From NCBI GenBank assembly GCA_963711175.1, contig CAVQDC010000029.1, positions 8 to 64,007 of the forward strand: a DNA stretch of 64,000 bases, in the 5' to 3' direction. Of the stretch, positions 1 through 64,000 are shown one piece after another (the first letter of the stretch is position 1; each line of letters starts with the position of its first letter). The notes beneath the pieces were generated by a model. That model saw only the letters and a program-made list of their open reading frames with translations, searched no databases and was not told the DNA's origin. The stretch comes from an uncultured Actinomycetota bacterium (lineage in GTDB: Bacteria > Actinomycetota > Actinomycetes > Propionibacteriales > Nocardioidaceae). A program made the position numbers and the translations under genes.

Positions 1-98
1 TTGAGCACCTTGACGTCGTGACCGCGGTCGAGGGCGGCAGTCCGCAGCCGCTGGGTGCTGTAGGAGCGCGGTGCGCGGGACAGGATGGCGAGCTTCAC
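1..98 (-). CDS. rimK: RimK-family ATP-grasp glutamate ligase, 5' end only (runs off window)
   Basis: Not in the ORF track. Reverse strand from GTG at 98 reads MKLAILSRAPRSYSTQRLRTAALDRGHDVKVL, a typical RimK N-terminus. Divergent from a RimK-associated protease. Confidence 0.85.
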   Translation of the reverse strand, partial: MKLAILSRAPRSYSTQRLRTAALDRGHDVKVL

Positions 99-139
99 GG
101 GCCTCATACAAGCACGCGGCGACCTGACAGGATGGCCGG

Positions 140-640
140 GTGTCCACCACCCCCGTGCCGTCCGAGCCCGTGGACGCACCACCTCCGGTGGTCGTCGGCT
201 GGCGCGAGTGGGTCGGCCTCCCTCAGGCGGGCCTGGAGTGGGTCAAGGCCAAGGTCGACACCGGTGCGCGGTCGTCCGCGATCCACGCCTTCGACCTCGA
301 GTCCCATCTGCAGGACGACACCGAGTGGGTGCGCTTCTCCATCCACCCGTGGCAGAAGTCCGACGAGGACCACGTCGAGCTCAACCTCCCGGTCCTCGAC
401 CGTCGCGAGGTGCGCTCGAGCAACGGCCAGGTCGAGCAGCGGTACGCCGTCGCGCTCGACGTCGCGCTGGCCGGCCGCACCATCACGACCGTGATGACCC
501 TCAGCAACCGCGACGAGATGGGCTTCCGGATGCTGATCGGTCGCGAGGCCCTCGAGCGCGGCTACCTCGTCGACTCGTCGCGGTCGTACGCCGGCGGCAG
601 GCCGCGTCGCGCGGTACGCCGGAAGAACTGGGGCAAGTAG
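140..640 (+). CDS. RimK-associated retropepsin-like 'ATP-dependent Zn protease' family protein (RimB-like)
   Basis: VVGWREWV..KAKVDTGARSSAIHA and MGFRMLIGREAL motifs; adjacent to rimK. Confidence 0.85.
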   Translation: MSTTPVPSEPVDAPPPVVVGWREWVGLPQAGLEWVKAKVDTGARSSAIHAFDLESHLQDDTEWVRFSIHPWQKSDEDHVELNLPVLDRREVRSSNGQVEQRYAVALDVALAGRTITTVMTLSNRDEMGFRMLIGREALERGYLVDSSRSYAGGRPRRAVRRKNWGK

Positions 641-647
641 CCCGGGC

Positions 648-1991
648 TCAGCGCAGCGCGATCTCGCAGCTCCGCAGCTTCTCGCCACTGCACCGGTCAC
701 GTCCGCCGTTGCCGTAGATCGTGTCGCGCCCGCGGCCCCCGACGAGCAGGTCGCGGTCCGTGCTGCCGCGGAGGGTGTCGTTGCCACCGCCGCCGAAGAG
801 GCGGAACTTCCACGGGTGGCAGCGCGGCCGGGGCACGTGGTAGTTGCGCCGGGTCTGCGCGATGTCGTCGGCACCGCCGCGGCCGTGCACGGTCGCCTTG
901 CAGGCGTAGAAGCGGATCACGTCGGCCCTGCTGGTGCCGTCGAGCTCGAGGTCCCTGGCGCCCAGGAGCTGCGTCTCGAAACCCTCCAGGCTGGTGCGGA
1001 CGGTGCGGCCTGCATGGCGGGTCTCCATCCGACCCGATGCCAGGTCGAGGTCGAGGTGACTGCCGGCCCACATGTTCACGTGGTCCTGCCCCGGGCCTCC
1101 CTCGTACGTGCTGCCGCGCGCGCCGACGTTGTCGCCGTACTCGAGCGAGAGCGAGTCCTTCCCTCCCGCCATGTCGATCTGCTGACGGGTGGTGCGCGCG
1201 TCCGCGAAGCGGAGGTTGAGCTCTTCGGCGCGGTCGGTGCCGAGGAACGTGAACGACGACGGGGTGGGCGCCGTGCCGCCAGTGGTGAAGCGGTCGAACC
1301 CGGACCACCGCAGCAGCTGACGGCCGTCCTCGGTGTACGTGCCGGCCCGGGCGTCGACGACGACCTGCCCCGTGCCGACGTAGAACGTCAGGCGGGCACC
1401 GCCACCTCCGTCGAGGCTCGCGCCCGAGGCCATCGGGCCGAGCCAGACGACCTCGCTGCCGCGGCCCGCACCGTCGTCGGTGCCGAGCACCACGACGTCG
1501 GAGTTGGGCGCTGCTGGGCCTGACCCGGACATGACGGAGTCGTCGCCACCCGCGACGGTCGTGATGACATCACGCTCGATGTCGACCGGCGGTTCGTACT
1601 CGGAGCCTTCGGTCCCGCTCACCACGTACTCGTCGAAGGGCGAGCCCGTGTAGGTGTCACGACCCGGGCCGAGCACGACCGCGAGGGGGCCGGTGGCTGC
1701 CGAGGCATCCACGACGTCGTCGCCGGATCCCGCTTCCAGGCTGACGCTGGCGGGGGACGGCAGGGCGCTCGTGATGCACACGAGGTCGTTGCCACCCAGC
1801 GTCGCCACGCCCCTGGCGCCCTGGGTGACCACGACGTCGTCACCCTCGGTGCCGGCCAGCCCGTACTGGCCGGGAGTGCCGACGATCGTCGCCGGCCTCC
1901 CCTGGCACGTCTCGCCGACGGCGTACGTCGGTGTGGCGGGCAGGAGCATCGCGGCGAGAAGACCGGTGGTGAGCAGGGGAAGCGGTCGCAT
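648..1991 (-). CDS. Secreted protein with hemolysin-type (RTX-like) Ca-binding repeats
   Basis: Signal peptide followed by TCQGRPATIVGT. GGxGxD nonapeptide repeats near the C-terminus (GGGGNDTL, GGRGRDTI). Confidence 0.75.
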   Translation of the reverse strand: MRPLPLLTTGLLAAMLLPATPTYAVGETCQGRPATIVGTPGQYGLAGTEGDDVVVTQGARGVATLGGNDLVCITSALPSPASVSLEAGSGDDVVDASAATGPLAVVLGPGRDTYTGSPFDEYVVSGTEGSEYEPPVDIERDVITTVAGGDDSVMSGSGPAAPNSDVVVLGTDDGAGRGSEVVWLGPMASGASLDGGGGARLTFYVGTGQVVVDARAGTYTEDGRQLLRWSGFDRFTTGGTAPTPSSFTFLGTDRAEELNLRFADARTTRQQIDMAGGKDSLSLEYGDNVGARGSTYEGGPGQDHVNMWAGSHLDLDLASGRMETRHAGRTVRTSLEGFETQLLGARDLELDGTSRADVIRFYACKATVHGRGGADDIAQTRRNYHVPRPRCHPWKFRLFGGGGNDTLRGSTDRDLLVGGRGRDTIYGNGGRDRCSGEKLRSCEIALR

Positions 1992-2064
1992 GCGGGGTCC
2001 TCGGGATCGGGAGGGTGTCCTGCGTGGGATGCGCGCCCGCGGCGCGAAGTTGCCTGGTTGCCCG

Positions 2065-2433
2065 TCACATCAAAGAGTCGTCGTACGTCGCGGTCAGCGG
2101 GCCACCGGCACCGCCGGTGTTCACCACGCCGACCGGCTCGATGAGCACCGCGTGCACCTCGCCCTCGGCGATCGGGCAGTGCTCGACGCCGCGCGGCACG
2201 ACGTACAGCTGACCCGGGCGCAGGGTGACGTCACCGTCGCGCAGCTGGATGGTCAGCTCGCCCGCGACGACCAGGAACAGCTCGTCGGTGTCGTCGTGGG
2301 TGTGCCACACGAACTCGCCGCGGACCTTGACCACCTTGATCTCGTAGTCGTTGAGCCGTGCCACGACCTTGGGCGACCAGTGCTCGGAGAACGTGGCGAA
2401 CCTGTCGGCCAGGTCGATCGGGACGTTGCTCAT
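2065..2433 (-). CDS. Cupin-domain protein
   Basis: WSPKVVARLNDYEIKVVKVRGEFVWHTHDDTDELF, cupin His/Glu motifs. ATG at 2433 preferred. Confidence 0.85.
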   Translation of the reverse strand: MSNVPIDLADRFATFSEHWSPKVVARLNDYEIKVVKVRGEFVWHTHDDTDELFLVVAGELTIQLRDGDVTLRPGQLYVVPRGVEHCPIAEGEVHAVLIEPVGVVNTGGAGGPLTATYDDSLM

Positions 2434-2537
2434 GCCGCGAGTTTCCCACGCACCGCCACGGGGGCGGGCTGCCTTGCGTTTCACCCCGACTAACCTGAGC
2501 GCGTGACCACTGACCCCGACTCCGCTCCGGTCGCCTA

Positions 2538-3485
2538 GTGGCCCGCGAGTCGTTCGCCATCGGCAGTGTCCGGATCCGCGCCGGGACGGTGCGCGCCCTC
2601 GAGCTCCCGATCACGCGCCTGGTCACCGGCGCCGACGTCACCCTGCCGGTGCGGGTGGTGCACGGCCGCGAGGACGGGCCCACGATCTGGATCAACGCCG
2701 CCATCCACGGCGACGAGGTGGTCGGGGTCGAGGTGGTCCGCCAGGTGATGGCCGGACTCGACCCCAAGACCTTCCGCGGCACCCTGGTCGCGGTGCCGAT
2801 CGTCAACGTGCTCGGCTTCATGACCGGCGACCGCTACCTGCCGGACCGCCGCGACCTCAACCGCTCCTTCCCCGGCTCGGCCCGCGGCTCCCTGGCCAGC
2901 CGCATCGCCTTCCTCTTCATGCGTGAGATCGTCGCCGGCTGCGAGGTCGGCATCGACCTCCACACCGGGTCCGACCGCCGCAGCAACCTGCCGCAGGTGC
3001 GCGCCGACCTCGACGACCCGCGTACGCGCGAGCTGGCCGCCGCGTTCGGCGCACCGGTCATGCTGCACGCCAAGATCCGCGACGGGTCGCTGCGCCATGC
3101 CGCCCGCGAGCACGGCGCGAAAGTCCTGCTCTACGAGGCCGGCGAGCCGCTGCGTTTCGACGACTACGCCGTCGAGGCCGGCGTGATCGGCGTACGCCGG
3201 GTGCTGGCGATGCTCGGCATGATCGAGCCGCTCGAGGAGTTCGCGGTCGAGCCGAGCCTCGAGTGCCGCTCGAGCGGCTGGGTCCGGGCCCGCCGCACCG
3301 GCATCCTGCACCTCGACGCCCACCTGGGCCAGAAGGTCACCGACGGCGAGCGACTGGGCACCCTGTTCGACTCGTTCGGCAAGACCCTCCGAGCTGTGTA
3401 CGCCAACCGTGACGGCATCGTGATCGGGCGCACCGAGGCCCCTCTGGTGAACTCCGGCGACGCGGTCGTGCACATCGCCAGCTGA
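2538..3485 (+). CDS. Succinylglutamate desuccinylase/aspartoacylase (M14-like) family protein
   Basis: AAIHGDE, DLNRSFPG, IDLHTG and LLYEAGE motifs; family usually linked to rimK. Confidence 0.88.
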   Translation: MARESFAIGSVRIRAGTVRALELPITRLVTGADVTLPVRVVHGREDGPTIWINAAIHGDEVVGVEVVRQVMAGLDPKTFRGTLVAVPIVNVLGFMTGDRYLPDRRDLNRSFPGSARGSLASRIAFLFMREIVAGCEVGIDLHTGSDRRSNLPQVRADLDDPRTRELAAAFGAPVMLHAKIRDGSLRHAAREHGAKVLLYEAGEPLRFDDYAVEAGVIGVRRVLAMLGMIEPLEEFAVEPSLECRSSGWVRARRTGILHLDAHLGQKVTDGERLGTLFDSFGKTLRAVYANRDGIVIGRTEAPLVNSGDAVVHIAS

Positions 3486-3506
3486 GCGGTCTGGTTGGCT
3501 GACGGC

Positions 3507-4704
3507 ATGCCCTTCGACGTCGCTGCCTTCCGCACGGAGTTCCCCTCGCTCGACTCAGGGATCGCCCACTTCGACAACCCCGGCGGCACCCAGACGCCGC
3601 GGGTGGTCGGCGAGGCGATCGCCCGTACGCTCACCGGGCCGCTCTCGCAGCGCGGTGCCGCGACCGTCAGCCAGCGCAACGCCGAGGAGTCGGTCGCCGG
3701 CTTCCGCTCCGCGATCGCGGACCTGGTGGGCGGTGTGCCCGGCGGTGTCGTGCACGGCCGCAGCGCGACCGCACTGACGTACGACCTCTCCCGGACGCTG
3801 TCGCGCACCTGGTCACCCGGTGACGAGATCGTGCTGTGCGAGCTGGACCACGACTCCAACGTCCGCCCGTGGATCCAGGCAGCCGAACGTGCCGGTGTCA
3901 CCGTGCACTGGCTCCGGCTCGACCCGGCGACCGGCGAGCTCGACCTGTCCTCGCTCGACGCGATCACCGAGCGGACGCGGCTGGTCGCGATGACGGCCGC
4001 CTCCAACCTGCTCGGCACCCGACCGCCGGTCGCGACCGTCGCGGCCCGCGCGCACGAGGTCGGTGCGCTCGTCCACGTCGACGGAGTCCACCACGCGGCG
4101 CATGCGGCGCCGGACGTCACCGCAATGGGAGCCGACTTCATGGTCTGCTCGCCCTACAAGTTCTTCGGCCCGCACTGCGGTGCGCTCGATCGCCGATCCG
4201 GCCCTGCTGGAGACCCTCCGGCCCGACAAGCTGCTGCCGTCGAGCGACGCGGTGCCCGAGCGGTTCGAGCTCGGCACCCTGCCCTACGAGCTGCTGGCCG
4301 GTGTCTGTGCTGCCGTCGACGTCATCGCGTCCCTGGGCACGGGCGACTCCCGGCGCGAGCGCCTGGTGGCGGCGCACGCGGCCATCGCCGCGCACGAGCT
4401 GCGGCTGCGTGGTCGCATCGAGGAGGGGCTCGCGGCCCTGGGTGACCACCTGACGCTGCACTCGCGGGCGGCCGAGCGCACCTCGACGCTGTTCCTCACC
4501 TTCCGCGACCGCCTGCCCGTGGACGCGTACGAGCAGCTCGCGAAGCGCGACGTGCTCGTCCCGGCCGGCACCTTCTACGCGTACGAGACGTTCCGCGCGC
4601 TGCGACTGCCCGTCGACTCGGGCCTGCGGATCGGGCTTGCGGCCTACACGAACGACTCGGACGTGGACCGGCTGCTCGAGGGGCTCACCGAGTTCCTCGG
4701 CTGA
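3507..4704 (+). pseudogene. Cysteine desulfurase-like class V aminotransferase (Rv3778c-like), +1 frameshift near 4188
   Basis: FDNPGGTQTP, DHDSNVRPW and PLP lysine CSPYKFFGPH in one frame. Continues as IADPALLETLRPDK..FELGTLPYE in the next frame. One extra base; may be a sequencing artefact. Confidence 0.8.
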
Positions 4705-5606
4705 CTCGAACTCTGCTCGCGGATCCCACGAGCAGAATTCGAGCTGGCCGGCACCATGGGTCCGCGCCGCCAGTGGTACGTCCGCGTCCGCGCGCCGGGC
4801 TCGAACCCGATGCCCCGGTAGACCTTCGCCGGGGCCGGATAGTCCTCGTCGCCGCGCGGGCAGACCAGGCCCGTCGTGGCGCCGAGGTCGCGGGCAGCCA
4901 TGAGGGCCGAGACCGAGGCGACCGCGGCCAGTCCGCGACCGCGGTGCCCAGGCACGCACCCGACGGGCTCCACCAGCGCGACGCCGGCGCTCTCGTCGAG
5001 CCACACGCAGCACGACGCGACCCACTCGCCCTCCTCGGTCACCACGACGTGGTCGGTCTCGAGGCGGTAGGGCGACGTGGCCATCAGCCGCTCGTAGGCC
5101 GCCGAGGTGACCTTCGACGTCGCGGACCAGGCGTCGCGGTGGACCTTCGACCGCTGCTCGTGCTCGCCCTCGCGCACTGCGCGGACGGCGTACCCGTCCG
5201 GCAGGGACGCTGGACGCAACTCGGCCAGGTCGAGGAAGTGGTGGGTGAACCACGGCATCTCGATCTCGGTGAACCCGGAGTCGGCCAGCACCGCCAGCAC
5301 GACGTCCTCGGTCTCGAGGGTGCTGGTGGTGACCTCGCTGTCGCACTCCGCGAGAGCGGCATCCACGACGGCTCGTACGGCCTCGGGGTCGGCGCCGCAG
5401 ACCTCCAGCCAGCCCGGCGACTCCAGCCAGGCCCATGCGCCGTCGACGACGAAGACCGGTCCGAGGTCGAGCGCGGCCGGCTCGCCATAGGCCGCCGACC
5501 AGGCCAGCTGCCCGGGGTGGTGCCGCGCAGCGGTGGTCCAGATCTCCGAGGCGAGGGCCTGCATCCCGGGCAGGGCCTGCTCGATCTCGAGTCGCTGCGG
5601 GGTCAT
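4644..5606 (-). CDS. GNAT-family N-acetyltransferase
   Basis: VEPVGCVPGHRGRGLA acetyl-CoA motif and AKVYRGIGF. The 3' tail overlaps the convergent gene. Confidence 0.8.
   Translation of the reverse strand: MTPQRLEIEQALPGMQALASEIWTTAARHHPGQLAWSAAYGEPAALDLGPVFVVDGAWAWLESPGWLEVCGADPEAVRAVVDAALAECDSEVTTSTLETEDVVLAVLADSGFTEIEMPWFTHHFLDLAELRPASLPDGYAVRAVREGEHEQRSKVHRDAWSATSKVTSAAYERLMATSPYRLETDHVVVTEEGEWVASCCVWLDESAGVALVEPVGCVPGHRGRGLAAVASVSALMAARDLGATTGLVCPRGDEDYPAPAKVYRGIGFEPGARTRTYHWRRGPMVPASSNSARGIREQSSSQPRNSVSPSSSRSTSESFV
4705..4743. repeat. 15-bp inverted repeat (hairpin) at a convergent gene junction
   Basis: CTCGAACTCTGCTCG (4705-4719) and CGAGCAGAATTCGAG (4729-4743), one mismatch. Confidence 0.6.
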
Positions 5607-5651
5607 GGCCGCACTCTTGCACCGGCCGCACCCGTCGGGCACCGCCTTTTG

Positions 5652-5876
5652 TCAGTGGTCGTGGGCCTGGTCCGCGACCTCCTGCGAGCCCGGCCCTGTC
5701 TCGTGCGCGTCCGAGTCGACCTCGTCGGTGTCCACCGTGTCGCCGACCGTCGCGTTGCCGTCGGGCTCGGCGTCGAGCGCCCGCTGCCGGTCCTCGTCGG
5801 TGACCCGCTTCCCCGCGCCCGGGAAGGCGGACTCTTCGGGGTGTGCGGCGTACGGGTCGGGCTGGTCGTCGCTCAT
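5652..5876 (-). CDS. Small acidic hypothetical protein (74 aa)
   Basis: MSDDQPDPYAAHPEESAFPG...; ATG at 5876, GC3-biased codons, fills the gap cleanly. Confidence 0.55.
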   Translation of the reverse strand: MSDDQPDPYAAHPEESAFPGAGKRVTDEDRQRALDAEPDGNATVGDTVDTDEVDSDAHETGPGSQEVADQAHDH

Positions 5877-5942
5877 GCCCGCGACCGTACGCCGGTGGAT
5901 CACCGCGCGGGCCCGCCCACAGGGGTGGACGCGGCATGCAGC

Positions 5943-5994
5943 AGCGGTGCGTGGGACAGGTTCCTGGACATCGGTTCCTGCCTCACGCACCGCT
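5943..5994 (-). terminator. Long hairpin just downstream of the SPFH gene
   Basis: AGCGGTGCGTG (5943-5953) pairs with CACGCACCGCT (5984-5994); stem extendable by about 6 bp. Confidence 0.55.
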
Positions 5995-6002
5995 CGTCGG
6001 GC

Positions 6003-6704
6003 TCAGTCCTCGCGGGAGGACGTACGCCCGGGCTGCACCAGCTCGACGCGCGAGCCGGGCGGCAGCGCCTGGACCAGCCGCAGCTGCGCGAGCGACGGGT
6101 GGTCGTCGAGCAGCTTCGCGCCGTTGGCCAGCGACCGGAGGGCCGCGGTCTCGGCGCGAGCCGCCTCGAGCTGGGCCTGCGCCCGGTGCCGGCCGATCAC
6201 GAGCTCGGCGTACGCCGCCCGCAGGTCAGCCGGCAGCACGACGTCCTTGACGACGACGTCGACCAGCCGGATGCCGACCTCCGACGCGGCCCGGGCGACG
6301 GTGTCGGTGAACCCCGTCGCCAGCCCGGTCCGCGGCGCGCGCACCAGCGCCTCGGCCTCCTGGGTCGCCAGCGCGTCGCGGAGGGCGAGCTGGATGGCGA
6401 CGTAGACCGCGTGCACCGGGTCTCGCACCTTCTCGGTGAAGACGACCGGGTCGCCGACGGTCCACACCCAGACAGCAGAGACCTTGACGGTCACACCGTC
6501 GGCCGTGAGCAGCTCCTGGGCGGGCACGAGGTCGATGCGCTCGCGCACGTCGAGGACCTCGTACGTCGCCCGGGCCAGCTCGACGTGCCGACCCGGCCGC
6601 AGCACGCGCGTGGGCTCGCCGTCGCGGCGCTCGAGGGCCACCTGCCACGGCTGCACGGTGAGGCGCGGCCGGAGGACGTGGATGAGTGAGTGGATGAATG
6701 ACAT
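6003..6704 (-). CDS. SPFH/band-7 (slipin-type) protein
   Basis: QELLTADGVTVKVSA, VYVAIQLALRDA, VVVKDVVLP and QAQLEAARAETAALRSLANGAKLLDDHPSL. GAGGAGG RBS before ATG 6704. Confidence 0.85.
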   Translation of the reverse strand: MSFIHSLIHVLRPRLTVQPWQVALERRDGEPTRVLRPGRHVELARATYEVLDVRERIDLVPAQELLTADGVTVKVSAVWVWTVGDPVVFTEKVRDPVHAVYVAIQLALRDALATQEAEALVRAPRTGLATGFTDTVARAASEVGIRLVDVVVKDVVLPADLRAAYAELVIGRHRAQAQLEAARAETAALRSLANGAKLLDDHPSLAQLRLVQALPPGSRVELVQPGRTSSRED

Positions 6705-6789
6705 GACGGGCCTCCTCGGTGTCAGTCGTGGGTCGGTCGGTGGATGTGGTGGAGTCGTGGTGGATGGGTGGAGCAGGTCGTGCTGGGGA

Positions 6790-7050
6790 TGGTGGCCGGT
6801 GACCACAGTGTCGAGCGGGGACCTGGACCGTCGTGCTGACCGGTTCCGCCGCAGGGCTCGACCCTGCGCGTCGTCACCGGCCACCACCTGAGGAGTGAGA
6901 GTCGAACTCACAGGAGTGAACAGCTCCGATGCCAGTGCCTTGCAGGGCGTGGTGGCGAGGTACGACGCGCGGAACAGGGCCCGGAACTCCGGCCCTGCCG
7001 CTGATCTCGCCGTGGACGAGGGTAGGTGCGCGGCCATCGTCGGCGCACCT
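6790..7050 (-). ncRNA. Candidate structured leader/ncRNA with tRNA-like arms upstream of the SPFH gene
   Basis: At least 7 helices seen by eye, including GUGAG-UUCGACU-CUCAC (T-arm-like, 6911-6895) and a perfect 14-bp stem 6873-6886/6790-6803. Confidence 0.55.
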
Positions 7051-7064
7051 GGTTTTTGCGACGC

Positions 7065-7086
7065 TGTCGCACCCCTCGGCCATGAT
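7065..7086 (+). promoter_or_regulatory. PafBC-type (RecA-NDp) promoter of dinB
   Basis: TGTCGC-N10-CATGAT against consensus TGTCGG-N10-TANNNT; 6 nt before the GTG, so leaderless. Confidence 0.5.
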
Positions 7087-7092
7087 GACAAG

Positions 7093-8133
7093 GTGACCCA
7101 CTGGGTGCTCCACGTCGACATGGACCAGTTCCTCGTCGCCGTCGAGCTGCTGCGCCGACCGGAGCTCGTCGGGCTGCCGGTCGTGGTCGGCGGTCGCGGC
7201 GACCCGACCGAGCGGGCGGTCGTGTCCACGGCGTCCTACGAGGCGCGGGCCTTCGGCGTACGCAGCGGGCTCGCGCTCAAGCTCGCCCTGCGGCGCTGCC
7301 CGGAGGCGGTGTTCCTGCCGGTCGACTTCCCGGTCTACGAGGAGGCGTCGGCGCGGGTGATGGAGACGTTGCGCGCGACCCCGGGCGCCGTCGTCGAGGT
7401 GCTCGGGTGGGACGAGGCGTTCGTGGGCATCGAGACCGACGACCCGCTCGCGGCGGCCCGCTCGATCCAGGCACGGGTGCTCGAGGCGACCGGCCTGCAC
7501 TGCTCGGTCGGCATCGGCGACACCCTCGTCCGGGCCAAGATCGCGACCGACTTCGGCAAGCCGCAGGGCACGTTCCGGCTCACCCGCGACAACTGGATGG
7601 AGGTCATGGGCGAGCGCCCGACCACCGCGCTGTGGGGCGTCGGCACCAAGATCGGCGCCCGGCTCGAGGCCATCGGCCTGCGCACCGTTGCCGACCTCGC
7701 CGGCGCCGACGACGAGGCCCTGGTCGCGGCCTTCGGTCCGTCCAGCGGCCCCTACCTCGGCCGCCTCGGTCGTGGCGGCGGACGCTCGCGTCCCGACGAC
7801 ACCCCGTGGGTGGCCCGCGCGCACGGCCGCGAGACGACCTACCAGGCCGACCTCGTCACGCCCGACGAGGTCCGCGCCGCTCTCGCCGAGCTCGCGGCGC
7901 GCGTCGTGGACGACGTACGCAAGGAGGACCGGGCCGTGCAGCGGGTGCACCTCAAGATCCGGTTCGCGCCGTTCTTCACGTTCACCAAGGTGCGCAAGCT
8001 CCCCGAGCCGACCTACGACGTCGACGTGATCACGCAGACGGCCTACGACCTCTACCTGGCGCTCGACGACTCCCGGCCCGTACGTCTCCTGGGTGTGCGC
8101 GGCGAGATGGTCGCACCCGACGGCGGATACTGA
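7093..8133 (+). CDS. dinB: DNA polymerase IV (Y-family)
   Basis: WVLHVDMDQF, STASYEAR.FGV.SG, GWDEAF, SVGIG, LWGVG and C-terminal VRLLGV. Confidence 0.93.
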   Translation: MTHWVLHVDMDQFLVAVELLRRPELVGLPVVVGGRGDPTERAVVSTASYEARAFGVRSGLALKLALRRCPEAVFLPVDFPVYEEASARVMETLRATPGAVVEVLGWDEAFVGIETDDPLAAARSIQARVLEATGLHCSVGIGDTLVRAKIATDFGKPQGTFRLTRDNWMEVMGERPTTALWGVGTKIGARLEAIGLRTVADLAGADDEALVAAFGPSSGPYLGRLGRGGGRSRPDDTPWVARAHGRETTYQADLVTPDEVRAALAELAARVVDDVRKEDRAVQRVHLKIRFAPFFTFTKVRKLPEPTYDVDVITQTAYDLYLALDDSRPVRLLGVRGEMVAPDGGY

Positions 8134-8139
8134 CCCTGG

Positions 8140-8841
8140 CTACATCCGCAGCAGCGAGAGGCCGGCGGCGAGGGCGAACCCGCCGACGGTCGCCAGGCCG
8201 GCGAGGTTGCGTGCCTTGGACTTCGCCTCGGGGATCATCGAGTCGATCAGCATCGTGAGCAGCGCCCCGGCGGCGAAGCCGTCGACCACCGCGTTGACCT
8301 CGGCCGAGACGGCGTCCATCGCGAGGTAGCCGAGCATCGTGGCGACCGCACACGCGGCGGCCACGGCGACCCAGAGCCCCATGATCGTCCGCCGGCTGCT
8401 TCCCGACGAGCGCATGTCGGCCGCGGAGCCGACGGCCTCGGGAAGGTTGGACGCGAAGATCGCGACGATCAGGCTCACACTCACGCCGTCGCCGGCCGCG
8501 AGCCCGATGCCGAGCACCGCCTGCTCGGGGATGCCGTCGAGGAAGGCGCCCAGCGCGAGCGTCGGACCTGCACCCGATCCCGTCGACCTGGACTCGACCC
8601 AGCGGTTGGCGAGGAAGAACGTGGCGCTGCCGAGCGCCAGACCCACGGCGACCGGCAACGGTCCGCCGATCCGCAGCCCCTCCTCGGCGAGCTCGAAGGA
8701 GACGCTCGCGATCAGCGCGCCCGCACCGAAGCCGAGCACCAGTCCCACGAGCGTGTCGGACCACGTCCGGACGAGGGCGAGGGCGGCGCCGACCACCAGT
8801 GAGCTGGCGGCCAGCGCTCCCCACCCGAGTGACTCGATCAT
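8140..8841 (-). CDS. ZIP-family metal transporter
   Basis: GFGAGALI..VSFEL, LDGIPE, SNLPE and DSMIPEA motifs; multiple TM helices. Confidence 0.85.
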   Translation of the reverse strand: MIESLGWGALAASSLVVGAALALVRTWSDTLVGLVLGFGAGALIASVSFELAEEGLRIGGPLPVAVGLALGSATFFLANRWVESRSTGSGAGPTLALGAFLDGIPEQAVLGIGLAAGDGVSVSLIVAIFASNLPEAVGSAADMRSSGSSRRTIMGLWVAVAAACAVATMLGYLAMDAVSAEVNAVVDGFAAGALLTMLIDSMIPEAKSKARNLAGLATVGGFALAAGLSLLRM

Positions 8842-8859
8842 GCGGCGAGCATGTCAGTC

Positions 8860-10329
8860 TCAGTCCACTCCGGCCATGAGCTTGTGGATCGGCTTGGACG
8901 CGAGCATCACGACGACGCCGGTGACGACCGATGCGAGACCGATCCAGATGAAGAACGGCGACTCCGCATCCGGGTCGTAGTAGCCCGCGAGCGTCCCCGC
9001 CAGTGCGGTGCCGAGCGCGATCGAGAGGAAGTAGAGCGCCACCATCTGGGTGGTGAACTTCTTCGGCGCCAGCTTGGTCGCGGCGCTCAGTCCCACCGGC
9101 GAGATCAGCAGCTCGGCCAGCGTGAAGACCAGCAGGATGCCGGCCAGGCCGAGCAGCGGGGCGCTGTTCTCGCCGCCGGGCATCGGCAGGAAGCAGAAGA
9201 ACGCGACCCCCATCAGCGCTGTGCCGGCACCGAACTTGAACGGCGTCACCGGCTGGCGGTCGCCGAGCCTGGTCCACATCGCGGCGAACACGCCGGCCAG
9301 CACGATGATGAAGACCGGGTTGATCGACTGCACCCACGAGACCGGCATCTCCCAGCCGAACAGGTTGCGGTCGAGGCGCTTGTCCGCATAGAGCGTCACG
9401 ACGGTGAACTGCTGCTGGTAGAGCGACCAGAACACGACGTTGCAGATGAACAGCGGGATGAACGCGAAGATCCGGCTGCGCTCGACGCCGGTGACCTGCT
9501 TGTCGCCCAGGATGAGGGCGAAGTAGCCGATCGCGGCGACGAGGCTGATGCCGATCACGATGTTCGCGAGGCGATCGGCCGTGATCGCGCCGACCCAGGT
9601 CAGCACGGCGATCAGTGCCAGGACGACCACCGCGCCACCGGCGTACCGGATGCCGAGGCCCGCGGGCAGCGGGTTCGCGACGTGGTGCGTCTCCTCCGGC
9701 AGCCGCCCGCGGAAGGCGGCGTACTGGGCCAGGCCGATCGCCATGCCGACCGCGGCCGCGCCGAAGCCCCAGTGGAAGCCGACCTCCGTCTGGAGCAGGC
9801 CGGTGAGCAGCGGTCCGAGGAGGGCACCGATGTTGATGCCCATGTAGAACAGCGAGAAGCCCGCGTCGCGGCGTGGGTCGTTCTCCTCGTAGAGGGAGCC
9901 GACCAGCGAGGTCGCATTGGCCTTCACGCCGCCGGAGCCGAGGGCGATCAGGACCAGGCCGACGCCGACCCCGGACAGGCCGGGGAGGAGGGCCAGGGCG
10001 ATGTGCCCGGCCATCACGCAGACCGCGGAGTAGAACAGTGTCCGCTCCGGCCCGATCAGCCGGTCGGCGAGCCAGGCGCCGAGGATCGTGGAGAGGTACA
10101 CCGCGCCGCCGTACGCACCGACGATGCCGGTCGCGACGCCCTCGTCGATGCCGAGGCCGCCCTTGGCGGCGGAGTAGTAGAGGTAGATCAGCAGGATGCC
10201 CTGCATGCCGTAGAAGCTGAACCGCTCCCACAGCTCCACGCCGAACAGGTTCGCCAGCACACCCGGCTGACCGAAGAAGCTGCGGTCGCCGGGGCGGGCA
10301 TCGGAGGTCTTCAGCTGTTGTTCACTCAC
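8860..10329 (-). CDS. POT/PTR proton-dependent oligopeptide transporter
   Basis: ELWERFSFYGM, GAWLADR, FYMGINIGA and ELLISPVGLS signatures. Confidence 0.93.
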   Translation of the reverse strand: MSEQQLKTSDARPGDRSFFGQPGVLANLFGVELWERFSFYGMQGILLIYLYYSAAKGGLGIDEGVATGIVGAYGGAVYLSTILGAWLADRLIGPERTLFYSAVCVMAGHIALALLPGLSGVGVGLVLIALGSGGVKANATSLVGSLYEENDPRRDAGFSLFYMGINIGALLGPLLTGLLQTEVGFHWGFGAAAVGMAIGLAQYAAFRGRLPEETHHVANPLPAGLGIRYAGGAVVVLALIAVLTWVGAITADRLANIVIGISLVAAIGYFALILGDKQVTGVERSRIFAFIPLFICNVVFWSLYQQQFTVVTLYADKRLDRNLFGWEMPVSWVQSINPVFIIVLAGVFAAMWTRLGDRQPVTPFKFGAGTALMGVAFFCFLPMPGGENSAPLLGLAGILLVFTLAELLISPVGLSAATKLAPKKFTTQMVALYFLSIALGTALAGTLAGYYDPDAESPFFIWIGLASVVTGVVVMLASKPIHKLMAGVD

Positions 10330-10393
10330 CCGTCCACGGTGCCACCGGCCCCCGGGGGCGTCTCCACCCGGGGGGCGGTGGCCGTGAGACCGC

Positions 10394-12952
10394 TCACTCC
10401 GTGGCGATCGCCGCCAGGACCTTCATGCGCGAGGCGCGGATCGCCGGGATGATCGCGGCCAGCACCCCGAACACGACGGCGACGACGAGGAAGACGAGCA
10501 GGCTGGTCACGGGGAGCGAGAGCACGGTGAGGTCGTCCTTGAGCGACTGGCGCAGCACGACGCCGATGACCAGGCCCAGCACCATCCCGAGGACGGCGCC
10601 GAGCAACGCGATCGCCACCGACTCCAGCGTGATCATCGTGCGCAGCTTGCGTCGGGACAGCCCCACGGCTCGGAGCAGGCCGATCTCGCGGGTGCGTTCG
10701 AGGACGCTGAGGCCGAGGGTGTTGACGATCCCGATGACGGCGATGACCACGGCGAGGGCGAGCAGGCCGTAGATCACGTAGAGCAGCTGGTTGACCTGGC
10801 CGCTGATCAGCTCCTTGAACTCCACCTTGTCCTGGACCGACAGGATCGGCAGGTCCTTGACCACGTCCTCGAGGTCCTGCTTCACCGCGTCGCGGTCGGC
10901 GCCGTCCTGCACCGTGATGCTCAGGCTGGAGTCGCTGCGCTTGATCCCCGCCTCCGCCAGGACCGACAGCGGGACGGTGACGCCGGAGGTGGTCGGGGTG
11001 TCCTCGAAGACCCCCCTGACCTCGAGCGGGATGGTCTTCCCACCGGGGAACTGGACGTCGATGCGGTCACCGACCCGAGCCCCGAGGTCGTCGGCGCGAC
11101 TCTCGCTGAGGAGCGTCTGGTCGCCCGAGAGCTCCGCGGTGCCGTCGACCATCGCAAGGTCGTAGATCTCGAAGTACGCCGGGTCGACACCCGCCGCGAA
11201 CGTCTGGTCGGGCTTGCCGTCGACCTCGACGCTCACCGGGGTGCCCTGCTGGCGGGCGACCAGGTCGACGCCCTCGACGTCCTCCATCCGGTCACCGAAG
11301 CCCGACGGGAAACCCTGGAACGTCGGCAGCTGGACCAGGAAGTCGCTCTGGAACTGGTCGTCGACGACCGAGTCGTTGGTCGCGCTCAGGGACGAGGCGA
11401 GGACCCCGACGGCCGAGACCACCGCGAGGCCGATCATCAGTGCCGAGGCGGTGGCGCCCGTACGACGCGGGTTGCGCAGCGCGTTCTCGCCGGCGAGGCG
11501 GCCGGCCGTGCCGAACAGGCGGCCGAACACGGTGCGGCAGGCAACCAGCACCGGGTGTCCGAGGACGGGTGCGAGCACGGCGGTCGTCACGACCCAGATC
11601 ACGGCGCCCGCGCCGATCCAGATGGCGTCGGTGCCCGGTGCACCTATCAGCCCGGCCGCGGCGAGCGCGGTGCCCACGGCCATCGCGATCGAGCCCAGCA
11701 CCAGGCGGCGGCCCATCCCCTTCTCCTGCACCACGAGGTCGTCGCGCATCGCCGCGACAGGCGGGACCTTCGCGGCCCGGCGGGCGGGGACGAACGCGGC
11801 GACCATGGTGACCACGATGCCGACGACGTAGCCGGCGATGATCGTGAACGGCGTGAGGGTGAGCACGTCGCCGGCGATGTCGAGCCCGAACGTACGGAAG
11901 AGACCGGCGAGCAGGCGGGACAGACCGAGCCCGAGCAGCAGCCCGAGCGTCGCGCCGACCACGGCCATCAGGAAGGCCTCGACGAGCACCGACCGGGTGA
12001 CCTGCCTCTTGCTCGCGCCGAGGGCGCGCAGCAGGGCGGACTCGCGCACCCGCTGGGAGACGAGGATCGAGAAGGTGTTGAAGATGATGAAGGCGCCGAC
12101 CACGATCGCGATCACGGCGAAGGTGGTGAGGAAGATGGAGATCACGTCGAGGAACTGGCCGATCTGGTCCTGCGTCTCCTTGACCACCTTGTCCCCGGTC
12201 ACCGCGGTGAAGCCTTCCGGTGCCACGGCGTCCGCGGCGGCGGCGAGCTGCTTCTGCGAGACGCCGTCGGCGGCGGTGAGTGCGGCGCTCGTGAACGCGT
12301 CCTCGCCGTCGAGGAAGATCTCCTGCGCCTCCTTCGTGTCGAGCAGCACCAGCGTGGCTCCGGCGGTGCCGCCGCCGTTGAAGTCCGCAGTGCCGACGAG
12401 GGTGAACGTGCGCCGGGGGTCCTTGTCCTCGGTCGGCACGATCATCGTGACGGTGTCGCCGACCTCGTAGCCGCCGCGCTCCGCCGATGAGCTGTCGAGG
12501 GTGACCTCGCCGGGCTTCTCGGGCCAGCCGCCCTCGTTGAGCACGAGGATGTCCTCGCCGGCCATGTTGTCGGCGGGCGCGTAGTTGAACGCCAGCGTCG
12601 GCGCACCCTGGCCGCCGACCAGCTTGTCGTCCTTGCCGAGGAGGAACGACCCGAATCCGTCGACCGAGCCGACCGCGGCCTCGACCTCGGGCAGGGCTGC
12701 GATCTTGTCGATGTCGGCAGGGGTCATCAGCTGCGTGGTGGCGACCCCCGCGTTGGCGCCCGAGACGTCGCCGGCCGGTCTTACGAGGCCGTCGGAGGTC
12801 GAGCCGCTGACGATGTTCTGGAAGGTGGCGTTGAGCCCCGTGCTGAAGGTCATCACGCCGGCGAGGAAGCCGATGCCGAGGACGATCGCGAGCGTGCTCA
12901 TCAGCAGGCGCACCTTGCGGGCGAGCAGGTTGCGCCAGGTCAGGAGGAGCAC
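10394..12952 (-). CDS. ABC transporter permease (FtsX/MacB-type, duplicated)
   Basis: Two FtsX-type halves: QRVRESALLRALGA and ERTREIGLLRAVG. Confidence 0.92.
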   Translation of the reverse strand: MLLLTWRNLLARKVRLLMSTLAIVLGIGFLAGVMTFSTGLNATFQNIVSGSTSDGLVRPAGDVSGANAGVATTQLMTPADIDKIAALPEVEAAVGSVDGFGSFLLGKDDKLVGGQGAPTLAFNYAPADNMAGEDILVLNEGGWPEKPGEVTLDSSSAERGGYEVGDTVTMIVPTEDKDPRRTFTLVGTADFNGGGTAGATLVLLDTKEAQEIFLDGEDAFTSAALTAADGVSQKQLAAAADAVAPEGFTAVTGDKVVKETQDQIGQFLDVISIFLTTFAVIAIVVGAFIIFNTFSILVSQRVRESALLRALGASKRQVTRSVLVEAFLMAVVGATLGLLLGLGLSRLLAGLFRTFGLDIAGDVLTLTPFTIIAGYVVGIVVTMVAAFVPARRAAKVPPVAAMRDDLVVQEKGMGRRLVLGSIAMAVGTALAAAGLIGAPGTDAIWIGAGAVIWVVTTAVLAPVLGHPVLVACRTVFGRLFGTAGRLAGENALRNPRRTGATASALMIGLAVVSAVGVLASSLSATNDSVVDDQFQSDFLVQLPTFQGFPSGFGDRMEDVEGVDLVARQQGTPVSVEVDGKPDQTFAAGVDPAYFEIYDLAMVDGTAELSGDQTLLSESRADDLGARVGDRIDVQFPGGKTIPLEVRGVFEDTPTTSGVTVPLSVLAEAGIKRSDSSLSITVQDGADRDAVKQDLEDVVKDLPILSVQDKVEFKELISGQVNQLLYVIYGLLALAVVIAVIGIVNTLGLSVLERTREIGLLRAVGLSRRKLRTMITLESVAIALLGAVLGMVLGLVIGVVLRQSLKDDLTVLSLPVTSLLVFLVVAVVFGVLAAIIPAIRASRMKVLAAIATE

Positions 12953-12953
12953 G

Positions 12954-13733
12954 TCAGCTCGCCGCCTTCTTGACGGCCGCGTCCTGCAGTGCCGCCATCT
13001 TGGCGAGGATCTGGTCGCGGTCGGGATCGCGCAGCTCGTCGACGATCACACCGTCGGCGAGGAAGAGGATCCGGTCGGTGTACGACGCGGCGACCGGGTC
13101 GTGCGTCACCATCACGACCGTCTGGCCGAACTCGTCGACGCTGCGACGCAGGAAGCCCAGCACCTCGGCCGAGCTCGTCGAGTCGAGGTTGCCGGTGGGC
13201 TCGTCGGCGAAGACGATGCGCGGCTGGCTGACCAGCGCGCGGGCGCACGCGACACGCTGCTGCTGGCCGCCCGACATCTCGCTCGGTCGGTGGCCGAGGC
13301 GGGGACGCAGGCCGACCGCGTCGATGACCTGGTCGAACCACGCACGGTCAGGCTTGCGGCCGGCGAGGCTCAGGGGCAGCAGGATGTTCTCCTCCGCGCT
13401 GAGGGTCGGCACCAGGTTGAACGACTGGAAGACGAAACCCACGCGCTCACGCCGCAGGGTGGTGAGGTCCTTGTCCTTGAGCCTGCCCAGCGACGTACCG
13501 TCCACGACGGCCTCGCCCGAGGTCGGGGTGTCGAGGGCGGCCAGGCAGTGCATCAGGGTCGACTTGCCGGAACCGGACGGCCCCATGATGGCGGTGAACT
13601 CGCCCTGCATCAGGTCGACGGTGACCCCGTCGAGAGCCCGGACCTCGGCTTCGCCCTTGCCGTACACCTTGACCAGGTCGTGTGCGCTCGCCGCGACGCC
13701 GCGCGCCGGATCCCCCGTGGGTTGCTCTGTCAT
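12954..13733 (-). CDS. ABC transporter ATP-binding protein (LolD/MacB-type)
   Basis: GPSGSGKST, MSGGQQQRVA and FADEPTGNLD. Confidence 0.95.
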   Translation of the reverse strand: MTEQPTGDPARGVAASAHDLVKVYGKGEAEVRALDGVTVDLMQGEFTAIMGPSGSGKSTLMHCLAALDTPTSGEAVVDGTSLGRLKDKDLTTLRRERVGFVFQSFNLVPTLSAEENILLPLSLAGRKPDRAWFDQVIDAVGLRPRLGHRPSEMSGGQQQRVACARALVSQPRIVFADEPTGNLDSTSSAEVLGFLRRSVDEFGQTVVMVTHDPVAASYTDRILFLADGVIVDELRDPDRDQILAKMAALQDAAVKKAAS

Positions 13734-13791
13734 GCCGGCAAGTCTGGCAGCAGTCGGAAGCCTGCAGCCATGGGATAAGACCCGCAGCGGA

Positions 13792-13809
13792 CCCTGACGT
13801 CTGTCAGGG
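13792..13809. promoter_or_regulatory. Palindrome in the ABC/LysE divergent promoter region
   Basis: CCCTGAC-gtct-GTCAGGG, perfect 7-bp arms. Confidence 0.4.
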
Positions 13810-13856
13810 GCGTCTCGGGGTGCGGACGAGCGTCCGGTCACCCCTAGATTGAGCCC

Positions 13857-14459
13857 GTGGGAGACATCGCTGCCGGCTTGCTGACCGGCCTGTCCCTCAT
13901 CATCGCGATCGGTGCGCAGAACGCCTTCGTCCTCCGGCAGGGCCTGCGCCGCAGCCACGTCGCGCTCGTCGTCGCCATCTGCGCGCTGTCCGACGTCGTC
14001 CTCATCGTGGCCGGCGTCGCGGGCATCGGCGTCGTGGTCGACCGCGCACCGTGGGCGATCGAGGTGATCCGCTGGCTCGGCGTCGCGTTCCTCACCGTGT
14101 ACGGCGTCCTGTCCCTGGTGCGGGCCAGCCGGCCGCAGGCCCTGGCGGTCGGCGAGGCTGCGGTCGAGACGCGAGCAGGCGTCGCCGCCCGTGCCGTCGC
14201 GCTGACCTGGCTCAACCCGCACGTCTACCTCGACACCGTGCTCCTGCTCGGCTCGATCGCCGGCACCCACGGCTCGCCCGGCCGGTGGTGGTTCGCCGTC
14301 GGCGCGTGCGTGGCCAGCATCGGCTGGTTCACGGGACTGGCGTACGGCGCCCGGCTGGCCGCACCGCGCCTCGCCGACCCCCGTGCCTGGCAGGTCCTCG
14401 ACGTCGCCATCGGCCTGGTGATGCTCGCGATCGCCGTACGCCTCGCCCTCGGCGCCTGA
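13857..14459 (+). CDS. LysE/ArgO amino-acid exporter
   Basis: IGAQNAFVLRQGL and TWLNPHVYLDTV. TAGATT -10 lies 6 nt upstream (leaderless). Confidence 0.92.
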   Translation: MGDIAAGLLTGLSLIIAIGAQNAFVLRQGLRRSHVALVVAICALSDVVLIVAGVAGIGVVVDRAPWAIEVIRWLGVAFLTVYGVLSLVRASRPQALAVGEAAVETRAGVAARAVALTWLNPHVYLDTVLLLGSIAGTHGSPGRWWFAVGACVASIGWFTGLAYGARLAAPRLADPRAWQVLDVAIGLVMLAIAVRLALGA

Positions 14460-14479
14460 CGTCCGCCCGCCGCCGGTGC

Positions 14480-14650
14480 CTAGGTGGTGTCGGCGGCGCG
14501 GGCCAGGGCCTCGTCGTGCCGCTCGTGCAGCCGGTCGCGGATCTCGCCGGCGTCGTAGTGACGTCGTACGCGCTCGTCGCGGGCCACGGCCGCGCCGGTC
14601 GCGACCCCGGCCAGGATCCCGGCCAGTCCCAACAGCTTCCACACCTGCAC
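14480..14650 (-). CDS. Small single-helix membrane protein (~56 aa)
   Basis: VWKLLGLAGILAGVATGAAVARDERVRRHY.. followed by a charged tail; GTG start at 14650 or 14644. Confidence 0.6.
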   Translation of the reverse strand: MQVWKLLGLAGILAGVATGAAVARDERVRRHYDAGEIRDRLHERHDEALARAADTT

Positions 14651-14711
14651 CGCACGAGCGTATCCCCCGGCTCGTCGGCGCATGGCGGAGTCGTGCGGCA
14701 GACTGCCGCGC

Positions 14712-15344
14712 ATGGCAACGTCGGTGACCCTCGACCAGGCTGTCGACCTGACCCGCAGCGGCGACATCTGGCTCTTCCGCGGCCGCCGCGCGCCCGACCG
14801 CGCGATCCGCGCGGTCACCAACTCACCGGTCAACCACGTCGGGATGGCAGTGGTCGTCGACGACCTGCCGCCGCTGATCTTCCACGCCGAGCTCGGCAAG
14901 AAGCAGGAGGACGTGTGGACCGGCGGTCACCACCGCGGCGTCCAGCTCCACGACCTGCGCGGGGCCGTGTCGCGCTGGCAGACGGAGTACGAGCAGGACG
15001 CCTGGCTGCGGCAGCTCGAGCCCCAGATCGGGCAGGCCGAGGAGGACGGCATGCTGCGCACGGTTGCCCGGCTCGACGGCGTCTCGTTCCCCAGCCTCAC
15101 CAAGCTCGGCGCCCGCTGGCTGCGGGGCCGCGACGCCTACGTGCCGCGCCGCAAGCGGGGCCAGCGGGTCACGCCCGAGGCGGCGTTCTGCGCCGAGATC
15201 GTGGCCAGCTGCTACATCGAGATGGGCGTCCTGCGCGACGACCGCCGGGCCACCTGGTACGACCCGGGCACGTTCTGGAGCGGCGACTACCTGCCGATCT
15301 CCGACGGCTGGAGCCTCGGCAAGGAGGTCGCGGTCAGTCGCTGA
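14712..15344 (+). CDS. Permuted papain-like (YiiX/YaeF NlpC/P60-type) amidase-like protein
   Basis: GDIWLFRG, NSPVNHVGM (His) and AFCAEIVA (Cys) in His-before-Cys order. Confidence 0.65.
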   Translation: MATSVTLDQAVDLTRSGDIWLFRGRRAPDRAIRAVTNSPVNHVGMAVVVDDLPPLIFHAELGKKQEDVWTGGHHRGVQLHDLRGAVSRWQTEYEQDAWLRQLEPQIGQAEEDGMLRTVARLDGVSFPSLTKLGARWLRGRDAYVPRRKRGQRVTPEAAFCAEIVASCYIEMGVLRDDRRATWYDPGTFWSGDYLPISDGWSLGKEVAVSR

Positions 15345-16296
15345 CGGCAGCACTCAGGCGATGGCCGACCGCCGCCACCGCCGCCCGCAGCTCGTCGCCG
15401 CCCACCACCGTGAACGGCAGCGGTATGCCGGCCAGCCACTCGCCGGCGTACGCCACGGCGTTGCTGGTGGTGCCGACCAGCTCGCAGCCACCGTCGGGTC
15501 GCGCCCGGAGCTCGCCGAGGGTCGGCCGGATCCATGGCCGTACCTGCTCGAGCGGAGCCTCGAACACGACGTGCGTCTCGTGCTCCCAGCCCTTGCCGAG
15601 GTTCGACTCCAGCTCGGCGGCCGGGTCGAGGTCCGCCGGCACCTCGAACGTGCCGTCGAGGATCGTCACCGCAGTGACGCGGTCGATGCGGAAGGTGCGC
15701 AGCTCGTCGGCGTGGTGCGAGTGGCAGAGCAGGTACCACCGCCCGTAGCGCACCACGACCGACCAGGGGTCGACCTCGAACGTGCGCGCGTTGCCGGCCG
15801 CCGTGCGGTAGCCGATCCGCACCTGCCGCTGCGAGGCGACCGCGGCCACGAGGTCCGTGGTCACGGTGGGGTCGGGCTTGACCGGGAACCGCTCGGGGAC
15901 GGCCCGAGCGGTCTCCCGGAGGGCGACCGCCTGCCGCGCGACATTGCTCGGCAGCACCCGCAGGATCTTGCCGAGCGCCGACCCGACCGGGTCGTCGGGA
16001 TCGGCGACGGCGTGCTGGGAGTCGAGGGCGGCCATCACCAGGCCGAGCGCCTCCGTCGCGGAGAAGACCAGCGGCGGCAGCCGCAGGCCGCGGCCCAGGG
16101 TGTAGCCGCCGTACGGCCCCCGCGTCGACTCGACCGGGATGTCGGCCTCGCGCAGGATCGCGACGTAGCGGCGGGCGGCGCGCTCGGTGACGCCGAGCCG
16201 CTCCGCCAGGTCGGAGGCCGTGATGCCGGGCCGGCCCTGCAGGATGTCCAGGGCCCGCAGGGCGCGGGCGGTGGGGCTGATCTCGCTCATGGTCAC
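15334..16296 (-). CDS. HTH-WYL transcriptional regulator (YafY-like)
   Basis: N-terminal HTH (LAERLGVTERAARRY), STRGPYGGY, GRWYL and RTFRIDRV. Confidence 0.92.
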   Translation of the reverse strand: MTMSEISPTARALRALDILQGRPGITASDLAERLGVTERAARRYVAILREADIPVESTRGPYGGYTLGRGLRLPPLVFSATEALGLVMAALDSQHAVADPDDPVGSALGKILRVLPSNVARQAVALRETARAVPERFPVKPDPTVTTDLVAAVASQRQVRIGYRTAAGNARTFEVDPWSVVVRYGRWYLLCHSHHADELRTFRIDRVTAVTILDGTFEVPADLDPAAELESNLGKGWEHETHVVFEAPLEQVRPWIRPTLGELRARPDGGCELVGTTSNAVAYAGEWLAGIPLPFTVVGGDELRAAVAAVGHRLSAAVSD

Positions 16297-16385
16297 GATG
16301 GTCCCACCGGATCCGGTCGTGGAGCGTCCGGAACCGTCCCTAAGGTGGGTTTCGAAGGACGAACACCCGCGACGAAGGAGAACCC

Positions 16386-17069
16386 ATGGACATCGTGCTC
16401 ATCGCCGGACTCTGGCTCGACGGATCAGCGTGGGACCAGGTGGTCCCCGAGCTCGACAAGCTCGGCCACCGCGCCATCCCCGTGACGTTGCCCGGACAGG
16501 GCGACGGCGCGACCTCGGCGACGTACGACGACCAGGCGCGGGCCGTGCTGGCTGCGGTCGACGCGGCAGAGGGCAAGCCCCTGGTGGTGGGCCACTCGGC
16601 CGCCTGCACGCTGGCGTGGGTGGCGGCCGACCAGCGGCCCGACGCAGTCACGGGAGTCGCACTGATCGGCGGCTTCCCGACGACCGACGGCGAGAAGTAC
16701 GCCGACTTCTTCGAGCCGGTCGACGGCGCGATGCCGTTCCCGGGCTGGGAGAAGTTCGAGGGACCCGACTCCGACGACATGTCCGCCGAGCTCAAGGCGG
16801 ACCTCCTCGGCACGGTCATCCCGGTGCCGGTCGGAGTCACCCGGGGCACGGTCCACTGGACCAGCGAGGCTCGCTACGGCGTACCGCTGACGCTGATCTG
16901 CCCCGAGTTCAGCCCGGCCGAGGCGCAGGAGTGGATCGACGACGGCGACGTGCCGGAGCTCGCGACGGCGACGGCGCTCGAGCTCGTCGACATCGACTCC
17001 GGCCACTGGCCGATGTTCACCCAGCCGGCCGCGCTCGCGACCCTGATCGACGAGGCTGCGCGCCGCTAG
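16386..17069 (+). CDS. Alpha/beta hydrolase, divergent from the WYL regulator
   Basis: LVVGHSAA nucleophile elbow and SGHWPMFT; AAGGAG RBS. Confidence 0.85.
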   Translation: MDIVLIAGLWLDGSAWDQVVPELDKLGHRAIPVTLPGQGDGATSATYDDQARAVLAAVDAAEGKPLVVGHSAACTLAWVAADQRPDAVTGVALIGGFPTTDGEKYADFFEPVDGAMPFPGWEKFEGPDSDDMSAELKADLLGTVIPVPVGVTRGTVHWTSEARYGVPLTLICPEFSPAEAQEWIDDGDVPELATATALELVDIDSGHWPMFTQPAALATLIDEAARR

Positions 17070-18043
17070 TCGCGAGGCTCGTCGAGCAGGTCTTCGGGGC
17101 TGGCCGCGACGGTCGGCTGGTCGAGCGGCGCCGGACGCCGGAGGTTCACCGGGGTCATCGGCGTGACCGGCAGGACGTAGTCGCTGTCGACGCCGGCCGC
17201 GAGGCCGAGGTCGAGGCCGGAGAGCTCGTTGCTCGCCACCCCCAGCATCACGGCGACGGTGCGCGCGTTGGCGGGACGCTTCTCGGGGTCCTTCTCCAGC
17301 AGCGTCGCGACGACGGCGCGCAGGTCGGTCGGCACGTCGTCGCCCAGCGCCGGGGGAGGCTCGTTGACGTGCGACATCGCGGTGGCGATGGGGGTGCCAC
17401 GGTCGAACGGGCGGGTGCCGGTGAGCATCTCGTGGGCGACGACGCCGAGGGCGTAGAGGTCGCTGGCGCCGGTCGCCTTCTCGCCCATGGCCTGCTCGGG
17501 GCTGATGTAGTTGGGCGTGCCGACCATCTCGCCGACCCGCGTGTGGCCGATGCCGTCCATGGCGCGCGCGATGCCGAAGTCGGTGAGCTTCACGACGCCG
17601 TCGCTGCGGAGCAGGATGTTGGCGGGCTTGACGTCGCGGTGGACGACGCCGGCCTCGTGGGCCGTGCCGAGCCCGAGCGCGGCCTGGGCCACGATCGAGC
17701 GCACGTTCTCGGGGTCGAGGGCGCCCTGGTCGCGGATGACCGCGGACAGCGGCATGCCCTCCACCAGCTCCATCACGAGGTAGGACCTGTGGTCGTCCTC
17801 GCCGTAGTCGAAGACCGTCGTGATGTTGGGGTGCATCAGCGAGGCCGAGTGCTGGGCCTCGTCGCGGAAGCGTTCGGCGAAGACCTCTTCGTCGTCCATG
17901 TCGGCCCGCATGATCTTCACCGCCACCTGGCGCTGGAGGACTTCATCGACGGCGCACCAGACGTGGGCCATGCCCCCGGAGGCGATCCGCTCCTCCAGCA
18001 CGTAGCGGTCGCCGAGACGGAGACCTTCCACGAGTCGCTCCAC
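17066..18043 (-). CDS. Hanks-type Ser/Thr protein kinase, no TM helix
   Basis: [33 protein letters not shown] and DLYALG. Start uncertain (18031-18088). Confidence 0.9.
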   Translation of the reverse strand: MERLVEGLRLGDRYVLEERIASGGMAHVWCAVDEVLQRQVAVKIMRADMDDEEVFAERFRDEAQHSASLMHPNITTVFDYGEDDHRSYLVMELVEGMPLSAVIRDQGALDPENVRSIVAQAALGLGTAHEAGVVHRDVKPANILLRSDGVVKLTDFGIARAMDGIGHTRVGEMVGTPNYISPEQAMGEKATGASDLYALGVVAHEMLTGTRPFDRGTPIATAMSHVNEPPPALGDDVPTDLRAVVATLLEKDPEKRPANARTVAVMLGVASNELSGLDLGLAAGVDSDYVLPVTPMTPVNLRRPAPLDQPTVAASPEDLLDEPRD

Positions 18044-18219
18044 GATGCAGTCCCACTTCTCTTCGAGATCGTGGCACGAGACCCGCACCGCGCGCCGATG
18101 CTACTCCGCGCGACGGATCTCCTACCCCCAAGCGGCGGACGACCCACCCCTAGGTAGGTCAGGTTCCCCGGGCGCGCCGAGGTATGCGGCCTGCTCAGCA
18201 AAGAACGCTGGCCGGCCCC

Positions 18220-18250
18220 TTGACAACCTACAACCGTATGGTTGTAGGTT
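18220..18250 (+). promoter_or_regulatory. ArsR operator overlapping its promoter
   Basis: TTGACA at 18220-18225. Perfect inverted repeat AACCTACAACC-gtat-GGTTGTAGGTT (18225-18250). TAGGTT -10 lies 6 nt before the GTG. Confidence 0.75.
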
Positions 18251-18256
18251 GAAGCC

Positions 18257-18622
18257 GTGACCACGAGCGACAGCGAGCAGGAGGACCGGGCAGACGCCTG
18301 GTTCCACGCACTCGCCGACCGGACCCGGCGCGACATCCTGCGTCGCGTGCTGGCCGGTGAGCACTCCGTCTCGACCCTGGCCCGCAGCTACGACATGAGC
18401 TTCGCGGCCGTCCAGAAGCACGTCGCCGTGCTCGAGCGGGCGGGCCTGCTGACCAAGCGCCGGCAGGGCCGCGAGGCCCTCGCCAGCGGCGACGTCGAGA
18501 CCGTCCGGTCGGTGGGCGCGATGCTCACCGAGCTCGAGGCGCTGTGGCGCGGCCGGATCTCGCGGATGGACGAGCTCTTCGCCTCCGAGAACCCTGACAC
18601 CGACACCGACACGAAGGACTGA
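18257..18622 (+). CDS. ArsR/SmtB-family regulator
   Basis: FHALADRTRRDIL and MSFAAVQKHVAVLERAGL. Confidence 0.9.
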   Translation: MTTSDSEQEDRADAWFHALADRTRRDILRRVLAGEHSVSTLARSYDMSFAAVQKHVAVLERAGLLTKRRQGREALASGDVETVRSVGAMLTELEALWRGRISRMDELFASENPDTDTDTKD

Positions 18623-18627
18623 CCACC

Positions 18628-19116
18628 ATGCCCGTCACCGACGTCCAGCACGACCTCGACGCCCTGACCCTGACCATCACCGCCGACTTCGCCGCACCCG
18701 TCGACCGCGTGTGGGAGGTCTACGCCGACCCGCGCCAGCTCGAGCGGGTCTGGGGCCCGCCGACCCACCCGGCGACCTTCGTCGACCACGAGCTCGCCCC
18801 CGGCGGGCGGATGACCTACTACCTGACCACCCCCGAGGGCGAGCACTACTACGCCTACTGGAACATCACGACCGTCGACCGACCGGACGGCTTCTCGTTC
18901 ACCGACGGCTTCGCCCTCGACGATTCCTTCACCCCCGACCCGGACATGCCGGAGTCGAGCCAGGACTACCGGTTCGTCGAGACCGACGGCACGACCCGGG
19001 CCACCTTCGTCTCGAGCTACGCCACTGCCGAGGCCCTCCGGACCGTCCTCGCCATGGGCGTCGTCGAGGGCGCCAGCTCTGCCCTCAACCAGATCGACGA
19101 CCTCCTGGCCTCCTGA
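18628..19116 (+). CDS. SRPBCC/AHSA1-domain protein
   Basis: FAAPVDRVWEVYADPRQLERVWGPP; ArsR-SRPBCC operon context. Confidence 0.88.
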   Translation: MPVTDVQHDLDALTLTITADFAAPVDRVWEVYADPRQLERVWGPPTHPATFVDHELAPGGRMTYYLTTPEGEHYYAYWNITTVDRPDGFSFTDGFALDDSFTPDPDMPESSQDYRFVETDGTTRATFVSSYATAEALRTVLAMGVVEGASSALNQIDDLLAS

Positions 19117-19155
19117 CCCGCACCCACGTCTCGACCCCTACGAAAGGCCACACCC

Positions 19156-19728
19156 ATGCGACCCATCGTCGTCACCGAGTTCATCACCCTCGACGGCATC
19201 GTCGACTCCCCCGGCGGCGGGGACCACCCGCACGGCGGCTGGACGTTCCAGGACGTCGAGTTCGACCCGGCGGCCTACGAGATCAAGGGCCGCGAGACCC
19301 TCGAGGCGTCCGCACTCCTGTTCGGTCGCCAGTCGTACGACGAGTTCGCCCCGGTGTGGCCCTCGATGGAGGAGTTCGCGACCTACAACGCGATGCCCAA
19401 GTACGTCGTGTCGACGACGTTGTCCGGCGACACCGTGCCGTGGGGCGAGGGCGAGGTGCACGTGCTGCGCTCGCTGGGCGACGTCGCCGCACTGAAGGAG
19501 ACCGAGGGCGGCGAGATCCACGTCCACGGCAGCCCGACCCTGGCCAGGGGCCTCGCGGCCGCCGGACTCGTCGACCGCTACCACCTGCTCGTCTTCCCGA
19601 TCATGCTCGGCAGCGGCAAGCGCCTGTTCACCGACGGCGACGCACCGGCGAAGACCAGGCTGGCGCTCATCGAGCACGCCGCCTACTCCAACGGGATCAC
19701 CCTGCAGCGCTACGACGTCGTCCGCTGA
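19156..19728 (+). CDS. Dihydrofolate reductase/RibD C-terminal family protein
   Basis: FITLDGIV, LLFGRQSY, PKYVVS and LVDRYHLLVFPIMLGSGKRLF. Confidence 0.9.
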   Translation: MRPIVVTEFITLDGIVDSPGGGDHPHGGWTFQDVEFDPAAYEIKGRETLEASALLFGRQSYDEFAPVWPSMEEFATYNAMPKYVVSTTLSGDTVPWGEGEVHVLRSLGDVAALKETEGGEIHVHGSPTLARGLAAAGLVDRYHLLVFPIMLGSGKRLFTDGDAPAKTRLALIEHAAYSNGITLQRYDVVR

Positions 19729-19775
19729 CGGTGAACGTGGTGGCCTGAGGCCCGCGCAGGCGCAAGACTCTCCCG

Positions 19776-21620
19776 GTGGAACTCGCCCTGCTGCTGGTCT
19801 CGATGGCCGCCGTCGTGTTGTCGGTCGCCGCCGTCAGCGACCGCCTGCACGTCCCCGCGCCGCTCCTGCTGATCGTGGTCGGCGCGGCCGCGTCGTACGT
19901 CCCGGGGCTGCCCACCATCCACCTCGAGTCCGAGGTCGTCCTGCTGGGCCTGCTGCCGCCACTGCTCTACGCGGCGGCCATCCAGACCTCGCTCGTCGAC
20001 TTCAATGCCAACCGCGGCTCGATCCTGCGGCTCTCGGTGGTCCTCGTGGTCATCACCACGCTGGCGGTGGGCGCAGTCGTGCAGTGGCTGGTGCCCGACA
20101 TCGGCTGGGCCGCTGCCATCGCGATCGGCGCGGTCGTCGCACCACCCGACGCCGTCGCGGCGACCGCGGTCGCCAAGCGGATCGGCCTGCCGCGGCGCGT
20201 CGTGACGATCCTCGAGGGCGAGTCGCTGCTCAACGACGCCACCGCTCTCGTCGCCCTCCGCACCGCGATCGCCTTCCTCGCCGGGAGCCTGACGATCGCC
20301 GAGGTCGGGCTCGACTTCGTCCGCGCGGCCGGCGGGGGCATCGTCGTCGGCTTCGCCTTCTTCCTGCTGATCGCCTGGCTGCGCAAGCGGATCACCGATC
20401 CCCTGATGGACACCGGCATCTCGTTCCTCACGCCGTTCGCGGCCTACGTGGCGGCCGAGGAGATCCACGCGTCCGGCGTGATCTCGGTCGTCGTCGCCGG
20501 CCTGATGCTGGGCCACAAGGCGCCGATCATCCAGACCGCGCAGTCGCGGATCACCGAGCGGATCACCTGGGGCACCGTCGCCTTCATGCTGGAGAACACG
20601 GTCTTCCTGCTGATCGGCCTGCAGCTCGACTGGATCCTCGAGGACGTCACCGCGTCCACCCTCTCCACGGGACGCATCGCGCTCGTCTGTGGCGCCACCT
20701 TGCTGACGGTGGTCGTGGTCCGGCTCGGCTGGGTCTTCACCACGCTGCTCTTCCGCCGCCACGGCGAGAACCCGCTGCCGGCGTCGTGGACCTTCCTCGT
20801 CGGCTGGGCCGGGATGCGCGGCGTCGTCACCTTGGCCGCCGCGTTCGTCATCCCCGACGACGCCCCGCACCGCGAGGTCCTGCTGCTCGTCGCCTTCACC
20901 GTGGTCGCGGGCACGCTCCTGATCCAGGGACTCACGCTCCCCCTCCTCACCCGCGCGCTCGGCGTACCTGCTCCCGACCCCGCCGAGGACGCGCTCGCCC
21001 GCGCGGCGCTGCTCCAGCAGGCGGCCGATGCGGGGTACGCCAAGCTCGAGGAGCTCGAGTACGACGACCACCACGGGGTCTCCGAGCAGATCCGGGCACG
21101 CCTCGACCAGCGCTCGTTCGCCGCCTGGGAGCAGCTCGCCACCGCCGAGGACGCCGAGACGCCGTCGCAGCTCTACGCCCGCATCCGCGGGGAGATGATC
21201 GACGCCGAGCGCGCCAAGGTCCTGCTCGTGCGCAGCAAGGGCAACATCCCCTCCGACGTCGTCAGCCAGGTGCTCGGTCTCCTCGACATCGAGGAGTCCA
21301 TGCTCGACGCGGGGGCCGAGGCACCGGAGCGCACCCGCATCGGGTCGCTCACCTACACCGCCGGACGCCAGTGCGACGACCTCGAGGCCAACCCCGCCAT
21401 CGACACCGTCGCCGACCCGGCCTGCGCGATCTGCCTGGCCGACGGCACCCGCTGGGTCTCGCTGCGCCAGTGCCTCGAGTGCGGCGAGGTCGGCTGCTGC
21501 GACTCCTCGGTCGGCAAGCACGCGACCGCGCACTTCCACGAGACCCTCCACCCCGTCATGGAGTCGGCCGAGCCCGACGAGTCCTGGCGCTGGTGCTACG
21601 TCCACAACCTCACCGGCTGA
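19776..21620 (+). CDS. CPA1 Na+/H+ antiporter fused to a C-terminal UBP-type zinc finger
   Basis: PPLLY, APPDAVA, LEGESLLNDATA and WAGMRGVV. C-terminal CAIC..LRQCLECGEVGCCDSS..KHATAHF. Confidence 0.9.
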   Translation: MELALLLVSMAAVVLSVAAVSDRLHVPAPLLLIVVGAAASYVPGLPTIHLESEVVLLGLLPPLLYAAAIQTSLVDFNANRGSILRLSVVLVVITTLAVGAVVQWLVPDIGWAAAIAIGAVVAPPDAVAATAVAKRIGLPRRVVTILEGESLLNDATALVALRTAIAFLAGSLTIAEVGLDFVRAAGGGIVVGFAFFLLIAWLRKRITDPLMDTGISFLTPFAAYVAAEEIHASGVISVVVAGLMLGHKAPIIQTAQSRITERITWGTVAFMLENTVFLLIGLQLDWILEDVTASTLSTGRIALVCGATLLTVVVVRLGWVFTTLLFRRHGENPLPASWTFLVGWAGMRGVVTLAAAFVIPDDAPHREVLLLVAFTVVAGTLLIQGLTLPLLTRALGVPAPDPAEDALARAALLQQAADAGYAKLEELEYDDHHGVSEQIRARLDQRSFAAWEQLATAEDAETPSQLYARIRGEMIDAERAKVLLVRSKGNIPSDVVSQVLGLLDIEESMLDAGAEAPERTRIGSLTYTAGRQCDDLEANPAIDTVADPACAICLADGTRWVSLRQCLECGEVGCCDSSVGKHATAHFHETLHPVMESAEPDESWRWCYVHNLTG

Positions 21621-21634
21621 CTAGGCTCATCGAC

Positions 21635-23296
21635 ATGGGAGCGCCCGCCATCGTCATCGCCTCCGCCCACCACGGTGACGTCCTGGCCGAAGCATTCGGC
21701 CGCTACGAGCGGGAGTACGACGTGCGGTTGGTGCACGACGAGGTCTCGGCGAAGGCGACAGCGAAGGACCTGATGACCTCCGGGCACCAGGTCGCGCTCT
21801 TCGTGATCGACAGCGACCACGACGAAGAGAAGCTCTACGGACTCATCGGCGGCACCCGCAAGGCCGTGCCGACGGCGCGAAGGCTGATCGTGTCGCACAT
21901 CAGCCGCTTCCGCGAGGACAACGCCACGTTCCGCCACGCGGTGGCGGCGGGCAAGGTCGACGCGCTGCTGCTGATGCCGCAGGGCCCGCGCGACGAGGAG
22001 TTCCACGGCGCGGTCGGCGAGATGCTCAACGAGTGGAACGCCACCGTCGCCACACCCGTCGTGGAGAACGTCCGCATCGTCACCCCCGAGAAGGACGCCC
22101 TGACGCGTGACCTGCTCGACTACCTGGGCCGGGTCGGGATGCCTGCGGGCGTGCACCACCCCGACAGCGACGTCGGCCGCGAGATCATGGCGAACTGCCC
22201 CGACGACGAGGGCCGCTGGCCGGTCGTGTCCTCGCTCGTCGGATGGTGCGGCCACTGCCCGAGCGTGCGGGCGCTCGCCAACCAGCTCTACGGCCGTCCC
22301 GACGAGATCGACCTCGACGAGGTCGTCGACCTGGTCGTCGTCGGTGCCGGACCGGCGGGCCTCGCGGCCAGCGTGTACGCGTCGAGCGAGGGCCTCTCGA
22401 CCGTGTGCCTCGAGGCCGAGGCGATCGGCGGGCAGGCGGGCACCAGCTCGATGATCCGCAACTACCTCGGCTTCCCGCGCGGCATCTCCGGCATGCGGCT
22501 CGCCCAGCGGGCGCGCGGCCAGGCGCTGCGGTTCGGCACCCGCTTCTTCACCGGCTGGCCGGCGACCGGCATCTCGCCGTGCGAGGACGGCGGCCACCAC
22601 ATCGTGCACACCGAGGGCGGCGACGTGCATGCCCGCACCGTGCTGGTCGCGACGGGCGTCAACTACCGCCGGCTCGGAGTGGACTCGATCGAGGAGCTCG
22701 TCGGGCGCGGGGTGTTCTACGGCGCCGCGATGGCCGCTGCTCGCGAGCTCGCCGGCGACCACGTGGTCATCGTCGGCGGTGGCAACTCGGCCGGGCAGGC
22801 CGCGATCCACGCCGCCCGCTTCGCCAAGGAGGTCACGATCCTCGTCCGACGCCCGGACCTCACCGCCACCATGTCGTCGTACCTCATCAACGAGATCGAG
22901 TGGAACCCGCGGATCACGGTCCGCGGCTCGGCGTGCGTCGTGGACGGCGGCCCCGACGACGTCGGTCACCTCGGCTGGATCACCGTCGAGGACGTCGACA
23001 CCGGGGCGCACGAGCGGATGGAGGCACGCGGCCTCTTCCTGCTGCTCGGGGCGGCACCCGAGTGCGGGTGGCTGCCCGACACCGTGCTGCGTGACGAGCG
23101 CGGCTTCGTGCTGACCGGTCGCGACATCCCGCGCGAGGGCTGGGTCGAGGACGTCCCGCCCGAGGACCTCGCCACGACCGTGCCGGGCATCTTCGCCGGC
23201 GGTGACATCAGGTCGGGCTCGATGAAGCGCGTCGCGTCAGCCACCGGCGAGGGTGCCTCGGTCGTGTCCTCGGTGCATGCCTGGCTCGGCCAGTAG
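21635..23296 (+). CDS. Thioredoxin-reductase-like FAD oxidoreductase with a degenerate receiver-like N-terminus
   Basis: VVGAGPAGLAA, GGQAGTSSMIRNYLGFP, VGGGNSAGQAA and GIFAGGD. The CxxC position reads GAAM. Confidence 0.85.
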   Translation: MGAPAIVIASAHHGDVLAEAFGRYEREYDVRLVHDEVSAKATAKDLMTSGHQVALFVIDSDHDEEKLYGLIGGTRKAVPTARRLIVSHISRFREDNATFRHAVAAGKVDALLLMPQGPRDEEFHGAVGEMLNEWNATVATPVVENVRIVTPEKDALTRDLLDYLGRVGMPAGVHHPDSDVGREIMANCPDDEGRWPVVSSLVGWCGHCPSVRALANQLYGRPDEIDLDEVVDLVVVGAGPAGLAASVYASSEGLSTVCLEAEAIGGQAGTSSMIRNYLGFPRGISGMRLAQRARGQALRFGTRFFTGWPATGISPCEDGGHHIVHTEGGDVHARTVLVATGVNYRRLGVDSIEELVGRGVFYGAAMAAARELAGDHVVIVGGGNSAGQAAIHAARFAKEVTILVRRPDLTATMSSYLINEIEWNPRITVRGSACVVDGGPDDVGHLGWITVEDVDTGAHERMEARGLFLLLGAAPECGWLPDTVLRDERGFVLTGRDIPREGWVEDVPPEDLATTVPGIFAGGDIRSGSMKRVASATGEGASVVSSVHAWLGQ

Positions 23297-23298
23297 GC

Positions 23299-23676
23299 CT
23301 AGTACTCCAGCAGCAGGAACAGCACGGCGAGCGCGGGCAGCGTGCCCTGGGTGAGCGCCGCCCGCATCATCGAGCGGTCGTGGGTCACCAGGACGATGGC
23401 CGCGGCCAGCATCGATCCGGTCCCGGCGAGGGCGAGCGCGGTGCCGGCGAGGTGCTCGTCCTTGTACATCGCCAGACCGACGAGCGTGATGATCGCCAGG
23501 AAGAGGTTGTAGAAGCCCTGGTTGTAGGCCAGCGGCTTGGTGATCTCGGCGTCGGCCTCGGAGGTGCCGAACGTCTTGCGCGTGGACGGCTCGGTCCAGC
23601 GGAACGACTCGAGGACCCAGATGTAGACGTGGAGCAGCGCAGCCAGGATCGCAAAGCCCGCCATGGGGATCGTCAT
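23299..23676 (-). CDS. DUF1304-type membrane protein
   Basis: LHVYIWVLE, YNQGFYNLFLA and AALTQG. Confidence 0.85.
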   Translation of the reverse strand: MTIPMAGFAILAALLHVYIWVLESFRWTEPSTRKTFGTSEADAEITKPLAYNQGFYNLFLAIITLVGLAMYKDEHLAGTALALAGTGSMLAAAIVLVTHDRSMMRAALTQGTLPALAVLFLLLEY

Positions 23677-23782
23677 GGCCGAACCCTAGGCCCACCTACC
23701 CCTGCGAGGGTGGCAGCGCGACCCGGGGCGCGACCATGATCGGGCCGACGGCTACCCCGCCGTCATGGTCAAGGAGGTCCTC

Positions 23783-23998
23783 ATGGGACGACTGATCGGC
23801 ATCCTGCTCGTGCTCTGGTTGATCATCGGAGCATTCGCAGCCTTCCAGCGCGGCTACTTCGAGGACGCGAAGACGAACTGCTCGGAGACGAGCGACATCG
23901 CGCTCAACATCGTCGCCGGCCCGCTCAACTACACCGGCATCAACCCCAAGGTGAAGTGCTCGGACGTCAACGTCGACACCCCGAAGCCCTCGAAGTAG
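23783..23998 (+). CDS. Small secreted/membrane protein with two Cys
   Basis: AAGGAGG RBS. MGRLIGILLVLWLIIGAFAAFQRGYF..C..IVAGPLNY.GINPKVKC. Confidence 0.75.
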   Translation: MGRLIGILLVLWLIIGAFAAFQRGYFEDAKTNCSETSDIALNIVAGPLNYTGINPKVKCSDVNVDTPKPSK

Positions 23999-24002
23999 GG
24001 CC

Positions 24003-24224
24003 TCACGGGCGGGAGTTGCGCGGGTGGTTCCTCGCCGTCCGCTCATTGCCCCGCCGGTAGTTGCCCGTGACGCGCGCCATCAGCTCCTGGTCGTCGTCGT
24101 CCTCGACGTCGACCAGGAATCGTGCCGCCGCGGCGCCCCTCAGCACCGTGGCGCGGCGACCGTGGTGGGAGATCACGACCTCACCGCGTCGCGTCTCGTA
24201 GTCGAAGCCTTCGGGTCCGGGCAC
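24003..24224 (-). CDS. Small hypothetical protein (73 aa)
   Basis: ISHHGRRATVLRG..QELMARVTGNYRRGNER; GC3-biased codons. Confidence 0.7.
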   Translation of the reverse strand: MPGPEGFDYETRRGEVVISHHGRRATVLRGAAAARFLVDVEDDDDQELMARVTGNYRRGNERTARNHPRNSRP

Positions 24225-24250
24225 GCGCCCAGCCTGTCAGGGCGGGCGAC

Positions 24251-24856
24251 TCAGGACGACGTGTTTTCGAGCCACGCGGGGCGCCAGTCCGCGTCCGGGT
24301 CCTCGCCGACCCGACCGTCGACCGCCTCGCGCAACAGGTCCGCGTGCCCGGTGTGCCGGGAGTACTCCTCGAGGAGGTCGATGAGCAGGCGCCGCAGCCG
24401 CGGGTGGTTGCCGTTGCCGTCGTCGACGTGTGCCACGAGATCGGCGCCACCACCCCCTTCGGCGAGGGCGGCCTCGATCCGGGCGGTGTTGCGCACGACC
24501 GCCTCGTCGAAGACGGCGTACGTCTCGGCCGCGGTGAACGCCTCGGTGGTGAACTCCCACTCGTCGGTGCCGTCGTGGCCGAGCGAGCGCCACGGCTCGA
24601 CCATGTCCTCGCCGCGCAGCTTGGTGGTGAGGTAGTAGTCCTCCCCCATCGCCAGGTGCAGCAGCAGCCCGCCCAGCGACAGGCGCGACGACGGGAGCCG
24701 GTGGCGCAGGCCCGCCTCGTCGAGGCCGTCGGCCTTCCAGCGCAGCGTGGCGCGCATCCGGTCGAGGGCCCCCACCAGGTGCTCGGCCTCGGTGCCGTCG
24801 ATCGGCGGCTCCCACGGCGGCGGGACCCAGACATCGTTCTGCTCCTCGGTGCTCAT
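24251..24856 (-). CDS. DinB/DUF664 family (mycothiol-transferase-like)
   Basis: LRWKADGLD, SLGGLLLHLA and EEYSRHTGHADLLREAVDG. Confidence 0.88.
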   Translation of the reverse strand: MSTEEQNDVWVPPPWEPPIDGTEAEHLVGALDRMRATLRWKADGLDEAGLRHRLPSSRLSLGGLLLHLAMGEDYYLTTKLRGEDMVEPWRSLGHDGTDEWEFTTEAFTAAETYAVFDEAVVRNTARIEAALAEGGGGADLVAHVDDGNGNHPRLRRLLIDLLEEYSRHTGHADLLREAVDGRVGEDPDADWRPAWLENTSS

Positions 24857-24964
24857 GTCGTCGACGCTAGCGGCGGTTCCGGACGTTCGGGGGCCGCATC
24901 GGAGCCGATCACCATCCGTTCGTCGCGTCGGCGACGAATCCACGGCATGGGCCAGCCCGACACC

Positions 24965-25171
24965 ATGTTCGCCAGCAGCAGCGTCTCGCGCCACCTCGTA
25001 CGCGGGGCGCTGGGGCTGCCGCTGATGGTGGCCGCCTTCGTGCTCGTGCCGTGGCTCGGCGCGTGGGCGTTGCTGCTCATCGCGCCCGCCGCCGTCCTCC
25101 TGCGCGGGTGCCCGACCTGCTGGGCGCTGGGGCTGGCGCAGACCTGCGCGCTGCCCCGCGAGCGCCGCTGA
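24965..25171 (+). CDS. Small membrane protein with a CxxC motif
   Basis: MFASSSVSRHLVRG, two hydrophobic segments, LRGCPTCWALGL. Confidence 0.65.
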   Translation: MFASSSVSRHLVRGALGLPLMVAAFVLVPWLGAWALLLIAPAAVLLRGCPTCWALGLAQTCALPRERR

Positions 25172-25172
25172 C

Positions 25173-25466
25173 TCAGCCCACGGGCTGCAGCGGGTGGATC
25201 GCGACGTCGCCGCTGAGGGCGCCGTCTGCTGCCGCGAACGCGGCCGCCACGTGCGGCATGCCCATGTGGGCGTCGAGGGCTGCCTGGTCGGTCCACCGCT
25301 CGATGGTCACGAAGGTGCCGGGAGCGCTGGCCGACTCGAAGAGGTCGTAGCCCAGGCAGCCGTCCTCGGCCAGGGTCGCCGCAACCAGCTCCTTGAGGGC
25401 CGCGCGAATCGCGTCGGCTGCCTCGGGCTTGGCGGGGATGGTGGCGACGACCTGGAGCTCACTCAT
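25173..25466 (-). CDS. ABM-family (putative quinol) monooxygenase
   Basis: EDGCLGYDLF, FVTIERW and LDAHM..PH; GAAAGGA RBS. Confidence 0.88.
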   Translation of the reverse strand: MSELQVVATIPAKPEAADAIRAALKELVAATLAEDGCLGYDLFESASAPGTFVTIERWTDQAALDAHMGMPHVAAAFAAADGALSGDVAIHPLQPVG

Positions 25467-25550
25467 GGGAGTCCTTTCGATGAGGGAGCCCCAGTGTGCG
25501 CCGTCGGGGCCGGCTTGACCATGCCTGTGTGGAAGGTCTGTCCAGCCGAG

Positions 25551-25715
25551 TCAGTCGTCGCTGTGGTGGCGGTGCCTGTAGCCCTTCTCGCCCGGGTGGT
25601 CGCCCTCGACCGCGCGTGCGCCGAGGACCCGCATCGCGATGAAACCGCCTGCGCCGGCCACGACGACCAGCGCGATCAGCGTCATCGCCACTGTTGAGCT
25701 CAACATGTCCATCAT
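25551..25715 (-). CDS. Small membrane protein (54 aa), below the ORF-track cutoff
   Basis: GGAGG RBS then MMDMLSSTVAMTLIALVVVAGAGGFIAMRVLGARAVEGDHPGEKGYRHRHHSDD*. Confidence 0.6.
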   Translation of the reverse strand: MMDMLSSTVAMTLIALVVVAGAGGFIAMRVLGARAVEGDHPGEKGYRHRHHSDD

Positions 25716-25797
25716 GTCGCTCACCTCCTGCTTCGAGGCTAGGGCGGTTCGGCCGTTCTGCTCCTTACGTGATGGTGACGCTGGCTAGGCTCGGCCG

Positions 25798-26115
25798 GTG
25801 CCCGACTCGACCCGCGTCCCCACCGCTCCCCTCCTCGCCGCCGGACTGGTCGGAGGCTTCGCGCTCGCCCAGCAGACCGGCGTACGCCCCCTCGGCGGAG
25901 CAGTGATGCTCGCGGCCAACGCGGCAGCCGTGCGTCAGTGGCACGCCGTCGGCGGGTTCCCGCTCGCGGCCGGCCTGACCGCTGCCTACTGGACCGCGAT
26001 GGGGGTCTCGCACCCGCTCGCGAAGAAGGTCGGCACCTGGCCGTCCGTCCTCGGCGTCACCGCGGCCAGCGCCGGCGCGGCCTGGGTGCTGGCCGACCGG
26101 CGCGCGGCTCGCTGA
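25798..26115 (+). CDS. Small membrane hypothetical protein
   Basis: Hydrophobic 105-aa ORF (SHPLAKKVGTWPSV); TAGGCT -10 upstream. Confidence 0.7.
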   Translation: MPDSTRVPTAPLLAAGLVGGFALAQQTGVRPLGGAVMLAANAAAVRQWHAVGGFPLAAGLTAAYWTAMGVSHPLAKKVGTWPSVLGVTAASAGAAWVLADRRAAR

Positions 26116-26120
26116 CCTGC

Positions 26121-26357
26121 TCAGTCCTCGGGCAGGTCGGCGTAGGCCTGCTTCATGTCGCGGTACCACCCGAGGGACTTCTTCGGGTGCTTCCAGCGAC
26201 CCTTCATCTCGTCCCGCGCCGGCTGGTGGGCGGCGTCGCCGTCCTTCTCCGCCTGCTTGAGGTGCTTGTCCTGGGCGTTGATCACGTCGTCGTGCGACTC
26301 CCCGCGGTGGGCGAGGTCGCACGGGCCGCCGAGCTGGCGGCAGGTCATCGTCTTCAT
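26121..26357 (-). CDS. DUF1059-like small Cys/His protein
   Basis: MKTMTCRQLGGPCD..QDKH; AGGAGG RBS. Confidence 0.75.
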   Translation of the reverse strand: MKTMTCRQLGGPCDLAHRGESHDDVINAQDKHLKQAEKDGDAAHQPARDEMKGRWKHPKKSLGWYRDMKQAYADLPED

Positions 26358-26386
26358 CGGGTTCTCCTCCTGGGTGCTGTCACTGG

Positions 26387-26416
26387 TCTGACGATCCGCG
26401 GGTCCGAGGTGTGACC
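26387..26416 (-). promoter_or_regulatory. ECF41-like promoter of the DUF1059-like gene
   Basis: GGTCACA-N16-CGTCAGA; identical boxes occur upstream of the sigma gene. Confidence 0.7.
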
Positions 26417-26426
26417 GGCGGCCTGC

Positions 26427-27314
26427 TCACGCCGGGTCAGCGCCGGAGCGGCGGACGACCCGGGCGAGGACCGCGGGCTCGGCGCGGAAGGTGATGCCGC
26501 GGACCTGGCCGTCGGTGATGGTGAAGTCGAAGACCACCTTGGCCTCGCCCCTGAGGAACCAGGCCGACGCGGGACGGTCGCCGACGAGCACCGGGAACGC
26601 CGACTGCGCGCTGCCGTTGAAGAAGGTGGCCACCTCGTCACGGCCCGTGATCGAGGCCGGGGTGCCGGCCAGCACGGCGGCCTCGTCGGCCCCGACGACG
26701 GCGTCGGGCGCGAGGAGCTGCAGCAGCCGCTCGAAGTCGCCGCCACGGGCGGCGGTCATGAACGCGTCGACGACCTCCCAGTCCGCGAGGGCATCCTCGG
26801 GAGCCGGCTGGGCGACCTTGGAACGCGCCCTCGAGGCGAGCTTGCGGGCGGCGACCGGGGTCGTGTCGAGCACCGCCGCGATCGTGCCGAACTCGAAGCC
26901 GAAGCTGTCGTGCAGGACGAACGCCACCCGCTCGCGCGGCGACAGCCGGTCGATCACGGCCTGCAGTGCGATGCCGACGGTGTCGGCGAGCGCGACGTCG
27001 TCGGCCGGGTCGGGTGCGGTCCCGGCGACCTCGACGTCCTCGACCGGCACGGGCGTACGCGCGCGCAGCCGGTCGAGGCAGAGCCGGGTGGTCACGGTGG
27101 TCAGCCAGGCGGGGAGGTTCTCGATCTCAGTGGGCTGATCGGAGCCGGCATCGCGGGTCAGCGCACGGTCGAGCCGCAGCCAGGCCTGCTGGACGACGTC
27201 CTCGGCCTCGGCGTGGTCGCCGAGCACCCGGCTCGCGAGGGCGAGCAGCCGCGGTCGCTCGCCCTCGAAGATCTCCGTCTCGTCCATGTGCTCCACCCTC
27301 TCCGTCGCCATCAT
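26427..27314 (-). CDS. ECF sigma-70 factor with C-terminal SnoaL-like extension (ECF41/SigJ-like)
   Basis: EAEDVVQQAWLRL, WLTTVTTRLCLDRLR, LSPRERVAFVLHDSFG and LLAPDAV. Confidence 0.9.
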   Translation of the reverse strand: MMATERVEHMDETEIFEGERPRLLALASRVLGDHAEAEDVVQQAWLRLDRALTRDAGSDQPTEIENLPAWLTTVTTRLCLDRLRARTPVPVEDVEVAGTAPDPADDVALADTVGIALQAVIDRLSPRERVAFVLHDSFGFEFGTIAAVLDTTPVAARKLASRARSKVAQPAPEDALADWEVVDAFMTAARGGDFERLLQLLAPDAVVGADEAAVLAGTPASITGRDEVATFFNGSAQSAFPVLVGDRPASAWFLRGEAKVVFDFTITDGQVRGITFRAEPAVLARVVRRSGADPA

Positions 27315-27322
27315 CGCAATCC

Positions 27323-27352
27323 TCTGACGCGCGAGCGGGCGCAGATGTGACC
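27323..27352 (-). promoter_or_regulatory. ECF41-like autoregulatory promoter
   Basis: GGTCACA-N16-CGTCAGA directly upstream of the sigma start. Confidence 0.7.
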
Positions 27353-27386
27353 GAGCTCGTCACCGGACGTTGGGCACACTGGATCC

Positions 27387-28496
27387 ATGGCCCGCCCCTG
27401 GCGTCGCACCGTCGCCCTCGTGGCTCTCCTGCCCGTGCTCGCCGCGTGCTCCGGTGGAGCACGGGACGCAGCACCCACTTCATCAGCGACCCCGTCGAGC
27501 ACCGAGGGCCCGGAGGCGAACGAGGAACCGGCGGAGGAACCCAGCGCCGAGCCCACGGACGAACCCGAGGCCGAGGCCCCGCCCGCGAACCCGATCTCGA
27601 TGGCCGCCCTCGCTGCGGCCGACCTCACCGGCGGCGACCTCCGGCTCGGCGCAGTCCGCGAGCGCACCAGTGCGTACACGTCGTACGACGTCACGTTCCG
27701 CTCGACGACGGCGGGCAGGGGCACACCGCCGCTGCGGATCAGTGGGGTGCTCAACGTGCCGACCGGGCGCGGGCCGCTGGGTGGTCATGGATGGCCGGCG
27801 GTGGTGCTGGCGCACGGCTACATCGACCCGGCCTACTACGTCCGTGGTCAGGGCATGACCCGCGAACGCGGTTTCCTGGCCCAGCGCGGGTTCGTCGCGC
27901 TGCACGTCGACTACCGCAACCACGCCGAGTCGACCGATGACCCGCGCATCGAGACGGCCGTCCGGCTCGGCTACGCCGCCGACGCGATCGCGGCCGTGCA
28001 CGCACTGCGTGACTCGGCGGACGTCCGCGTCGACCCCGACCGGATCGCGCTGTTCGGCCGGTCGATGGGCGGCGGCGTGATGCTCAAGGCGCTCGTCGCC
28101 GAGCCCGACCTGTTCGCCGCCGGCGTCGGGTGGGCGTCGGTCTCCAGCCTGGAGGGGCAGAACTTCGACCACTTCCAGCGGCCCGACGCATCCGTCGCAC
28201 AGCTGCGCGCTGCCTTCCGCGGACGCCACGGACTGCCCGACGACGATCCCGCCTTCTGGCGAGGCGTCTCGCCGCGACCCGACTTCGACCGGGTCACCGC
28301 ACCGGTCCTGCTGGTGCACGGACGGTTCGACGACACCTGCCCGCCTCCGTGGGCGCGGACGACCCAGCGCGCGCTGAGGGCGGCGGGAGTCGACTCGACG
28401 CTCGAGTGGTACGACGACGGGCACGCCTTCGGACCGGCGTTCGTGGCGGCCATGGACCGGACGGTGCGCTTCCTCCGCACGAAGATGCCCGCCTGA
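27387..28496 (+). CDS. Lipoprotein alpha/beta hydrolase (S9-like)
   Basis: Lipobox LAAC, acidic Pro linker, GRSMGG, HG..DDTCP and DGHAF. Confidence 0.85.
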   Translation: MARPWRRTVALVALLPVLAACSGGARDAAPTSSATPSSTEGPEANEEPAEEPSAEPTDEPEAEAPPANPISMAALAAADLTGGDLRLGAVRERTSAYTSYDVTFRSTTAGRGTPPLRISGVLNVPTGRGPLGGHGWPAVVLAHGYIDPAYYVRGQGMTRERGFLAQRGFVALHVDYRNHAESTDDPRIETAVRLGYAADAIAAVHALRDSADVRVDPDRIALFGRSMGGGVMLKALVAEPDLFAAGVGWASVSSLEGQNFDHFQRPDASVAQLRAAFRGRHGLPDDDPAFWRGVSPRPDFDRVTAPVLLVHGRFDDTCPPPWARTTQRALRAAGVDSTLEWYDDGHAFGPAFVAAMDRTVRFLRTKMPA

Positions 28497-28513
28497 CCAC
28501 TCGTGCTGACCGG

Positions 28514-29932
28514 TCAGTCGGTGGCCGCGGCCTCGAGCTGTTGCGGAGGCGCGGAGGCGTACGACGCCGAGAGCCGGCGGTAGGGCGCGGACGCGAGGGC
28601 GACCAGCACCGCGACGAACATGATCGCGCCGGCACCGAGGAAGACCAGTGCGATGCCGCGTGCCTCGCCGCTGCCGACGAGCCAGCCCCACGTCGACCGG
28701 CCGTCGGGCGTCGCCATGTAGGGGATCAGCCAGAACTCGGCGATCGGGCCGATCATGAAGGCCGAGATCGGGCTCGCCGCCACCTCGACGCTCTGCGCGA
28801 AGCCGAAGACGCGTCCCTGGGTGCGGAACGGCACCACGCGCTGGAGGATCGTCTGCTCGGCAGACTCCGCGGCCGGGATCACCGCCATGAAGGCGAAGAT
28901 GCCGACGACGTAGAGCCAGGCCGACTCGCGCAACGTGAACGTCATCCCGATCACCGCGATGCCGAGGTTGACCAGCAGCAGGGTGCGGACGGGATTGCGG
29001 CCGAGGCCGAACCTGGCGACCAGCCCACCGCCGACCACGAAGCCCAGACCGGTGACGCCGAGCACGATGCCCCATGCCTCGACGCTGAACAGCGTCAGGC
29101 CGTAGGGGTCCATCAGGGCGATGTAGACGCCGCTGACCAGGTTGTTGAACGTCGAGAAGAGGATCAGCGCCACCAGTCCCGGCACTGTCCTGATGGCGGC
29201 GACCGCGCCCCGCACGTCGAAGCGGGATCCACCGTCCTCGGGCTCGGGGTCCAGCTCGGGGATCGTGACCGGGACCAGGTGGAGCAGTGATGCGCCGGTC
29301 AGCGCGATCGCGATGGCGAGCGTCCAGCCCATGCCGAGCAGGCCGACGCTCAGGCCGCTGAACACGCTCGTGATCATGAACGCGATGCCCTGGACCGTGC
29401 CGACCAGGCCGTTGGCCTTGTCGCGACCGTCCTCGGGGACGAGGAGCGTCACGGTGGTCGAGAGCGCGATGTTGCGCATGCTCTCCACCACGCTGCCGGC
29501 CAGGATCACCGCGGTGAACAGCCAGAACCACGGGCTCTCCCACTGGGACAGCCGGCCCTCGCCGAGGAGCAGCCACAGGCCGCCGGACGCCGCATAGGTC
29601 ACCAGCGTGACCACCGACGAGGCCACCATGACCTGCTTCTTGCGGTGGCGGTCCACGAGCGTGCCGAAGTAGGTGCCGAACAGGGCGGTGAAGAGCATGA
29701 AGCCGCCGCCGATGATGGCCGTGGCCATCACCGAGCGCGTCTCGAGGTAGGCCCAGAAGGTCAGCGCGAACCACAGGAAGCTCGACGTCACGTTGGCCAC
29801 CAGCGTGTTGGCCAGCACGGCCCTGAACGCGCGCAGCGTCTCCGGCCCCCGCGTCACGCCCGGCGGGAGGTGCGCCTCCACCTGGGGCGCGGCGGGGTCC
29901 GCCGGCACCGGGTCGAGATCGTCCATCGGCAT
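28514..29932 (-). CDS. MFS transporter (DHA3-like)
   Basis: About 12 TM segments; GTLVDRHRKK, RDKANGL and QGRVFG. Confidence 0.9.
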   Translation of the reverse strand: MPMDDLDPVPADPAAPQVEAHLPPGVTRGPETLRAFRAVLANTLVANVTSSFLWFALTFWAYLETRSVMATAIIGGGFMLFTALFGTYFGTLVDRHRKKQVMVASSVVTLVTYAASGGLWLLLGEGRLSQWESPWFWLFTAVILAGSVVESMRNIALSTTVTLLVPEDGRDKANGLVGTVQGIAFMITSVFSGLSVGLLGMGWTLAIAIALTGASLLHLVPVTIPELDPEPEDGGSRFDVRGAVAAIRTVPGLVALILFSTFNNLVSGVYIALMDPYGLTLFSVEAWGIVLGVTGLGFVVGGGLVARFGLGRNPVRTLLLVNLGIAVIGMTFTLRESAWLYVVGIFAFMAVIPAAESAEQTILQRVVPFRTQGRVFGFAQSVEVAASPISAFMIGPIAEFWLIPYMATPDGRSTWGWLVGSGEARGIALVFLGAGAIMFVAVLVALASAPYRRLSASYASAPPQQLEAAATD

Positions 29933-29938
29933 GGGAGG

Positions 29939-29960
29939 ACCCTAGGTGTCAGGACCGACA
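29939..29960 (-). promoter_or_regulatory. PafBC-type promoter of the MFS gene
   Basis: Exact TGTCGG-N10-TAGGGT, 6 nt before ATG 29932. Confidence 0.6.
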
Positions 29961-29969
29961 CCGCGCCCC

Positions 29970-30917
29970 CTACTTTCTGACCGGCGACCCGTCCGCCCAC
30001 ATCGCCGCGATGTGGCGTACGTCGGTGCCGCAGCACCCACCGAGGATCCGCACCGACGGCATCGAGCCCGCCAGCGCCCGCGTACGCGCCGCGAGGTCCG
30101 GCAGGTCGCCCTCGTCGAGCTCCTCGGCCTCGTCGAGCTCGGCGTGGCTGAGCCGGGACGAGTTCACCCGCAGCCCGGCGATGCGCCCGGCCCACGGCGC
30201 CGCGGCATCGAGGCCGAGATCCACGTGGTCGGGATGTGCGCAGTTGACCAGCACGTGTGCGGCACCGGAGTCGGTCGCCGCGTCGAGCTGCCCGATCGCC
30301 TCGCCCAGTGCGGTGCCGTCAGGCAGCCGGCCGTCGGTCTCGACGGTGAAGGAGATCGCCACCGGCAGCCCGACGTCGAGGCCCGCGCGCACGATCCCGA
30401 CCGCCTCGGCGACGGTGGTGAGCGTGTACGCCGTCGCGAGGTCGGCGCCTCCGTCGAGGAAGGCCGCGAGCTGGGGCCGGTGGTAGTCGGCGTAGTGGTC
30501 GGCGTCGAGGTCCCCTGCGAGATAGCCGTCGCCGCGCGGTCCGACGGCCCCGACCACCAGGACCTGCTCCACCCCGTCGGCGACCTCGCCGGCCAGGCTG
30601 CGCAGGTAGGCCACGGCGTCGCGGTTGACCCGGTGCAGCGCCTCGGCGTCGTAGCCGAGCCGTGCGCCCCAGTCAGTGTTCGCGCGCCAGGTCGGCGTCT
30701 CCAGCAGCAGTCCCGCTCCGGCCCGGGCCGCCACGTCGGCGTACCCGCGGTAGTAGTCGTCCAGCGCCGCGCGCCCGTCCTGGTCGTCGAGCAGCGGGAA
30801 CGACGCGAAGTCGGGCAGGTCCAGCCCCCGGTGGAAGATCAGGTCGGTCTCGAGACCGCCGTCGGTCACCCAGCCGTTCACGGCCTCGGGCAGCTGCCAG
30901 GTCCTCGTGATGGACAT
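29970..30917 (-). CDS. Homocysteine S-methyltransferase family protein
   Basis: TDGGLETDL, ETPTWRA, GPRGDGY, VNCAHP and GGCCGT Zn-Cys motifs. Confidence 0.9.
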   Translation of the reverse strand: MSITRTWQLPEAVNGWVTDGGLETDLIFHRGLDLPDFASFPLLDDQDGRAALDDYYRGYADVAARAGAGLLLETPTWRANTDWGARLGYDAEALHRVNRDAVAYLRSLAGEVADGVEQVLVVGAVGPRGDGYLAGDLDADHYADYHRPQLAAFLDGGADLATAYTLTTVAEAVGIVRAGLDVGLPVAISFTVETDGRLPDGTALGEAIGQLDAATDSGAAHVLVNCAHPDHVDLGLDAAAPWAGRIAGLRVNSSRLSHAELDEAEELDEGDLPDLAARTRALAGSMPSVRILGGCCGTDVRHIAAMWADGSPVRK

Positions 30918-31001
30918 CCGACCTCCCCGCCCCGCGCGTGTTCGAGTCTCGCAGTTCTACCAGACCTCCGGGCCCGGCCGCCCTCCTCCGACCGAGGTGG
31001 A

Positions 31002-31704
31002 TCAGACCGGCGTGCGACCGGCCCGGGCAAGCAGCGCAGCGCTCCGCGACCCAGAAGAGCGCCGCGACCACCAGCCCGAAGACCAGGATCAGCGCGAGCG
31101 TGATGGCCACGGAGGCGTAGCCGAGGTCCTCGACGTTGGCGAAGCCGTAGGGGTAGGCGTGCACCACAGCGCCACGGACCAGCATCCAGACGATCCAGGC
31201 CAGTGGGATCACCAGCGCCAGCGGGACCTCGCGGCGGGTGATCCAGCCACGCGGCCCCCAGACCGCCCACACCACGACCGTGAGGATCGGCGTCACCACG
31301 TGCAGGATCGGGTCGGTCAGGCGCGACCAGCCCTCGATCGTCATGCTCGGGGCCAGCAGCACCTGGTAGACGATCGCCGTCACGGTGATCATCAGCAGGC
31401 CCGAGAGTCGCAGGACCCTGAGGGCCACGGTGTCGCGCAGCGGCCGCGCGAGCAGGAGCGTCACGGACACGGCGACCACCACGTTGGACCAGATGGTGAA
31501 GTAGCTCAGCGTGTCGACGACGCGCGCCACGGCACCGGCGCCGCCGACCGCGGTGTCGCCGTACAGTCCGGGCTCGACCGGCTGCCGGACATAGCCGTCC
31601 GCGGCGGACACGACCACCGTCACGACCAGTCCGAACCAGGCGATCCCTGCGTTGACGGCGTACGCCGTGCGGGCGCGCGAGGACGGCTGGTCGGGGGTGC
31701 TCAC
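31002..31704 (-). CDS. Pr6Pr-family membrane protein; +1 frameshift near 31036 removes the natural stop
   Basis: SYFTIWSN, ITVTAIVY, LHVVTP and YPYGF. Removing one base gives ..LLARAGRTPV* ending at 31002. Confidence 0.75.
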
Positions 31705-31724
31705 GGCAGGAGTATGGCGCGGCC

Positions 31725-32324
31725 TCAGCCCGGCGGGAACTCCTGCGCGACCTGCGTCAGCTTGTCGACGTACGCCGCCCAGTCGACGTCGGGCATGTTG
31801 GTCGAGGTGGCGTGGAGCCCGGCGCCGCCGTCGATCCCCTCGCGGAGGATGTCGGCGTGACCCGCGTGGCGGGTCGTGTCGGAGATGACGTGCGTGACGA
31901 TCCGCGCGAGCGACACCTCGCGCCGCTCCTCCGGCCACCACGGCACGGCCCCGAGTGCGTCGAGCGGGAGGTCGGCGATGGTCGCGTCGCTGAAGGCCCA
32001 CACCTGGCGGTAGAAGTCGGCGACCGCCGCGGCGGAGATGTCCGCCGGCACCCACCAGTCCGCCTGCGGGTCGTCGTCGTACGCGGCGTCGTCGACCACC
32101 AGCGGGTGGTCCGGCTCGATCCAGTCGCGGCCGAAGGTCGGCCCGAAGTAGCCGATCTCGACGTTGGCGACGTGCCGGACGATGCCGAGCAGGTTGGTGC
32201 CGGTGGGCGTGCGCGGCAGGCGCAGGTCACGCTCCCCCACGCCCTCGAGCTTCCAGAGCAGCGCGACGCGCGCCTCCTGGAGGTAGTGGTGCAGCGCGGT
32301 CTTCGGGTCGCGGAGGTCGTCCAT
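31725..32324 (-). CDS. DinB/DUF664 family protein
   Basis: LLWKLEG, TPTGTNLLGIVRHVA and RHAGHADILREGIDG. Confidence 0.88.
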   Translation of the reverse strand: MDDLRDPKTALHHYLQEARVALLWKLEGVGERDLRLPRTPTGTNLLGIVRHVANVEIGYFGPTFGRDWIEPDHPLVVDDAAYDDDPQADWWVPADISAAAVADFYRQVWAFSDATIADLPLDALGAVPWWPEERREVSLARIVTHVISDTTRHAGHADILREGIDGGAGLHATSTNMPDVDWAAYVDKLTQVAQEFPPG

Positions 32325-32391
32325 CCGGTGATCATGCCCGGGGAGCCGGACGGTCGGCGACCGCATTGCGAGGAGCCCGTACGGTCGCACC

Positions 32392-32850
32392 GTGAGGTCC
32401 CGCGTGCACGCCATCCACGTCGCCCCCGGCCGTCGGATCCCGACGAAGTCGGTCGAGTCCGTCGACGCCGAGGCCGGCGTCGGTCTGGTGGGCGACCGCT
32501 ACCACGGGAGCAAGCACCGGCACGTGACCGTGCAGGCGCTCGACGACCTCGAGGCAGCGGCCGAGGTGCTCGGCCGGCCCATCGACCCGGGCCTGACCCG
32601 GCGCAACATCACGCTCGACCACGGGCCGGTCCCGACCCGTCCCGGCGAACGTCTCACGATCGGCGACGTCGAGCTCGAGGTGGTGCGGATCGCCGCACCG
32701 TGCCGGCTCCTCGACGACTGGCTCGGCGCGGGCGCGATGCAGGCGCTGCGCTCACCTCGCGGCGGGACGGTGTTCCGGCTGCTGTCGTCGGGGACGATCG
32801 CGATCGGCGACGAGGCGGTCCTGGTGGAGGCACCTGTCACCACGTCATGA
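32392..32850 (+). CDS. MOSC-domain protein
   Basis: GLVGDRY, RHVT, TRRNI, APCRLLD and RGG. Confidence 0.88.
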   Translation: MRSRVHAIHVAPGRRIPTKSVESVDAEAGVGLVGDRYHGSKHRHVTVQALDDLEAAAEVLGRPIDPGLTRRNITLDHGPVPTRPGERLTIGDVELEVVRIAAPCRLLDDWLGAGAMQALRSPRGGTVFRLLSSGTIAIGDEAVLVEAPVTTS

Positions 32851-32898
32851 GGAACGGTCGCTCGGACGGCCAGTCCTCAGGACGTCCCTCGTCACAGG

Positions 32899-32934
32899 CA
32901 GCAGCCCGGACCCCCGCGGGGAGCCGGGCTGCTG
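32899..32934. terminator. Hairpin between convergent MOSC and katG genes
   Basis: CAGCAGCCCGG...CCGGGCTGCTG, perfect 11-bp stem. Confidence 0.65.
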
Positions 32935-32953
32935 GCCGATCGGGCGTACGGCC

Positions 32954-35682
<2,729 letters not shown>

Positions 35683-35691
35683 CGCTTCGCC

Positions 35692-35722
35692 ACCTTGCCG
35701 GGTTTACTTGAACGAGTCAAGT
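35692..35722 (-). promoter_or_regulatory. furA promoter with an overlapping Fur-type inverted repeat
   Basis: ACTTGA-acgag-TCAAGT (35706-35722) over TTGACT-N17-CAAGGT. Confidence 0.65.
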
Positions 35723-35888
35723 TTTTCCGGCGCCGGTCCGGGTATCTAGGGACGAAATGGGTGGTGGAACCCCTCTGCGACCTACCAGAACGTCCCGAGG
35801 TATCCGACGTGTCGGATATCTGAGGACGCCATGGACGGATGCGGGACGAGATCACGTTCACCACGTCCTCCGACATCGGGCGTGGTCG

Positions 35889-36510
35889 TCAGCCGAGACT
35901 TGCCAGGCCGGGGCCGGACAGGTCCGCCCGCGCGGCGGACCGACCGGACACCGCCAGCAGGAGGGACACCAGCGGCCCGGTGACCTCCGGTCCGTCACCG
36001 ATCACTACGTCGGCGTCGGTGGCCCGGAGTCGTACGCCGGCGGCGCGCTCGCGACCGCCACCGATGGACACCTTGGTGCGCACCTGGTGCTCGAGCGCGG
36101 GCAGCACCGCCTCGACGGGGTAGTCGTGCGCCAGTCCCAGCGGACGGCGTACGTCCTCGCCGTGCACGACCTCCTCGACCAGGCGCACGTCGAGCGGCAC
36201 GAACGGCGGGGCCTCGGTGTTGTCGGCGACCTCCCGCAGCCGGCGCAGGGTGTACGCCGGCCCGTCGCCGCGCTCGCGCTGCGGCGTCCTGCTGGTTCAT
36301 CCGGTCGAAGCTCAAGCGCGCCCGCACGATCGCCACGACCAGGCCAGGGACGGAGATCGCGCTCGCGTTGCCGACCAGGTGCGCGGCGACGTCGTGCACG
36401 GTCCAGCCCTCACACAGTGAAGGCGTACGCCACTGCTGGTCGTCGAGGCCTCCGAGATCGGCGATGAGCGCGTGGCGCTCGGCGTGGACGAGCGGCCAGA
36501 CGTCAGCCAC
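35889..36510 (-). pseudogene. Mycothiol-dependent maleylpyruvate-isomerase-like (TIGR03083-type) protein, +1 frameshift near 36281
   Basis: W.TPSLCEGWTVHDVAAHL in one frame; EEVVHGEDVRRPLG..GPEVTGP in another. Length is 3n+1. Confidence 0.75.
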
Positions 36511-37477
36511 TGGCCGTCCCGAGGTCGGCGGCCTCGGTCAGCCAGGCCCAGGCCGTGGCGCGTACGTCCTCGGTCGGCCGCGTGGACGGCAGCAGGCTGG
36601 TCGGACGTTCGACGCGGTCGTGCCAGAACTTCCCGGTGGGCGGGGCGGGATCGACCGCGCACAACCAGACGCTCGTGTCGGCACCCTGGGCGTCGTCGCG
36701 GAGCACCGGACGGGTGATCGCGCGGAACCGCGGGAGCGACTCCTGCACGCCCGGGGTGTCGGCCCAGCCGGGGTGCATGGTGGCGACGGTGATGTCGTCC
36801 GCGCCCCAGCGCTCCGCCAGGAGGGGTGCCATCTCGACCTGCCAGCGCTTGGACCGCGCGTAGGAGGTGGCCGGTGCGTAGTCGCCCTTGGTGTACGCCG
36901 GGTCGTCCGCCCGCAGCGGCTGTCCGTACATCCCGCCGCTGCTCACCTGCACCACGCGGCCGCCGGCGAGGGGACCGCGCAGTGCCTCGGTCATGACGAC
37001 CGGTCCGACGAGGTGCACGGCCATGCTGAGCTCGAGGCCCTGTGGCGACTCGCTCCGCGTCGGCGGCATCGCACCGGCGTTGTGCACGACGGCGTGGAGG
37101 CTCGGCACATCGGCGGCGAAGTCGGAGGCGAAGCGGCGTACGTCGTCGAGGTCGCCCACGTCGCAGCGCCACAGCCGCAGCTCGGCGCCGGGCCGTTCAC
37201 CGCGGATCTCGTCAGCGACCCGCGCGCCCTTGGCCTCGTCGCGCACGAGCATGTGCACCGTGGCGCCGAGGTCGGCGAGTCCCTCGACGGTCGCGATGCC
37301 GAGGCCCGAGCTGGCACCGGTGACGAGGACGTGCCGACCCTCGAGCGAACGCGGAAGCGGATCGGCGGGCCAGCCCGGCAGCGCCCGCCGCACGGCCAGC
37401 CCGATCGTCGTGTAACCGAGGACCAGCGACCGGTCCATCGCGGTGTCGACCGCGCGGGCAAGCAGCGGGCGCCCCAT
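36503..37477 (-). CDS. SDR-family oxidoreductase (DHRS12-like)
   Basis: VTGASSGLG, HNAG, YARSKR and MHPGWADTPG. Confidence 0.9.
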   Translation of the reverse strand: MGRPLLARAVDTAMDRSLVLGYTTIGLAVRRALPGWPADPLPRSLEGRHVLVTGASSGLGIATVEGLADLGATVHMLVRDEAKGARVADEIRGERPGAELRLWRCDVGDLDDVRRFASDFAADVPSLHAVVHNAGAMPPTRSESPQGLELSMAVHLVGPVVMTEALRGPLAGGRVVQVSSGGMYGQPLRADDPAYTKGDYAPATSYARSKRWQVEMAPLLAERWGADDITVATMHPGWADTPGVQESLPRFRAITRPVLRDDAQGADTSVWLCAVDPAPPTGKFWHDRVERPTSLLPSTRPTEDVRATAWAWLTEAADLGTASG

Positions 37478-37478
37478 G

Positions 37479-38348
37479 TCAGCTCGCGTCGAGCCGGGCG
37501 AGCTCGTCGTCGGTCAGCTCGATCTCCGCGGCAGCCGCGGAGTCGGTGATCGACGAGGGCCGCTTGGCGCCGGGGATCGGGATCACGACGGGTGACTGCG
37601 CGAGCTCCCAGGCGAGCGCGACCTGCTGGGCGCTGACGCCACGGTCGGTGGCGATCTCGGCGAAGGCGGGGTGCTTGTCGGCGAGCTCCTTGGCGTCGGA
37701 CAGGCCGCCGAGGGGGCTCCACGGCAGGAACGCCAGGCCGAGCTCCTCGCACACGTCGATCTCGGGCTTGCTGGAGCGGAACTTCGGGCTGAACTGGTTC
37801 TGCACGCTCACCAGGGCGTCGCCGAGCACGGCGTGGGCGGCGCGGATCTGGTCAGGGTCCGCGTTGGAGAGGCCGACGTGGGCGACCTTGCCACTGTCGG
37901 CGATCTCCTTGAGCGTGCCGATCACGTCGTCGTAGGAGACCTTCGGGTCGGGCCGGTGGTGCTGCCACAGGAAGATCTGCTCCACGCCGAGCCGCTCGAG
38001 GCTCGCGTCGACGGCCTCGTGGAGGTGGGTGGCCGAGCTGTCGACCTCCCACTCTCCGCCGTCGGTGCGGACGTGTCCGCCCTTGGTGGCGAGGAGGACG
38101 CGGTCGCGGACGCCGAGCTCGTCGAGGATGGAGGCGATCAGGCGCTCGTTCTCGCCCTGGGCGCCGGCTCCCTTCTCGTCGCCGGGGCCGTAGGCGTCGG
38201 CGGAGTCGAAGAGCGTCACGCCCGCGTCGAGCGCGGCCGTGACGGTGTCGAGGAGCTGCTGGCGGGGCTGCGTGCCGGTCTGGTCGAAGGTCATGAGGCC
38301 GAGCCCGATGGCGCCGACCTGCTGGTTTCCGAGGGTGCGAGTCTGCAT
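37479..38348 (-). CDS. Aldo/keto reductase
   Basis: IGLGLM, DSADAYG, ATKGG, GLSN, SVQNQFS and VIPIPGA. Confidence 0.92.
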   Translation of the reverse strand: MQTRTLGNQQVGAIGLGLMTFDQTGTQPRQQLLDTVTAALDAGVTLFDSADAYGPGDEKGAGAQGENERLIASILDELGVRDRVLLATKGGHVRTDGGEWEVDSSATHLHEAVDASLERLGVEQIFLWQHHRPDPKVSYDDVIGTLKEIADSGKVAHVGLSNADPDQIRAAHAVLGDALVSVQNQFSPKFRSSKPEIDVCEELGLAFLPWSPLGGLSDAKELADKHPAFAEIATDRGVSAQQVALAWELAQSPVVIPIPGAKRPSSITDSAAAAEIELTDDELARLDAS

Positions 38349-38383
38349 GCACGACCCTAGTCAGGGCGACGAAGTCGCCCCGC

Positions 38384-39838
38384 TCAGGCGTTCAGACCCG
38401 CAAGGGCGAGCACGTCGTCGGGGCCGTCGAGGTCCGGCGTCGCGACGAAGACGGTGGTCACGCCCAACCCCGCGAGGCGGGCATAGCGGTCGCGGTGACT
38501 CGCGACGGTCGCGGCATGCGTACGGGCGGCGTACATCGCTGCCGGGGTGCGGCCGCGGTGCCGCTCGACGCGCGCCCACACGTCGTCGCGGTCGCTGCCG
38601 ACGACCGGCAGGTCGAGGACGGTGATCGCCACCTCGGACCGGTCGCGGCCGACGTCGTCGCAGTGCGCGTGCAGCACGCCGACGAGCCGTGCGAGCTCCT
38701 CCTCGTCGGTGGTGCGGAGGTTGCAGGCGTCGCCGTGCTGCGCAGCGATCCGCAGCGTGCGGCGCTCGCCGGAGCCCCCGACGATGACGGGGATCCGACC
38801 CGCCGGGCGGGGGTAGGACGTCGTCTCCGGCAGCGAGACGCCGTGCGCGTCGTAGGCCTTGGTGCCGCTCGCCCACAGCGCCTTCATCGTCACGATCGCG
38901 CGCTCGAGGTCGTCGAGGCGTTCGCGGGCCGGCGGGAAGGCGATCCCGTACGCCGCGTGCTCGCGCTCGAACCAGCCGGCGCCGATGCCGACGAACGTCC
39001 TCCCGCCAGTCAGGGCGGACAGGGTCGCGGCGGCCTTGGCGGTGACACCTGCCGGCCGGAACGTGACAGGGGTGCACAGGGTGCCGAGCTCGAGGTCGGT
39101 GCCGAGCGCGGCGATCGCGCCGAGGGTCACCCACGGCTCGGGGATGGAGTCCCACGCGCGGCCGACCTGTGGCACCTGGATGAGGTGGTCCATGAGTGCG
39201 ATCCCGGCGAAGCCGGCCTCGTCCGCGGCCCGCGCGATGTCCGTGAGCCACGCGAGCGGGTCCTCGCCCCAGGGGAACCGCGAGACCTGGAGGACCGTAC
39301 GCAGGCCGAGGCTGGACGTGCGGTCACTCACCTTCTCGGGCCGGGCCTCGGGTGCCGGAGCGACCGCAACCGCCCCGGTCGCGATCGGGACCACGAGGTC
39401 CCAGCCCTCGGCCTCGAGCAGCGGACGTACGTCGCGCGCCGACCGCAGCTGCGCGGCCAGGGCGGGTGCCGGGACCGGCCGGTCGCGAGCCGCGTTGCGG
39501 CGGCGGCACTCGGAGTCCGGGGTGTCCATCACGACGGCGACGGCCGGGAGTCCCGCTCCTCTGGCCGCGTCCAGCCAGGCCTGCCGCTTCGACGCGTCGA
39601 GGCCGAGCGTGTCGACGACGGTGGTCAGGCCCCGTCCGAGCCGGGCCGCGACGACCGTCTCGAGGACACCGAACGCGTCCGCGGAGGCGTCGAGGTCGTG
39701 CGGCCCGCTGCCGACCACGCCTCGGAGCGCGTCGGACGAGACGACCTCCTGGTCGCGGTAGTGCACCGCCGCCCACGTCGACTTCCCGGACCCCGAGACG
39801 CCGACGAGCACCACGAGGGCCGGGTCCGGGATCTGCAC
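38384..39838 (-). CDS. P-loop (Pnkp/AAA_33-type) kinase fused to an LLM-class F420-type oxidoreductase
   Basis: Kinase part: GVSGSGKST, SSD, VVDT, RRRNAAR. LLM part: LMDHLIQ, EPWVTL, GIGAGW, VGGSGERRTL. Confidence 0.85.
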   Translation of the reverse strand: MQIPDPALVVLVGVSGSGKSTWAAVHYRDQEVVSSDALRGVVGSGPHDLDASADAFGVLETVVAARLGRGLTTVVDTLGLDASKRQAWLDAARGAGLPAVAVVMDTPDSECRRRNAARDRPVPAPALAAQLRSARDVRPLLEAEGWDLVVPIATGAVAVAPAPEARPEKVSDRTSSLGLRTVLQVSRFPWGEDPLAWLTDIARAADEAGFAGIALMDHLIQVPQVGRAWDSIPEPWVTLGAIAALGTDLELGTLCTPVTFRPAGVTAKAAATLSALTGGRTFVGIGAGWFEREHAAYGIAFPPARERLDDLERAIVTMKALWASGTKAYDAHGVSLPETTSYPRPAGRIPVIVGGSGERRTLRIAAQHGDACNLRTTDEEELARLVGVLHAHCDDVGRDRSEVAITVLDLPVVGSDRDDVWARVERHRGRTPAAMYAARTHAATVASHRDRYARLAGLGVTTVFVATPDLDGPDDVLALAGLNA

Positions 39839-40084
39839 GGACCCAGTGTCGCCCAGGACCGACCGGACGTGGCGGAGTCAGCGGACCGTGACGACGCGGC
39901 CTCGACCAGACCTTGTCCTGGCCTGGTGCTGCTCCCGATCGCACTCCCGGTCGCACTGCCGATCTCGACGCTAGGCACGCCTCGGGGGCGTGCGCCTCAC
40001 CCCGACGACGGGTGCGCGCAGAAATCCCGCTCGATCTTCGTCCCGCGTGGACGCATACTCGACGTACAGGGGGAGGGAGGTCCG

Positions 40085-40441
40085 ATGGCAGTCGTCGAAG
40101 ACGTCCTGCCTCTCGGGGAGGCACTGGAGCGGTCCTACATCGCGCACGTCGCGGGCCGCCTGAAGTTCCGCGTCGGTTCGATCGTCTACGTCGCGTTCTC
40201 CCTCGACGAGACCATCATGGGGTTCGCGTTCCCCAAGGAGGAGCGGGTCGCGCTCGTCGAGAGCGACCCGCGGTTCCAGATGCCGCGCGAGACGGACATG
40301 CGCTTCCACTGGGTGCACGCGACCCTCGCCGAGCTCGACGCCACCGAGGCGCGCGAGCTCGTCGTCGACGCGTGGCGGATGGTCGTGCCGCAGAAGGTGG
40401 CGCGGGCCTACGACCTGACCCACCCCGTCGGGCCGGGCTGA
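40085..40441 (+). CDS. MmcQ/YjbR-family protein
   Basis: KFRVGSIVYVAFS and ELVVDAWRMVVP; GGAGG RBS. Confidence 0.8.
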   Translation: MAVVEDVLPLGEALERSYIAHVAGRLKFRVGSIVYVAFSLDETIMGFAFPKEERVALVESDPRFQMPRETDMRFHWVHATLAELDATEARELVVDAWRMVVPQKVARAYDLTHPVGPG

Positions 40442-40452
40442 ACCGGCTCGAG

Positions 40453-40468
40453 TGGACCGCTGGGTCCA
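40453..40468. promoter_or_regulatory. Putative TetR operator 1 (autoregulatory)
   Basis: TGGACC-gctg-GGTCCA; same motif at 42872 and 42906. Confidence 0.7.
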
Positions 40469-40489
40469 CATGAGCCGTACGCTGGCGGG

Positions 40490-41101
40490 GTGAGCACACC
40501 GAGCGAACCGCGTACGGCCCGCGGCCGGGCGACCCGCGACCGGATCGTGGCAGCGGCCGCCGTCCTGATGTACGAGCGCGGTGTCGCCGGCACCTCGCTG
40601 GACGACGTGCTCGAGGCGAGCAGCACCAGCAAGTCGCAGATGTACCACTACTTCCAGAACAAGTCGGCGCTCGTCTGTGCGGTGATCGCGCACCAGCAGG
40701 CCGCGGTCCTCGAGGGTCAGCAGCCCTATCTCGGCGAGTTCGAGACGCTGGCCGGCCTGCGGGTGTGGCGCGACCGGCTGGTCGCGATGAACACCGCGGC
40801 CCTCACCTTCGGCGGGTGCCCCATCGGTGGCCTGTCGAGCGAGGTCGCCGACGCCGACGAGCAGGCCCGGTCCGCGGCGACGCGGGCCTTCGAGGCGTGG
40901 CGTGCGCAGCTGGCTGCGGGACTCGTACGGCTGCAGGAGTCCGGCGAGCTCGCGCCCGAGGCCAGGCCCGAGGACCTGTCGTGGGGGCTGTTGGCGGCGA
41001 TCCAGGGCGGGCTGCTCCTCGCGCAGGCCACCCAGCAGGCGCGTCCCCTGGAACTGGCGCTGGACCAGGCGCTCTCGGCCATCGAGGCGCACGCCGCCTG
41101 A
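40490..41101 (+). CDS. TetR/AcrR-family regulator (LmrA/YxaF-like C-terminus)
   Basis: GRATRDRIVAAAA, SKSQMYHYF and GGCPIGGL. TACGCT -10 lies 6 nt upstream. Confidence 0.92.
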   Translation: MSTPSEPRTARGRATRDRIVAAAAVLMYERGVAGTSLDDVLEASSTSKSQMYHYFQNKSALVCAVIAHQQAAVLEGQQPYLGEFETLAGLRVWRDRLVAMNTAALTFGGCPIGGLSSEVADADEQARSAATRAFEAWRAQLAAGLVRLQESGELAPEARPEDLSWGLLAAIQGGLLLAQATQQARPLELALDQALSAIEAHAA

Positions 41102-41110
41102 CGCACACGA

Positions 41111-41143
41111 GCGGGGCCCGGGGTGCGTCACCCCGGGCCCCGC
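41111..41143. terminator. Bidirectional terminator-like hairpin
   Basis: GCGGGGCCCGGGGTG-cgt-CACCCCGGGCCCCGC, 15-bp stem between convergent genes. Confidence 0.75.
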
Positions 41144-41153
41144 CGCGCCGTCC

Positions 41154-42269
41154 TCAGTGGGCGGCGATGCCGGCCGCTCCGGCCGGCAGGCCACCGGCGA
41201 CCGGGAGGGCCGAGAGGCTGCCGTCGTCGTTGACCGCGTAGGCACCGACGGTGCCGTTGCCCAGGCGGGCGTAGAGGAACTCGCTGCCCGAGGCCAGGGC
41301 GATGTCGGAGACGCCACCCGCCGCCGTGCCGGTCTTGCCGCCGTCGTCGAACGCGGTCAGCGAGCTGTCCGCGCCCAGGTCGTAACCGCTGATCGACTGC
41401 GAACCGCCGCCGTTGCCGGTGTAGGCGAACTGGCCGTCGTCGGTGACGACCAGCCAGCAGGCCGCCGCCTCGGTGTTGGCGACCGAGGTGCTGATCGGCG
41501 TCAGGCCTGACGCGCCGACGTCGTAGGTCGACGCGGCGCTCGGACCGGCCTCCGAGACGGCGAGGTCACCGGACGGAGTGAAGCTGAAGCCGAACGGCAC
41601 CGCTCCCGCCGACGCCACCGACGTACGGCCCGTGGCGAAGCCGGCGTTGTTGAGCGCGTAGACGTCGATCAGGGACGTGGCCTTCTCGGTCACCACGAGC
41701 TCGCGTCCGTCGGGGCTGATCGCGACCTCCGCGGCGTCGGCCGCAGTGCCGCTGAGCCCGCGGGTCGAGTGGGGCAGCGCCACGAGACGACCGTTGGCGA
41801 TCCGGAAGCCGGAGACGTTGCCGCCACTGCCGGTGTTGAGCACGTAGGCGAGGTTGCCCTCGACGCTGATGCTGATCGGTACGTCGCCGCCGGAGGAGAC
41901 GGTGGACGAGCGGCGGAGGCCGGAGGACGTCACGTCGAAGGACGTGATGGTGTCGGACCCGGCGTTGACGGCGTAGACGTGCCGACCGGAGTCGTCGACG
42001 ACGATGGCGCCCTGGGAGCCGAGGCCCGCCCCGGTGCCGAGGCCACCAGTGGGGTAGCTCCCGTCGAGGGTCAGCGTGCCGTCGGCGGCGCGGTCGTAGG
42101 CGACGACGCTGTTGCCAGCGGCCTGGTTGCTCAGCACGTAGACCGCGTCGGCGCTCGAGGCCTTGCCTCCCGGACCGGCGGCCTGGGCCGGGCTGGTGGC
42201 GAGGGTCGTGCCGGCGGTGATCAACGCTGCGACTGCCGTGACGGCAAGCCGGGTGGTGGTGATTTTCAT
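41154..42269 (-). CDS. Secreted lactonase-family beta-propeller protein
   Basis: Signal peptide; repeated blades (VYAVNAGS, AYVLNTG, ACWLVVTDDGQFAY). Confidence 0.82.
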   Translation of the reverse strand: MKITTTRLAVTAVAALITAGTTLATSPAQAAGPGGKASSADAVYVLSNQAAGNSVVAYDRAADGTLTLDGSYPTGGLGTGAGLGSQGAIVVDDSGRHVYAVNAGSDTITSFDVTSSGLRRSSTVSSGGDVPISISVEGNLAYVLNTGSGGNVSGFRIANGRLVALPHSTRGLSGTAADAAEVAISPDGRELVVTEKATSLIDVYALNNAGFATGRTSVASAGAVPFGFSFTPSGDLAVSEAGPSAASTYDVGASGLTPISTSVANTEAAACWLVVTDDGQFAYTGNGGGSQSISGYDLGADSSLTAFDDGGKTGTAAGGVSDIALASGSEFLYARLGNGTVGAYAVNDDGSLSALPVAGGLPAGAAGIAAH

Positions 42270-42366
42270 GGGGGGATCCTCTTCTGGGGTGGGCGAAGTA
42301 CCGCTTCGCCGGATCGGGTGGATCGATGAGCGGTGGTGCGAGGTGGTGCGGGTGGTGCTGTGCTCG

Positions 42367-42843
42367 TCAGGCGTGCTGCTTGAGGTAGGTGACGAGCCCG
42401 AGTACGTCGTCGGGCATGAGGCGCCCGATCGCGGCCGAGGAGTAGACGGCCGTCACGACACGGCCATCGGGGTCGAGGACGAAGCCGGTGGACTGCAGGT
42501 AGTGCGGGTCGTCGTTGACGTAGGCACCGACTGCGGAGGCCACCTCGTCGGCGTCCGCGCTGTGGCCCACGGCAAAGGGCAGGTTCCGCTGTGCGACCAG
42601 TGCGGCGCTCGTCTCCTCGTCGTCGACCGACAGCGCGGCGACAGCGATCCCGGCATCGGTGAGCGACGTGTGAGCACGGCCGAAGGCGGCGAGCTGGGCG
42701 TTGCAGTACGGGCACCAGGCGCCGCGGTAGAGCAGCACCACACCGTACGAACCCGTCAGGTCGTCGGGGAGGCGGAGCGCTCCGCCCCCGACCCGGGGGA
42801 CCTCGAGCGAGGGGAACGGGGAGTGGTTCTGGAGCAGGGTCAT
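42367..42843 (-). CDS. Peroxiredoxin-like (AhpC/TSA) redoxin
   Basis: YRGAWCPYCNAQL; GAAGGA RBS. Confidence 0.88.
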   Translation of the reverse strand: MTLLQNHSPFPSLEVPRVGGGALRLPDDLTGSYGVVLLYRGAWCPYCNAQLAAFGRAHTSLTDAGIAVAALSVDDEETSAALVAQRNLPFAVGHSADADEVASAVGAYVNDDPHYLQSTGFVLDPDGRVVTAVYSSAAIGRLMPDDVLGLVTYLKQHA

Positions 42844-42871
42844 CGTCGTCCTTCACGTCTCCGGCCCCGAG

Positions 42872-42921
42872 TGGACCGGTTGGTCCAAAGATCCTCCCGG
42901 GACAGTGGACTCACAAGTCCC
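42872..42921. promoter_or_regulatory. Putative TetR operators 2 and 3
   Basis: TGGACC-ggtt-GGTCCA (42872-42887) and TGGACT-caca-AGTCCA (42906-42921). Confidence 0.7.
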
Positions 42922-42983
42922 ATCTCCTTACGGACGTGTTACCGCCGTGGGGTCATGCGGTGGAAGGCGGTAGGAAGGAGGGC

Positions 42984-43832
42984 ATGGATCCCCGTCTCGC
43001 CGGCCGCACCGCCCGTCTGCTCGAGCCCCTGCACGCGCTGGGCTACTTCGCCCCGGAGGTCGAGGCCGAGGTCATCGACGCGGGAGTACGCAAGGGGCGC
43101 GCCACCTACTTCGCCTCGCGAGCCGCAGCGATGGGTCGCGTCGGAGCGGGCCCCGTCGCGGCGACGTTCTACGTCTTCAACCCATCCCTGGTCGCGCACT
43201 TCATCCCGGCAGCGTGGGAGGCCGCCAGGCCCGAGGACGTCGTGGCCGCCCGCTACCGCGGCGTCTCCGCCGCCTGGTCCCGTCTCCTCGGCGAGGAGAC
43301 GCTCGGCTCCGACGAGGTCAGGGAGGCCGCCGACCTCGCCCGTACGGCCTCAGCCGGCTGCACGGTCGCGGGCCGCCCGCTCTACGCGGCGCACGCCGAC
43401 CTGCCCTGGCCCGACGAGCCCCACATGGCGCTCTTCCACGCCCTGACGCTGCTGCGAGAGCACCGCGGCGACGGACACGTCGCGGCCCTGATCGGGTCCG
43501 ACCTCAGCGGCATCGAGGCGCTGGTCACCCACACCGCGACGGGCAAGGGCTTCACCCAGCCGGCCGCGCAGGCCACGCGAGCCTGGTCCGACGAGGACTG
43601 GTCGGCCGCCGTCGCCGGTCTGGCCGAGCGCGGCCTGATGACCACCGAGGGCGGGCTCACCGAGGACGGCGTCGCGCTCCGCAAGGTCGTCGAACGACGT
43701 ACGGAGGAGAGCGCCTTCGCGCCGTGGGAGACCCTCGGTGAGGCGGGTACGGCGCGGCTGACCGAGCTCTGCCGTCCGCTGGTCACGACCGCGCTGACCA
43801 ACGGCGCGTTCCCGGCAGGGGTCTTCGCATGA
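42984..43832 (+). CDS. SCO6745-like protein of unknown function
   Basis: LEPLHALGYFAPE, YFASRAAAMG, FYVFNP and LREHRGDGH. Confidence 0.8.
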   Translation: MDPRLAGRTARLLEPLHALGYFAPEVEAEVIDAGVRKGRATYFASRAAAMGRVGAGPVAATFYVFNPSLVAHFIPAAWEAARPEDVVAARYRGVSAAWSRLLGEETLGSDEVREAADLARTASAGCTVAGRPLYAAHADLPWPDEPHMALFHALTLLREHRGDGHVAALIGSDLSGIEALVTHTATGKGFTQPAAQATRAWSDEDWSAAVAGLAERGLMTTEGGLTEDGVALRKVVERRTEESAFAPWETLGEAGTARLTELCRPLVTTALTNGAFPAGVFA

Positions 43833-44569
43833 CCACCCCCGACATCCGGTTCTACTTCGACCCCGTCTGCCCGTTCTGCTGGCTCACCAGCAAGTGGATC
43901 CGGATGGTGCAGGCCGAGCGCGACCTGAGCGTCGAGTGGCGGTTCATCTCGCTGCGCCTGATCAACGACCACCTCGACTACGACGCCCACTTCCCACCGG
44001 AGTACGAGGCCGGGCACACCGCCGGGCTGCGGCTGCTGCGCGTCGCCGCACGGGCGCGCGAGGAGCACGGCGCCGCGGCCGTGGATGCCTTGCAGGCCGC
44101 TCTCGGAGCCCACATCTTCGACTCGCCTCCGACCGACGACGACGAGACGACGAACCGCGAACGGCGTGGCACGCGGGAGTTCCTCGCACCGATCCTGGCC
44201 GGGGCCGACCTGCCCGCCGAGCTCGCCGATGCGCTCGACGACACCTCGTGGGACGACGCGATCCGCGCCGACGGCGAGGAGGCGCTCGCACTGACCGGCA
44301 GGGACGTCGGCACGCCGATCATCCACTTCGAGCCGCCGGACGGTGTGGCGTTCTTCGGTCCGGTGATCAGCCGCCTCCCCGAGCCGGACCAGGCCGTCGA
44401 GCTCTGGGACCACGTGGTCGGCCTGGCCAGGTTCGGCGGGTTCGCCGAGCTCAAGCGCAGCCTGCGCGAGCGACCGCAGCTGGTGGGCTTCGGCGTCGAC
44501 CCCGACAGCATCGGGAAGCAGGAGGACTGGCACGGTGGCAGCCGACGACAGAGGAGTGAGCGCGGATGA
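43829..44569 (+). CDS. DsbA-like thioredoxin-fold protein (Rv2466c mycothiol-dependent reductase-like)
   Basis: FYFDPVCPFCWLTSKW, DVGTPII and FFGPVISR. Confidence 0.85.
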   Translation: MTTPDIRFYFDPVCPFCWLTSKWIRMVQAERDLSVEWRFISLRLINDHLDYDAHFPPEYEAGHTAGLRLLRVAARAREEHGAAAVDALQAALGAHIFDSPPTDDDETTNRERRGTREFLAPILAGADLPAELADALDDTSWDDAIRADGEEALALTGRDVGTPIIHFEPPDGVAFFGPVISRLPEPDQAVELWDHVVGLARFGGFAELKRSLRERPQLVGFGVDPDSIGKQEDWHGGSRRQRSERG

Positions 44570-45042
44570 GCGATCTGCAGGCCCGGACCCATCAGGAGCA
44601 CGTGGTCGTGGAGGCCTCACCCGAGGCGGTCTACGACCTCGTCAGTGACATCACCCGCACCGGTGAGTGGAGCCCCGTCTGCACGTCCTGCTGGTGGGAC
44701 GACGACGCAGACGCGGGACAGGTGGGCGCCTGGTTCACCGGGCACAACGAGCTCCCCGAGCGCACGTGGGAGACCCGGTCTCAGGTCGTCGCGGCCGAGC
44801 GTGGCCGCGAGTTCGCCTGGATCGTCGGCGGCGCGTTCGTCCGCTGGGGCTTCGTGCTCGAGCCGGACGAGCGCGGCACCCGGCTGACCGAGACGTGGGA
44901 GTTCACCCCCGAGGGACTGGCGATGTTCGCGGACAAGTTCGGCGAGCGGTCCGCGGCCGAGATCGACGACCGCACCCAGCAGGCGTACGCCGGCATCCCC
45001 CGCACCCTCGCGGCGATCAGACGGATCGCCGAAGCGGCCTGA
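44566..45042 (+). CDS. SRPBCC/polyketide-cyclase-fold protein
   Basis: YDLVSDITRTGEWSPVC, W.T.SQVVAA and TRLTETW. Confidence 0.85.
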   Translation: MSDLQARTHQEHVVVEASPEAVYDLVSDITRTGEWSPVCTSCWWDDDADAGQVGAWFTGHNELPERTWETRSQVVAAERGREFAWIVGGAFVRWGFVLEPDERGTRLTETWEFTPEGLAMFADKFGERSAAEIDDRTQQAYAGIPRTLAAIRRIAEAA

Positions 45043-45064
45043 CCCACCCGGCTAGCATCCCCGG

Positions 45065-45826
45065 ATGGCCGACTCCCTTGCCGACGTCCTCGCCCGCCTC
45101 CGCTCGTGCGAGTGGATCGACCTGACCCACGCATTCGGGCCGGGCATCCCCCACTACTTCGCCTTCCCCGACGAGGAGCGCGAGACGCTCTTCCACTTCG
45201 ACGAGGGCGTCGGGTCCTCCGGCTCGGGCTTCCTCGCGCACCGCTACACCCACATCGGCCAGTGGGGCACCCACGTCGACCCGCCCGCCCACTTCACCCG
45301 CGGCGGCCGCTACCTCGACGAGCTGCCGGTGACCGACATGATCCTGCCGCTCGTGGTGGTCGACGTACGACCTCAGGCGACCGCCGACGTGGACCACATC
45401 GTCTCGGTGGCCGACCTCGAGGCGCACGAGGCGGCGCACGGCGAGATCCCGACGGGAGCCTTCGTCGCCCTCCTCACCGGCTGGTCCGACCGTTGGCCCG
45501 ACGGCGACGCGATGGCCAACCGCGACGCCGACGGCCTCGCCCACTACCCCGGCTGGGGCGTGGACGCCCTGACGTTCCTGGTCGAGGAGCGCGGCGTCAC
45601 GGCGGTCGGCCACGACACGACCGACACCGACCCGGGCGCCGTCGTCGGCGCGGGCACTGCCCCGGCCGAGACCTACATCCTCGCCGCCGACAAGTGGCAG
45701 ATCGAGATGCTCGCCGGCCTCGACCGGGTGCCGGCCACCGGCGCCCTCGTCGTCGCGACCTGGCCCAAGCCGCAGGACGGCTCCGGCTTCCCGGCGCGGG
45801 TGTTCGCGATCGTCGACCGCGGCTGA
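45065..45826 (+). CDS. Cyclase-family (kynurenine formamidase-like) metal hydrolase
   Basis: IDLTH, GQWGTHVDPPAHF, HYPGW and GSGFPARVFA. Confidence 0.87.
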   Translation: MADSLADVLARLRSCEWIDLTHAFGPGIPHYFAFPDEERETLFHFDEGVGSSGSGFLAHRYTHIGQWGTHVDPPAHFTRGGRYLDELPVTDMILPLVVVDVRPQATADVDHIVSVADLEAHEAAHGEIPTGAFVALLTGWSDRWPDGDAMANRDADGLAHYPGWGVDALTFLVEERGVTAVGHDTTDTDPGAVVGAGTAPAETYILAADKWQIEMLAGLDRVPATGALVVATWPKPQDGSGFPARVFAIVDRG

Positions 45827-45844
45827 GCCTGAGAGGAGGGCAGG

Positions 45845-47248
45845 TCAGCCCTGGGCCATGTCCACGAAGCGGGAGTAGTGGCCCTGGAAGGCGACGGTGA
45901 GGTCGCGGGTGGGGCCGTTGCGGTGCTTGGCCACGATGAGGTCGGCCTCGCCGGGGCGGGTCGACTCCTTCTCGTAGACGTCGTCGCGGTGGAGCAGGAT
46001 CACCATGTCGGCGTCCTGCTCGAGCGAGCCGGACTCACGCAGGTCGCTCATCATCGGCCGCTTGTCGCCGCGCTGCTCGGGACCACGGTTGAGCTGGGAG
46101 AGCGCGATGATCGGCAGCTCGAGCTCCTTGGCGAGGAGCTTGATGTTGCGGGAGAACTCCGAGACCTCGAGCTGGCGCGACTCGACCTTCTTGCCCGAGC
46201 TCATCAGCTGCATGTAGTCGATGACGATGAGCTTGAGGTCGTGGCGCTGCTTGAGCCGCCGCGCCTTGGCCCGGATCTCCATCATCGTCATGTTGGGGCT
46301 GTCGTCGATGAACATCGGCGCACCGGAGACCTGGCCCATCTTGCGGGCGAGCTTCTCCCAGTCGTCGTCGCGCATCGTGCCGTTGCGGATGTGGTTGAGC
46401 GGCACCTTCGCCTCGGCGGAGAGCAGGCGCATCATGATCTCCGAGCGCGTCATCTCGAGGCTGAAGAAGCAGCTGGTCAGGTTGTTGTGGATCGACGCGG
46501 CACGACAGAAGTCGAGTGCCAAGGTCGACTTGCCCATGGCAGGACGAGCCGCCACGATGATCATCTGGCCGGAGTGGAGGCCGTTGGTCAGGTCGTCGAG
46601 GTCGGCGAAGCCCGTGGGCACGCCGTAGAGGCCGGCCTCGCGGTTGCCGATCATCTCGATCTCGTCGAGGACGCCGCTCATGATGTCGCTCAGCGGTGCG
46701 TAGTCCTCGGTGGCCCGGCGGTCGGTCACCTTGTAGACCTCGGCCTGCGCGCTGTCGACGACGTCGTTGATCTCGCCCTCGCCCGAGTAGCCCATCGCGG
46801 CGATGCGCGTGCCGGCCTCGACGAGGCGGCGCAGGATCGCCTTCTCCCGCACGATCGCGGCGTAGTAGCCGGCGTTGGCCGCGATCGGCACGTTGGCCGA
46901 CAGGGTGTGGAGGTAGGGAGCGCCACCGATGCGCTGGAGCTCACCGCGCTTCTGCAGCTCGTCGGCCACAGTGATCGGGTCGGCCGGCTCGCCGCGGCCG
47001 TAGAGGTCGATGATCGCGTCGTGGATGACCTCGTGGGCCGGGCGGTAGTAGTCGACCGCCTGGACCTCCTCGACGACATCCGCGATCGCGTCCTTGGACA
47101 GCAGCATCGAGCCGAGCACGCTCTGCTCGGCGGCGTTGTCCTGCGGAGGCGTCCGGTCGCCCGCCGATCGCGGCGACGCGCCAGGCTCGTAGGCCGCGGG
47201 ACCGTCGCCCCACGCCTCGTCGGTGTCGCCCTGGAAGGTGACGCTCAT
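45845..47248 (-). CDS. dnaB: Replicative DNA helicase (no intein)
   Basis: PPQDNAAEQSVLG, AARPAMGKST, IDYMQLM, LSQLNR and DLRESGSLEQDAD. Confidence 0.98.
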   Translation of the reverse strand: MSVTFQGDTDEAWGDGPAAYEPGASPRSAGDRTPPQDNAAEQSVLGSMLLSKDAIADVVEEVQAVDYYRPAHEVIHDAIIDLYGRGEPADPITVADELQKRGELQRIGGAPYLHTLSANVPIAANAGYYAAIVREKAILRRLVEAGTRIAAMGYSGEGEINDVVDSAQAEVYKVTDRRATEDYAPLSDIMSGVLDEIEMIGNREAGLYGVPTGFADLDDLTNGLHSGQMIIVAARPAMGKSTLALDFCRAASIHNNLTSCFFSLEMTRSEIMMRLLSAEAKVPLNHIRNGTMRDDDWEKLARKMGQVSGAPMFIDDSPNMTMMEIRAKARRLKQRHDLKLIVIDYMQLMSSGKKVESRQLEVSEFSRNIKLLAKELELPIIALSQLNRGPEQRGDKRPMMSDLRESGSLEQDADMVILLHRDDVYEKESTRPGEADLIVAKHRNGPTRDLTVAFQGHYSRFVDMAQG

Positions 47249-47282
47249 CGGTGCTCCACTCGCCGTACTGCCCACGTGAGCG

Positions 47283-47304
47283 ACGTTAGGGACGACCACC
47301 GACA
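47283..47304 (-). promoter_or_regulatory. PafBC-type (RecA-NDp) promoter of dnaB
   Basis: TGTCGGTG-N8-TAACGT, an exact match to the motif. Confidence 0.75.
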
Positions 47305-47390
47305 CCCATCCATGGGAGCCATGGAAGATCGTGTCGACGGCGCCCCGCCCGAGGCTCTTGCCGCGGGCGAACGTACGCGCTCCCCGGGCC

Positions 47391-47660
47391 GGTGGACAGC
47401 CAGTTGTCCACAGGGCCTGTGGACAACCTGCGCACTCGCGTGGACGACACGCGCACAGCCGTGCACCGACCGTGGACCAAGGTGTGGAGAGCGAGAAAGT
47501 TTGTGCGGTGAAACCCGTGCTGACCTGCGGAAACGTCGTCCACACCCTGTGGACAGAAATCTCCACCCCCTCGCACCTGTTCACCTGTCCGCCATCTGGA
47601 TGATGCCTGTTGCTTTGTCGACACGCCTCGCCAGGACGTCCGGTGGCCGGCTTCTCCACA
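47391..47660. promoter_or_regulatory. DnaA-box cluster upstream of dnaB
   Basis: Perfect TTGTCCACA (47404-47412) and TGTGGACAA (47418-47426), plus about 8 boxes with 1-2 mismatches. Confidence 0.75.
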
Positions 47661-47756
47661 CCACGATGCACAGGTAGTCCGAAAGGACTATGTACGCCGC
47701 CCGGGACCCTGAACTAAGGGACTCCGCCGACGCGGTTCCCGAGCGCGGTTCCTAGG

Positions 47757-49091
47757 GTGAATCTCGTGAAAGCCGTCGACCGGGAGATCTTGCGACTCGC
47801 CGTGCCCGCGTTCCTGGCGCTCGTGGCCGAGCCGCTGTTCCTGCTCTCCGACGCCGCCATCGTCGGTCACCTCGGCACCCCGCAGCTCGCCGGCCTCGGC
47901 ATCGCCGCCGTCATCCTCCAGACCGTCGTCGGCCTGTGCGTCTTCCTGGCGTACGGCACCACTGCCAGCGTCGCGCGCCACCTCGGCGCGGGCGACCTCC
48001 GCGCAGCCCTGGCCCAGGGCGTCGACGGACTCTGGCTGGCGGTCGTGATCGGGACGATCGCCACCGTCGCCGGCGTCCTCGCCACCCGACCCCTGGTCGC
48101 CGCCTTCGGCACCGGGTCGGAGGTCGCCGGCCACGCGGAGACCTACCTCGCGATCGCGTTCCTCGGCACCACACCGTTGCTGGTGATGCTCGCTGCGACC
48201 GGCGTGCTGCGTGGGTTGCAGGACACGCGTACGCCGCTGCTGGTCGCCGTCGTCGGCAACGGCCTCAACGTCGCGCTCAACGTCCTCCTCGTCTACGGCC
48301 TCGACCTCGGCATCGCCGGCTCGGCCATCGGCTCGGTGATCGCCCAGGTCGTGTCGGCCGCGTGGCTGGTCGCCGTCGTGGTGCGGGCCTCCCGCGAGCA
48401 GGACGCGCCCCTGACCCCCGACCTCGCCGGCATCCTCGCGGCCGCCCACGCCGCCGTCGCCCTCGTCATCCGCACCCTGGCGCTGCGCGCGTGCCTCCTG
48501 GTCGGGACGTACGCGGTCAGCCGCGCCGGCACGGACGGGCGCGACGTCACGATCGCGACCCACCAGGTCGCGATCACCCTGTGGTCGTTCCTGGCGTTCG
48601 CCCTCGACGCCATCGCGATCGCCGCGCAGGCGCTCACCGGGCGCTCGCTCGGCAGCGGCGACGCCGAGACCACGCGACGGCTGACCAGACGGATGATCCA
48701 GTGGGGCTGGGGCAGCGGGCTCGTGGCCGGCCTGGCGCTGGCCGCGGCCTCTCCGTTCGTCGGCGCGCTGTTCACCAGCGACCCCGAGGTGCAGGAGCTG
48801 CTCGTCCCGGTGCTGCTCGTGGCCGCGATCGGCCAACCGCTCGCGGGCGTCGTCTTCGTGCTCGACGGCGTCCTCATCGGCGCCGGTGACGGCGCCTACC
48901 TCGCCCGGGCGGGCCTCGCGGTGCTCGCGGTGTACGCCCCCGCCGCGCTCTGGGCGGCGACGCTCCCGCACGGGCTGGTCGCGGTGTGGGTGGCGATGAC
49001 CGTCGTGTTCATGGGGGCTCGTGGCGTCCTGCTCACGTGGCGTGCGCGCGGCGACGCGTGGCTGGTGACGGGCGTCCCGGCCGCCCCCTGA
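47757..49091 (+). CDS. MATE (DinF-like) efflux transporter
   Basis: LAVPA..AEPL..DAAIVGHLG, GVLRGLQDTRTPL and DAIAIAAQAL. Start may be GTG 47766. Confidence 0.92.
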   Translation: MNLVKAVDREILRLAVPAFLALVAEPLFLLSDAAIVGHLGTPQLAGLGIAAVILQTVVGLCVFLAYGTTASVARHLGAGDLRAALAQGVDGLWLAVVIGTIATVAGVLATRPLVAAFGTGSEVAGHAETYLAIAFLGTTPLLVMLAATGVLRGLQDTRTPLLVAVVGNGLNVALNVLLVYGLDLGIAGSAIGSVIAQVVSAAWLVAVVVRASREQDAPLTPDLAGILAAAHAAVALVIRTLALRACLLVGTYAVSRAGTDGRDVTIATHQVAITLWSFLAFALDAIAIAAQALTGRSLGSGDAETTRRLTRRMIQWGWGSGLVAGLALAAASPFVGALFTSDPEVQELLVPVLLVAAIGQPLAGVVFVLDGVLIGAGDGAYLARAGLAVLAVYAPAALWAATLPHGLVAVWVAMTVVFMGARGVLLTWRARGDAWLVTGVPAAP

Positions 49092-49364
49092 TGGGCCGGC
49101 ACCAGCGCCTCGACAACCCCCGCACGTCCTGCCGAGATCGGCTGCGGTCCCCACCACGCCGTGTCATCCAGCCTCACCCCTTGAGGGGGTTCGGTGTCAC
49201 GGCCGCGTCACAGGACTATTTACGGCGCGCGATTTGGTTGACTTTGGCGACCGTGTGACCTGAGATACAGAAGTTGCACCTCCTCCTCTCCGTACGACGT
49301 ACGCCTTCGCCTCGGTGGCCGCGTCCTCGTGCGACGAGGCCATCCTTTCGAACGGGAGATCCGC

Positions 49365-52300
49365 GTGATCCGTCGTACCCTCGCGGCCGGCGCTGCTATC
49401 AGCGTCACAGCCGCACTCCTCATGCCTTGGGGGACGGCTGCGCAAGCAGTCGGCTCGTCCCCGGGCGATCTGAAGCCGGCCACAGCCACGGCTGACAAGG
49501 CCGGGCAGAAGGGCACCGTGCTCAGCCTGGGCACGGGCACCCGCCCGCAGACCTACATCATCCAGCTCGACTCCCCCGCCATCCCGACGCGCGGGCTCGC
49601 CGTCGAGAAGGGCGCCAGCACCCAGCGCGCCGAGGGCGCCGCGGCCTACGGCAAGGAGCTGAAGGGCGAGCAGGCTGACCTCACGTCCGCGATCGGCAAG
49701 ATCACCGGTGGCACCCCGCAGGTGCTCGACTCCTTCACCCACGCCATCAACGGCATCACGGTGAAGCTCACTCGTTCGCAGGCGGAGCGTGTCGCGCGCA
49801 TCGACGGCGTCAAGGCCGTCCAGGTCGACTTCACCCGCAAGCTCACCACGGACGTCGGGCCCGAGTGGATCGGCGCCCCCAGCATCTGGGACGGCACCAG
49901 CACTCCCGACGGCATCGGCACCAAGGGTGAGGGCATCGTCGCCGGCATCCTCGACACCGGCCTCAACCCCGCCAACCCCTCGTTCGCCGACTCGGTGGCG
50001 CCCGCGGACGGTGGCGACGGCTACAACATGGAGAACCCGCGGGGCGCCGGCAACTACGTCGGTGTCTGCAACCCGGCCGACCCGTCCTACATCCCCAACT
50101 GGGGCTGCAACGACAAGGTCATCGGCTACTGGAACTTCTCCGGCACCGACCAGTACGACGACGACGGCCACGGCAGCCACACCGCCAGCACCACCGCCGG
50201 CAACCAGGTCGACGCGACCGTCTACGCCGCGAAGGGCACCCCGCACGAGTTCTCGGTGACCCGCAACATCAAGGGCGTCGCCCCCCACGCCAACATCATC
50301 AGCTACGACGTCTGCGACGGAGCCGGCTGCCAGGGCGCGTCGATCGTCGCCGCCATCGACCAGGCGATCCGCGACGGTGTCGACGTCATCAACTACTCGA
50401 TCGGCTCCTCCTCGCCGTCGAGCCCGTGGAGCGATCCCGACGCGGTGGGCTTCCTCAACGCCCGCGCGGCCGGCATCTACGTGGCCACCTCGGCCGGCAA
50501 CGACGGCCCCGGTGCCGCCACGCAGGGCAGCCCCGCCGACGTCCCGTGGATCACGTCTGTCGGCGCGACCACGCACAACCGCACCTACGTCTCCTCGGTG
50601 ACCAACATCGCCGGTTCCGACTCCTCGACCCTGCCTGACATCGCGGGCAAGGGCCTGTCCGGCCCGACCGACGGGTCCTTCCCCCTCGTCTACGCCGGCA
50701 GCGCGCCGTACAACAACGCGCTCTGTGGAGCGGTCACCGACGCACCTCCGGGCACCGGGACCACCTTCCCGGGCGGCACCAGCTTCGTCGGCAAGATCGT
50801 CGTCTGCGACCGCGGCGGCAACGGCCGGGTCGAGAAGGGTCAGAACGTCGCCGCCCTCGGTGCCGAGGGCATGATCCTCGCCAACGACGCAGCCAGCGGC
50901 ACCTCGCTCAACGGCGACGCGCACGCCCTGCCCGCCGCGCACATCACCTACGCGGACGGCGTGGCACTCAAGGCCTTCATGGCCGCCCACCCGGGCGTCC
51001 AGGCTGCGCTCTCCGGTGCCGTCATCAACCTCGATGCCGCCAACGGCGACATCATGGCGGCGTTCTCGAGCCGCGGTCCCAACCGCGCGGTCTCCGTCAT
51101 CGGCCCGTCCGTCTCGGCTCCCGGCGTGGACATCCTCGCCGCTGCCGGCACGGGCAACGACACGGAGTGGGAGTTCATCTCCGGCACCTCGATGGCGAGC
51201 CCGCACACCGCGGGTTCGTTCGCCCTGCTCAAGTCCGTGCACCCCGACTGGACCCCGGCCCAGGCGCAGTCCGCACTCATGACGACCTCCGAGCGCAACA
51301 TCACCGACAACGACGGCACTGCCGCCGACTGGTTCGACATGGGCTCGGGTCGCATCGACCTCAACAACGCGGCCGATGCCGGTCTGGTGCTCGACGAGAA
51401 CAACGCCGACTACCTGGCGGCGGACCCCGCCGTGGGTGGGGACGTCCGTACGCTCAACATCGCGAGCATGGCCGACAACTCCTGCCTCGAGACCTGCGCG
51501 TGGACCCGTACGTTCGAAGGCACCGCCATCGGTGCCGGCACGTGGAACGTGGCGGTGGAGAACCTCTCCCCCGGGGTCACCCTCGCGGTCGACAAGTCGT
51601 CGTTCGCAGTGACCGAGGGCGGCACGGCTGACGTGACCGTCACCGCCACGCTCGCGCCCGGCCTGTCCACCACCAAGTGGCTGTTCGGCACCCTGGTGCT
51701 GACTCCTGCTGCCGGGTCGTCCGCTCCGGTCGCGCACCTGCCCGTCGGCGTCCTGCCGTCGGCCGGCGTGCTTCCCGAGGCGATCGACATCACGACCCGT
51801 CGTGACGCCGGTTCGCAGCTCGAGACCGGCCTGCAGGCCAAGGAGGTCACTGACCTCCAGATCTCTGCGAGCGGTCTCGTTCCCCAGAAGAGCACCACGC
51901 TCTCCATCGTGGAGGACGGCACCAACGCCGACGCCTTCAACGGCGACGGCGCCGCCGTCACCAACCTCACGGTGCCCGCGGGCGCCACGAGCCTGTCGGC
52001 AACCCTCTCCAACCCCACGGCCACCGACTTCGACATGTATGTCGGGACCGGTGCGGTGACCGCGGCCAACGTGGTGGCACAGAGCGCTGCCGGCGGCTCC
52101 AACGAGAGCGTCACGATCGCCACCCCGGCTGCTGGCACCTACTGGGTCCTCGTGCAGAACTACGAGGCCAGCACGCCCGGTGGCACCGACACCACAGACC
52201 TGTTGACCGCTGTGGTCGCAGGTGACGAGGGCAACCTCCGGGCCGAAGGCCCCCAGGGTCCGGTCGCAGCGGCCACGCCGTTCGACATCCGCACCTTCTG

Positions 52301-54104
52301 GGACGAGTCGGCCATGGAGGCCGGCCAGACCTGGATCGGGGCCCTGACGCTCGGCAGCTCGTCCGACTCGCCCGACGACATCGGCATCATCCCGGTGGCC
52401 ATCCACCGGGTCGCCGACGACGTCACCAAGTCGGCGGACAAGACGCAGGCGGCACCGGGTGACGTGATCACCTACACCGTCGACGTCGCGCCCAACGTCA
52501 CCCGCGAGGACCTCGCCTACACGATCACCGACACGCTGCCCGAGGGCTCGACCTATGTCGAGGGCTCGGCGACCAACGGCGCCTCGTACGCCGATGGTGT
52601 GGTGTCGTGGACCGGTGTGCTCGAGTCCACCTTCGGTGACGAGGGCAACTACACCATCACCACGAGTACCCAGGACCCGAGCTGCCAGACGCCGTTCGGC
52701 CCTGGCTACGTCGACCTCGCCGATCCTGACGTGGCTGGTCTTGCTCCGGAGGCGGACATCGTCGGGGACACCACCACGTTCTCGGCGTTCGCGTCGGGCA
52801 CCTACGGGTTCTACGGCCAGTCCTACCAGGGTCTGACCTTCGCCGACGACGGGTTCCTCGTCTACGGCGACGACAACTACGGCAATCCTCCGGCGGACGA
52901 GCCGTGGGCGGCGCAGTCCGTGCCCGACCCGGCGCTGCCGAACAGCGTCGCGGCGCTGTTGTGGCAGGACATGGAGTTCCGCTACGACGAGGCAACAGGC
53001 GCCGGTGTCACGCTCGCTTCGACCGGGTCCGCCCCGGGCGACGTGGCCGTCGTCGAGTACGACGACATGCGTTACTTCGAGGACGACGCGGCCGAGATCG
53101 GTCAGCTCGACATGGAGGTGTTCGCGACCGCCGGGAGCAACGACCTGGTGTTCGCCTACGACAACATCGCGGGCGGTCTCCTGCTGGGTGGCAACGCCCA
53201 GGCTGGCAACGTCACCATCGGCACGGAGAACGCAGCGGCCAGCCAGGCCGCGACGCTCGTCAACCAGGGAGACGCCAACGGTGTCATCACCAACGGGCTG
53301 AACGTGTGCGCGTCGTACTCGGAGCCTGCCGCCGAGGGCACGAGCTTCACCTACCAGGTGAAGGTCAACGACACGGTCGGCAACAAGGACCTGACCAACA
53401 CGGTCGTCCACACCGTCGACAACCCGGGCGCCAAGCCCGCGTCGTCGAAGTACACCGTGGCGATCAAGGGTTCGGCCCAGCGCACCAACGTGGCCCTGTC
53501 GATCAACCCGAACAGCATCCTGACCGGTGACACGACCGCCGCCACGGCGACGGTCTTCACCACGGGCTCGACCCCGGCCACCGGCCAGGTCGAGTTCCTC
53601 GCAGGCACCCGGGTTGCCGGGACCGGCACCCTGGATGCCTCGGGCAAGGTCACGGCCACGCTGTCGGGCTTCACCGCTGCCGGGACCTTCCCGATCACGG
53701 CGAAGTACCTGGGTGACGGCACCAACGGTGCCAGCACCTCCGACCCGGTCAACCTGGTGGTCACGGCGAAGAACTCGCCCGTGCCCGCCGACAAGGTGAC
53801 GCCGAAGATCAGCACCAAGATGGTCAAGCCCGTGGAGGTTGGCACCCACGTCAAGCTCCGCGTGACCGTCCGTGCCCGCGACATCGTTCCCTCGGGAACG
53901 GTGAAGATCTCCCTCAAGGGTGCGGGCAAGACCAAGTCCTGGACCAAGACCCTGAACGCCAAGGGTCGGACCAAGGTCCGGCTGCCGAAGTTCATGAAGA
54001 CCGGCAAGGTCAAGGTCAAGGTCTCCTACCTGGGAGACGCGGCCACCCTGCCGCTCGACAAGAAGATCAAGTTCAAGGTCGTCGATCGTCGCAACATTCG
54101 ATGA
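49365..54104 (+). CDS. Large secreted S8 subtilase (I9 - S8/PA - Fn3-like - PPC - DUF11 - Ig-like)
   Basis: Signal peptide; catalytic triad ILDTG / HGSHTAST / SGTSMASPH; PA insert VVCDRG; Lys-rich tail. Confidence 0.9.
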   Translation: MIRRTLAAGAAISVTAALLMPWGTAAQAVGSSPGDLKPATATADKAGQKGTVLSLGTGTRPQTYIIQLDSPAIPTRGLAVEKGASTQRAEGAAAYGKELKGEQADLTSAIGKITGGTPQVLDSFTHAINGITVKLTRSQAERVARIDGVKAVQVDFTRKLTTDVGPEWIGAPSIWDGTSTPDGIGTKGEGIVAGILDTGLNPANPSFADSVAPADGGDGYNMENPRGAGNYVGVCNPADPSYIPNWGCNDKVIGYWNFSGTDQYDDDGHGSHTASTTAGNQVDATVYAAKGTPHEFSVTRNIKGVAPHANIISYDVCDGAGCQGASIVAAIDQAIRDGVDVINYSIGSSSPSSPWSDPDAVGFLNARAAGIYVATSAGNDGPGAATQGSPADVPWITSVGATTHNRTYVSSVTNIAGSDSSTLPDIAGKGLSGPTDGSFPLVYAGSAPYNNALCGAVTDAPPGTGTTFPGGTSFVGKIVVCDRGGNGRVEKGQNVAALGAEGMILANDAASGTSLNGDAHALPAAHITYADGVALKAFMAAHPGVQAALSGAVINLDAANGDIMAAFSSRGPNRAVSVIGPSVSAPGVDILAAAGTGNDTEWEFISGTSMASPHTAGSFALLKSVHPDWTPAQAQSALMTTSERNITDNDGTAADWFDMGSGRIDLNNAADAGLVLDENNADYLAADPAVGGDVRTLNIASMADNSCLETCAWTRTFEGTAIGAGTWNVAVENLSPGVTLAVDKSSFAVTEGGTADVTVTATLAPGLSTTKWLFGTLVLTPAAGSSAPVAHLPVGVLPSAGVLPEAIDITTRRDAGSQLETGLQAKEVTDLQISASGLVPQKSTTLSIVEDGTNADAFNGDGAAVTNLTVPAGATSLSATLSNPTATDFDMYVGTGAVTAANVVAQSAAGGSNESVTIATPAAGTYWVLVQNYEASTPGGTDTTDLLTAVVAGDEGNLRAEGPQGPVAAATPFDIRTFWDESAMEAGQTWIGALTLGSSSDSPDDIGIIPVAIHRVADDVTKSADKTQAAPGDVITYTVDVAPNVTREDLAYTITDTLPEGSTYVEGSATNGASYADGVVSWTGVLESTFGDEGNYTITTSTQDPSCQTPFGPGYVDLADPDVAGLAPEADIVGDTTTFSAFASGTYGFYGQSYQGLTFADDGFLVYGDDNYGNPPADEPWAAQSVPDPALPNSVAALLWQDMEFRYDEATGAGVTLASTGSAPGDVAVVEYDDMRYFEDDAAEIGQLDMEVFATAGSNDLVFAYDNIAGGLLLGGNAQAGNVTIGTENAAASQAATLVNQGDANGVITNGLNVCASYSEPAAEGTSFTYQVKVNDTVGNKDLTNTVVHTVDNPGAKPASSKYTVAIKGSAQRTNVALSINPNSILTGDTTAATATVFTTGSTPATGQVEFLAGTRVAGTGTLDASGKVTATLSGFTAAGTFPITAKYLGDGTNGASTSDPVNLVVTAKNSPVPADKVTPKISTKMVKPVEVGTHVKLRVTVRARDIVPSGTVKISLKGAGKTKSWTKTLNAKGRTKVRLPKFMKTGKVKVKVSYLGDAATLPLDKKIKFKVVDRRNIR

Positions 54105-54122
54105 TGTGAACTAGCTCCTCTG

Positions 54123-54160
54123 CGAGGGGGTCGACGGTGGAGACACCGTCGGCCCCCTCG
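54123..54160 (+). terminator. Terminator-like hairpin after the subtilase gene
   Basis: CGAGGGGGTCGACGGTG-gaga-CACCGTCGGCCCCCTCG. Confidence 0.7.
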
Positions 54161-54207
54161 TTCGCATGTACGCAGTCACGCTTGCTCGCACGCGACATCA
54201 TGGGGCT

Positions 54208-54618
54208 GTGCCCTTCTCCCGTCTGCCGGTCCTCGCCGTCGTCACGCTGGCCTGGACCGTGGCGGCGTGCGGCAGCGGAGCGCCCGACCGGGCCGAGGAC
54301 CCCTCTGCCTCTCCTTCTCCCACCTCGACGGAGGACACGATGGAACCCAGCACTCCACCCGCTCCGAGCGGCGACGTGGGGCAGGCGGTCGCCGACCTGG
54401 CTGAGCGCCTGGGCGTCCAGCCGGACGACGTCGAGGTCGTGTCCACGGAGGACGTGACCTGGCGCAACGGTTCCCGTGGCTGTGCCGAGCCGGGAACGAT
54501 GTACACGCAGGTCCTGATCGACGGCTCGCGCATCACCCTCGGCGTGGACGGGACCACCTACGAGTACCACTCCGGCGGATCCAGGCCGCCCACGCTCTGC
54601 GAGAAGCCGACCCAGTAG
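54208..54618 (+). CDS. Small lipoprotein with two Cys
   Basis: Lipobox VAAC; EDVTWRNGSRGC..PG.MYTQ and YEYH. Confidence 0.75.
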   Translation: MPFSRLPVLAVVTLAWTVAACGSGAPDRAEDPSASPSPTSTEDTMEPSTPPAPSGDVGQAVADLAERLGVQPDDVEVVSTEDVTWRNGSRGCAEPGTMYTQVLIDGSRITLGVDGTTYEYHSGGSRPPTLCEKPTQ

Positions 54619-54674
54619 TCCGCATCAAAGTTCCGGTCGAACGGGTCCGGGACCAGACGATTGATGCGGACTAC
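54615..54674. repeat. 60-bp element bounded by perfect 14-bp inverted repeats
   Basis: GTAGTCCGCATCAA (54615-54628) and TTGATGCGGACTAC (54661-54674). Confidence 0.65.
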
Positions 54675-54692
54675 CCAAGGGAGCAGGCATGA

Positions 54693-54731
54693 CGAACGGC
54701 CCGCCGCCTCCGAGGAGGCGACGGGCCGTTC
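54693..54731 (-). terminator. Terminator of the rpsF-ssb-rpsR-rplI operon
   Basis: CGAACGGCCCG-c-CGCCTC...GAGGCG-a-CGGGCCGTTCG hairpin about 27 nt after the rplI stop. Confidence 0.7.
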
Positions 54732-54757
54732 GCGTGGTGCGTGGGTCGTGCGGCCGG

Positions 54758-55204
54758 TCAGGCGGGAACGACGTTGAGGGCCACCGTGGCGGACACCTCG
54801 TCGTGCAGCTTGACCGAGACCGTGTGCGAGCCGAGCGTCTTGATCGGGTTGGTGACCACGATCGTGCGGCGGTCGACCTTCTCGCCGGAGACCTCGCCGA
54901 TCGCGTCGGCGATCTCCGAGGTGGTGACGGCGCCGAACAGGCGACCGCCCTCACCGGCGCGGACCTTGACGTTGACCGGGTTGGCCTCGAGCTTGGTCTT
55001 GATCTCGATGGCGTGGTCCGCGTCGCGGGCCGCACGCGCGAAGCGGGCGGTCTTGATGGACTCGATGGTCTTCTCGCCGCCACGGGTCCAGCGGATGCCG
55101 AGGCCACGGGGAACGAGGTAGTTGCGGCCGTAGCCGTCCTTGACCTCGACCACGTCGCCGGGGGCGCCGAGGCCGTCGACCTCCTGGGTCAGGATGAGCT
55201 TCAT
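54758..55204 (-). CDS. rplI: 50S ribosomal protein L9
   Basis: [22 protein letters not shown] and GRLFGAVT. Confidence 0.98.
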
Positions 55205-55218
55205 GTCTCGTGCTCCTC

Positions 55219-55455
55219 TCAGCGACCGGTGGACGTGTAGGGCAGCAGAGCCAGCTCGCGCGCGTTCTTGACGGCGATGGCCACGTCGCGCTGGTGCTGG
55301 ACGCAGTTGCCGGTCACGCGACGGGCGCGGATCTTGCCACGGTCGGAGATGAACTTGCGGAGGAGCGTGGTGTCCTTGTAGTCGACACCGGTCGCCTTCT
55401 CCTTGCAGAACTGGCAAACCTTCTTCTTGGGCTTGCGCAGAATTGCCTTGGCCAT
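55219..55455 (-). CDS. rpsR: 30S ribosomal protein S18 (Zn-binding C+ form)
   Basis: [30 protein letters not shown]. Confidence 0.98.
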
Positions 55456-55569
55456 TGTGGTGCTCCCTTTCAGTGAGCCCGGCCCTGAGGCAATCAGGGA
55501 CGGAATGGAATTTCGGATGTTCTTGCTGGTCTTCCCGGATCACACCGAGGGGTTTCGATACGCCCTGGT

Positions 55570-55642
55570 CACGGCTTCGCGAGCTCAGCCGTGCGGGCTA
55601 CTCAACCTGGCGACCTGACGCGGCTTCGCATGCTCAGCCGCG
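55570..55642. repeat. Two copies of a 24-bp imperfect palindrome (REP-like) between ssb and rpsR
   Basis: CACGGCTTCGCGAGCTCAGCCGTG (55570-55593) and CGCGGCTTCGCATGCTCAGCCGCG (55619-55642). Confidence 0.7.
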
Positions 55643-55648
55643 GGTCCC

Positions 55649-56269
55649 TCAGAAGGGGGGCTCGTCGTTGCCGCCGTTGACCCCGGGCGTGGCCCACGGG
55701 TCGTTGGGCGTCGCGGACTGACCGCCACCCTGGCCGCCGGACTGGCCACCCTGGGGCTGTCCGCCCCAGCTGCTGCCACCCTGGCCGCCACCCTGCGAGG
55801 GAGCCGGGCTGGACCACGGGTCGTCGGCCGGCGCGGACTGACCGCCACCGCCCGAGTAACCGCCGCCACCGCCACCGCCGGAGTAGCCGCCACCGCCGCC
55901 GGACCGGGTCGTCTTGGTGACCTTGGCCGATGCAGAACGCAGCGACGGGCCGACCTCCTCGACGTCGATCTCGAAGACGGTGCGCTTCTCACCCTCGCGG
56001 GTCTCGTACTGCCTGGACTTGAGGCGACCCTGGACGATCACGCGCATGCCCTTCTGGAGGGACTCGGCGACGTTCTCCGCGGCCTGGCGCCACACGGCAC
56101 AAGCGAGGAACAGCGTGTCGCCGTCCTTCCACTCGTTCGTCTGGCGGTCGAAGGTCCGCGGCGTCGACGCGATCCGGAAGTTCGCGACGGGTGCCCCCGA
56201 GGGGGTGAACCGCAGCTCCGGGTCGTCGACGAGGTTGCCGATGACGGTGATCGTGGTCTCGCCTGCCAT
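55649..56269 (-). CDS. ssb: Single-stranded DNA-binding protein
   Basis: [25 protein letters not shown]; Gly-rich linker; C-terminal DEPPF. Confidence 0.98.
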
Positions 56270-56337
56270 GCCAGGTCTCCTCAGAATGTCCTGCTGCTGT
56301 GCTGGTGATCCGGGGGGTTGCTCCCGGTGTGCTGCCC

Positions 56338-56359
56338 ATCAAACAGGCAGCGACCGACA
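56338..56359 (-). promoter_or_regulatory. PafBC-type internal promoter of ssb
   Basis: TGTCGG-N10-TTTGAT in the rpsF-ssb spacer; one mismatch in the -10. Confidence 0.6.
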
Positions 56360-56394
56360 GCGGGAAGGGTCTTTCCACAGATGCCCGAGGGCGA

Positions 56395-56685
56395 TCAGTG
56401 GGCGTCGGGACGCATGACCTTGGTGCGCAGGATCGACTCGTTCAGCGTGAGCTGGCGGTCGAACTCCTTGACCGTCGCGGGCTCGGCCGTCAGCTGGACG
56501 ACGGCGTAGATGCCCTCGGCGTTCTTCTTGATCTCGTACGCCATCCGGCGACGACCCCACACGTCGACGGACTCGACAGAGCCGCCGTCCTTGCGGATCA
56601 CGTTGAGGTACTTGTCGAGCGACGGCTCGATGGTGCGCTCGTCGAGACTGGGGTCGAGGATGACCATCACTTCATAAGCACGCAT
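56395..56685 (-). CDS. rpsF: 30S ribosomal protein S6
   Basis: [35 protein letters not shown]. Confidence 0.98.
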
Positions 56686-56691
56686 AGCGGT

Positions 56692-56742
56692 CTCCACCTC
56701 CTCTGGGCTAGAGCGGCCACGGGCTTTCCGTGGCAGGAGGAC
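56692..56742 (-). ncRNA. rpsF leader (S6:S18 autoregulatory element)
   Basis: CCUCCU can pair with the AGAGGAGG SD around the hairpin GCCACGG-AAAG-CCCGUGGC, followed by CCG. Matches my recollection of the known leader. Confidence 0.6.
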
Positions 56743-56922
56743 TGTGCGTTCGCAACGGGTGGTACGACGTGGGTCGTGCGTTGCGGTCGCCCGAAGGCAA
56801 CCGGGGAAGGCTACCAGCGTCGCGCCCGCTCGTCGGAATCGTCGTGGGCCGGCGGTGGAGCGTGACGGCCACCTGTGGACGACGCCCGCGCGACACCCGT
56901 CGACCCGGCTAGCGTCGCGCGG

Positions 56923-57861
56923 GTGCCAGCCGTCACGACCCGAGACTCCGCGGTGGTCGCGGGCCGCTACGTGCTGCTCGACCAGATCGGGGCCGGCGGC
57001 ATGGGTTCGGTGTGGCGCGCCTGGGACCGGCGCACCCGTCGGCACGTCGCCCTCAAGGTGCTCGGCCAGCACAGCTCCGCGCTGCTCGCGCGGTTCGTCC
57101 GCGAGCAGGCGGTCCGCGTACGCCATCCGCACGTCGTCGCGCCCCACGGGTGGGCCGCCGAGGACGACCTGGTGGCGCTGGCGATGGAGCTGGTGTCCGG
57201 CGGGTCGGTCGCCGACCTCCTGCGCGAGCACGGGCCGCTCGACGCCGGGACGGCCGGCCTGCTGTGCGAGCAGCTGCTCCTCGGCCTGTCCGCGGTGCAC
57301 GCGGCCGGGCTCGTCCACCGCGACGTCAAGCCCGCCAACCTCCTGCTCGAGGCGACCGGCACGCAGCCTCCACACCTGCGGCTCGGCGACTTCGGCGTCG
57401 CCGCCCCGATCGCGGACCGGCGCTTCACCACGGTGCCGGGCGCCATCGGCACGGACGGCTACATGGCTCCCGAGCAGGCCCGCGGGGCCCCTCCCGAGCC
57501 GACGCAGGACCTCTATGCCGTGGGCCGCGTCGTGCTCGAGATGATCACCGGCCTCCCACCGACGCGGCAGGCGGAGATCCCGTCGCACCCGCTCCGTCCG
57601 CTCGTCGAGAGGCTGCTCGTCCCCGATCCCGAGCAGCGCATCGCGACGGCTGACGCCGCCCTCCGGTTGCTGCGCCGGTTGCCCGTTCCGGAGGCCGAGG
57701 GGCCTCCGGTGCCGGACCGGCTCGGACCACCACCCGGCGCCCGGCGTACGACCGGGACCGGGCCGGGTGCCGTCGTCGACTGGCCCGCGTGGGCGGCCGT
57801 CGCCGGGTTGCTCGCCGTCGTCGCGGGCTGTCTGTGCGTCCTCCTAGGGTGGGCACCATGA
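56923..57861 (+). CDS. Hanks-type Ser/Thr kinase with a C-terminal TM helix
   Basis: [23 protein letters not shown] and YMAPE. TAGCGT -10 before GTG 56923. Confidence 0.88.
57829..57850 (+). promoter_or_regulatory. PafBC-type promoter of nfo, inside the kinase 3' end
   Basis: TGTCTG-N10-TAGGGT, 7 nt before ATG 57858. Confidence 0.5.
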
Positions 57862-58652
57862 ACCTCGCCATCGGCGCCCACGTCGACCAGACCGACCCCG
57901 TCGCCGAGGCCGTGGCCCGGCAGACCACGCTGGTGCAGTTCTTCCTGGGCGACCCCCAGGGCTACAAGGGGCCGGAGATCCGCTACGAGGGTGGCGCCGC
58001 GGCGCTGCGTGCGGCGGCCGAGGAGGCGGGCGTCTCGCTCTACGTCCACGCCCCCTACATCGTCAACGTCGCCACGACCAACAACCGGATCCGGATCCCG
58101 AGCCGCAAGCTGCTCCAGCAGCACATGGACGCGGCGGCCGAGATCGGGGCCGAGGGACTGATCGTCCACGGCGGCCACGTCGGCAAGGACGACGACCCGG
58201 GCGTCGGCTTCGACAACTGGCGCAAGGCGATCGAGGCCACCGACATCAAGATCCCACTCCTCATCGAGAACACCGCCGGTGGCGACAACGCGATGGCCCG
58301 CCACCTCGACCGCATCGCCGGGGTGTGGGACGCGATCTCCTCGGCCGACAACGCCGACCGCGTCGGCTTCTGCCTCGACACCTGCCACGCGTGGGCCGGC
58401 GGCATCGAGCTCGGCGACGCCGTGGAGCGGGTGCGCGGGATCACCGGTCGCATCGACCTCGTCCACGCCAACGACTCGCGCGACGTCTTCGACTCCGGCG
58501 CGGACCGGCACGCCAACTTCGGCAACGGCCACCTGCCTGCCGACGAGTTCGCGGGCGTGGTCCGCGAGGCCGGCGCTCCCGTCATCTGCGAGACGCCCGG
58601 CGGTGCCGCCGAGCACCTGGCCGACTTCGCCTGGCTGCGCGAGCGGCTCTGA
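57858..58652 (+). CDS. nfo: Endonuclease IV (AP endonuclease)
   Basis: YVHAPYIVN, VHGG, IENTAG, CLDTCHAWA, HANDS and DRH..ETP Zn ligands. Confidence 0.92.
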   Translation: MNLAIGAHVDQTDPVAEAVARQTTLVQFFLGDPQGYKGPEIRYEGGAAALRAAAEEAGVSLYVHAPYIVNVATTNNRIRIPSRKLLQQHMDAAAEIGAEGLIVHGGHVGKDDDPGVGFDNWRKAIEATDIKIPLLIENTAGGDNAMARHLDRIAGVWDAISSADNADRVGFCLDTCHAWAGGIELGDAVERVRGITGRIDLVHANDSRDVFDSGADRHANFGNGHLPADEFAGVVREAGAPVICETPGGAAEHLADFAWLRERL

Positions 58653-58693
58653 CCCTCCGCGACACGAGATCGTCAAGAAAGTTCTGACATCCA

Positions 58694-58721
58694 GGCAACC
58701 AAATGGACCGCTGCGGCGTCT
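58694..58721 (+). promoter_or_regulatory. ECF (Streptomyces SigE-like) promoter upstream of femX
   Basis: GGCAACC-N16-CGTCT. Confidence 0.55.
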
Positions 58722-58782
58722 GTGCTCACGTAGGGACCAGACACGTACGGGGGTCGTGTCTGGTCCCTTGTAGCGTGTCGGG

Positions 58783-59919
58783 GTGACGATCCCCCTGACG
58801 CTTCGCTCGATCTCCGCGGAGCAACACCGCGCGTTCATCGTCGGCCGGTCGTCCGCGAGCTTCCTCCAGACCCCTGCCTGGGCGAGCGTGAAGGCCGAGT
58901 GGAAGGCCGAGTCGGTCGGGTGGTTCCGAGGCGATGAGGTGGTCGGTGCCGGGCTCGTCCTCTACCGCCAGCTGCCCCGGGTCAAGCGCTACCTCGCCTA
59001 CCTGCCCGAGGGGCCGGTCATCGACTGGGACGGCGACGACCTCGAGTCGTGGCTCACGCCGATGGTCGCCCACCTCAAGCGCCAGGGCGCCTTCGCCGTC
59101 CGGATGGGCCCGCCCGTCGTGACCCGTCGCTGGTCGGCGGACCAGGTCAAGGCCGGTGTCGCCGACCACTCCGTACGCCGCCTCGGTGACGTACCTCCGC
59201 TGGAGCGGTCGCAGGACGGAGCCCGCGTGATCGCGCAGCTGCACGAGCTCGGCTGGCAGCAGCAGTCCGCCGAGGGCGGCTTCTCCGCGGGCCAGCCGCA
59301 GTTCAACTTCCAGATCCCGCTGGTGGACGAGACCGGCACGCCCCGCACCGAGGCCGACGTGCTGGCGGGCATGAACCAGCTCTGGCGCCGCAACATCAAG
59401 AAGGCCGACAAGCAGGGGGTCGAGGTCGCCCCCGGCGAGCGCGCGGACCTCAAGGCCTTCCACGACCTCTACGTCCACACCGCCGAGCGCGACCACTTCA
59501 CCCCGCGCCCGCTGACGTACTTCCAGACGATGTACGACGCGCTGCTCGCCGAGGACCCCGACCGGATCCAGCTGTGGCTCGCCCGCCACGAGGGCGACCT
59601 GGTCGCGGCGACGATCGCGATCCGCGTCGGCACGCACGCCTGGTACTCCTACGGCGCCTCGTCCACCGAGAAGCGCGACGTGCGCGGCTCCAACGCCGTG
59701 CAGTGGGCGATGATCCGCCACGCGCTCGAGGCCGGCGCCCACGTCTACGACCTCCGCGGGATCACCGAGACGCTCGACGCCGACGACCCGCACGTCGGGC
59801 TGATCCAGTTCAAGGTCGGCACCGGCGGCCAGGCCGTCGAGTACGCCGGCGAGTGGGACCTGCCGGTCAACCGCGCGATCTACAAGGCGTTCCAGGTCTA
59901 CCTGGCTCGGCGGGGGTGA
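58783..59919 (+). CDS. femX: FemABX peptidoglycan bridge aminoacyltransferase
   Basis: SFLQTPAW, YLPEGPV, WRRNIKKA, AWYSYGAS, YDLRGI and FKVGTGG..EYAGEWD. Confidence 0.9.
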   Translation: MTIPLTLRSISAEQHRAFIVGRSSASFLQTPAWASVKAEWKAESVGWFRGDEVVGAGLVLYRQLPRVKRYLAYLPEGPVIDWDGDDLESWLTPMVAHLKRQGAFAVRMGPPVVTRRWSADQVKAGVADHSVRRLGDVPPLERSQDGARVIAQLHELGWQQQSAEGGFSAGQPQFNFQIPLVDETGTPRTEADVLAGMNQLWRRNIKKADKQGVEVAPGERADLKAFHDLYVHTAERDHFTPRPLTYFQTMYDALLAEDPDRIQLWLARHEGDLVAATIAIRVGTHAWYSYGASSTEKRDVRGSNAVQWAMIRHALEAGAHVYDLRGITETLDADDPHVGLIQFKVGTGGQAVEYAGEWDLPVNRAIYKAFQVYLARRG

Positions 59920-59926
59920 CGGAGCG

Positions 59927-61006
59927 ATGACCCTCACCCTCTCCGTCGACGGCGACCGCTGGCGCGCCCACCTGCTCGCGACCGTCAGCAAGCACCCCGG
60001 CATCGTGCCGGTGGTCAAGGGCAACGGCTACGGCCTGGGCGTGGGCCGGCTCGCTCGTCGTGCCCAGTGGCTGGCCGGGCACGCGGCCGAGACCGGCGCA
60101 CCGCTCGACCTCATCGCGGTCGGCATCTACGACGAGATCGACGCGGTGGCGACCCGCTACGACGGCGACCTGCTCGTGCTCACTGCGTGGCGCCCGTTCG
60201 GTGCCGCGCTCGACCTCGATGCCCGTACGGCCGCTCGCGTCGTGCACACCATCAGCCGGCCGGAGGACCTCGCCGGACTCCGCGACCAGGACCCACACGC
60301 CCGGTTCGTCCTCGAGCAGCTCACCTCGATGCGACGTCACGGGATGACCCGCCGCGAGCTCGCCGCGACCGCTGAGGCGCTCGGCAGCGAGCGCAGCGGC
60401 CTGCGCGGCGTCGCGATGCACCTGCCGCTCAACACCACGTCGCACCTCGGCGAGGTGAGCCGGCTGATGAACGACATCGTCGCCTCCGGCCTGCCCACCC
60501 GTACGGTCTTCGTGTCCCACCTGACGCACGACGAGCTGACGAGCCTCGCGAGCAGCTATCCCGACTTCACCGTGCGTCCGCGCATCGGCACCGACCTCTG
60601 GCTCGGCGACCGGGGCGCGCTCCGCGTCGGCGCCACCGTGCTCGACGTCCACGAGGTCGACCGCGGGGACACCTTCGGCTACCGCGGGCGCAGCGTCCCC
60701 AAGCACGGCCACATCGTGATCGTCAGCGGCGGCACCGCGCACGGCATCGGCCTGGAGGCGCCCACCGGGGACCAGTCGCTCAGGGCGCGGGCCGCGACCC
60801 TCGCCCGGGGCGGCATGGACGCGGTCGGGTTCGTGCGCTCGCCCTTCTCCATCGACGGCAAGCAGCGGCTCTTCGCCGAGCCGCCGCACATGCAGGCCTC
60901 GATGCTGTTCGTGCCCTCAGGTGCGCGGGTGCCCCGCGTCGGTGAGGAGATCGAGGTCAGGGTCCGCTTCACCGCGACCGACTTCGACCGCGTCGTCGTC
61001 TCCTGA
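59927..61006 (+). CDS. Alanine-racemase-like PLP enzyme (divergent)
   Basis: VPVVKGNGYG (PLP Lys), RPRIGTDLW and TFGYRG. Confidence 0.78.
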   Translation: MTLTLSVDGDRWRAHLLATVSKHPGIVPVVKGNGYGLGVGRLARRAQWLAGHAAETGAPLDLIAVGIYDEIDAVATRYDGDLLVLTAWRPFGAALDLDARTAARVVHTISRPEDLAGLRDQDPHARFVLEQLTSMRRHGMTRRELAATAEALGSERSGLRGVAMHLPLNTTSHLGEVSRLMNDIVASGLPTRTVFVSHLTHDELTSLASSYPDFTVRPRIGTDLWLGDRGALRVGATVLDVHEVDRGDTFGYRGRSVPKHGHIVIVSGGTAHGIGLEAPTGDQSLRARAATLARGGMDAVGFVRSPFSIDGKQRLFAEPPHMQASMLFVPSGARVPRVGEEIEVRVRFTATDFDRVVVS

Positions 61007-62167
61007 CGACACCTCGGGTTCGTCCCGCAGCACCGCGACTGCCAGCCAGACCAGCCCGCCCACCCGCAGCAGGACCGCGAGCCAGTAGACGCGTTCGTCC
61101 TCGCTGAGGGTGGGGACGAGGGCGCCACCGAGGTACCACCCGGTGATCACCCAGCTCACCAGGTGCAGTCCCTGCCACACGAGCAGGTCGCGCCACCGGC
61201 GTACGGCGATCGCGGCCAGCGGCAGTGCCACGAGGCCGAGCTCCGGTGGGGCCGACGGCGCGACCGCCAGGGCGGCGCACACCATCACCAGGCCGGACCG
61301 GGCGCTGGTCAGCGCGGTGACCTGCGGCGAGCGCCGCACCATCCAGGTGACCGCGACAGCCGCGACGGCCAGCACCGCGAGCTGCGTGATCGACCGCGTC
61401 GTCGTCGACGCGTCGACCCCGCTCTGACCGAGCAGCTGCCAGATCGAGCCGATGTCGGCGTCCTTGCCGCGAGCGCGGCCGGGCAGCGTGACGACGACGT
61501 ACGCCGCGGCGGCCGCGAGCAGCGCGTCGACGCGGTCGCGCGTCCGGCCACCGACAGCGATCACGCCGACGAGGGCCACCGCCACAGGCAGGGCGAAGGC
61601 GGCGCCGATCCCGGCGCCGACGCCCGCGACCCAGGCCCGGCCGCTGGTCCAGCCCCACAGGAGGACGGCGACCCCGACCGCGGCGAGGAGCTCCCAGGAG
61701 AGCCAGTGGGCCAGCAGCACCGGGGCCATCGCCCAGCCCGCCGCGGCCCACGGCCGGTGGCGGTCCACGCGGATGAGCAGGACCGTGGCCAGCAGGGCGA
61801 GCGCCGCGAGCAGCACCGCCAGCGCTGCGGTGGTCGCGACCGTGCCCGTGCCCGGCGCCAGGGCGGCCAGCCGCTCGAGCCACGTCGTCACGTGGGGTGG
61901 AGTGGCCGTGGTCGCCGACGTGCCGGCGAGCTCGGTCCAGCAGAGCTGCCGGTAGGGCTGGTCCTCGCGGCCCCAGCCGGAGGGGACGCAGGCGGTCTTG
62001 CTCACCATGCCGGCCGCGAGGGTGACGGCGGTGGCGCCGACGAGCACCCGGGCCGGGCTCCACCACCGGTGGCCGGACGCATGGTCACCGAGAGGCCCGC
62101 CGACCACCTCCGACAGGGCGGCGACGACCGGGTCCGTACGGCTCGGCGCGGCCTGGCGCTCGTCCAC
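60917..62167 (-). CDS. GT87/DUF2029-like membrane glycosyltransferase
   Basis: Polytopic; K..C...W..YRQLCWTE N-terminus; position downstream of ponA is typical for actinobacteria. Confidence 0.7.
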   Translation of the reverse strand: MDERQAAPSRTDPVVAALSEVVGGPLGDHASGHRWWSPARVLVGATAVTLAAGMVSKTACVPSGWGREDQPYRQLCWTELAGTSATTATPPHVTTWLERLAALAPGTGTVATTAALAVLLAALALLATVLLIRVDRHRPWAAAGWAMAPVLLAHWLSWELLAAVGVAVLLWGWTSGRAWVAGVGAGIGAAFALPVAVALVGVIAVGGRTRDRVDALLAAAAAYVVVTLPGRARGKDADIGSIWQLLGQSGVDASTTTRSITQLAVLAVAAVAVTWMVRRSPQVTALTSARSGLVMVCAALAVAPSAPPELGLVALPLAAIAVRRWRDLLVWQGLHLVSWVITGWYLGGALVPTLSEDERVYWLAVLLRVGGLVWLAVAVLRDEPEVSSGDDDAVEVGRGEADPDLDLLTDAGHPRT

Positions 62168-62169
62168 GG

Positions 62170-64000
62170 TCAGGGCCGGGAGTCGGGTGCCTGCGCCCGC
62201 GGTCGGTAGCGGCCGACCGGCGTCGGAGCCGGCGACGTCGAGGCGGTCGGTGCGCTGGACGGCGGCGGCGTCGTCGGCACCGGTGTCGTGGGCACCGGCG
62301 TGGTGGGCACCGGCGTGGTCGGCACCGGCGTGGTCGGCACCGGCGTGGTCGGCACCGGCGTCGTCGGCACGGGCGTGGTCGGCGTCTCCGTCGGGATCGG
62401 CGTCTCGGTGGGGGTCTCCGTGGGCGTCTCGGTCGGCGTCTCGGTCGGGACACCACCGGTCTCGCTCGGCGACTTGGTGGGCTTCGACGTCGGCGTCGAG
62501 GTGGGGGACGGAGGCGGCGTGTACTCGTGGCCGTCCTCGGGCGCGTCACCGTCGACGTAGGCCGGCTCCGGGAAGTCCTCGACGTCCCTGCCCTCCATCA
62601 CGCGCTGCATGATCCCGGTCCACGTCTGGGCGGGGTAGACCGCGCCGAAGTAGGACGGCAGCCATCCGTCGATCTGGTCGTCGCCGTCGCCTCGGACGTA
62701 CATCACGGCGGTCGCCATCTGCGGCGTGTAGCCGGCGAACCACGACGACGAGACGTGCTCGTCCTCACCGCCCGTGGCCGTGCCGGTCTTGCCCGCGGCG
62801 GGGCGGCCGAGGTCGAGGGCGGCCTGCCCGGTGCCGTTCTGGACGATCTGCTGCATGACGTAGGACGTGTCGGCGGCGATGTCCTCGTCGACCGCGTCCC
62901 GGGTCTTGCCCTTCCACTCGTAGAGGGTCTCGCCGTTCTTGTCGACGACCTTCTGCACGACGTGGACGTCGGCGCGCTTGCCGCCGTTGGCGATCGTGGC
63001 GTAGGCGTTGGCCATGTTGATCGGGCTGACGCGACCCTTGCCGAGGGTGATCAGCGTGTCCTGCGGGCTGAAGTCGACGGACGTGGACGGGATGCCGGGG
63101 AACTTGGTCGACGCGTCCTCGCCGGGGATCCCGAGGGCGCGCGCCATGTCGTAGATCGACTGCGGGCCGTCGTCCATCGAGTCGGACATGTCGACGAAGG
63201 CCGTGTTGATCGACTCCTCGCCGGCCTCGACGAGGCTGACCGAGTCGCCGTAGTCGTTGCCGAGACCGTCGCTGCCGGTGCCCTCGTTGCGCACCTCGGT
63301 GCCGTCGGGGAACTCGTACGGCGAGTTGCCCTGGAAGCTGTCCTTGATCGAGAAGCCCTGCTTGATCGCCGCGGCGATCGTCAACGGCTTGATCGTGGAG
63401 CCGGCCATGCCGCCGGTGGCGGCCCAGTTGATCTGGGACTGGAGGTAGTCCTGCCCGCCGTAGAACCCGCGGACGGCACCAGTGCCGACCTCGATGGTCG
63501 CCGCACCGATGTGCAGCTGCTTGTCACCGAAGCCGTCCGGCTTCTCCTCGAGCACGCCCTCCTGGACGTCGGCCATCACCTTCGGGTCGAAGGTCGTGGT
63601 GATCCGCAGGCCACCGCCGTCGATCTCCTCCTCCGACGCGATGCCCTTGGCGAGCAGCTCCTGCTTGACCAGGGTCAGCATGTGGCCCTTCTGGCCGCCG
63701 AACTGGCTCTGGGCCGCGACCTTGGGGAACTTGGGCAGCCGCTTGAGGGCCTGGTCGCGCTCCTCGGTGGTGATGCTGCCGAGATCGGCCATGCTGCCGA
63801 GCACGTACGCGTAACGCCCCTTGAGGTCCTCGCGAGCCTGCTTGCCGTTGGCCGGGTCGAACTTCGAGGGGTTGTTCAGCACGGTCGCGAGCACCGCGGC
63901 CTCGCGCAGGCTGAGGTCCTTGGCCTCGTGGTCGAAGAAGGCCTTCGACGCGGCCTGGATGCCATAGGCACCACGGCCGAAGTAGATGGTGTTGAGGTAG
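62170..64000 (-). CDS. ponA: Class A penicillin-binding protein (PBP1A); 5' part beyond the window
   Basis: YLNTIYFGRGAYGI transglycosylase motif at the window edge; transpeptidase STIK, SIN and KTG; Pro/Thr tail. Confidence 0.93.
   Translation of the reverse strand, partial: YLNTIYFGRGAYGIQAASKAFFDHEAKDLSLREAAVLATVLNNPSKFDPANGKQAREDLKGRYAYVLGSMADLGSITTEERDQALKRLPKFPKVAAQSQFGGQKGHMLTLVKQELLAKGIASEEEIDGGGLRITTTFDPKVMADVQEGVLEEKPDGFGDKQLHIGAATIEVGTGAVRGFYGGQDYLQSQINWAATGGMAGSTIKPLTIAAAIKQGFSIKDSFQGNSPYEFPDGTEVRNEGTGSDGLGNDYGDSVSLVEAGEESINTAFVDMSDSMDDGPQSIYDMARALGIPGEDASTKFPGIPSTSVDFSPQDTLITLGKGRVSPINMANAYATIANGGKRADVHVVQKVVDKNGETLYEWKGKTRDAVDEDIAADTSYVMQQIVQNGTGQAALDLGRPAAGKTGTATGGEDEHVSSSWFAGYTPQMATAVMYVRGDGDDQIDGWLPSYFGAVYPAQTWTGIMQRVMEGRDVEDFPEPAYVDGDAPEDGHEYTPPPSPTSTPTSKPTKSPSETGGVPTETPTETPTETPTETPIPTETPTTPVPTTPVPTTPVPTTPVPTTPVPTTPVPTTPVPTTPPPSSAPTASTSPAPTPVGRYRPRAQAPDSRP
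62276..62380 (-). repeat. 7 x 15-bp tandem repeat encoding (TTPVP)7
   Basis: GGCACCGGCGTGGTC units from 62276 to 62380, adjoined by PTET-coding 12-bp units. Confidence 0.9.

Follow-up and report, generated by a model that had tools for sequence, protein, structure and literature searches.

The analysed stretch of 64,000 nucleotides, referred to here as the window, comes from an uncultured actinobacterium of the family Nocardioidaceae and carries on its minus strand a gene for a 233-residue protein of the SPFH/Band-7 family, divergent from a dinB gene. The Band_7 domain spans residues 16-185 and the stomatin core residues 50-214 (6e-16); the protein consists of this domain, beginning at about residue 15, followed by a helical C-terminal part. 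No N-terminal hydrophobic anchor was seen in the 233-residue sequence (soluble subtype), and longer homologues of 245-275 residues carry 20-35 additional N-terminal residues. In Nocardioides the protein is annotated as 'slipin family / SPFH domain-containing protein'. SPFH/band-7 proteins are ubiquitous and, to our knowledge, no bacterial member has an established RNA partner, nor is RNA binding by SPFH proteins documented. A first-pass annotation of the gap 5′ of the gene had described a series of stems resembling parts of a tRNA, followed by a C/A-rich spacer leading to the ribosome-binding site. All of these stems are present where it had placed them, the long stem measuring 14-16 bp, and the composition of the spacer was borne out as well (Table 1).

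Table 1. Features of the SPFH locus, in transcript order (window coordinates).
Feature	Position	Strand	Remarks
A-rich promoter box AAAAAC	7052..7057	-	3 bp 5′ of the -35 hexamer
-35-like hexamer GTGCGC	7043..7048	-	family consensus K-B-G-C versus published TKGMNN
First hairpin, AGGTGCGC-N11-GCGCACCT	7024..7050	-	fills the spacer between -35 and -10
-10 hexamer TACCCT (TANNNT)	7019..7024	-	18 bp 3′ of the -35 hexamer
Complete conserved structured RNA	6784..7013	-	covariance model R1, 181 bits, E 4e-35
5′ domain	6954..7011	-	helices 1-3 paired 94-97%; compensatory changes in 12/16 pairs
P1	GGCGAG (7011-7006) with CTCGCC (6959-6954)	-	then loop AUCA
P1b	GCGG (7001-6998) with CCGC (6972-6969)	-	inner 4-bp helix, absent from the first-pass annotation
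P2	6997-6989 with 6984-6975	-	loop AGUU; CAGGGCC.../...GGCCCTG stem
Conserved internal loop GCGUCGUAC	6968-6960	-	within the 5′ domain
Anticodon-arm-like hairpin GCC-CUGCAA-GGC	6937..6948	-	
GGCA (family motif GGYA)	6930..6933	-	single-stranded, 17-23 nt 5′ of the T stem
Variable-arm-like hairpin GGAG-CUGUUCA-CUCC	6913..6927	-	1-2 nt 5′ of the T arm
T arm GUGAG-UUCGACU-CUCAC	6895..6911	-	helix 4
3′ domain	6788..6888	-	helices 6-9 paired 83-98%
Long stem P5	6888-6873 with 6803-6788	-	helix 5; 98.3% paired, 8/11 pairs compensatory
P6		-	inside P5, 3′ domain
Conserved strands CCCUGNGG and CCCCG	6856-6849 and 6820-6816	-	inside P5
Hairpin with conserved loop GUCAGCACGA (decaloop)	6844-6827	-	inside P5
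C/A-rich, G-poor spacer	6718..6783	-	unconserved; between RNA and ribosome-binding site
Shine-Dalgarno GAGGAGG	6711..6717	-	
SPFH/Band_7 gene, 233 aa	6003..6704	-	PF01145, 2.5e-22

Taken by itself, the sequence of the window folds no better than chance: the 389-nt intergenic RNA has a minimum free energy of -160.9 kcal/mol, and shuffled sequences have -155.6 +/- 6.1 (z -0.87). It is the comparative data that settle the question. In three genomes of the same genus with other upstream neighbours, about 300 nt are conserved at 71-74% (BLASTN), and a 16-sequence alignment built with MAFFT and RNAalifold displayed compensatory changes in 36 of 51 pairs. In a 29-sequence alignment, which had been fitted to the covariance model R1, 94.2% pairing was found together with compensatory changes in 38 of 51 pairs, and the covariation score reached 0.509; shuffles gave 0.164, none of the 500 attaining the observed value, and sliding gave no more than 0.125. 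Helices P1, P1b and P2, the T arm and the long stem with its interior are all conserved with covariation. This indicates that a genuine folded RNA of about 225 nt, strongly conserved, is encoded in the gap 5′ of the SPFH gene; with its relatives it makes up a family of structured RNAs, about 200-230 nt in length, that has not been catalogued. The SPFH and dinB frames are both open across the gap, and a protein-coding reading was tried and rejected: the translations of the relatives are dissimilar, and the substitutions preserve base pairs, not codons. A decayed tRNA, an integration scar or a set of chance hairpins in GC-rich DNA would agree with the unremarkable single-sequence folding energy, and the T arm, variable-like and anticodon-like hairpins do recall the 3′ two-thirds of a class II tRNA. 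To judge from the alignment, however, such an origin is already contradicted by the covariation, which runs over the whole of the approximately 225 nt, far past the tRNA-like part, and we hold it to be extremely improbable.

The fold has three parts, a bipartite 5′ hairpin with a conserved internal loop, a central tRNA-like module and a long closed 3′ hairpin domain; its conserved elements are the bipartite 5′ hairpin, the GGYA motif, a T arm identical to that of tRNAs and the 16-bp long stem. The central module consists of an optional anticodon-like hairpin, the GGYA motif, a variable-arm-like hairpin and a canonical T arm. The last of these carries the tRNA consensus, with an invariant UUCRANU loop, a G-C loop-closing pair in 28 of 28 sequences and a covarying stem that is 100% paired and shows compensatory changes in 3 of 4 pairs. 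A LexA/SOS box was considered at the T-loop GTTCGA and set aside, as no partner half-site of the actinobacterial SOS box was seen by eye. The variable-arm-like hairpin is nearly always kept, though its sequence varies. The anticodon-like hairpin is dispensable: many relatives form it as a 5-bp stem capped by a 7-nt loop of the CUGUCAA type, it is absent from at least 4 of the 29 members (L004, L035, L036 and L043), and its triplet changes from member to member (GUC, GCA, GCG, GAC, UCC and others). At the GGYA position, GG[CU][AG] is found in 27 of 29 members. The motif is a candidate mimic of the tRNA D loop (G18 G19 Y20 A21); its docking partner would be the T loop, and no covariation lies behind this contact in the aligned members. 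A linker of 4-13 nt separates the T arm from the subsequent hairpin, and the 5′ and 3′ ends of the RNA do not pair with each other. Given this linker and the lack of a D arm 3′ of the last hairpin, a circularly permuted tRNA is not apparent in this lineage.

Within the 3′ domain the decaloop hairpin, like the anticodon-like one, is replaced or lost in some relatives; in a second class of the phylum (f21) it is swapped for a short UUCG hairpin without ACGACG. Pairing of CGUCG in the internal loop with ACGACG in this hairpin loop is possible but has no covariation behind it, and the double change seen in one relative (L034) comes from covariation inside the hairpin's own stem. The first-pass annotation had also proposed a switch between two mutually exclusive folds, in which the 5′ strand of the long stem would instead close the three arms (6956-6949 with 6887-6880). 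This closing helix is paired in 64.8% of cases, compared with 60.5% in shuffles and 98.3% for the competing long stem. Since the closing helix is not conserved, there is no evidence for a switch, and of the two only the long stem is conserved.

The sequence immediately 5′ of the RNA is conserved as well. WhiB7 is an actinobacterial regulator of the response to antibiotics and translation stress. Promoters controlled by WblC/WhiB7 consist of an A-rich GAAAWY box, 3 bp, a -35 hexamer (TKGMNN), 16-19 bp and TANNNT, with the transcription start 7-8 nt 3′ of the -10 hexamer (Lee et al., 2020, mBio, PMC7157823); WhiB7-activated promoters were also treated by Burian et al. (2013, PMC3905903). The same arrangement, including a weak -35 hexamer, precedes the SPFH-leader RNA: the pattern GAAAWY-3 bp-hexamer-17/18 bp-[T/C]ANNNT fits strictly in 18 of 27 members and nearly in the remainder. 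The box of the relatives reads GAAAAC, which matches GAAAWY, whereas the window has a near fit (CAAAAAC-cag-GTGCGC-18-TACCCT) in which a C stands at the G of the motif; the identical type of box was found in L082-L084 and also 5′ of the tRNA array in L089. The -10 hexamer keeps a constant distance from P1 and is TANNNT in 21 of 27 members and CANNNT in 6. Membership of this promoter class is assigned by sequence pattern alone. On this pattern, transcription is predicted to start at about 7012-7011, and the RNA begins a few bases 3′ of a conserved promoter with the WblC/WhiB7 architecture. The hairpin that the first-pass annotation had placed at the head of the transcript lies between the two hexamers, and its 3′ half is not kept even in the closest relative, L079 of the culturable Nocardioides zhouii HLT2-9, whose SPFH protein is 89% identical; it is promoter spacer DNA, outside the conserved RNA.

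At the other end, the spacer between the RNA and the Shine-Dalgarno sequence measures 32-76 nt and averages C 46% and G 20% (C/G 2.26) over 26 members. Between the RNA and the Shine-Dalgarno sequence no TANNNT and no U run occurs in any of 27 members, and no terminator-like site was found at the locus. Because nothing resembling a promoter or a terminator intervenes, transcription from the predicted start must continue through the spacer into the Shine-Dalgarno sequence and the SPFH frame, and the RNA would form the 5′ part of the mRNA of the soluble SPFH/Band-7 protein.

The association between RNA and protein was examined from both sides. With the covariance model, the RNA was found directly 5′ of every orthologous SPFH gene lacking a transmembrane segment that was examined, about 35 loci from Nocardioidaceae, two further families of its class and one second class of the phylum. 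Starting from the protein, R1 matched directly upstream of 14 of 14 family-level and 6 of 6 phylum-level homologues (E 1e-36 to 6e-3). Starting from the RNA, a pattern scan of genome contigs returned 12 true members, all with an SPFH gene on the same strand 50-130 nt downstream, and 22 chance matches, none of which had one. When R1 was run over 40 genomes of the family, its sole match lay in the single genome bearing the SPFH gene. RNA and protein were thus never found apart among the genomes examined. The earlier proposal is supported to this extent: the RNA is structured, lies on the SPFH-sense strand, has a true tRNA-type T arm and is linked to that gene.

The surroundings of the pair change. 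The divergent dinB gene, to which the first-pass annotation had given meaning, is local synteny only, and other members have different upstream genes. No conserved operon partner was found 3′ of the SPFH gene; in several members a convergent gene follows. In the second class the RNA starts 0-10 nt 3′ of the last gene in an array of 11-12 tRNAs, while ARAGORN found no tRNA gene near the RNA in 32 loci of the window's class. A repeat or mobile element was considered and rejected: the window's own genome holds a single copy of the RNA, and no SPFH homologue occurs in the phage or plasmid collections. The distribution of the SPFH gene is patchy (15 of 201 genomes of the family, the window's included, and 8 of 401 in the phylum), as decay or chance might leave it. 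Against such an origin stand the conservation of the RNA across families and classes at a constant position relative to the SPFH gene, its conserved dedicated promoter, the lack of further genomic copies and the lack of tRNA genes nearby in the 32 loci.

The RNA was compared with known classes. ARAGORN called no tRNA or tmRNA on the element, whether in the window or at 32 related loci, and Rfam 15 gave no match on it at gathering thresholds, at E<=10 for the window or at E<=1 for five diverse relatives; the class is absent from Rfam 15. Neither the YrlA nor the tRNA model, both named in the first-pass annotation, matched. Its statement that this is not a tRNA gene therefore holds. A tRNA gene, intact or decayed, was rejected because the acceptor stem and D arm are absent, the anticodon-like triplet is variable and its hairpin can be lost.

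The closest known system, compared here by description only, is b7a-tRNA, a non-coding RNA with tRNA features encoded beside a Band-7 gene that was predicted by Burroughs and Aravind (Nucleic Acids Res 2016;44:8525, as cited in bioRxiv 10.1101/312249). In the account of Wang et al. (2018, bioRxiv 10.1101/312249), it strongly resembles authentic tRNA, adjoins RtcB, had never been validated experimentally by 2018, and was proposed to act as an RNA cofactor of the protein. In the form of this RNA, the literature does connect band-7 genes with tRNA-like or Y-like RNAs, as the first-pass annotation had stated. Adjacency to a Band-7/SPFH gene is common to both, and was observed here in all 12 RNA-first and all 20 protein-first cases. 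By the same description the differences are considerable: the present RNA has no cloverleaf (ARAGORN, Rfam tRNA model), only the T arm, the variable-like hairpin and GGYA are tRNA-like within a fold of 225 nt, RtcB is never adjacent, and a WhiB7-type promoter of its own is predicted. The link to RtcB and Ro60 suggested in the first-pass annotation did not survive. RtcB (PF01139) is absent from the window's own genome (93% complete), where Ro60/TROVE (PF05731) has no match either, and of the 11 carrier genomes checked, 6 are missing RtcB and the other 5 have it on a different contig or 278 kb away.

Bacterial YrlA (Rfam RF02553) offers a second comparison. It mimics tRNA in part: its T arm is conserved, the variable hairpin just 5′ of that arm less so. 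Its gene adjoins that of its protein partner, and the actinobacterium Mycobacterium smegmatis has an example that RNase P cleaves and to which CCA is added (Chen et al., 2014, PMC4201824). Partial tRNA mimicry, the T arm and the upstream variable hairpin are shared, and the SPFH gene here occupies the place that the partner's gene takes there. In contrast to YrlA, the SPFH-leader RNA has no RF02553 match even at E<=10, occurs in a genome without Ro60/TROVE and has no D arm, only the single-stranded GGYA 5′ of the variable hairpin. Likewise, no looped acceptor-like stem follows the T arm in the order of YrlA, and no Ro-binding terminal helix is formed by the 5′ and 3′ ends. The processing of the M. 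smegmatis RNA lends some appeal to the idea that the present RNA is an independent element, cut from the transcript, whose SPFH gene merely shares the promoter; it might be a tRNA-like processing signal, or a decoy diverting those enzymes or toxins for which the tRNA elbow or T arm is the recognition site. The canonical T arm is consistent with this, as is the position at the 3′ end of tRNA arrays in the second class, where tRNA 3′ processing must create the 5′ end of the RNA. However, no acceptor-like helix is stacked on the T arm, the ARAGORN and Rfam tRNA, tmRNA and YrlA models do not match, and the strict pairing with one SPFH clade across changing contexts points to a functional link with the protein. 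We therefore regard an independent decoy as decidedly unlikely.

Sensing in cis deserves somewhat more weight, although it too is on the improbable side. Here the ligand of the leader would be a small molecule, a cellular factor or a tRNA that is uncharged or damaged, never SPFH itself, and its binding would govern how stable the mRNA is, whether Rho terminates transcription within the C-rich spacer, or how strongly SPFH is translated. Sites of Rho utilisation (rut) are C-rich and G-poor, and the spacer has this composition. Without exception the RNA occupies the 5′ UTR, close to the gene and on its strand, and its complex, aptamer-like fold includes invariant loop and junction nucleotides; a conserved structured sense-strand domain of the 5′ UTR, as expected of a riboswitch or attenuator, is therefore present. 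In two distant low-GC homologues the long stem also adjoins the Shine-Dalgarno sequence, after a run of six U in L098 and directly in L102. On the other hand, restriction to a single gene family is unusual for metabolite riboswitches, the spacer varies in length without conservation, and the anticodon-like and decaloop hairpins are replaced or lost in relatives. As to an expression platform, no conserved terminator or antiterminator, no pairing that sequesters the Shine-Dalgarno sequence and no conserved alternative pairing was found, and the Shine-Dalgarno sequence lies in an unstructured spacer; the attenuator of the first-pass annotation is not sustained.

Leaders can also serve autoregulation by mimicking the RNA target of the protein that they encode, as the thrS operator mimics tRNA-Thr and as ribosomal-protein leaders do. 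The SPFH-leader RNA resembles them in being a structured element of the 5′ UTR, confined to one gene family and strictly in cis, and in partly imitating a stable RNA. Those leaders overlap or adjoin the ribosome-binding site, whereas here 32-76 unconserved nucleotides precede a strong Shine-Dalgarno sequence, and this unstructured spacer offers no obvious route for translational feedback. A role as partner or autoregulatory target of the SPFH protein is nevertheless favoured over a small-molecule riboswitch.

The promoter gives an indication of when the RNA would be made. The window's own genome encodes a WhiB7 orthologue (G000 C21:426762-426908, minus strand; PF02467) with the C-terminal AT-hook RKRPRGRPRK, and the promoter-like sequence CAAAATC-gtt-TGCCCC-17-TAGCGT lies 377 nt 5′ of its open reading frame. 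A relaxed WhiB7 motif returned 11 sites in 4.1 Mb, about twice the 6 in a reversed control. Four of the genes concerned were identified by Pfam, namely whiB7 itself, with the site in its own promoter, and those for an MDMPI protein, a double-GNAT acetyltransferase and an ABC exporter; ArsR-like, M4-protease and APH-like genes were named by eye only. Most of these gene classes are listed in the WhiB7 regulon of M. abscessus; neither an SPFH gene nor a tRNA-like RNA is listed in the papers on WhiB7 regulons that were searched. The guess of the first-pass annotation that the locus responds to translation stress thus gains independent support from a promoter that is WhiB7/WblC-type by its pattern.

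The best explanation, to which we would give about an even chance, is a WhiB7-induced leader RNA that is bound by SPFH as a partner or as an autoregulatory target; a co-transcribed RNA with one of these two functions under translation stress is its most likely role. Ribosome-targeting drugs, or amino-acid or translation stress, would activate WhiB7, and the cell would make the RNA-SPFH transcript. Docking of GGYA on the T loop would produce a mimic of the tRNA elbow, and the RNA domain would be bound by the SPFH protein, for which assembly into large rings or cages is expected from other members of its family. The RNA may then be a stable processed partner, the two forming a ribonucleoprotein such as has been predicted for Band-7 and b7a-tRNA. 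Alternatively, it may mimic the real tRNA-like target of SPFH, in which case the protein would feed back on its own mRNA.

An extension of this explanation, which we consider unlikely, is that the RNA and the soluble SPFH protein form a stress-induced, vault-like ribonucleoprotein switched on by WhiB7, in which the tRNA-elbow mimic would capture, shield or hand over tRNAs or tRNA-binding factors. In vaults, the major vault protein has an SPFH-like shoulder domain and the particle contains vault RNA, which is held by TEP1 and not by the major vault protein. The likeness would lie in a cage-forming SPFH-type protein associated with a small structured RNA; the vault is eukaryotic and its RNAs have no shown homology to this one, so the comparison is an analogy only.

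The locus represents a compact, two-part version of the tRNA-like Band-7 RNA class, composed of one promoter, one RNA and one protein, without RtcB or Ro60. What is new here is the fit of the predicted promoter to the published WblC/WhiB7 architecture, which suggests a concrete condition of expression, the activation of WhiB7 by ribosome-targeting drugs. With 29 aligned relatives, strong covariation and this suggested condition, the question becomes directly testable in culturable Nocardioides. If the link to WhiB7 holds, a tRNA mimic and a cage-forming scaffold would join the intrinsic resistance regulon of actinobacteria. A vault-like ribonucleoprotein, if true, would be an unrecognised arm of the intrinsic response to antibiotics and translation stress in Actinomycetota and would provide a first function for the widespread tRNA-like RNAs associated with Band-7 genes.

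The structured RNA lies on the minus strand in the 388-nt gap between the SPFH gene and the divergent dinB-type gene; the genome of the window (G000) is that of a high-GC actinobacterium (4.1 Mb, 93% complete), the window being one contig. A BLASTN search of 60 relatives recovered about 300 nt of the gap, conserved at 71-74%, from three genomes of the same genus. Each of the three carries this stretch 5′ of the SPFH orthologue, and the upstream neighbours differ (a membrane-protein gene in two, a same-strand amidohydrolase gene in one). Because SPFH is constant and the upstream neighbour changes, the element belongs to SPFH and not to dinB, whose promoter the first-pass annotation had placed back-to-back with it. 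The SPFH relatives are annotated as Nocardioides proteins, and the nearest locus comes from N. zhouii HLT2-9. Open frames intrude on the gap from both genes (SPFH frame, 6003-7229, minus, 408 aa; dinB frame, 6895-8133, plus, 412 aa) and, as a high-GC artefact, could make gene callers swallow the RNA. Immediately 3′ of SPFH there is a 112-aa acidic ORF (5652-5990, minus), which has no match in Pfam, NCBIfam or PADLOC and is not kept beside SPFH in other genera; no conserved gene was found 3′ of SPFH among the relatives.

All stems named in the first-pass annotation are present where it placed them. The folding energy of the gap is unremarkable (MFE -160.9 kcal/mol vs -155.6 ± 6.1 for dinucleotide shuffles; z -0.87), and stem presence alone carries little weight. 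A protein search detected SPFH in 14 of 200 family genomes, from seven genera, in addition to G000, each with the same element upstream. Alignment of 16 sequences with MAFFT gave an RNAalifold fold in which 36 of 51 pairs show compensatory changes, and from this alignment the covariance model R1 was derived, which scores the window at 181 bits. In the resulting alignment of 29 loci, 94.2% of cells are paired and 38 of the 51 pairs show double changes; the fit to R1 inflates the pairing somewhat, and the independent MAFFT alignment agrees in direction. A scar or chance hairpins, which the folding energy of the single sequence would allow, are a most improbable source of a conserved fold whose covariation score is 0.509, against 0.164 ± 0.010 after shuffling (0/500 as high) and at most 0.125 with the 3′ partners slid. 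Since G-U pairs are frequent, the RNA strand is the SPFH-sense one. The anticodon-like hairpin often has a 5-bp stem and a 7-nt CUGUCAA-type loop in relatives, with a variable triplet, and is absent from several members; a pyrimidine-rich linker of 4-13 nt joins the T arm to the long hairpin domain. The two mutually exclusive folds proposed earlier find no support, because the closing helix that one of them needs (6956-6949 with 6887-6880) is not conserved, pairing in 64.8% of cells vs 60.5% in shuffles. The hairpin at 7050-7024, also counted as part of the RNA, is promoter spacer instead, and not even the nearest relative has the same 3′ half. This perfect inverted repeat, AGGTGCGC-N11-GCGCACCT, occurs in this genome only and could be a local operator or chance.

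Features of the RNA-SPFH locus (window coordinates) and other candidate WhiB7-type promoters of G000 (contigs C12, C21 and C39)
Feature	Position	Strand	Remarks
SPFH/Band_7 gene, 233 aa	ATG 6704 to 6003	minus	GAGGAGG Shine-Dalgarno in front
dinB-type polymerase gene	start GTG 7093		divergent from SPFH
Promoter	7058-7019	minus	CAAAAAC-cag-GTGCGC-18 nt-TACCCT
P1	7011-7006 with 6959-6954	minus	
P1b, inner 4-bp helix	7001-6998 with 6972-6969	minus	covaries GCGG/CCGC, GUGG/CCAC, GCAG/CUGC
P2	6997-6975	minus	
Conserved nine-base internal loop	6968-6960	minus	GCGUCGUAC
Anticodon-arm-like hairpin	6948-6937	minus	optional
GGYA	6933-6930	minus	single-stranded; 27/29 members
Small hairpin	6927-6913	minus	
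T arm	6911-6895	minus	loop UUCRANU and loop-closing G-C invariant; stem covaries, 100% paired
Long 3′ hairpin domain, 16-bp closing stem	6888-6873 with 6803-6788	minus	98.3% paired; 8/11 pairs compensatory
Interior of long hairpin domain			conserved strands CCCUGNGG and CCCCG; hairpin with loop GUCAGCACGA
Promoter match, ABC exporter	C12:17863	minus	
Promoter match, double-GNAT acetyltransferase	C21:4339	plus	
Promoter match, ArsR-like regulator	C21:580787	plus	
Promoter match, APH-like protein	C39:167621	minus	
Promoter match, M4 protease	C39:446678	minus	
Promoter match, MDMPI/DinB_2 protein	C39:29096	plus	

The co-occurrence of the RNA with SPFH is strict. When one genome from each of 185,579 species was scanned with a pattern built from the RNA only (T loop, N50-64, conserved hairpin loop, N9-10, YCCCGY), 34 places were found, of which R1 accepts 12, all in Nocardioides or uncultured Actinomycetota; SPFH follows at a distance of 50-130 nt and in the same orientation in 12/12 accepted places and in 0/22 chance matches. 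The sole R1 match over 40 family genomes is in G087, the one among them with SPFH, and all six SPFH homologues in a 400-genome phylum sample have an R1 match directly upstream (E 1e-17 to 6e-3). A metagenomic homologue (L100) has a match as well (E 9e-5), and the element is single-copy in G000. At another locus (L098, 2670-2866) a low-GC (45%) leader homologue, which precedes an SPFH gene of 275 aa, shares the 5′ domain, GUC-loop hairpin, UGGUAA, long stem and YUGUGG...CCCCGC core; it lacks a canonical T arm, its R1 match is not significant (E 3.1), and its long stem is directly followed by U6 and the Shine-Dalgarno sequence.

Between the RNA and the Shine-Dalgarno sequence, a strong AGGAGG in the members, lies an unconserved spacer of 32-76 nt (C 46% vs G 20%). 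It holds no -10-like hexamer or U run in any member, and therefore SPFH appears to be transcribed only through the RNA, which would form the 5′ part of the SPFH mRNA. Such a position would suit a cis sensor working through mRNA stability, Rho or translation, an explanation that we consider rather unlikely; neither a sigma-70 consensus promoter nor an intrinsic terminator was found in the gap.

The RNA shares with the 3′ two-thirds of class II tRNAs the order anticodon-like hairpin, variable-like hairpin and T arm, and its GGYA matches G18-G19-Y20-A21 of the tRNA D loop. This likeness suggests a tRNA elbow mimic, with a presumed GGYA contact. ARAGORN called no tRNA in the window, in agreement with the earlier view that this is not a tRNA gene, and a search of the window against Rfam 15 was empty at gathering thresholds; with E relaxed to 10, miRNA-type noise was all that appeared. 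No sign of a permuted tRNA is seen in this lineage. As related by Wang et al. (2018, bioRxiv 10.1101/312249), a 'band 7-associated tRNA' beside Band-7 genes and RtcB was predicted by Burroughs and Aravind (2016), a prediction without validation at that date according to the same account. A Band-7-linked tRNA-like RNA was thus already predicted, and the RNA described here is a variant of that kind: compared with the description of the predicted tRNA, it has the Band-7 adjacency, and also a T arm, but neither the cloverleaf nor RtcB. The YrlA of M. smegmatis, which has T and V hairpins, is described as mimicking tRNA in part (PMC4201824), whereas the RNA here has no YrlA match in Rfam and no Ro60. 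A genome search found neither RtcB nor Ro60/TROVE in G000, and of 11 carrier genomes checked only 5 have RtcB, in none of them linked to RNA-SPFH, so that the suggested RtcB/Ro60 connection was not borne out.

In three genomes of a second class of the phylum (f21), 11-12 tRNA genes run into the RNA, the last, tRNA-Thr, ending 0-10 nt before it, and SPFH then follows; in L088 (8757-11351) and L089 (9247-11164) all of these share one orientation, as a single block. In L088, SPFH is directly followed by an RNase_T-family exonuclease gene (10770-11351), with an AbiEii-like nucleotidyltransferase gene (7367-8356) upstream of the block; in L089, the array is preceded by ~220 nt of leader and a GAAAAT...TACTAT promoter. 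A Nocardioides genome that carries the RNA-SPFH unit elsewhere has at least 15 tRNA genes in an array that leads into rtcB (~6541-7662, plus) on the same strand, instead of into the SPFH RNA (L093, G019:C2:371000-385000, 4239-7662). Two other carrier genomes have a single tRNA just upstream of rtcB (tRNA-Arg(gcg), L094 6136-6211; tRNA-Tyr, L095 5804-5888). The arrays give the RNA-SPFH module a thematic tie to tRNA supply or repair, with no physical RtcB link here. An independent tRNA-like decoy or processing element, which such arrays would fit, is an improbable reading of an RNA found so strictly with SPFH.

The promoter is conserved together with the fold. Alignment of 27 upstream regions shows a TANNNT (21) or CANNNT (6) hexamer that ends 5-8 nt before P1 and is preceded, 25-28 nt upstream, by an A-rich box, GAAAAC; the intervening sequence is not conserved. 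Promoters activated by WblC/WhiB7 consist of GAAAWY, 3 bp, a -35 element TKGMNN, 16-19 bp and TANNNT, with the start 7-8 nt downstream (Lee et al., 2020, PMC7157823), and the WhiB7 AT-hook requires an AT-rich site beside the -35 hexamer (Burian et al., 2013, PMC3905903). The published motif is fitted strictly by 18 of the 27 members and nearly by the remainder. The A-rich box also occurs in class-level relatives (L082-L084) and, in L089, upstream of the tRNA array preceding the RNA. The WhiB7 orthologue of G000 (C21:426762-427406, minus, outside the window) is a Wbl protein with the AT-hook RKRPRGRPRK at its end. Its own promoter, CAAAATC-gtt-TGCCCC-17-TAGCGT, lies 377 nt upstream of the ORF, a distance that fits the long regulatory leader for which whiB7 is known. 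A relaxed composite motif occurs 11 times in the 4.1-Mb G000 vs 6 in a reversed control, and its matches include the whiB7 promoter and the SPFH-leader locus. Among the other targets, the double-GNAT acetyltransferase, ABC exporter and MDMPI protein were confirmed by Pfam, and the ArsR-like, M4-protease and APH-like genes were named by eye only. Together, the six tabulated matches are a candidate WhiB7 regulon of the organism. Most of these gene classes are among those given for the M. abscessus WhiB7 regulon, and no SPFH gene is named in the two regulon papers searched. The SPFH-leader unit probably belongs to the WhiB7 regulon. The mechanism to which we give, as a whole, about an even chance is that translation stress would induce the RNA-SPFH transcript through WhiB7, that its tRNA-like part would act as an elbow mimic, and that the SPFH oligomer would bind the RNA, which would be its partner or else the target through which it regulates itself.

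What the first reader, a model, noticed from the sequence alone, without database searches (positions are those of the whole stretch)
38384..39838. Polynucleotide-kinase domain fused to an F420-type luciferase-like oxidoreductase
Seen: the first ~150 aa carry Walker A GVSGSGKST, SSD-x-x-R, VVDT and an R-x3-R lid. They join through an Ala/Pro linker to a full LLM barrel (MDHLIQ, EPWVTL, GIGAGW). Known: that motif set matches the 5'-OH kinase module of bacterial Pnkp RNA-repair enzymes, while LLM/F420 enzymes reduce or oxidise small molecules. Inference: a bifunctional enzyme that couples redox change and phosphorylation of one substrate. Options are damaged nucleoside or RNA-end repair, cofactor salvage, or antibiotic inactivation. 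It heads a run with AKR, SDR and MDMPI-like genes on the same strand.
Basis: partly seen in the sequence, partly recalled or inferred. Interest (0 to 1): 0.65.

Follow-up and report, generated by a model that had tools for sequence, protein, structure and literature searches.

The report
RNA-kinase-like domain fused to F420-type oxidoreductase
This is a real and widely conserved but unstudied actinobacterial enzyme that joins a kinase derived from RNA-repair enzymes, whose substrate pocket has been rebuilt, to a deazaflavin (F420)-type redox barrel; public databases label it only as an oxidoreductase.

Summary
A 484-aa ORF on the minus strand (38384-39838) joins a Pnkp-type P-loop 5'-OH kinase to a luciferase-like (LLM) barrel through a disordered Ala/Pro linker. 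The barrel is closest to the Rv1855c/TIGR03560 F420 family.

The fusion is not an artefact. It is full length in at least 331 species genomes, including Nocardioides, Terrabacter, Intrasporangium and Streptosporangiaceae. Public records call it only "LLM class oxidoreductase", and I found no paper on it.

All catalytic and NTP-site residues of the kinase are invariant. The residues that hold the polynucleotide backbone in C. thermocellum Pnk are replaced in every LLM-linked kinase (Q51→L, T80→L, Q83→D). The domain also loses about four positive charges. Kinase-phosphatase relatives keep the Pnkp signature.

The LLM keeps the family core and gains fusion-specific Arg, Trp and Tyr residues. Separately, the single TIGR03560 LLM of Streptomyces lies directly upstream of hen1-pnkp.

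Gene neighbours are not conserved, and the AKR/SDR run is local to close relatives. An apparent link to loss of Fo synthase disappeared within the family.

Best model: one nucleoside-like substrate, or a damaged 5' end, is both phosphorylated and reduced or oxidised. The substrate remains unknown.

The scan noted this fusion type once before on other DNA (e1-3105671).

The parts
38384..39838 (-). Whole gene: 484 codons plus the TGA stop, GTG start at 39838
   Evidence: Full-length homologues at 56-93% identity in 80 fetched loci.
39380..39838 (-). Kinase domain (residues 1-153), a Pnkp-derived P-loop 5'-OH kinase
   Evidence: AAA_33 1.6e-25. TIGR04075 positions 3-156, 3e-34. 4gp6 CthPnk 3e-22. 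pLDDT about 84-95.
39776..39802 (-). P-loop G13-VSGSGKS-T21 (corresponds to CthPnk 15-23)
   Evidence: Alignment. G18 and K19 are invariant.
39722..39739 (-). S34-S35-D36-A-L-R39: the general base Asp36 and the Arg39 that orients it and binds the first 3'-phosphate
   Evidence: Maps to CthPnk S37, D38 and R41, which are essential (PMC3902929). Invariant.
39596..39610 (-). Acceptor-site signature T77-L78-G79-L80-D81. Canonical Pnkp has A-T-N-V-Q here, where T80 and Q83 bind phosphodiesters 1 and 2.
   Evidence: 35 of 36 LLM-linked kinases carry the T/S-L-G-x-D/E type. Kinase-phosphatase relatives carry A-T-N/S.
39479..39499 (-). Lid: R114 (stacks on the NTP base), R118 and R120 (gamma-phosphate)
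   Evidence: Maps to CthPnk R116, R120 and R123. R114 is invariant and R118 is 99% conserved.
39299..39379 (-). Ala/Pro-rich flexible linker (residues 154-180)
   Evidence: pLDDT below 50 for residues 155-169. Length varies, with up to about 40 extra residues in relatives.
38387..39298 (-). LLM TIM-barrel domain (residues 181-484), a divergent Rv1855c/TIGR03560-type F420-class hydride transferase
   Evidence: PF00296 9.4e-38. TIGR03560 208.6 bits against a cut-off of 231.4. fHMAD 9fp4 4e-18. Forms a separate clade, support 92/97.
39185..39193 (-). M216-D217-H218 active-site motif. His218 aligns with the catalytic His40 position of FGD1 and with the SDH motif of fHMAD.
   Evidence: Alignments. 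D217 and H218 are invariant in fusion, stand-alone and Streptomyces LLMs.
39845..39850 (-). -10-like hexamer GACACT, 6 nt before the GTG. This implies a leaderless mRNA with no Shine-Dalgarno sequence.
   Evidence: NA[GCT]A[CG]T lies 6-7 nt before the start codon in 40 of 79 orthologous loci, against about 0.25% expected.
39839..40084 (.). Divergent intergenic region between the fusion gene and the YjbR-like gene
   Evidence: No LexA, RecA-NDp or SigH/R motif here or in the orthologous upstream regions.
37479..38348 (-). Context only: aldo/keto reductase 35 bp downstream
   Evidence: PF00248 1.5e-61. Found next to the fusion in only 8 of 80 loci.
36503..37477 (-). Context only: short-chain dehydrogenase
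   Evidence: PF00106 6.6e-24. Conserved with the fusion in only one distant genome.
40085..41101 (+). Context only: divergent YjbR-like gene (40085-40441) and TetR regulator (40490-41101)
   Evidence: Coding frame identified by GC3.

Best explanation
The gene encodes a two-module enzyme that acts twice on one nucleoside-type substrate.

Shown:
- The N-terminal module descends from bacterial polynucleotide kinase (Pnkp). It keeps the full catalytic machinery: P-loop Lys19/Ser20, general base Asp36, Arg39, Asp76 and lid Arg114/118/120. It should therefore transfer the gamma-phosphate of ATP or GTP to a primary 5'-type hydroxyl.
- Its acceptor pocket has been rebuilt in every LLM-linked member. 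Polar or basic backbone-binding residues have become Leu, Leu, Asp and Leu.
- The C-terminal module is a divergent Rv1855c-type F420-class LLM barrel. It keeps the family core and has a fusion-specific set of Arg, Trp and Tyr residues.

Inferred:
- The acceptor is not a long polynucleotide held in the canonical way. It is a 5'-OH nucleoside, a short nucleotide-like molecule, or a chemically altered 5' terminus.
- The LLM carries out an F420H2/F420-dependent hydride transfer on the same molecule. This would be carbonyl/alcohol or C=C/C=N chemistry, as in all known F420 LLMs.
- The LLM probably recognises the substrate through its phosphate and base.
- The flexible linker keeps the two active sites close together but does not form a rigid channel.
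- The physiological role is probably salvage, repair or detoxification of a damaged or unusual nucleoside, nucleotide or 5' end.
- The gene is expressed from a leaderless, stand-alone transcript.
For: - Domain identities.
- Catalytic residues mapped onto the CthPnk Michaelis-complex paper (PMC3902929). They are invariant across fusions at 41-93% identity.
- Clade-wide switches at acceptor positions: Q51→L49, T80→L78, Q83→D81, K73→L71. These are 93-100% conserved in 100 fusion kinases, against Q/T/Q/R-K in 27 canonical Pnkp.
- The signature tracks the partner domain. 35 of 36 LLM-linked kinases are fusion-type, while kinase-Metallophos and kinase-HAD relatives are Pnkp-type.
- Net charge of the kinase domain is +0.7 against +4.6 for canonical Pnkp. 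This window's LLM domain has a net charge of -8.
- The LLM core is shared with stand-alone TIGR03560 members. R227, W229, Y342, R344, R428 and R451 are invariant only in fusions.
- The fusion is found in 331 species genomes and 11 of 401 sampled Actinomycetota across several families.
- The F420 tail-synthesis gene cofD is present in 11/11, 48/50 and 10/12 carrier genomes.
- The AF2 model has two confident domains (mean pLDDT 89.6) and a disordered linker.
Against: - No substrate is identified, and no conserved neighbour gives a pathway.
- Arg39/Ser35 (first phosphodiester) and Phe56 (stacks on the second base in CthPnk) stay invariant. The kinase is 40-46% identical to true polynucleotide kinases. 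An oligonucleotide acceptor therefore cannot be excluded.
- The Streptomyces LLM-hen1-pnkp synteny points towards RNA repair rather than small-molecule metabolism.
- Inter-domain geometry could not be examined: pTM is 0.65, and neither PAE nor coordinates were available.
- F420 versus FMN use is inferred only from family membership. Two carrier genomes lack cofD.
Confidence: 0.42

Rival explanations
1. It is a nucleic-acid end-healing enzyme. The kinase phosphorylates 5'-OH RNA or DNA ends as in Pnkp. The LLM takes the place of the phosphatase as a second, redox end-healing module. For example, it could use F420H2 to reduce an oxidised 5'-aldehyde terminus to 5'-OH, which the kinase then converts to a ligatable 5'-phosphate.
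For: - The kinase's nearest relatives are Pnkp kinases and kinase-phosphatase proteins.
- Arg39, Ser35 and Phe56, which hold the first phosphodiester and the second base in CthPnk, are invariant.
- There is an independent association in Streptomyces. The only TIGR03560 LLM in the genome sits directly upstream of hen1-pnkp on the same strand. This holds in 8 of 9 sampled Pnkp-bearing Streptomyces genomes and in S. cinnabarinus CP114413.1. The one Streptomyces whose Pnkp locus lacks the LLM has no family member at all.
- In the tree, that LLM is not sister to the fusion clade, so the two links arose separately.
- Known F420 LLMs carry out alcohol/carbonyl chemistry.
Against: - The contacts to phosphodiesters 1-3 (T80, Q83, Y128) are replaced by Leu, Asp and Pro. 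About four positive charges are lost.
- This window's fusion protein is acidic overall.
- No LLM is known to act on nucleic acid.
- No LexA or PafBC (RecA-NDp) motif is present, and no repair genes are nearby.
- No full-length Pnkp (kinase-phosphatase-ligase) was found in this genome. Other ligases and Hen1 were not searched for.
- The Streptomyces synteny is a single lineage. The LLM-hen1 gap is 170 bp in S. cinnabarinus, so co-transcription is not shown.
- 18 other Pnkp loci have no LLM within 8 kb.
Confidence: 0.3
2. It is a deazaflavin (Fo) 5'-kinase or cofactor-salvage enzyme. The kinase phosphorylates scavenged Fo to Fo-5'-phosphate, which the attached LLM uses as its cofactor.
For: - At phylum scale the fusion looked 10-15 times enriched in genomes that have cofD but lack Fo synthase. 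6 of 11 carriers lack it, against roughly 10% background. 24 of 48 cofD-positive carrier species lack cofH.
- The acceptor pocket is more hydrophobic and less basic.
- Fo-5'-phosphate works with F420 enzymes in vitro, but is described as artificial (PMC8859854).
Against: - The within-family control removes the association. Among cofD-positive Nocardioidaceae, 3 of 10 carriers and 21 of 63 non-carriers have cofH.
- Loss of Fo synthase is a family trait, not a trait of carriers.
- Half of the carriers make their own Fo.
- CofD already consumes Fo without a kinase.
- Two carriers lack cofD and cofH altogether.
- This reading does not explain the Streptomyces LLM-Hen1-Pnkp link.
Confidence: 0.05
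3. The two domains are chemically independent. The P-loop module could be a regulatory or nucleotide-sensing domain, or a kinase for an unrelated target, fused to an ordinary small-molecule LLM reductase. The fusion would then reflect only co-expression.
For: - The linker is long, disordered and variable in length.
- There is no evidence of a fixed interface (pTM 0.65).
- No shared pathway context was found.
Against: - Strict co-inheritance as one ORF across several families at 41-93% identity.
- Both domains carry fusion-specific invariant residues at substrate-facing positions.
- Catalytic residues such as the general base would not need to stay invariant in a purely regulatory domain.
Confidence: 0.15
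4. It is an assembly or annotation artefact, or a decaying gene: two neighbouring genes read as one.
For: None found.
Against: - One open frame with typical coding GC3 of 0.93.
- The same architecture appears in hundreds of independent assemblies, including complete genomes.
- No split version was seen among 401 + 86 genomes.
Confidence: 0.01

Closest known systems
Kinase module of bacterial Pnkp (Clostridium thermocellum Pnk, PDB 4gp6/4jst; TIGR04075)
   Same: About 40-45% identical over about 135 residues. Same P-loop, same Ser-Asp-x-x-Arg general-base motif, same VVD, same lid arginines, and the same Phe that stacks on base 2.
   Different: It has no phosphatase or ligase module. No Pnkp is present in this genome; a Hen1 partner was not searched for. 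The acceptor residues Q51, T80, Q83, K73 and Y128 are replaced by L, L, D, L and P. The domain is about four charges less basic. It is fused to an LLM instead.
TIGR03560 / Rv1855c family of predicted F420-dependent LLM oxidoreductases (function unknown)
   Same: This is the best-scoring family (208.6 bits). The conserved core is shared: D217, H218, R261, R280, W289, E293 and N373. Carrier genomes have cofD.
   Different: The score is below the family cut-off of 231.4. It forms a separate clade from all stand-alone members (92/97). It has extra invariant residues R227, W229, Y342, R344, R428 and R451. It always carries the N-terminal kinase.
Characterised F420-dependent LLMs: FGD1 (3b4y), fHMAD (9fp4), Adf, Mer
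   Same: Same TIM-barrel fold family. The Asp-His motif aligns with the catalytic His of FGD1 and fHMAD. Hydride-transfer chemistry on alcohol or carbonyl groups is expected.
   Different: Only about 25-30% identical. The position of the FGD1 catalytic Glu109 is Trp289 here. The substrate is unknown, and none of these enzymes is fused to a kinase.
Streptomyces LLM-Hen1-Pnkp locus (seen here; I found no description of it)
   Same: It pairs a TIGR03560-type LLM with a Pnkp-type kinase, here as neighbouring genes.
   Different: The proteins are separate. The Pnkp has the canonical acceptor site plus phosphatase and ligase. The LLM is a fast-evolving member of the stand-alone clade, not the sister of the fusion LLM.

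Membership tests
Pfam AAA_33 (PF13671) P-loop kinases | Profile score above the gathering threshold | tested here: met
   90.5 bits against a cut-off of 27, residues 8-134
Polynucleotide 5'-kinase clade (CthPnk / T4 Pnk type) | Catalytic set: P-loop Lys/Ser, Asp general base, the Arg paired with it, and lid arginines | tested here: met
   K19, S20, D36, R39, R114, R118 and R120 align to CthPnk K21, S22, D38, R41, R116, R120 and R123. All are invariant or nearly so, except R120, which is 80% conserved in fusions and variable in the most divergent ones; it is redundant with R118 in CthPnk.
Polynucleotide 5'-kinase clade (CthPnk / T4 Pnk type) | Residues that bind the polynucleotide acceptor backbone and first base (CthPnk T80, Q83, Y128, Q51) | tested here: not met
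   These are L78, D81, P125 and L49 in the fusion. The change is clade-wide. All 27 canonical actinobacterial Pnkp keep T80, and 22-25 of them keep Q at the Q51 and Q83 positions.
Polynucleotide 5'-kinase clade (CthPnk / T4 Pnk type) | Kinase activity on 5'-OH RNA or DNA | not testable with these tools
   Needs an enzyme assay.
Bacterial Pnkp (TIGR04075 equivalog) | Three modules (kinase, binuclear metallophosphoesterase, ligase), with a score above 750 bits | tested here: not met
   118 bits, and only profile positions 3-156 match. No Metallophos or PNKP_ligase domain is present.
Bacterial Pnkp (TIGR04075 equivalog) | Hen1 partner gene alongside | tested here: not met
   No Hen1 was found among the neighbours annotated within about ±8 kb. 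The own-genome Pnkp search finds only this gene. A genome-wide Hen1 search was not run.
Pfam Bac_luciferase (PF00296) LLM superfamily | Profile score above the gathering threshold, and a TIM-barrel fold | tested here: met
   130.8 bits against 27.9. The AF2 model shows alternating beta/alpha elements with pLDDT mostly above 88.
TIGR03560 (F420_Rv1855c subfamily) | Score above the curated cut-off of 231.4 bits | tested here: not met
   208.6 bits. The stand-alone paralogue in the same genome scores 285 and the Streptomyces LLMs score 294-307.
TIGR03560 (F420_Rv1855c subfamily) | Groups inside the family in a tree | tested here: not met
   Fusion LLMs lie on the other side of a 92/97 branch from all 30 stand-alone members. 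The fusion is best described as a sister group.
F420-dependent enzymes | The host can make or complete F420 | tested here: inconclusive
   cofD is present here and in 11/11, 48/50 and 10/12 carriers. However, cofG and cofH were not found in this 93%-complete genome, and two carriers lack cofD.
F420-dependent enzymes | Binds F420 rather than FMN | not testable with these tools
   Needs cofactor analysis of the purified protein.
Known anti-phage defence systems (PADLOC) | Match to a defence-system protein model | tested here: not met
   Only noise-level hits, with E of 7e-4 or weaker.

The most novel reading that the evidence does not exclude
The LLM is a redox end-healing module for nucleic acids. 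It would use F420H2 to repair an oxidised 5' terminus or 5'-terminal nucleoside, for example reducing a 5'-aldehyde to 5'-OH. The attached kinase, or Pnkp in Streptomyces, would then phosphorylate that end for ligation. This would be the first deazaflavin-dependent nucleic-acid repair enzyme other than photolyase, and the first LLM acting on RNA or DNA.
Probability: 0.12. Interest if true: 0.85.

Novelty: new variant of a known kind. Interest (0 to 1): 0.58.

Why it matters
Both halves belong to well-studied superfamilies, but the combination has no known function, and automatic annotation hides the kinase behind the name "LLM class oxidoreductase".

Hundreds of soil actinobacterial species carry it. 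The Rv1855c-type LLM family, which includes an M. tuberculosis protein, has no assigned substrate.

Two independent links now connect this LLM family to Pnkp-type kinases: the fusion and the Streptomyces LLM-hen1-pnkp locus. These give the family its first concrete, testable functional lead.

If the substrate proves to be a nucleoside, a nucleotide or a nucleic-acid end, F420 chemistry would extend into nucleotide or RNA repair metabolism. The rebuilt acceptor pocket is also a natural example of a polynucleotide kinase being re-targeted.

Tried and rejected
1. Conserved operon. All-against-all comparison of ±8 kb in 10 distant and 80 closer loci found no neighbour shared by more than 17 of 80 loci. 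Those that recur are housekeeping genes: acyl-CoA dehydrogenase, galactokinase, LysR and deformylase. AKR is next to the fusion in only 8 of 80.
2. Stress or repair regulation. No LexA box, RecA-NDp (PafBC) motif or SigH/R promoter was found upstream in 79 loci.
3. Fo-kinase or cofactor-salvage idea. It looked strong at phylum level but was rejected by the within-family control, 30% against 33%.
4. NUDIX neighbour suggested by earlier scan note e1-3105671. No Nudix-box ORF was found in my 90 loci. This was a regex test only.
5. A kinase-aminotransferase protein (P0158) as a second partner domain. It is a singleton among 339 homologues of its tail, probably a mis-called ORF.
6. Stand-alone short kinases in five genomes. 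They have the Pnkp-type signature, so they are not split versions of the fusion.
7. Defence-system membership: none.
8. Literature. No paper combines the LLM or F420 with a Pnkp-type kinase, and Rv1855c has no functional study. The F420 review does not mention the fusion. Burroughs & Aravind 2016 (PMC5062991), the survey most likely to mention it, is not held.
Active-site proximity and expression could therefore not be checked.
Full report
**Observation**

The window has about 73% G+C. The ORF lies on the minus strand at 38384..39838. It is 484 aa long with a GTG start and has typical coding GC3 of 0.93.

Pfam finds AAA_33 at residues 8-134 (1.6e-25) and Bac_luciferase at 193-443 (9.4e-38). 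NCBIfam matches residues 1-153 to the first 156 positions of the bacterial Pnkp model (3e-34). It matches the rest best to TIGR03560 (F420_Rv1855c) at 208.6 bits, below the cut-off of 231.4.

The closest solved structures are the C. thermocellum Pnkp kinase domain (3e-22) and the F420-dependent hydroxymycolic acid dehydrogenase (about 1e-17).

An AlphaFold2 model built from 79 orthologues has mean pLDDT 89.6. It shows two confident domains and a disordered linker at 155-169. Its pTM of 0.65 means the relative orientation of the domains is undetermined.

**The fusion is real and widespread**

The 120 best-scoring homologues listed from the large protein collection (of 3,564 significant hits) all carry both Pfam domains. 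They are named only "LLM class flavin-dependent oxidoreductase" or "SsuD-like".

A scan of one genome per species returned 331 relatives. The best 80 are 56-93% identical. They come from Nocardioides, Marmoricola, Terrabacter, Intrasporangium, Phycicoccus, Pedococcus, Tetrasphaera, Jatrophihabitans, Friedmanniella, Propionibacteriaceae, Streptosporangiaceae and Mycobacteriales.

In an even sample of 401 Actinomycetota genomes, the full-length fusion occurs in 11, spread over at least eight families at 44-60% identity. It occurs in 12 of 86 genomes of the window's own family. No split version was seen. One apparent split, in G165, is only a longer linker within one open frame.

**The kinase is active but re-targeted**

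I mapped the alignment onto the CthPnk Michaelis-complex paper (PMC3902929). The conserved residues are:
- P-loop Ser15, Lys19, Ser20 and Thr21;
- Ser35;
- the general base Asp36;
- Arg39;
- Phe56;
- Asp76;
- the NTP-stacking Arg114;
- the gamma-phosphate arginines Arg118 and Arg120.

Most of these are invariant in fusions down to 41% identity. Ser15 and Arg120 are the less strictly conserved positions.

I then compared 100 fusion kinase domains with 27 canonical actinobacterial Pnkp kinase domains. This shows fixed switches exactly at the acceptor site:

| CthPnk residue | Role | Fusion residue | Conservation in fusions |
|---|---|---|---|
| Q51 | under base 1 | Leu49 | 94% |
| A79-T80 | T80 binds phosphodiester 1 | Thr77-Leu78 | 95-97% |
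| Q83 | phosphodiester 2 | Asp81 | 93%, otherwise Glu |
| K73 | basic residue | Leu71 | 99% |
| Y128 | phosphodiester 3 | Pro125 | not measured |

The mean net charge of the domain falls from +4.6 to +0.7.

The signature follows the partner domain. Among the 150 nearest cluster representatives, 35 of 36 LLM-linked kinases have the T/S-L-G-x-D/E form. The nearest non-LLM architectures have the Pnkp form A-T-N/S. These are kinase + Metallophos (P0255, P0270) and kinase + HAD_PNKP (P0259).

The chemistry of a 5'-OH kinase is therefore retained, while the canonical grip on a polyanionic strand is not.

**The LLM domain**

The Asp217-His218 motif aligns with the catalytic histidine region of FGD1 and fHMAD.

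Comparing 30 fusion LLMs, 22 stand-alone TIGR03560 proteins and 8 Streptomyces LLMs shows a common core: D217, H218, R261, R280, W289, E293 and N373. It also shows fusion-only invariants: R227, W229, Y342, R344, R428 and R451. That composition would suit a phosphorylated ligand that carries a base. This is an inference, because I could not place the residues in 3D.

In a maximum-likelihood tree, the fusion LLMs are separated from all stand-alone members by a 92/97 branch.

The F420 tail-synthesis gene cofD is present in this genome and in 11/11, 48/50 and 10/12 carriers. Two carriers (G460, G513) lack it.

**An independent link between this LLM family and Pnkp**

The search for the kinase domain also returned canonical Pnkp genes in about 27 genomes. 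In 8 of the 9 Pnkp-bearing genomes of one genus, an LLM lies 2-3.5 kb from pnkp. That genus was identified as Streptomyces.

Pfam annotation shows the order LLM - Hen1 - Pnkp on one strand. One genome has a homocysteine S-methyltransferase inserted between LLM and Hen1. The same order is present in S. cinnabarinus CP114413.1, with a 170-bp gap between the LLM and hen1.

These LLMs are true TIGR03560 members (294-307 bits). In three genomes checked, this LLM is the only family member above the cut-off. The one Streptomyces whose Pnkp locus lacks the LLM has no family member at all.

In the tree they form a long branch inside the stand-alone group, not next to the fusion clade. The operon and the fusion are therefore separate events.

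This is one lineage. Eighteen other Pnkp loci have no LLM within 8 kb. I treat it as suggestive, not proof.

**Context and regulation**

Downstream on the same strand lie an AKR, an SDR and an MDMPI_N protein. Upstream are a divergent YjbR-like gene and a TetR regulator. Further out lie KatG, a lactonase-like protein, a Bcp/AhpC peroxiredoxin and an Rv2466c-like protein.

None of this is conserved with the fusion beyond the closest relatives. No LexA, PafBC or SigH/R motif is present.

A -10-like hexamer (GACACT here, CAGACT most often) sits 6-7 nt before the start codon in 40 of 79 loci, against about 0.25% expected. This indicates a leaderless transcript and supports the GTG start.

**A hypothesis tested and dropped**

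This genome has cofD but no detectable Fo synthase (cofG/cofH). The same was true of 6 of 11 carriers in the phylum sample and 24 of 48 cofD-positive carrier species, against roughly 10% background. That suggested an Fo kinase or salvage role.

Within the window's family the effect vanishes. Among cofD-positive genomes, cofH is present in 3 of 10 carriers and 21 of 63 non-carriers. The correlation is phylogenetic, so I give this reading about 5%.

**Interpretation**

Shown:
- a conserved single-polypeptide fusion;
- an intact phosphotransfer site;
- a remodelled acceptor site tied to the LLM partner;
- an LLM close to, but outside, TIGR03560;
- no conserved operon;
- a leaderless promoter;
- the Streptomyces LLM-hen1-pnkp synteny.

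Inferred:
- Both domains act on one nucleoside-type molecule, with phosphorylation of a 5'-type hydroxyl and F420-linked hydride transfer.
- The acceptor is a nucleoside, a short nucleotide or an altered 5' end rather than a long strand.

I put about 0.42 on this model. I put about 0.30 on genuine RNA/DNA end healing with the LLM as a redox healing module, 0.15 on functionally independent domains, 0.05 on Fo phosphorylation and 0.01 on an artefact. The remainder is left unassigned.

**Novelty**

Databases record the two-domain architecture but give it no function, and no paper in the searchable library addresses it. I could not read Burroughs & Aravind 2016.

I rate it a new variant of a known kind: a Pnkp-derived kinase with a new partner and a new acceptor pocket.

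**Limits**

The scan noted this fusion type once before, in another genome (e1-3105671).

Noticed in passing
Whole genome G000 and its family (not in the window); cofD at G000:C21:541073-542044: Most genomes of the window's family (Nocardioidaceae-like) have cofD but no Fo synthase. cofD is present in 73 of 86 and cofH in 25 of 86, so about two thirds of cofD-positive genomes appear to be Fo auxotrophs that must scavenge the deazaflavin head group. This genome is one of them. One relative (G411) keeps a cofH remnant with an in-frame TGA.
   Followed up: partly
L119:5362-10505 (+), L121, and L171:6001-11134 (S. cinnabarinus CP114413.1): In Streptomyces, the single TIGR03560 F420-type LLM sits directly upstream of the hen1-pnkp RNA-repair genes. 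One genome has a homocysteine S-methyltransferase inserted between the LLM and hen1. In S. cinnabarinus, a 297-aa ORF of unknown function and then a Band_7/SPFH gene lie just downstream on the opposite strand.
   Followed up: partly
G460 and G513 (same family, genus g258): Two genomes carry the kinase-LLM fusion but have neither cofD nor cofH. One is 94% complete in 10 contigs. In them the LLM must either use imported F420 or a different flavin.
   Followed up: no
window 32954-35389 (-), 41154-42269 (-), 42367-42843 (-), 42936-43832 (+), 43829-44569 (+): The fusion gene sits in a loose cluster of redox and oxidative-stress genes: KatG-type catalase-peroxidase, a 7-bladed lactonase-like protein, a Bcp/AhpC peroxiredoxin, an HTH_67 regulator and an Rv2466c-like mycothiol-dependent reductase. 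The cluster is not conserved with the fusion in distant genomes.
   Followed up: partly
window 35995-36510 (-): The MDMPI_N-like ORF has atypical codon-position G+C for this genome (GC3 0.65, against 0.9 or more in its neighbours). It overlaps a 236-aa ORF on the plus strand with no Pfam match. Its coding status or its start may need checking.
   Followed up: no
window 40085-40441 (+) and 40490-41101 (+): The true upstream neighbours are a YjbR-like gene and a TetR-family regulator, divergent from the fusion gene. The 448-aa minus-strand ORF at 39971-41317 listed by the ORF finder is not coding by GC3.
   Followed up: partly
P0158 (metagenome protein, 434 aa): This is a single metagenomic protein with a fusion-type kinase domain followed by an alpha-oxoamine-synthase-like PLP domain. 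None of 339 homologues of the tail has the kinase, so it is probably a mis-called ORF.
   Followed up: yes
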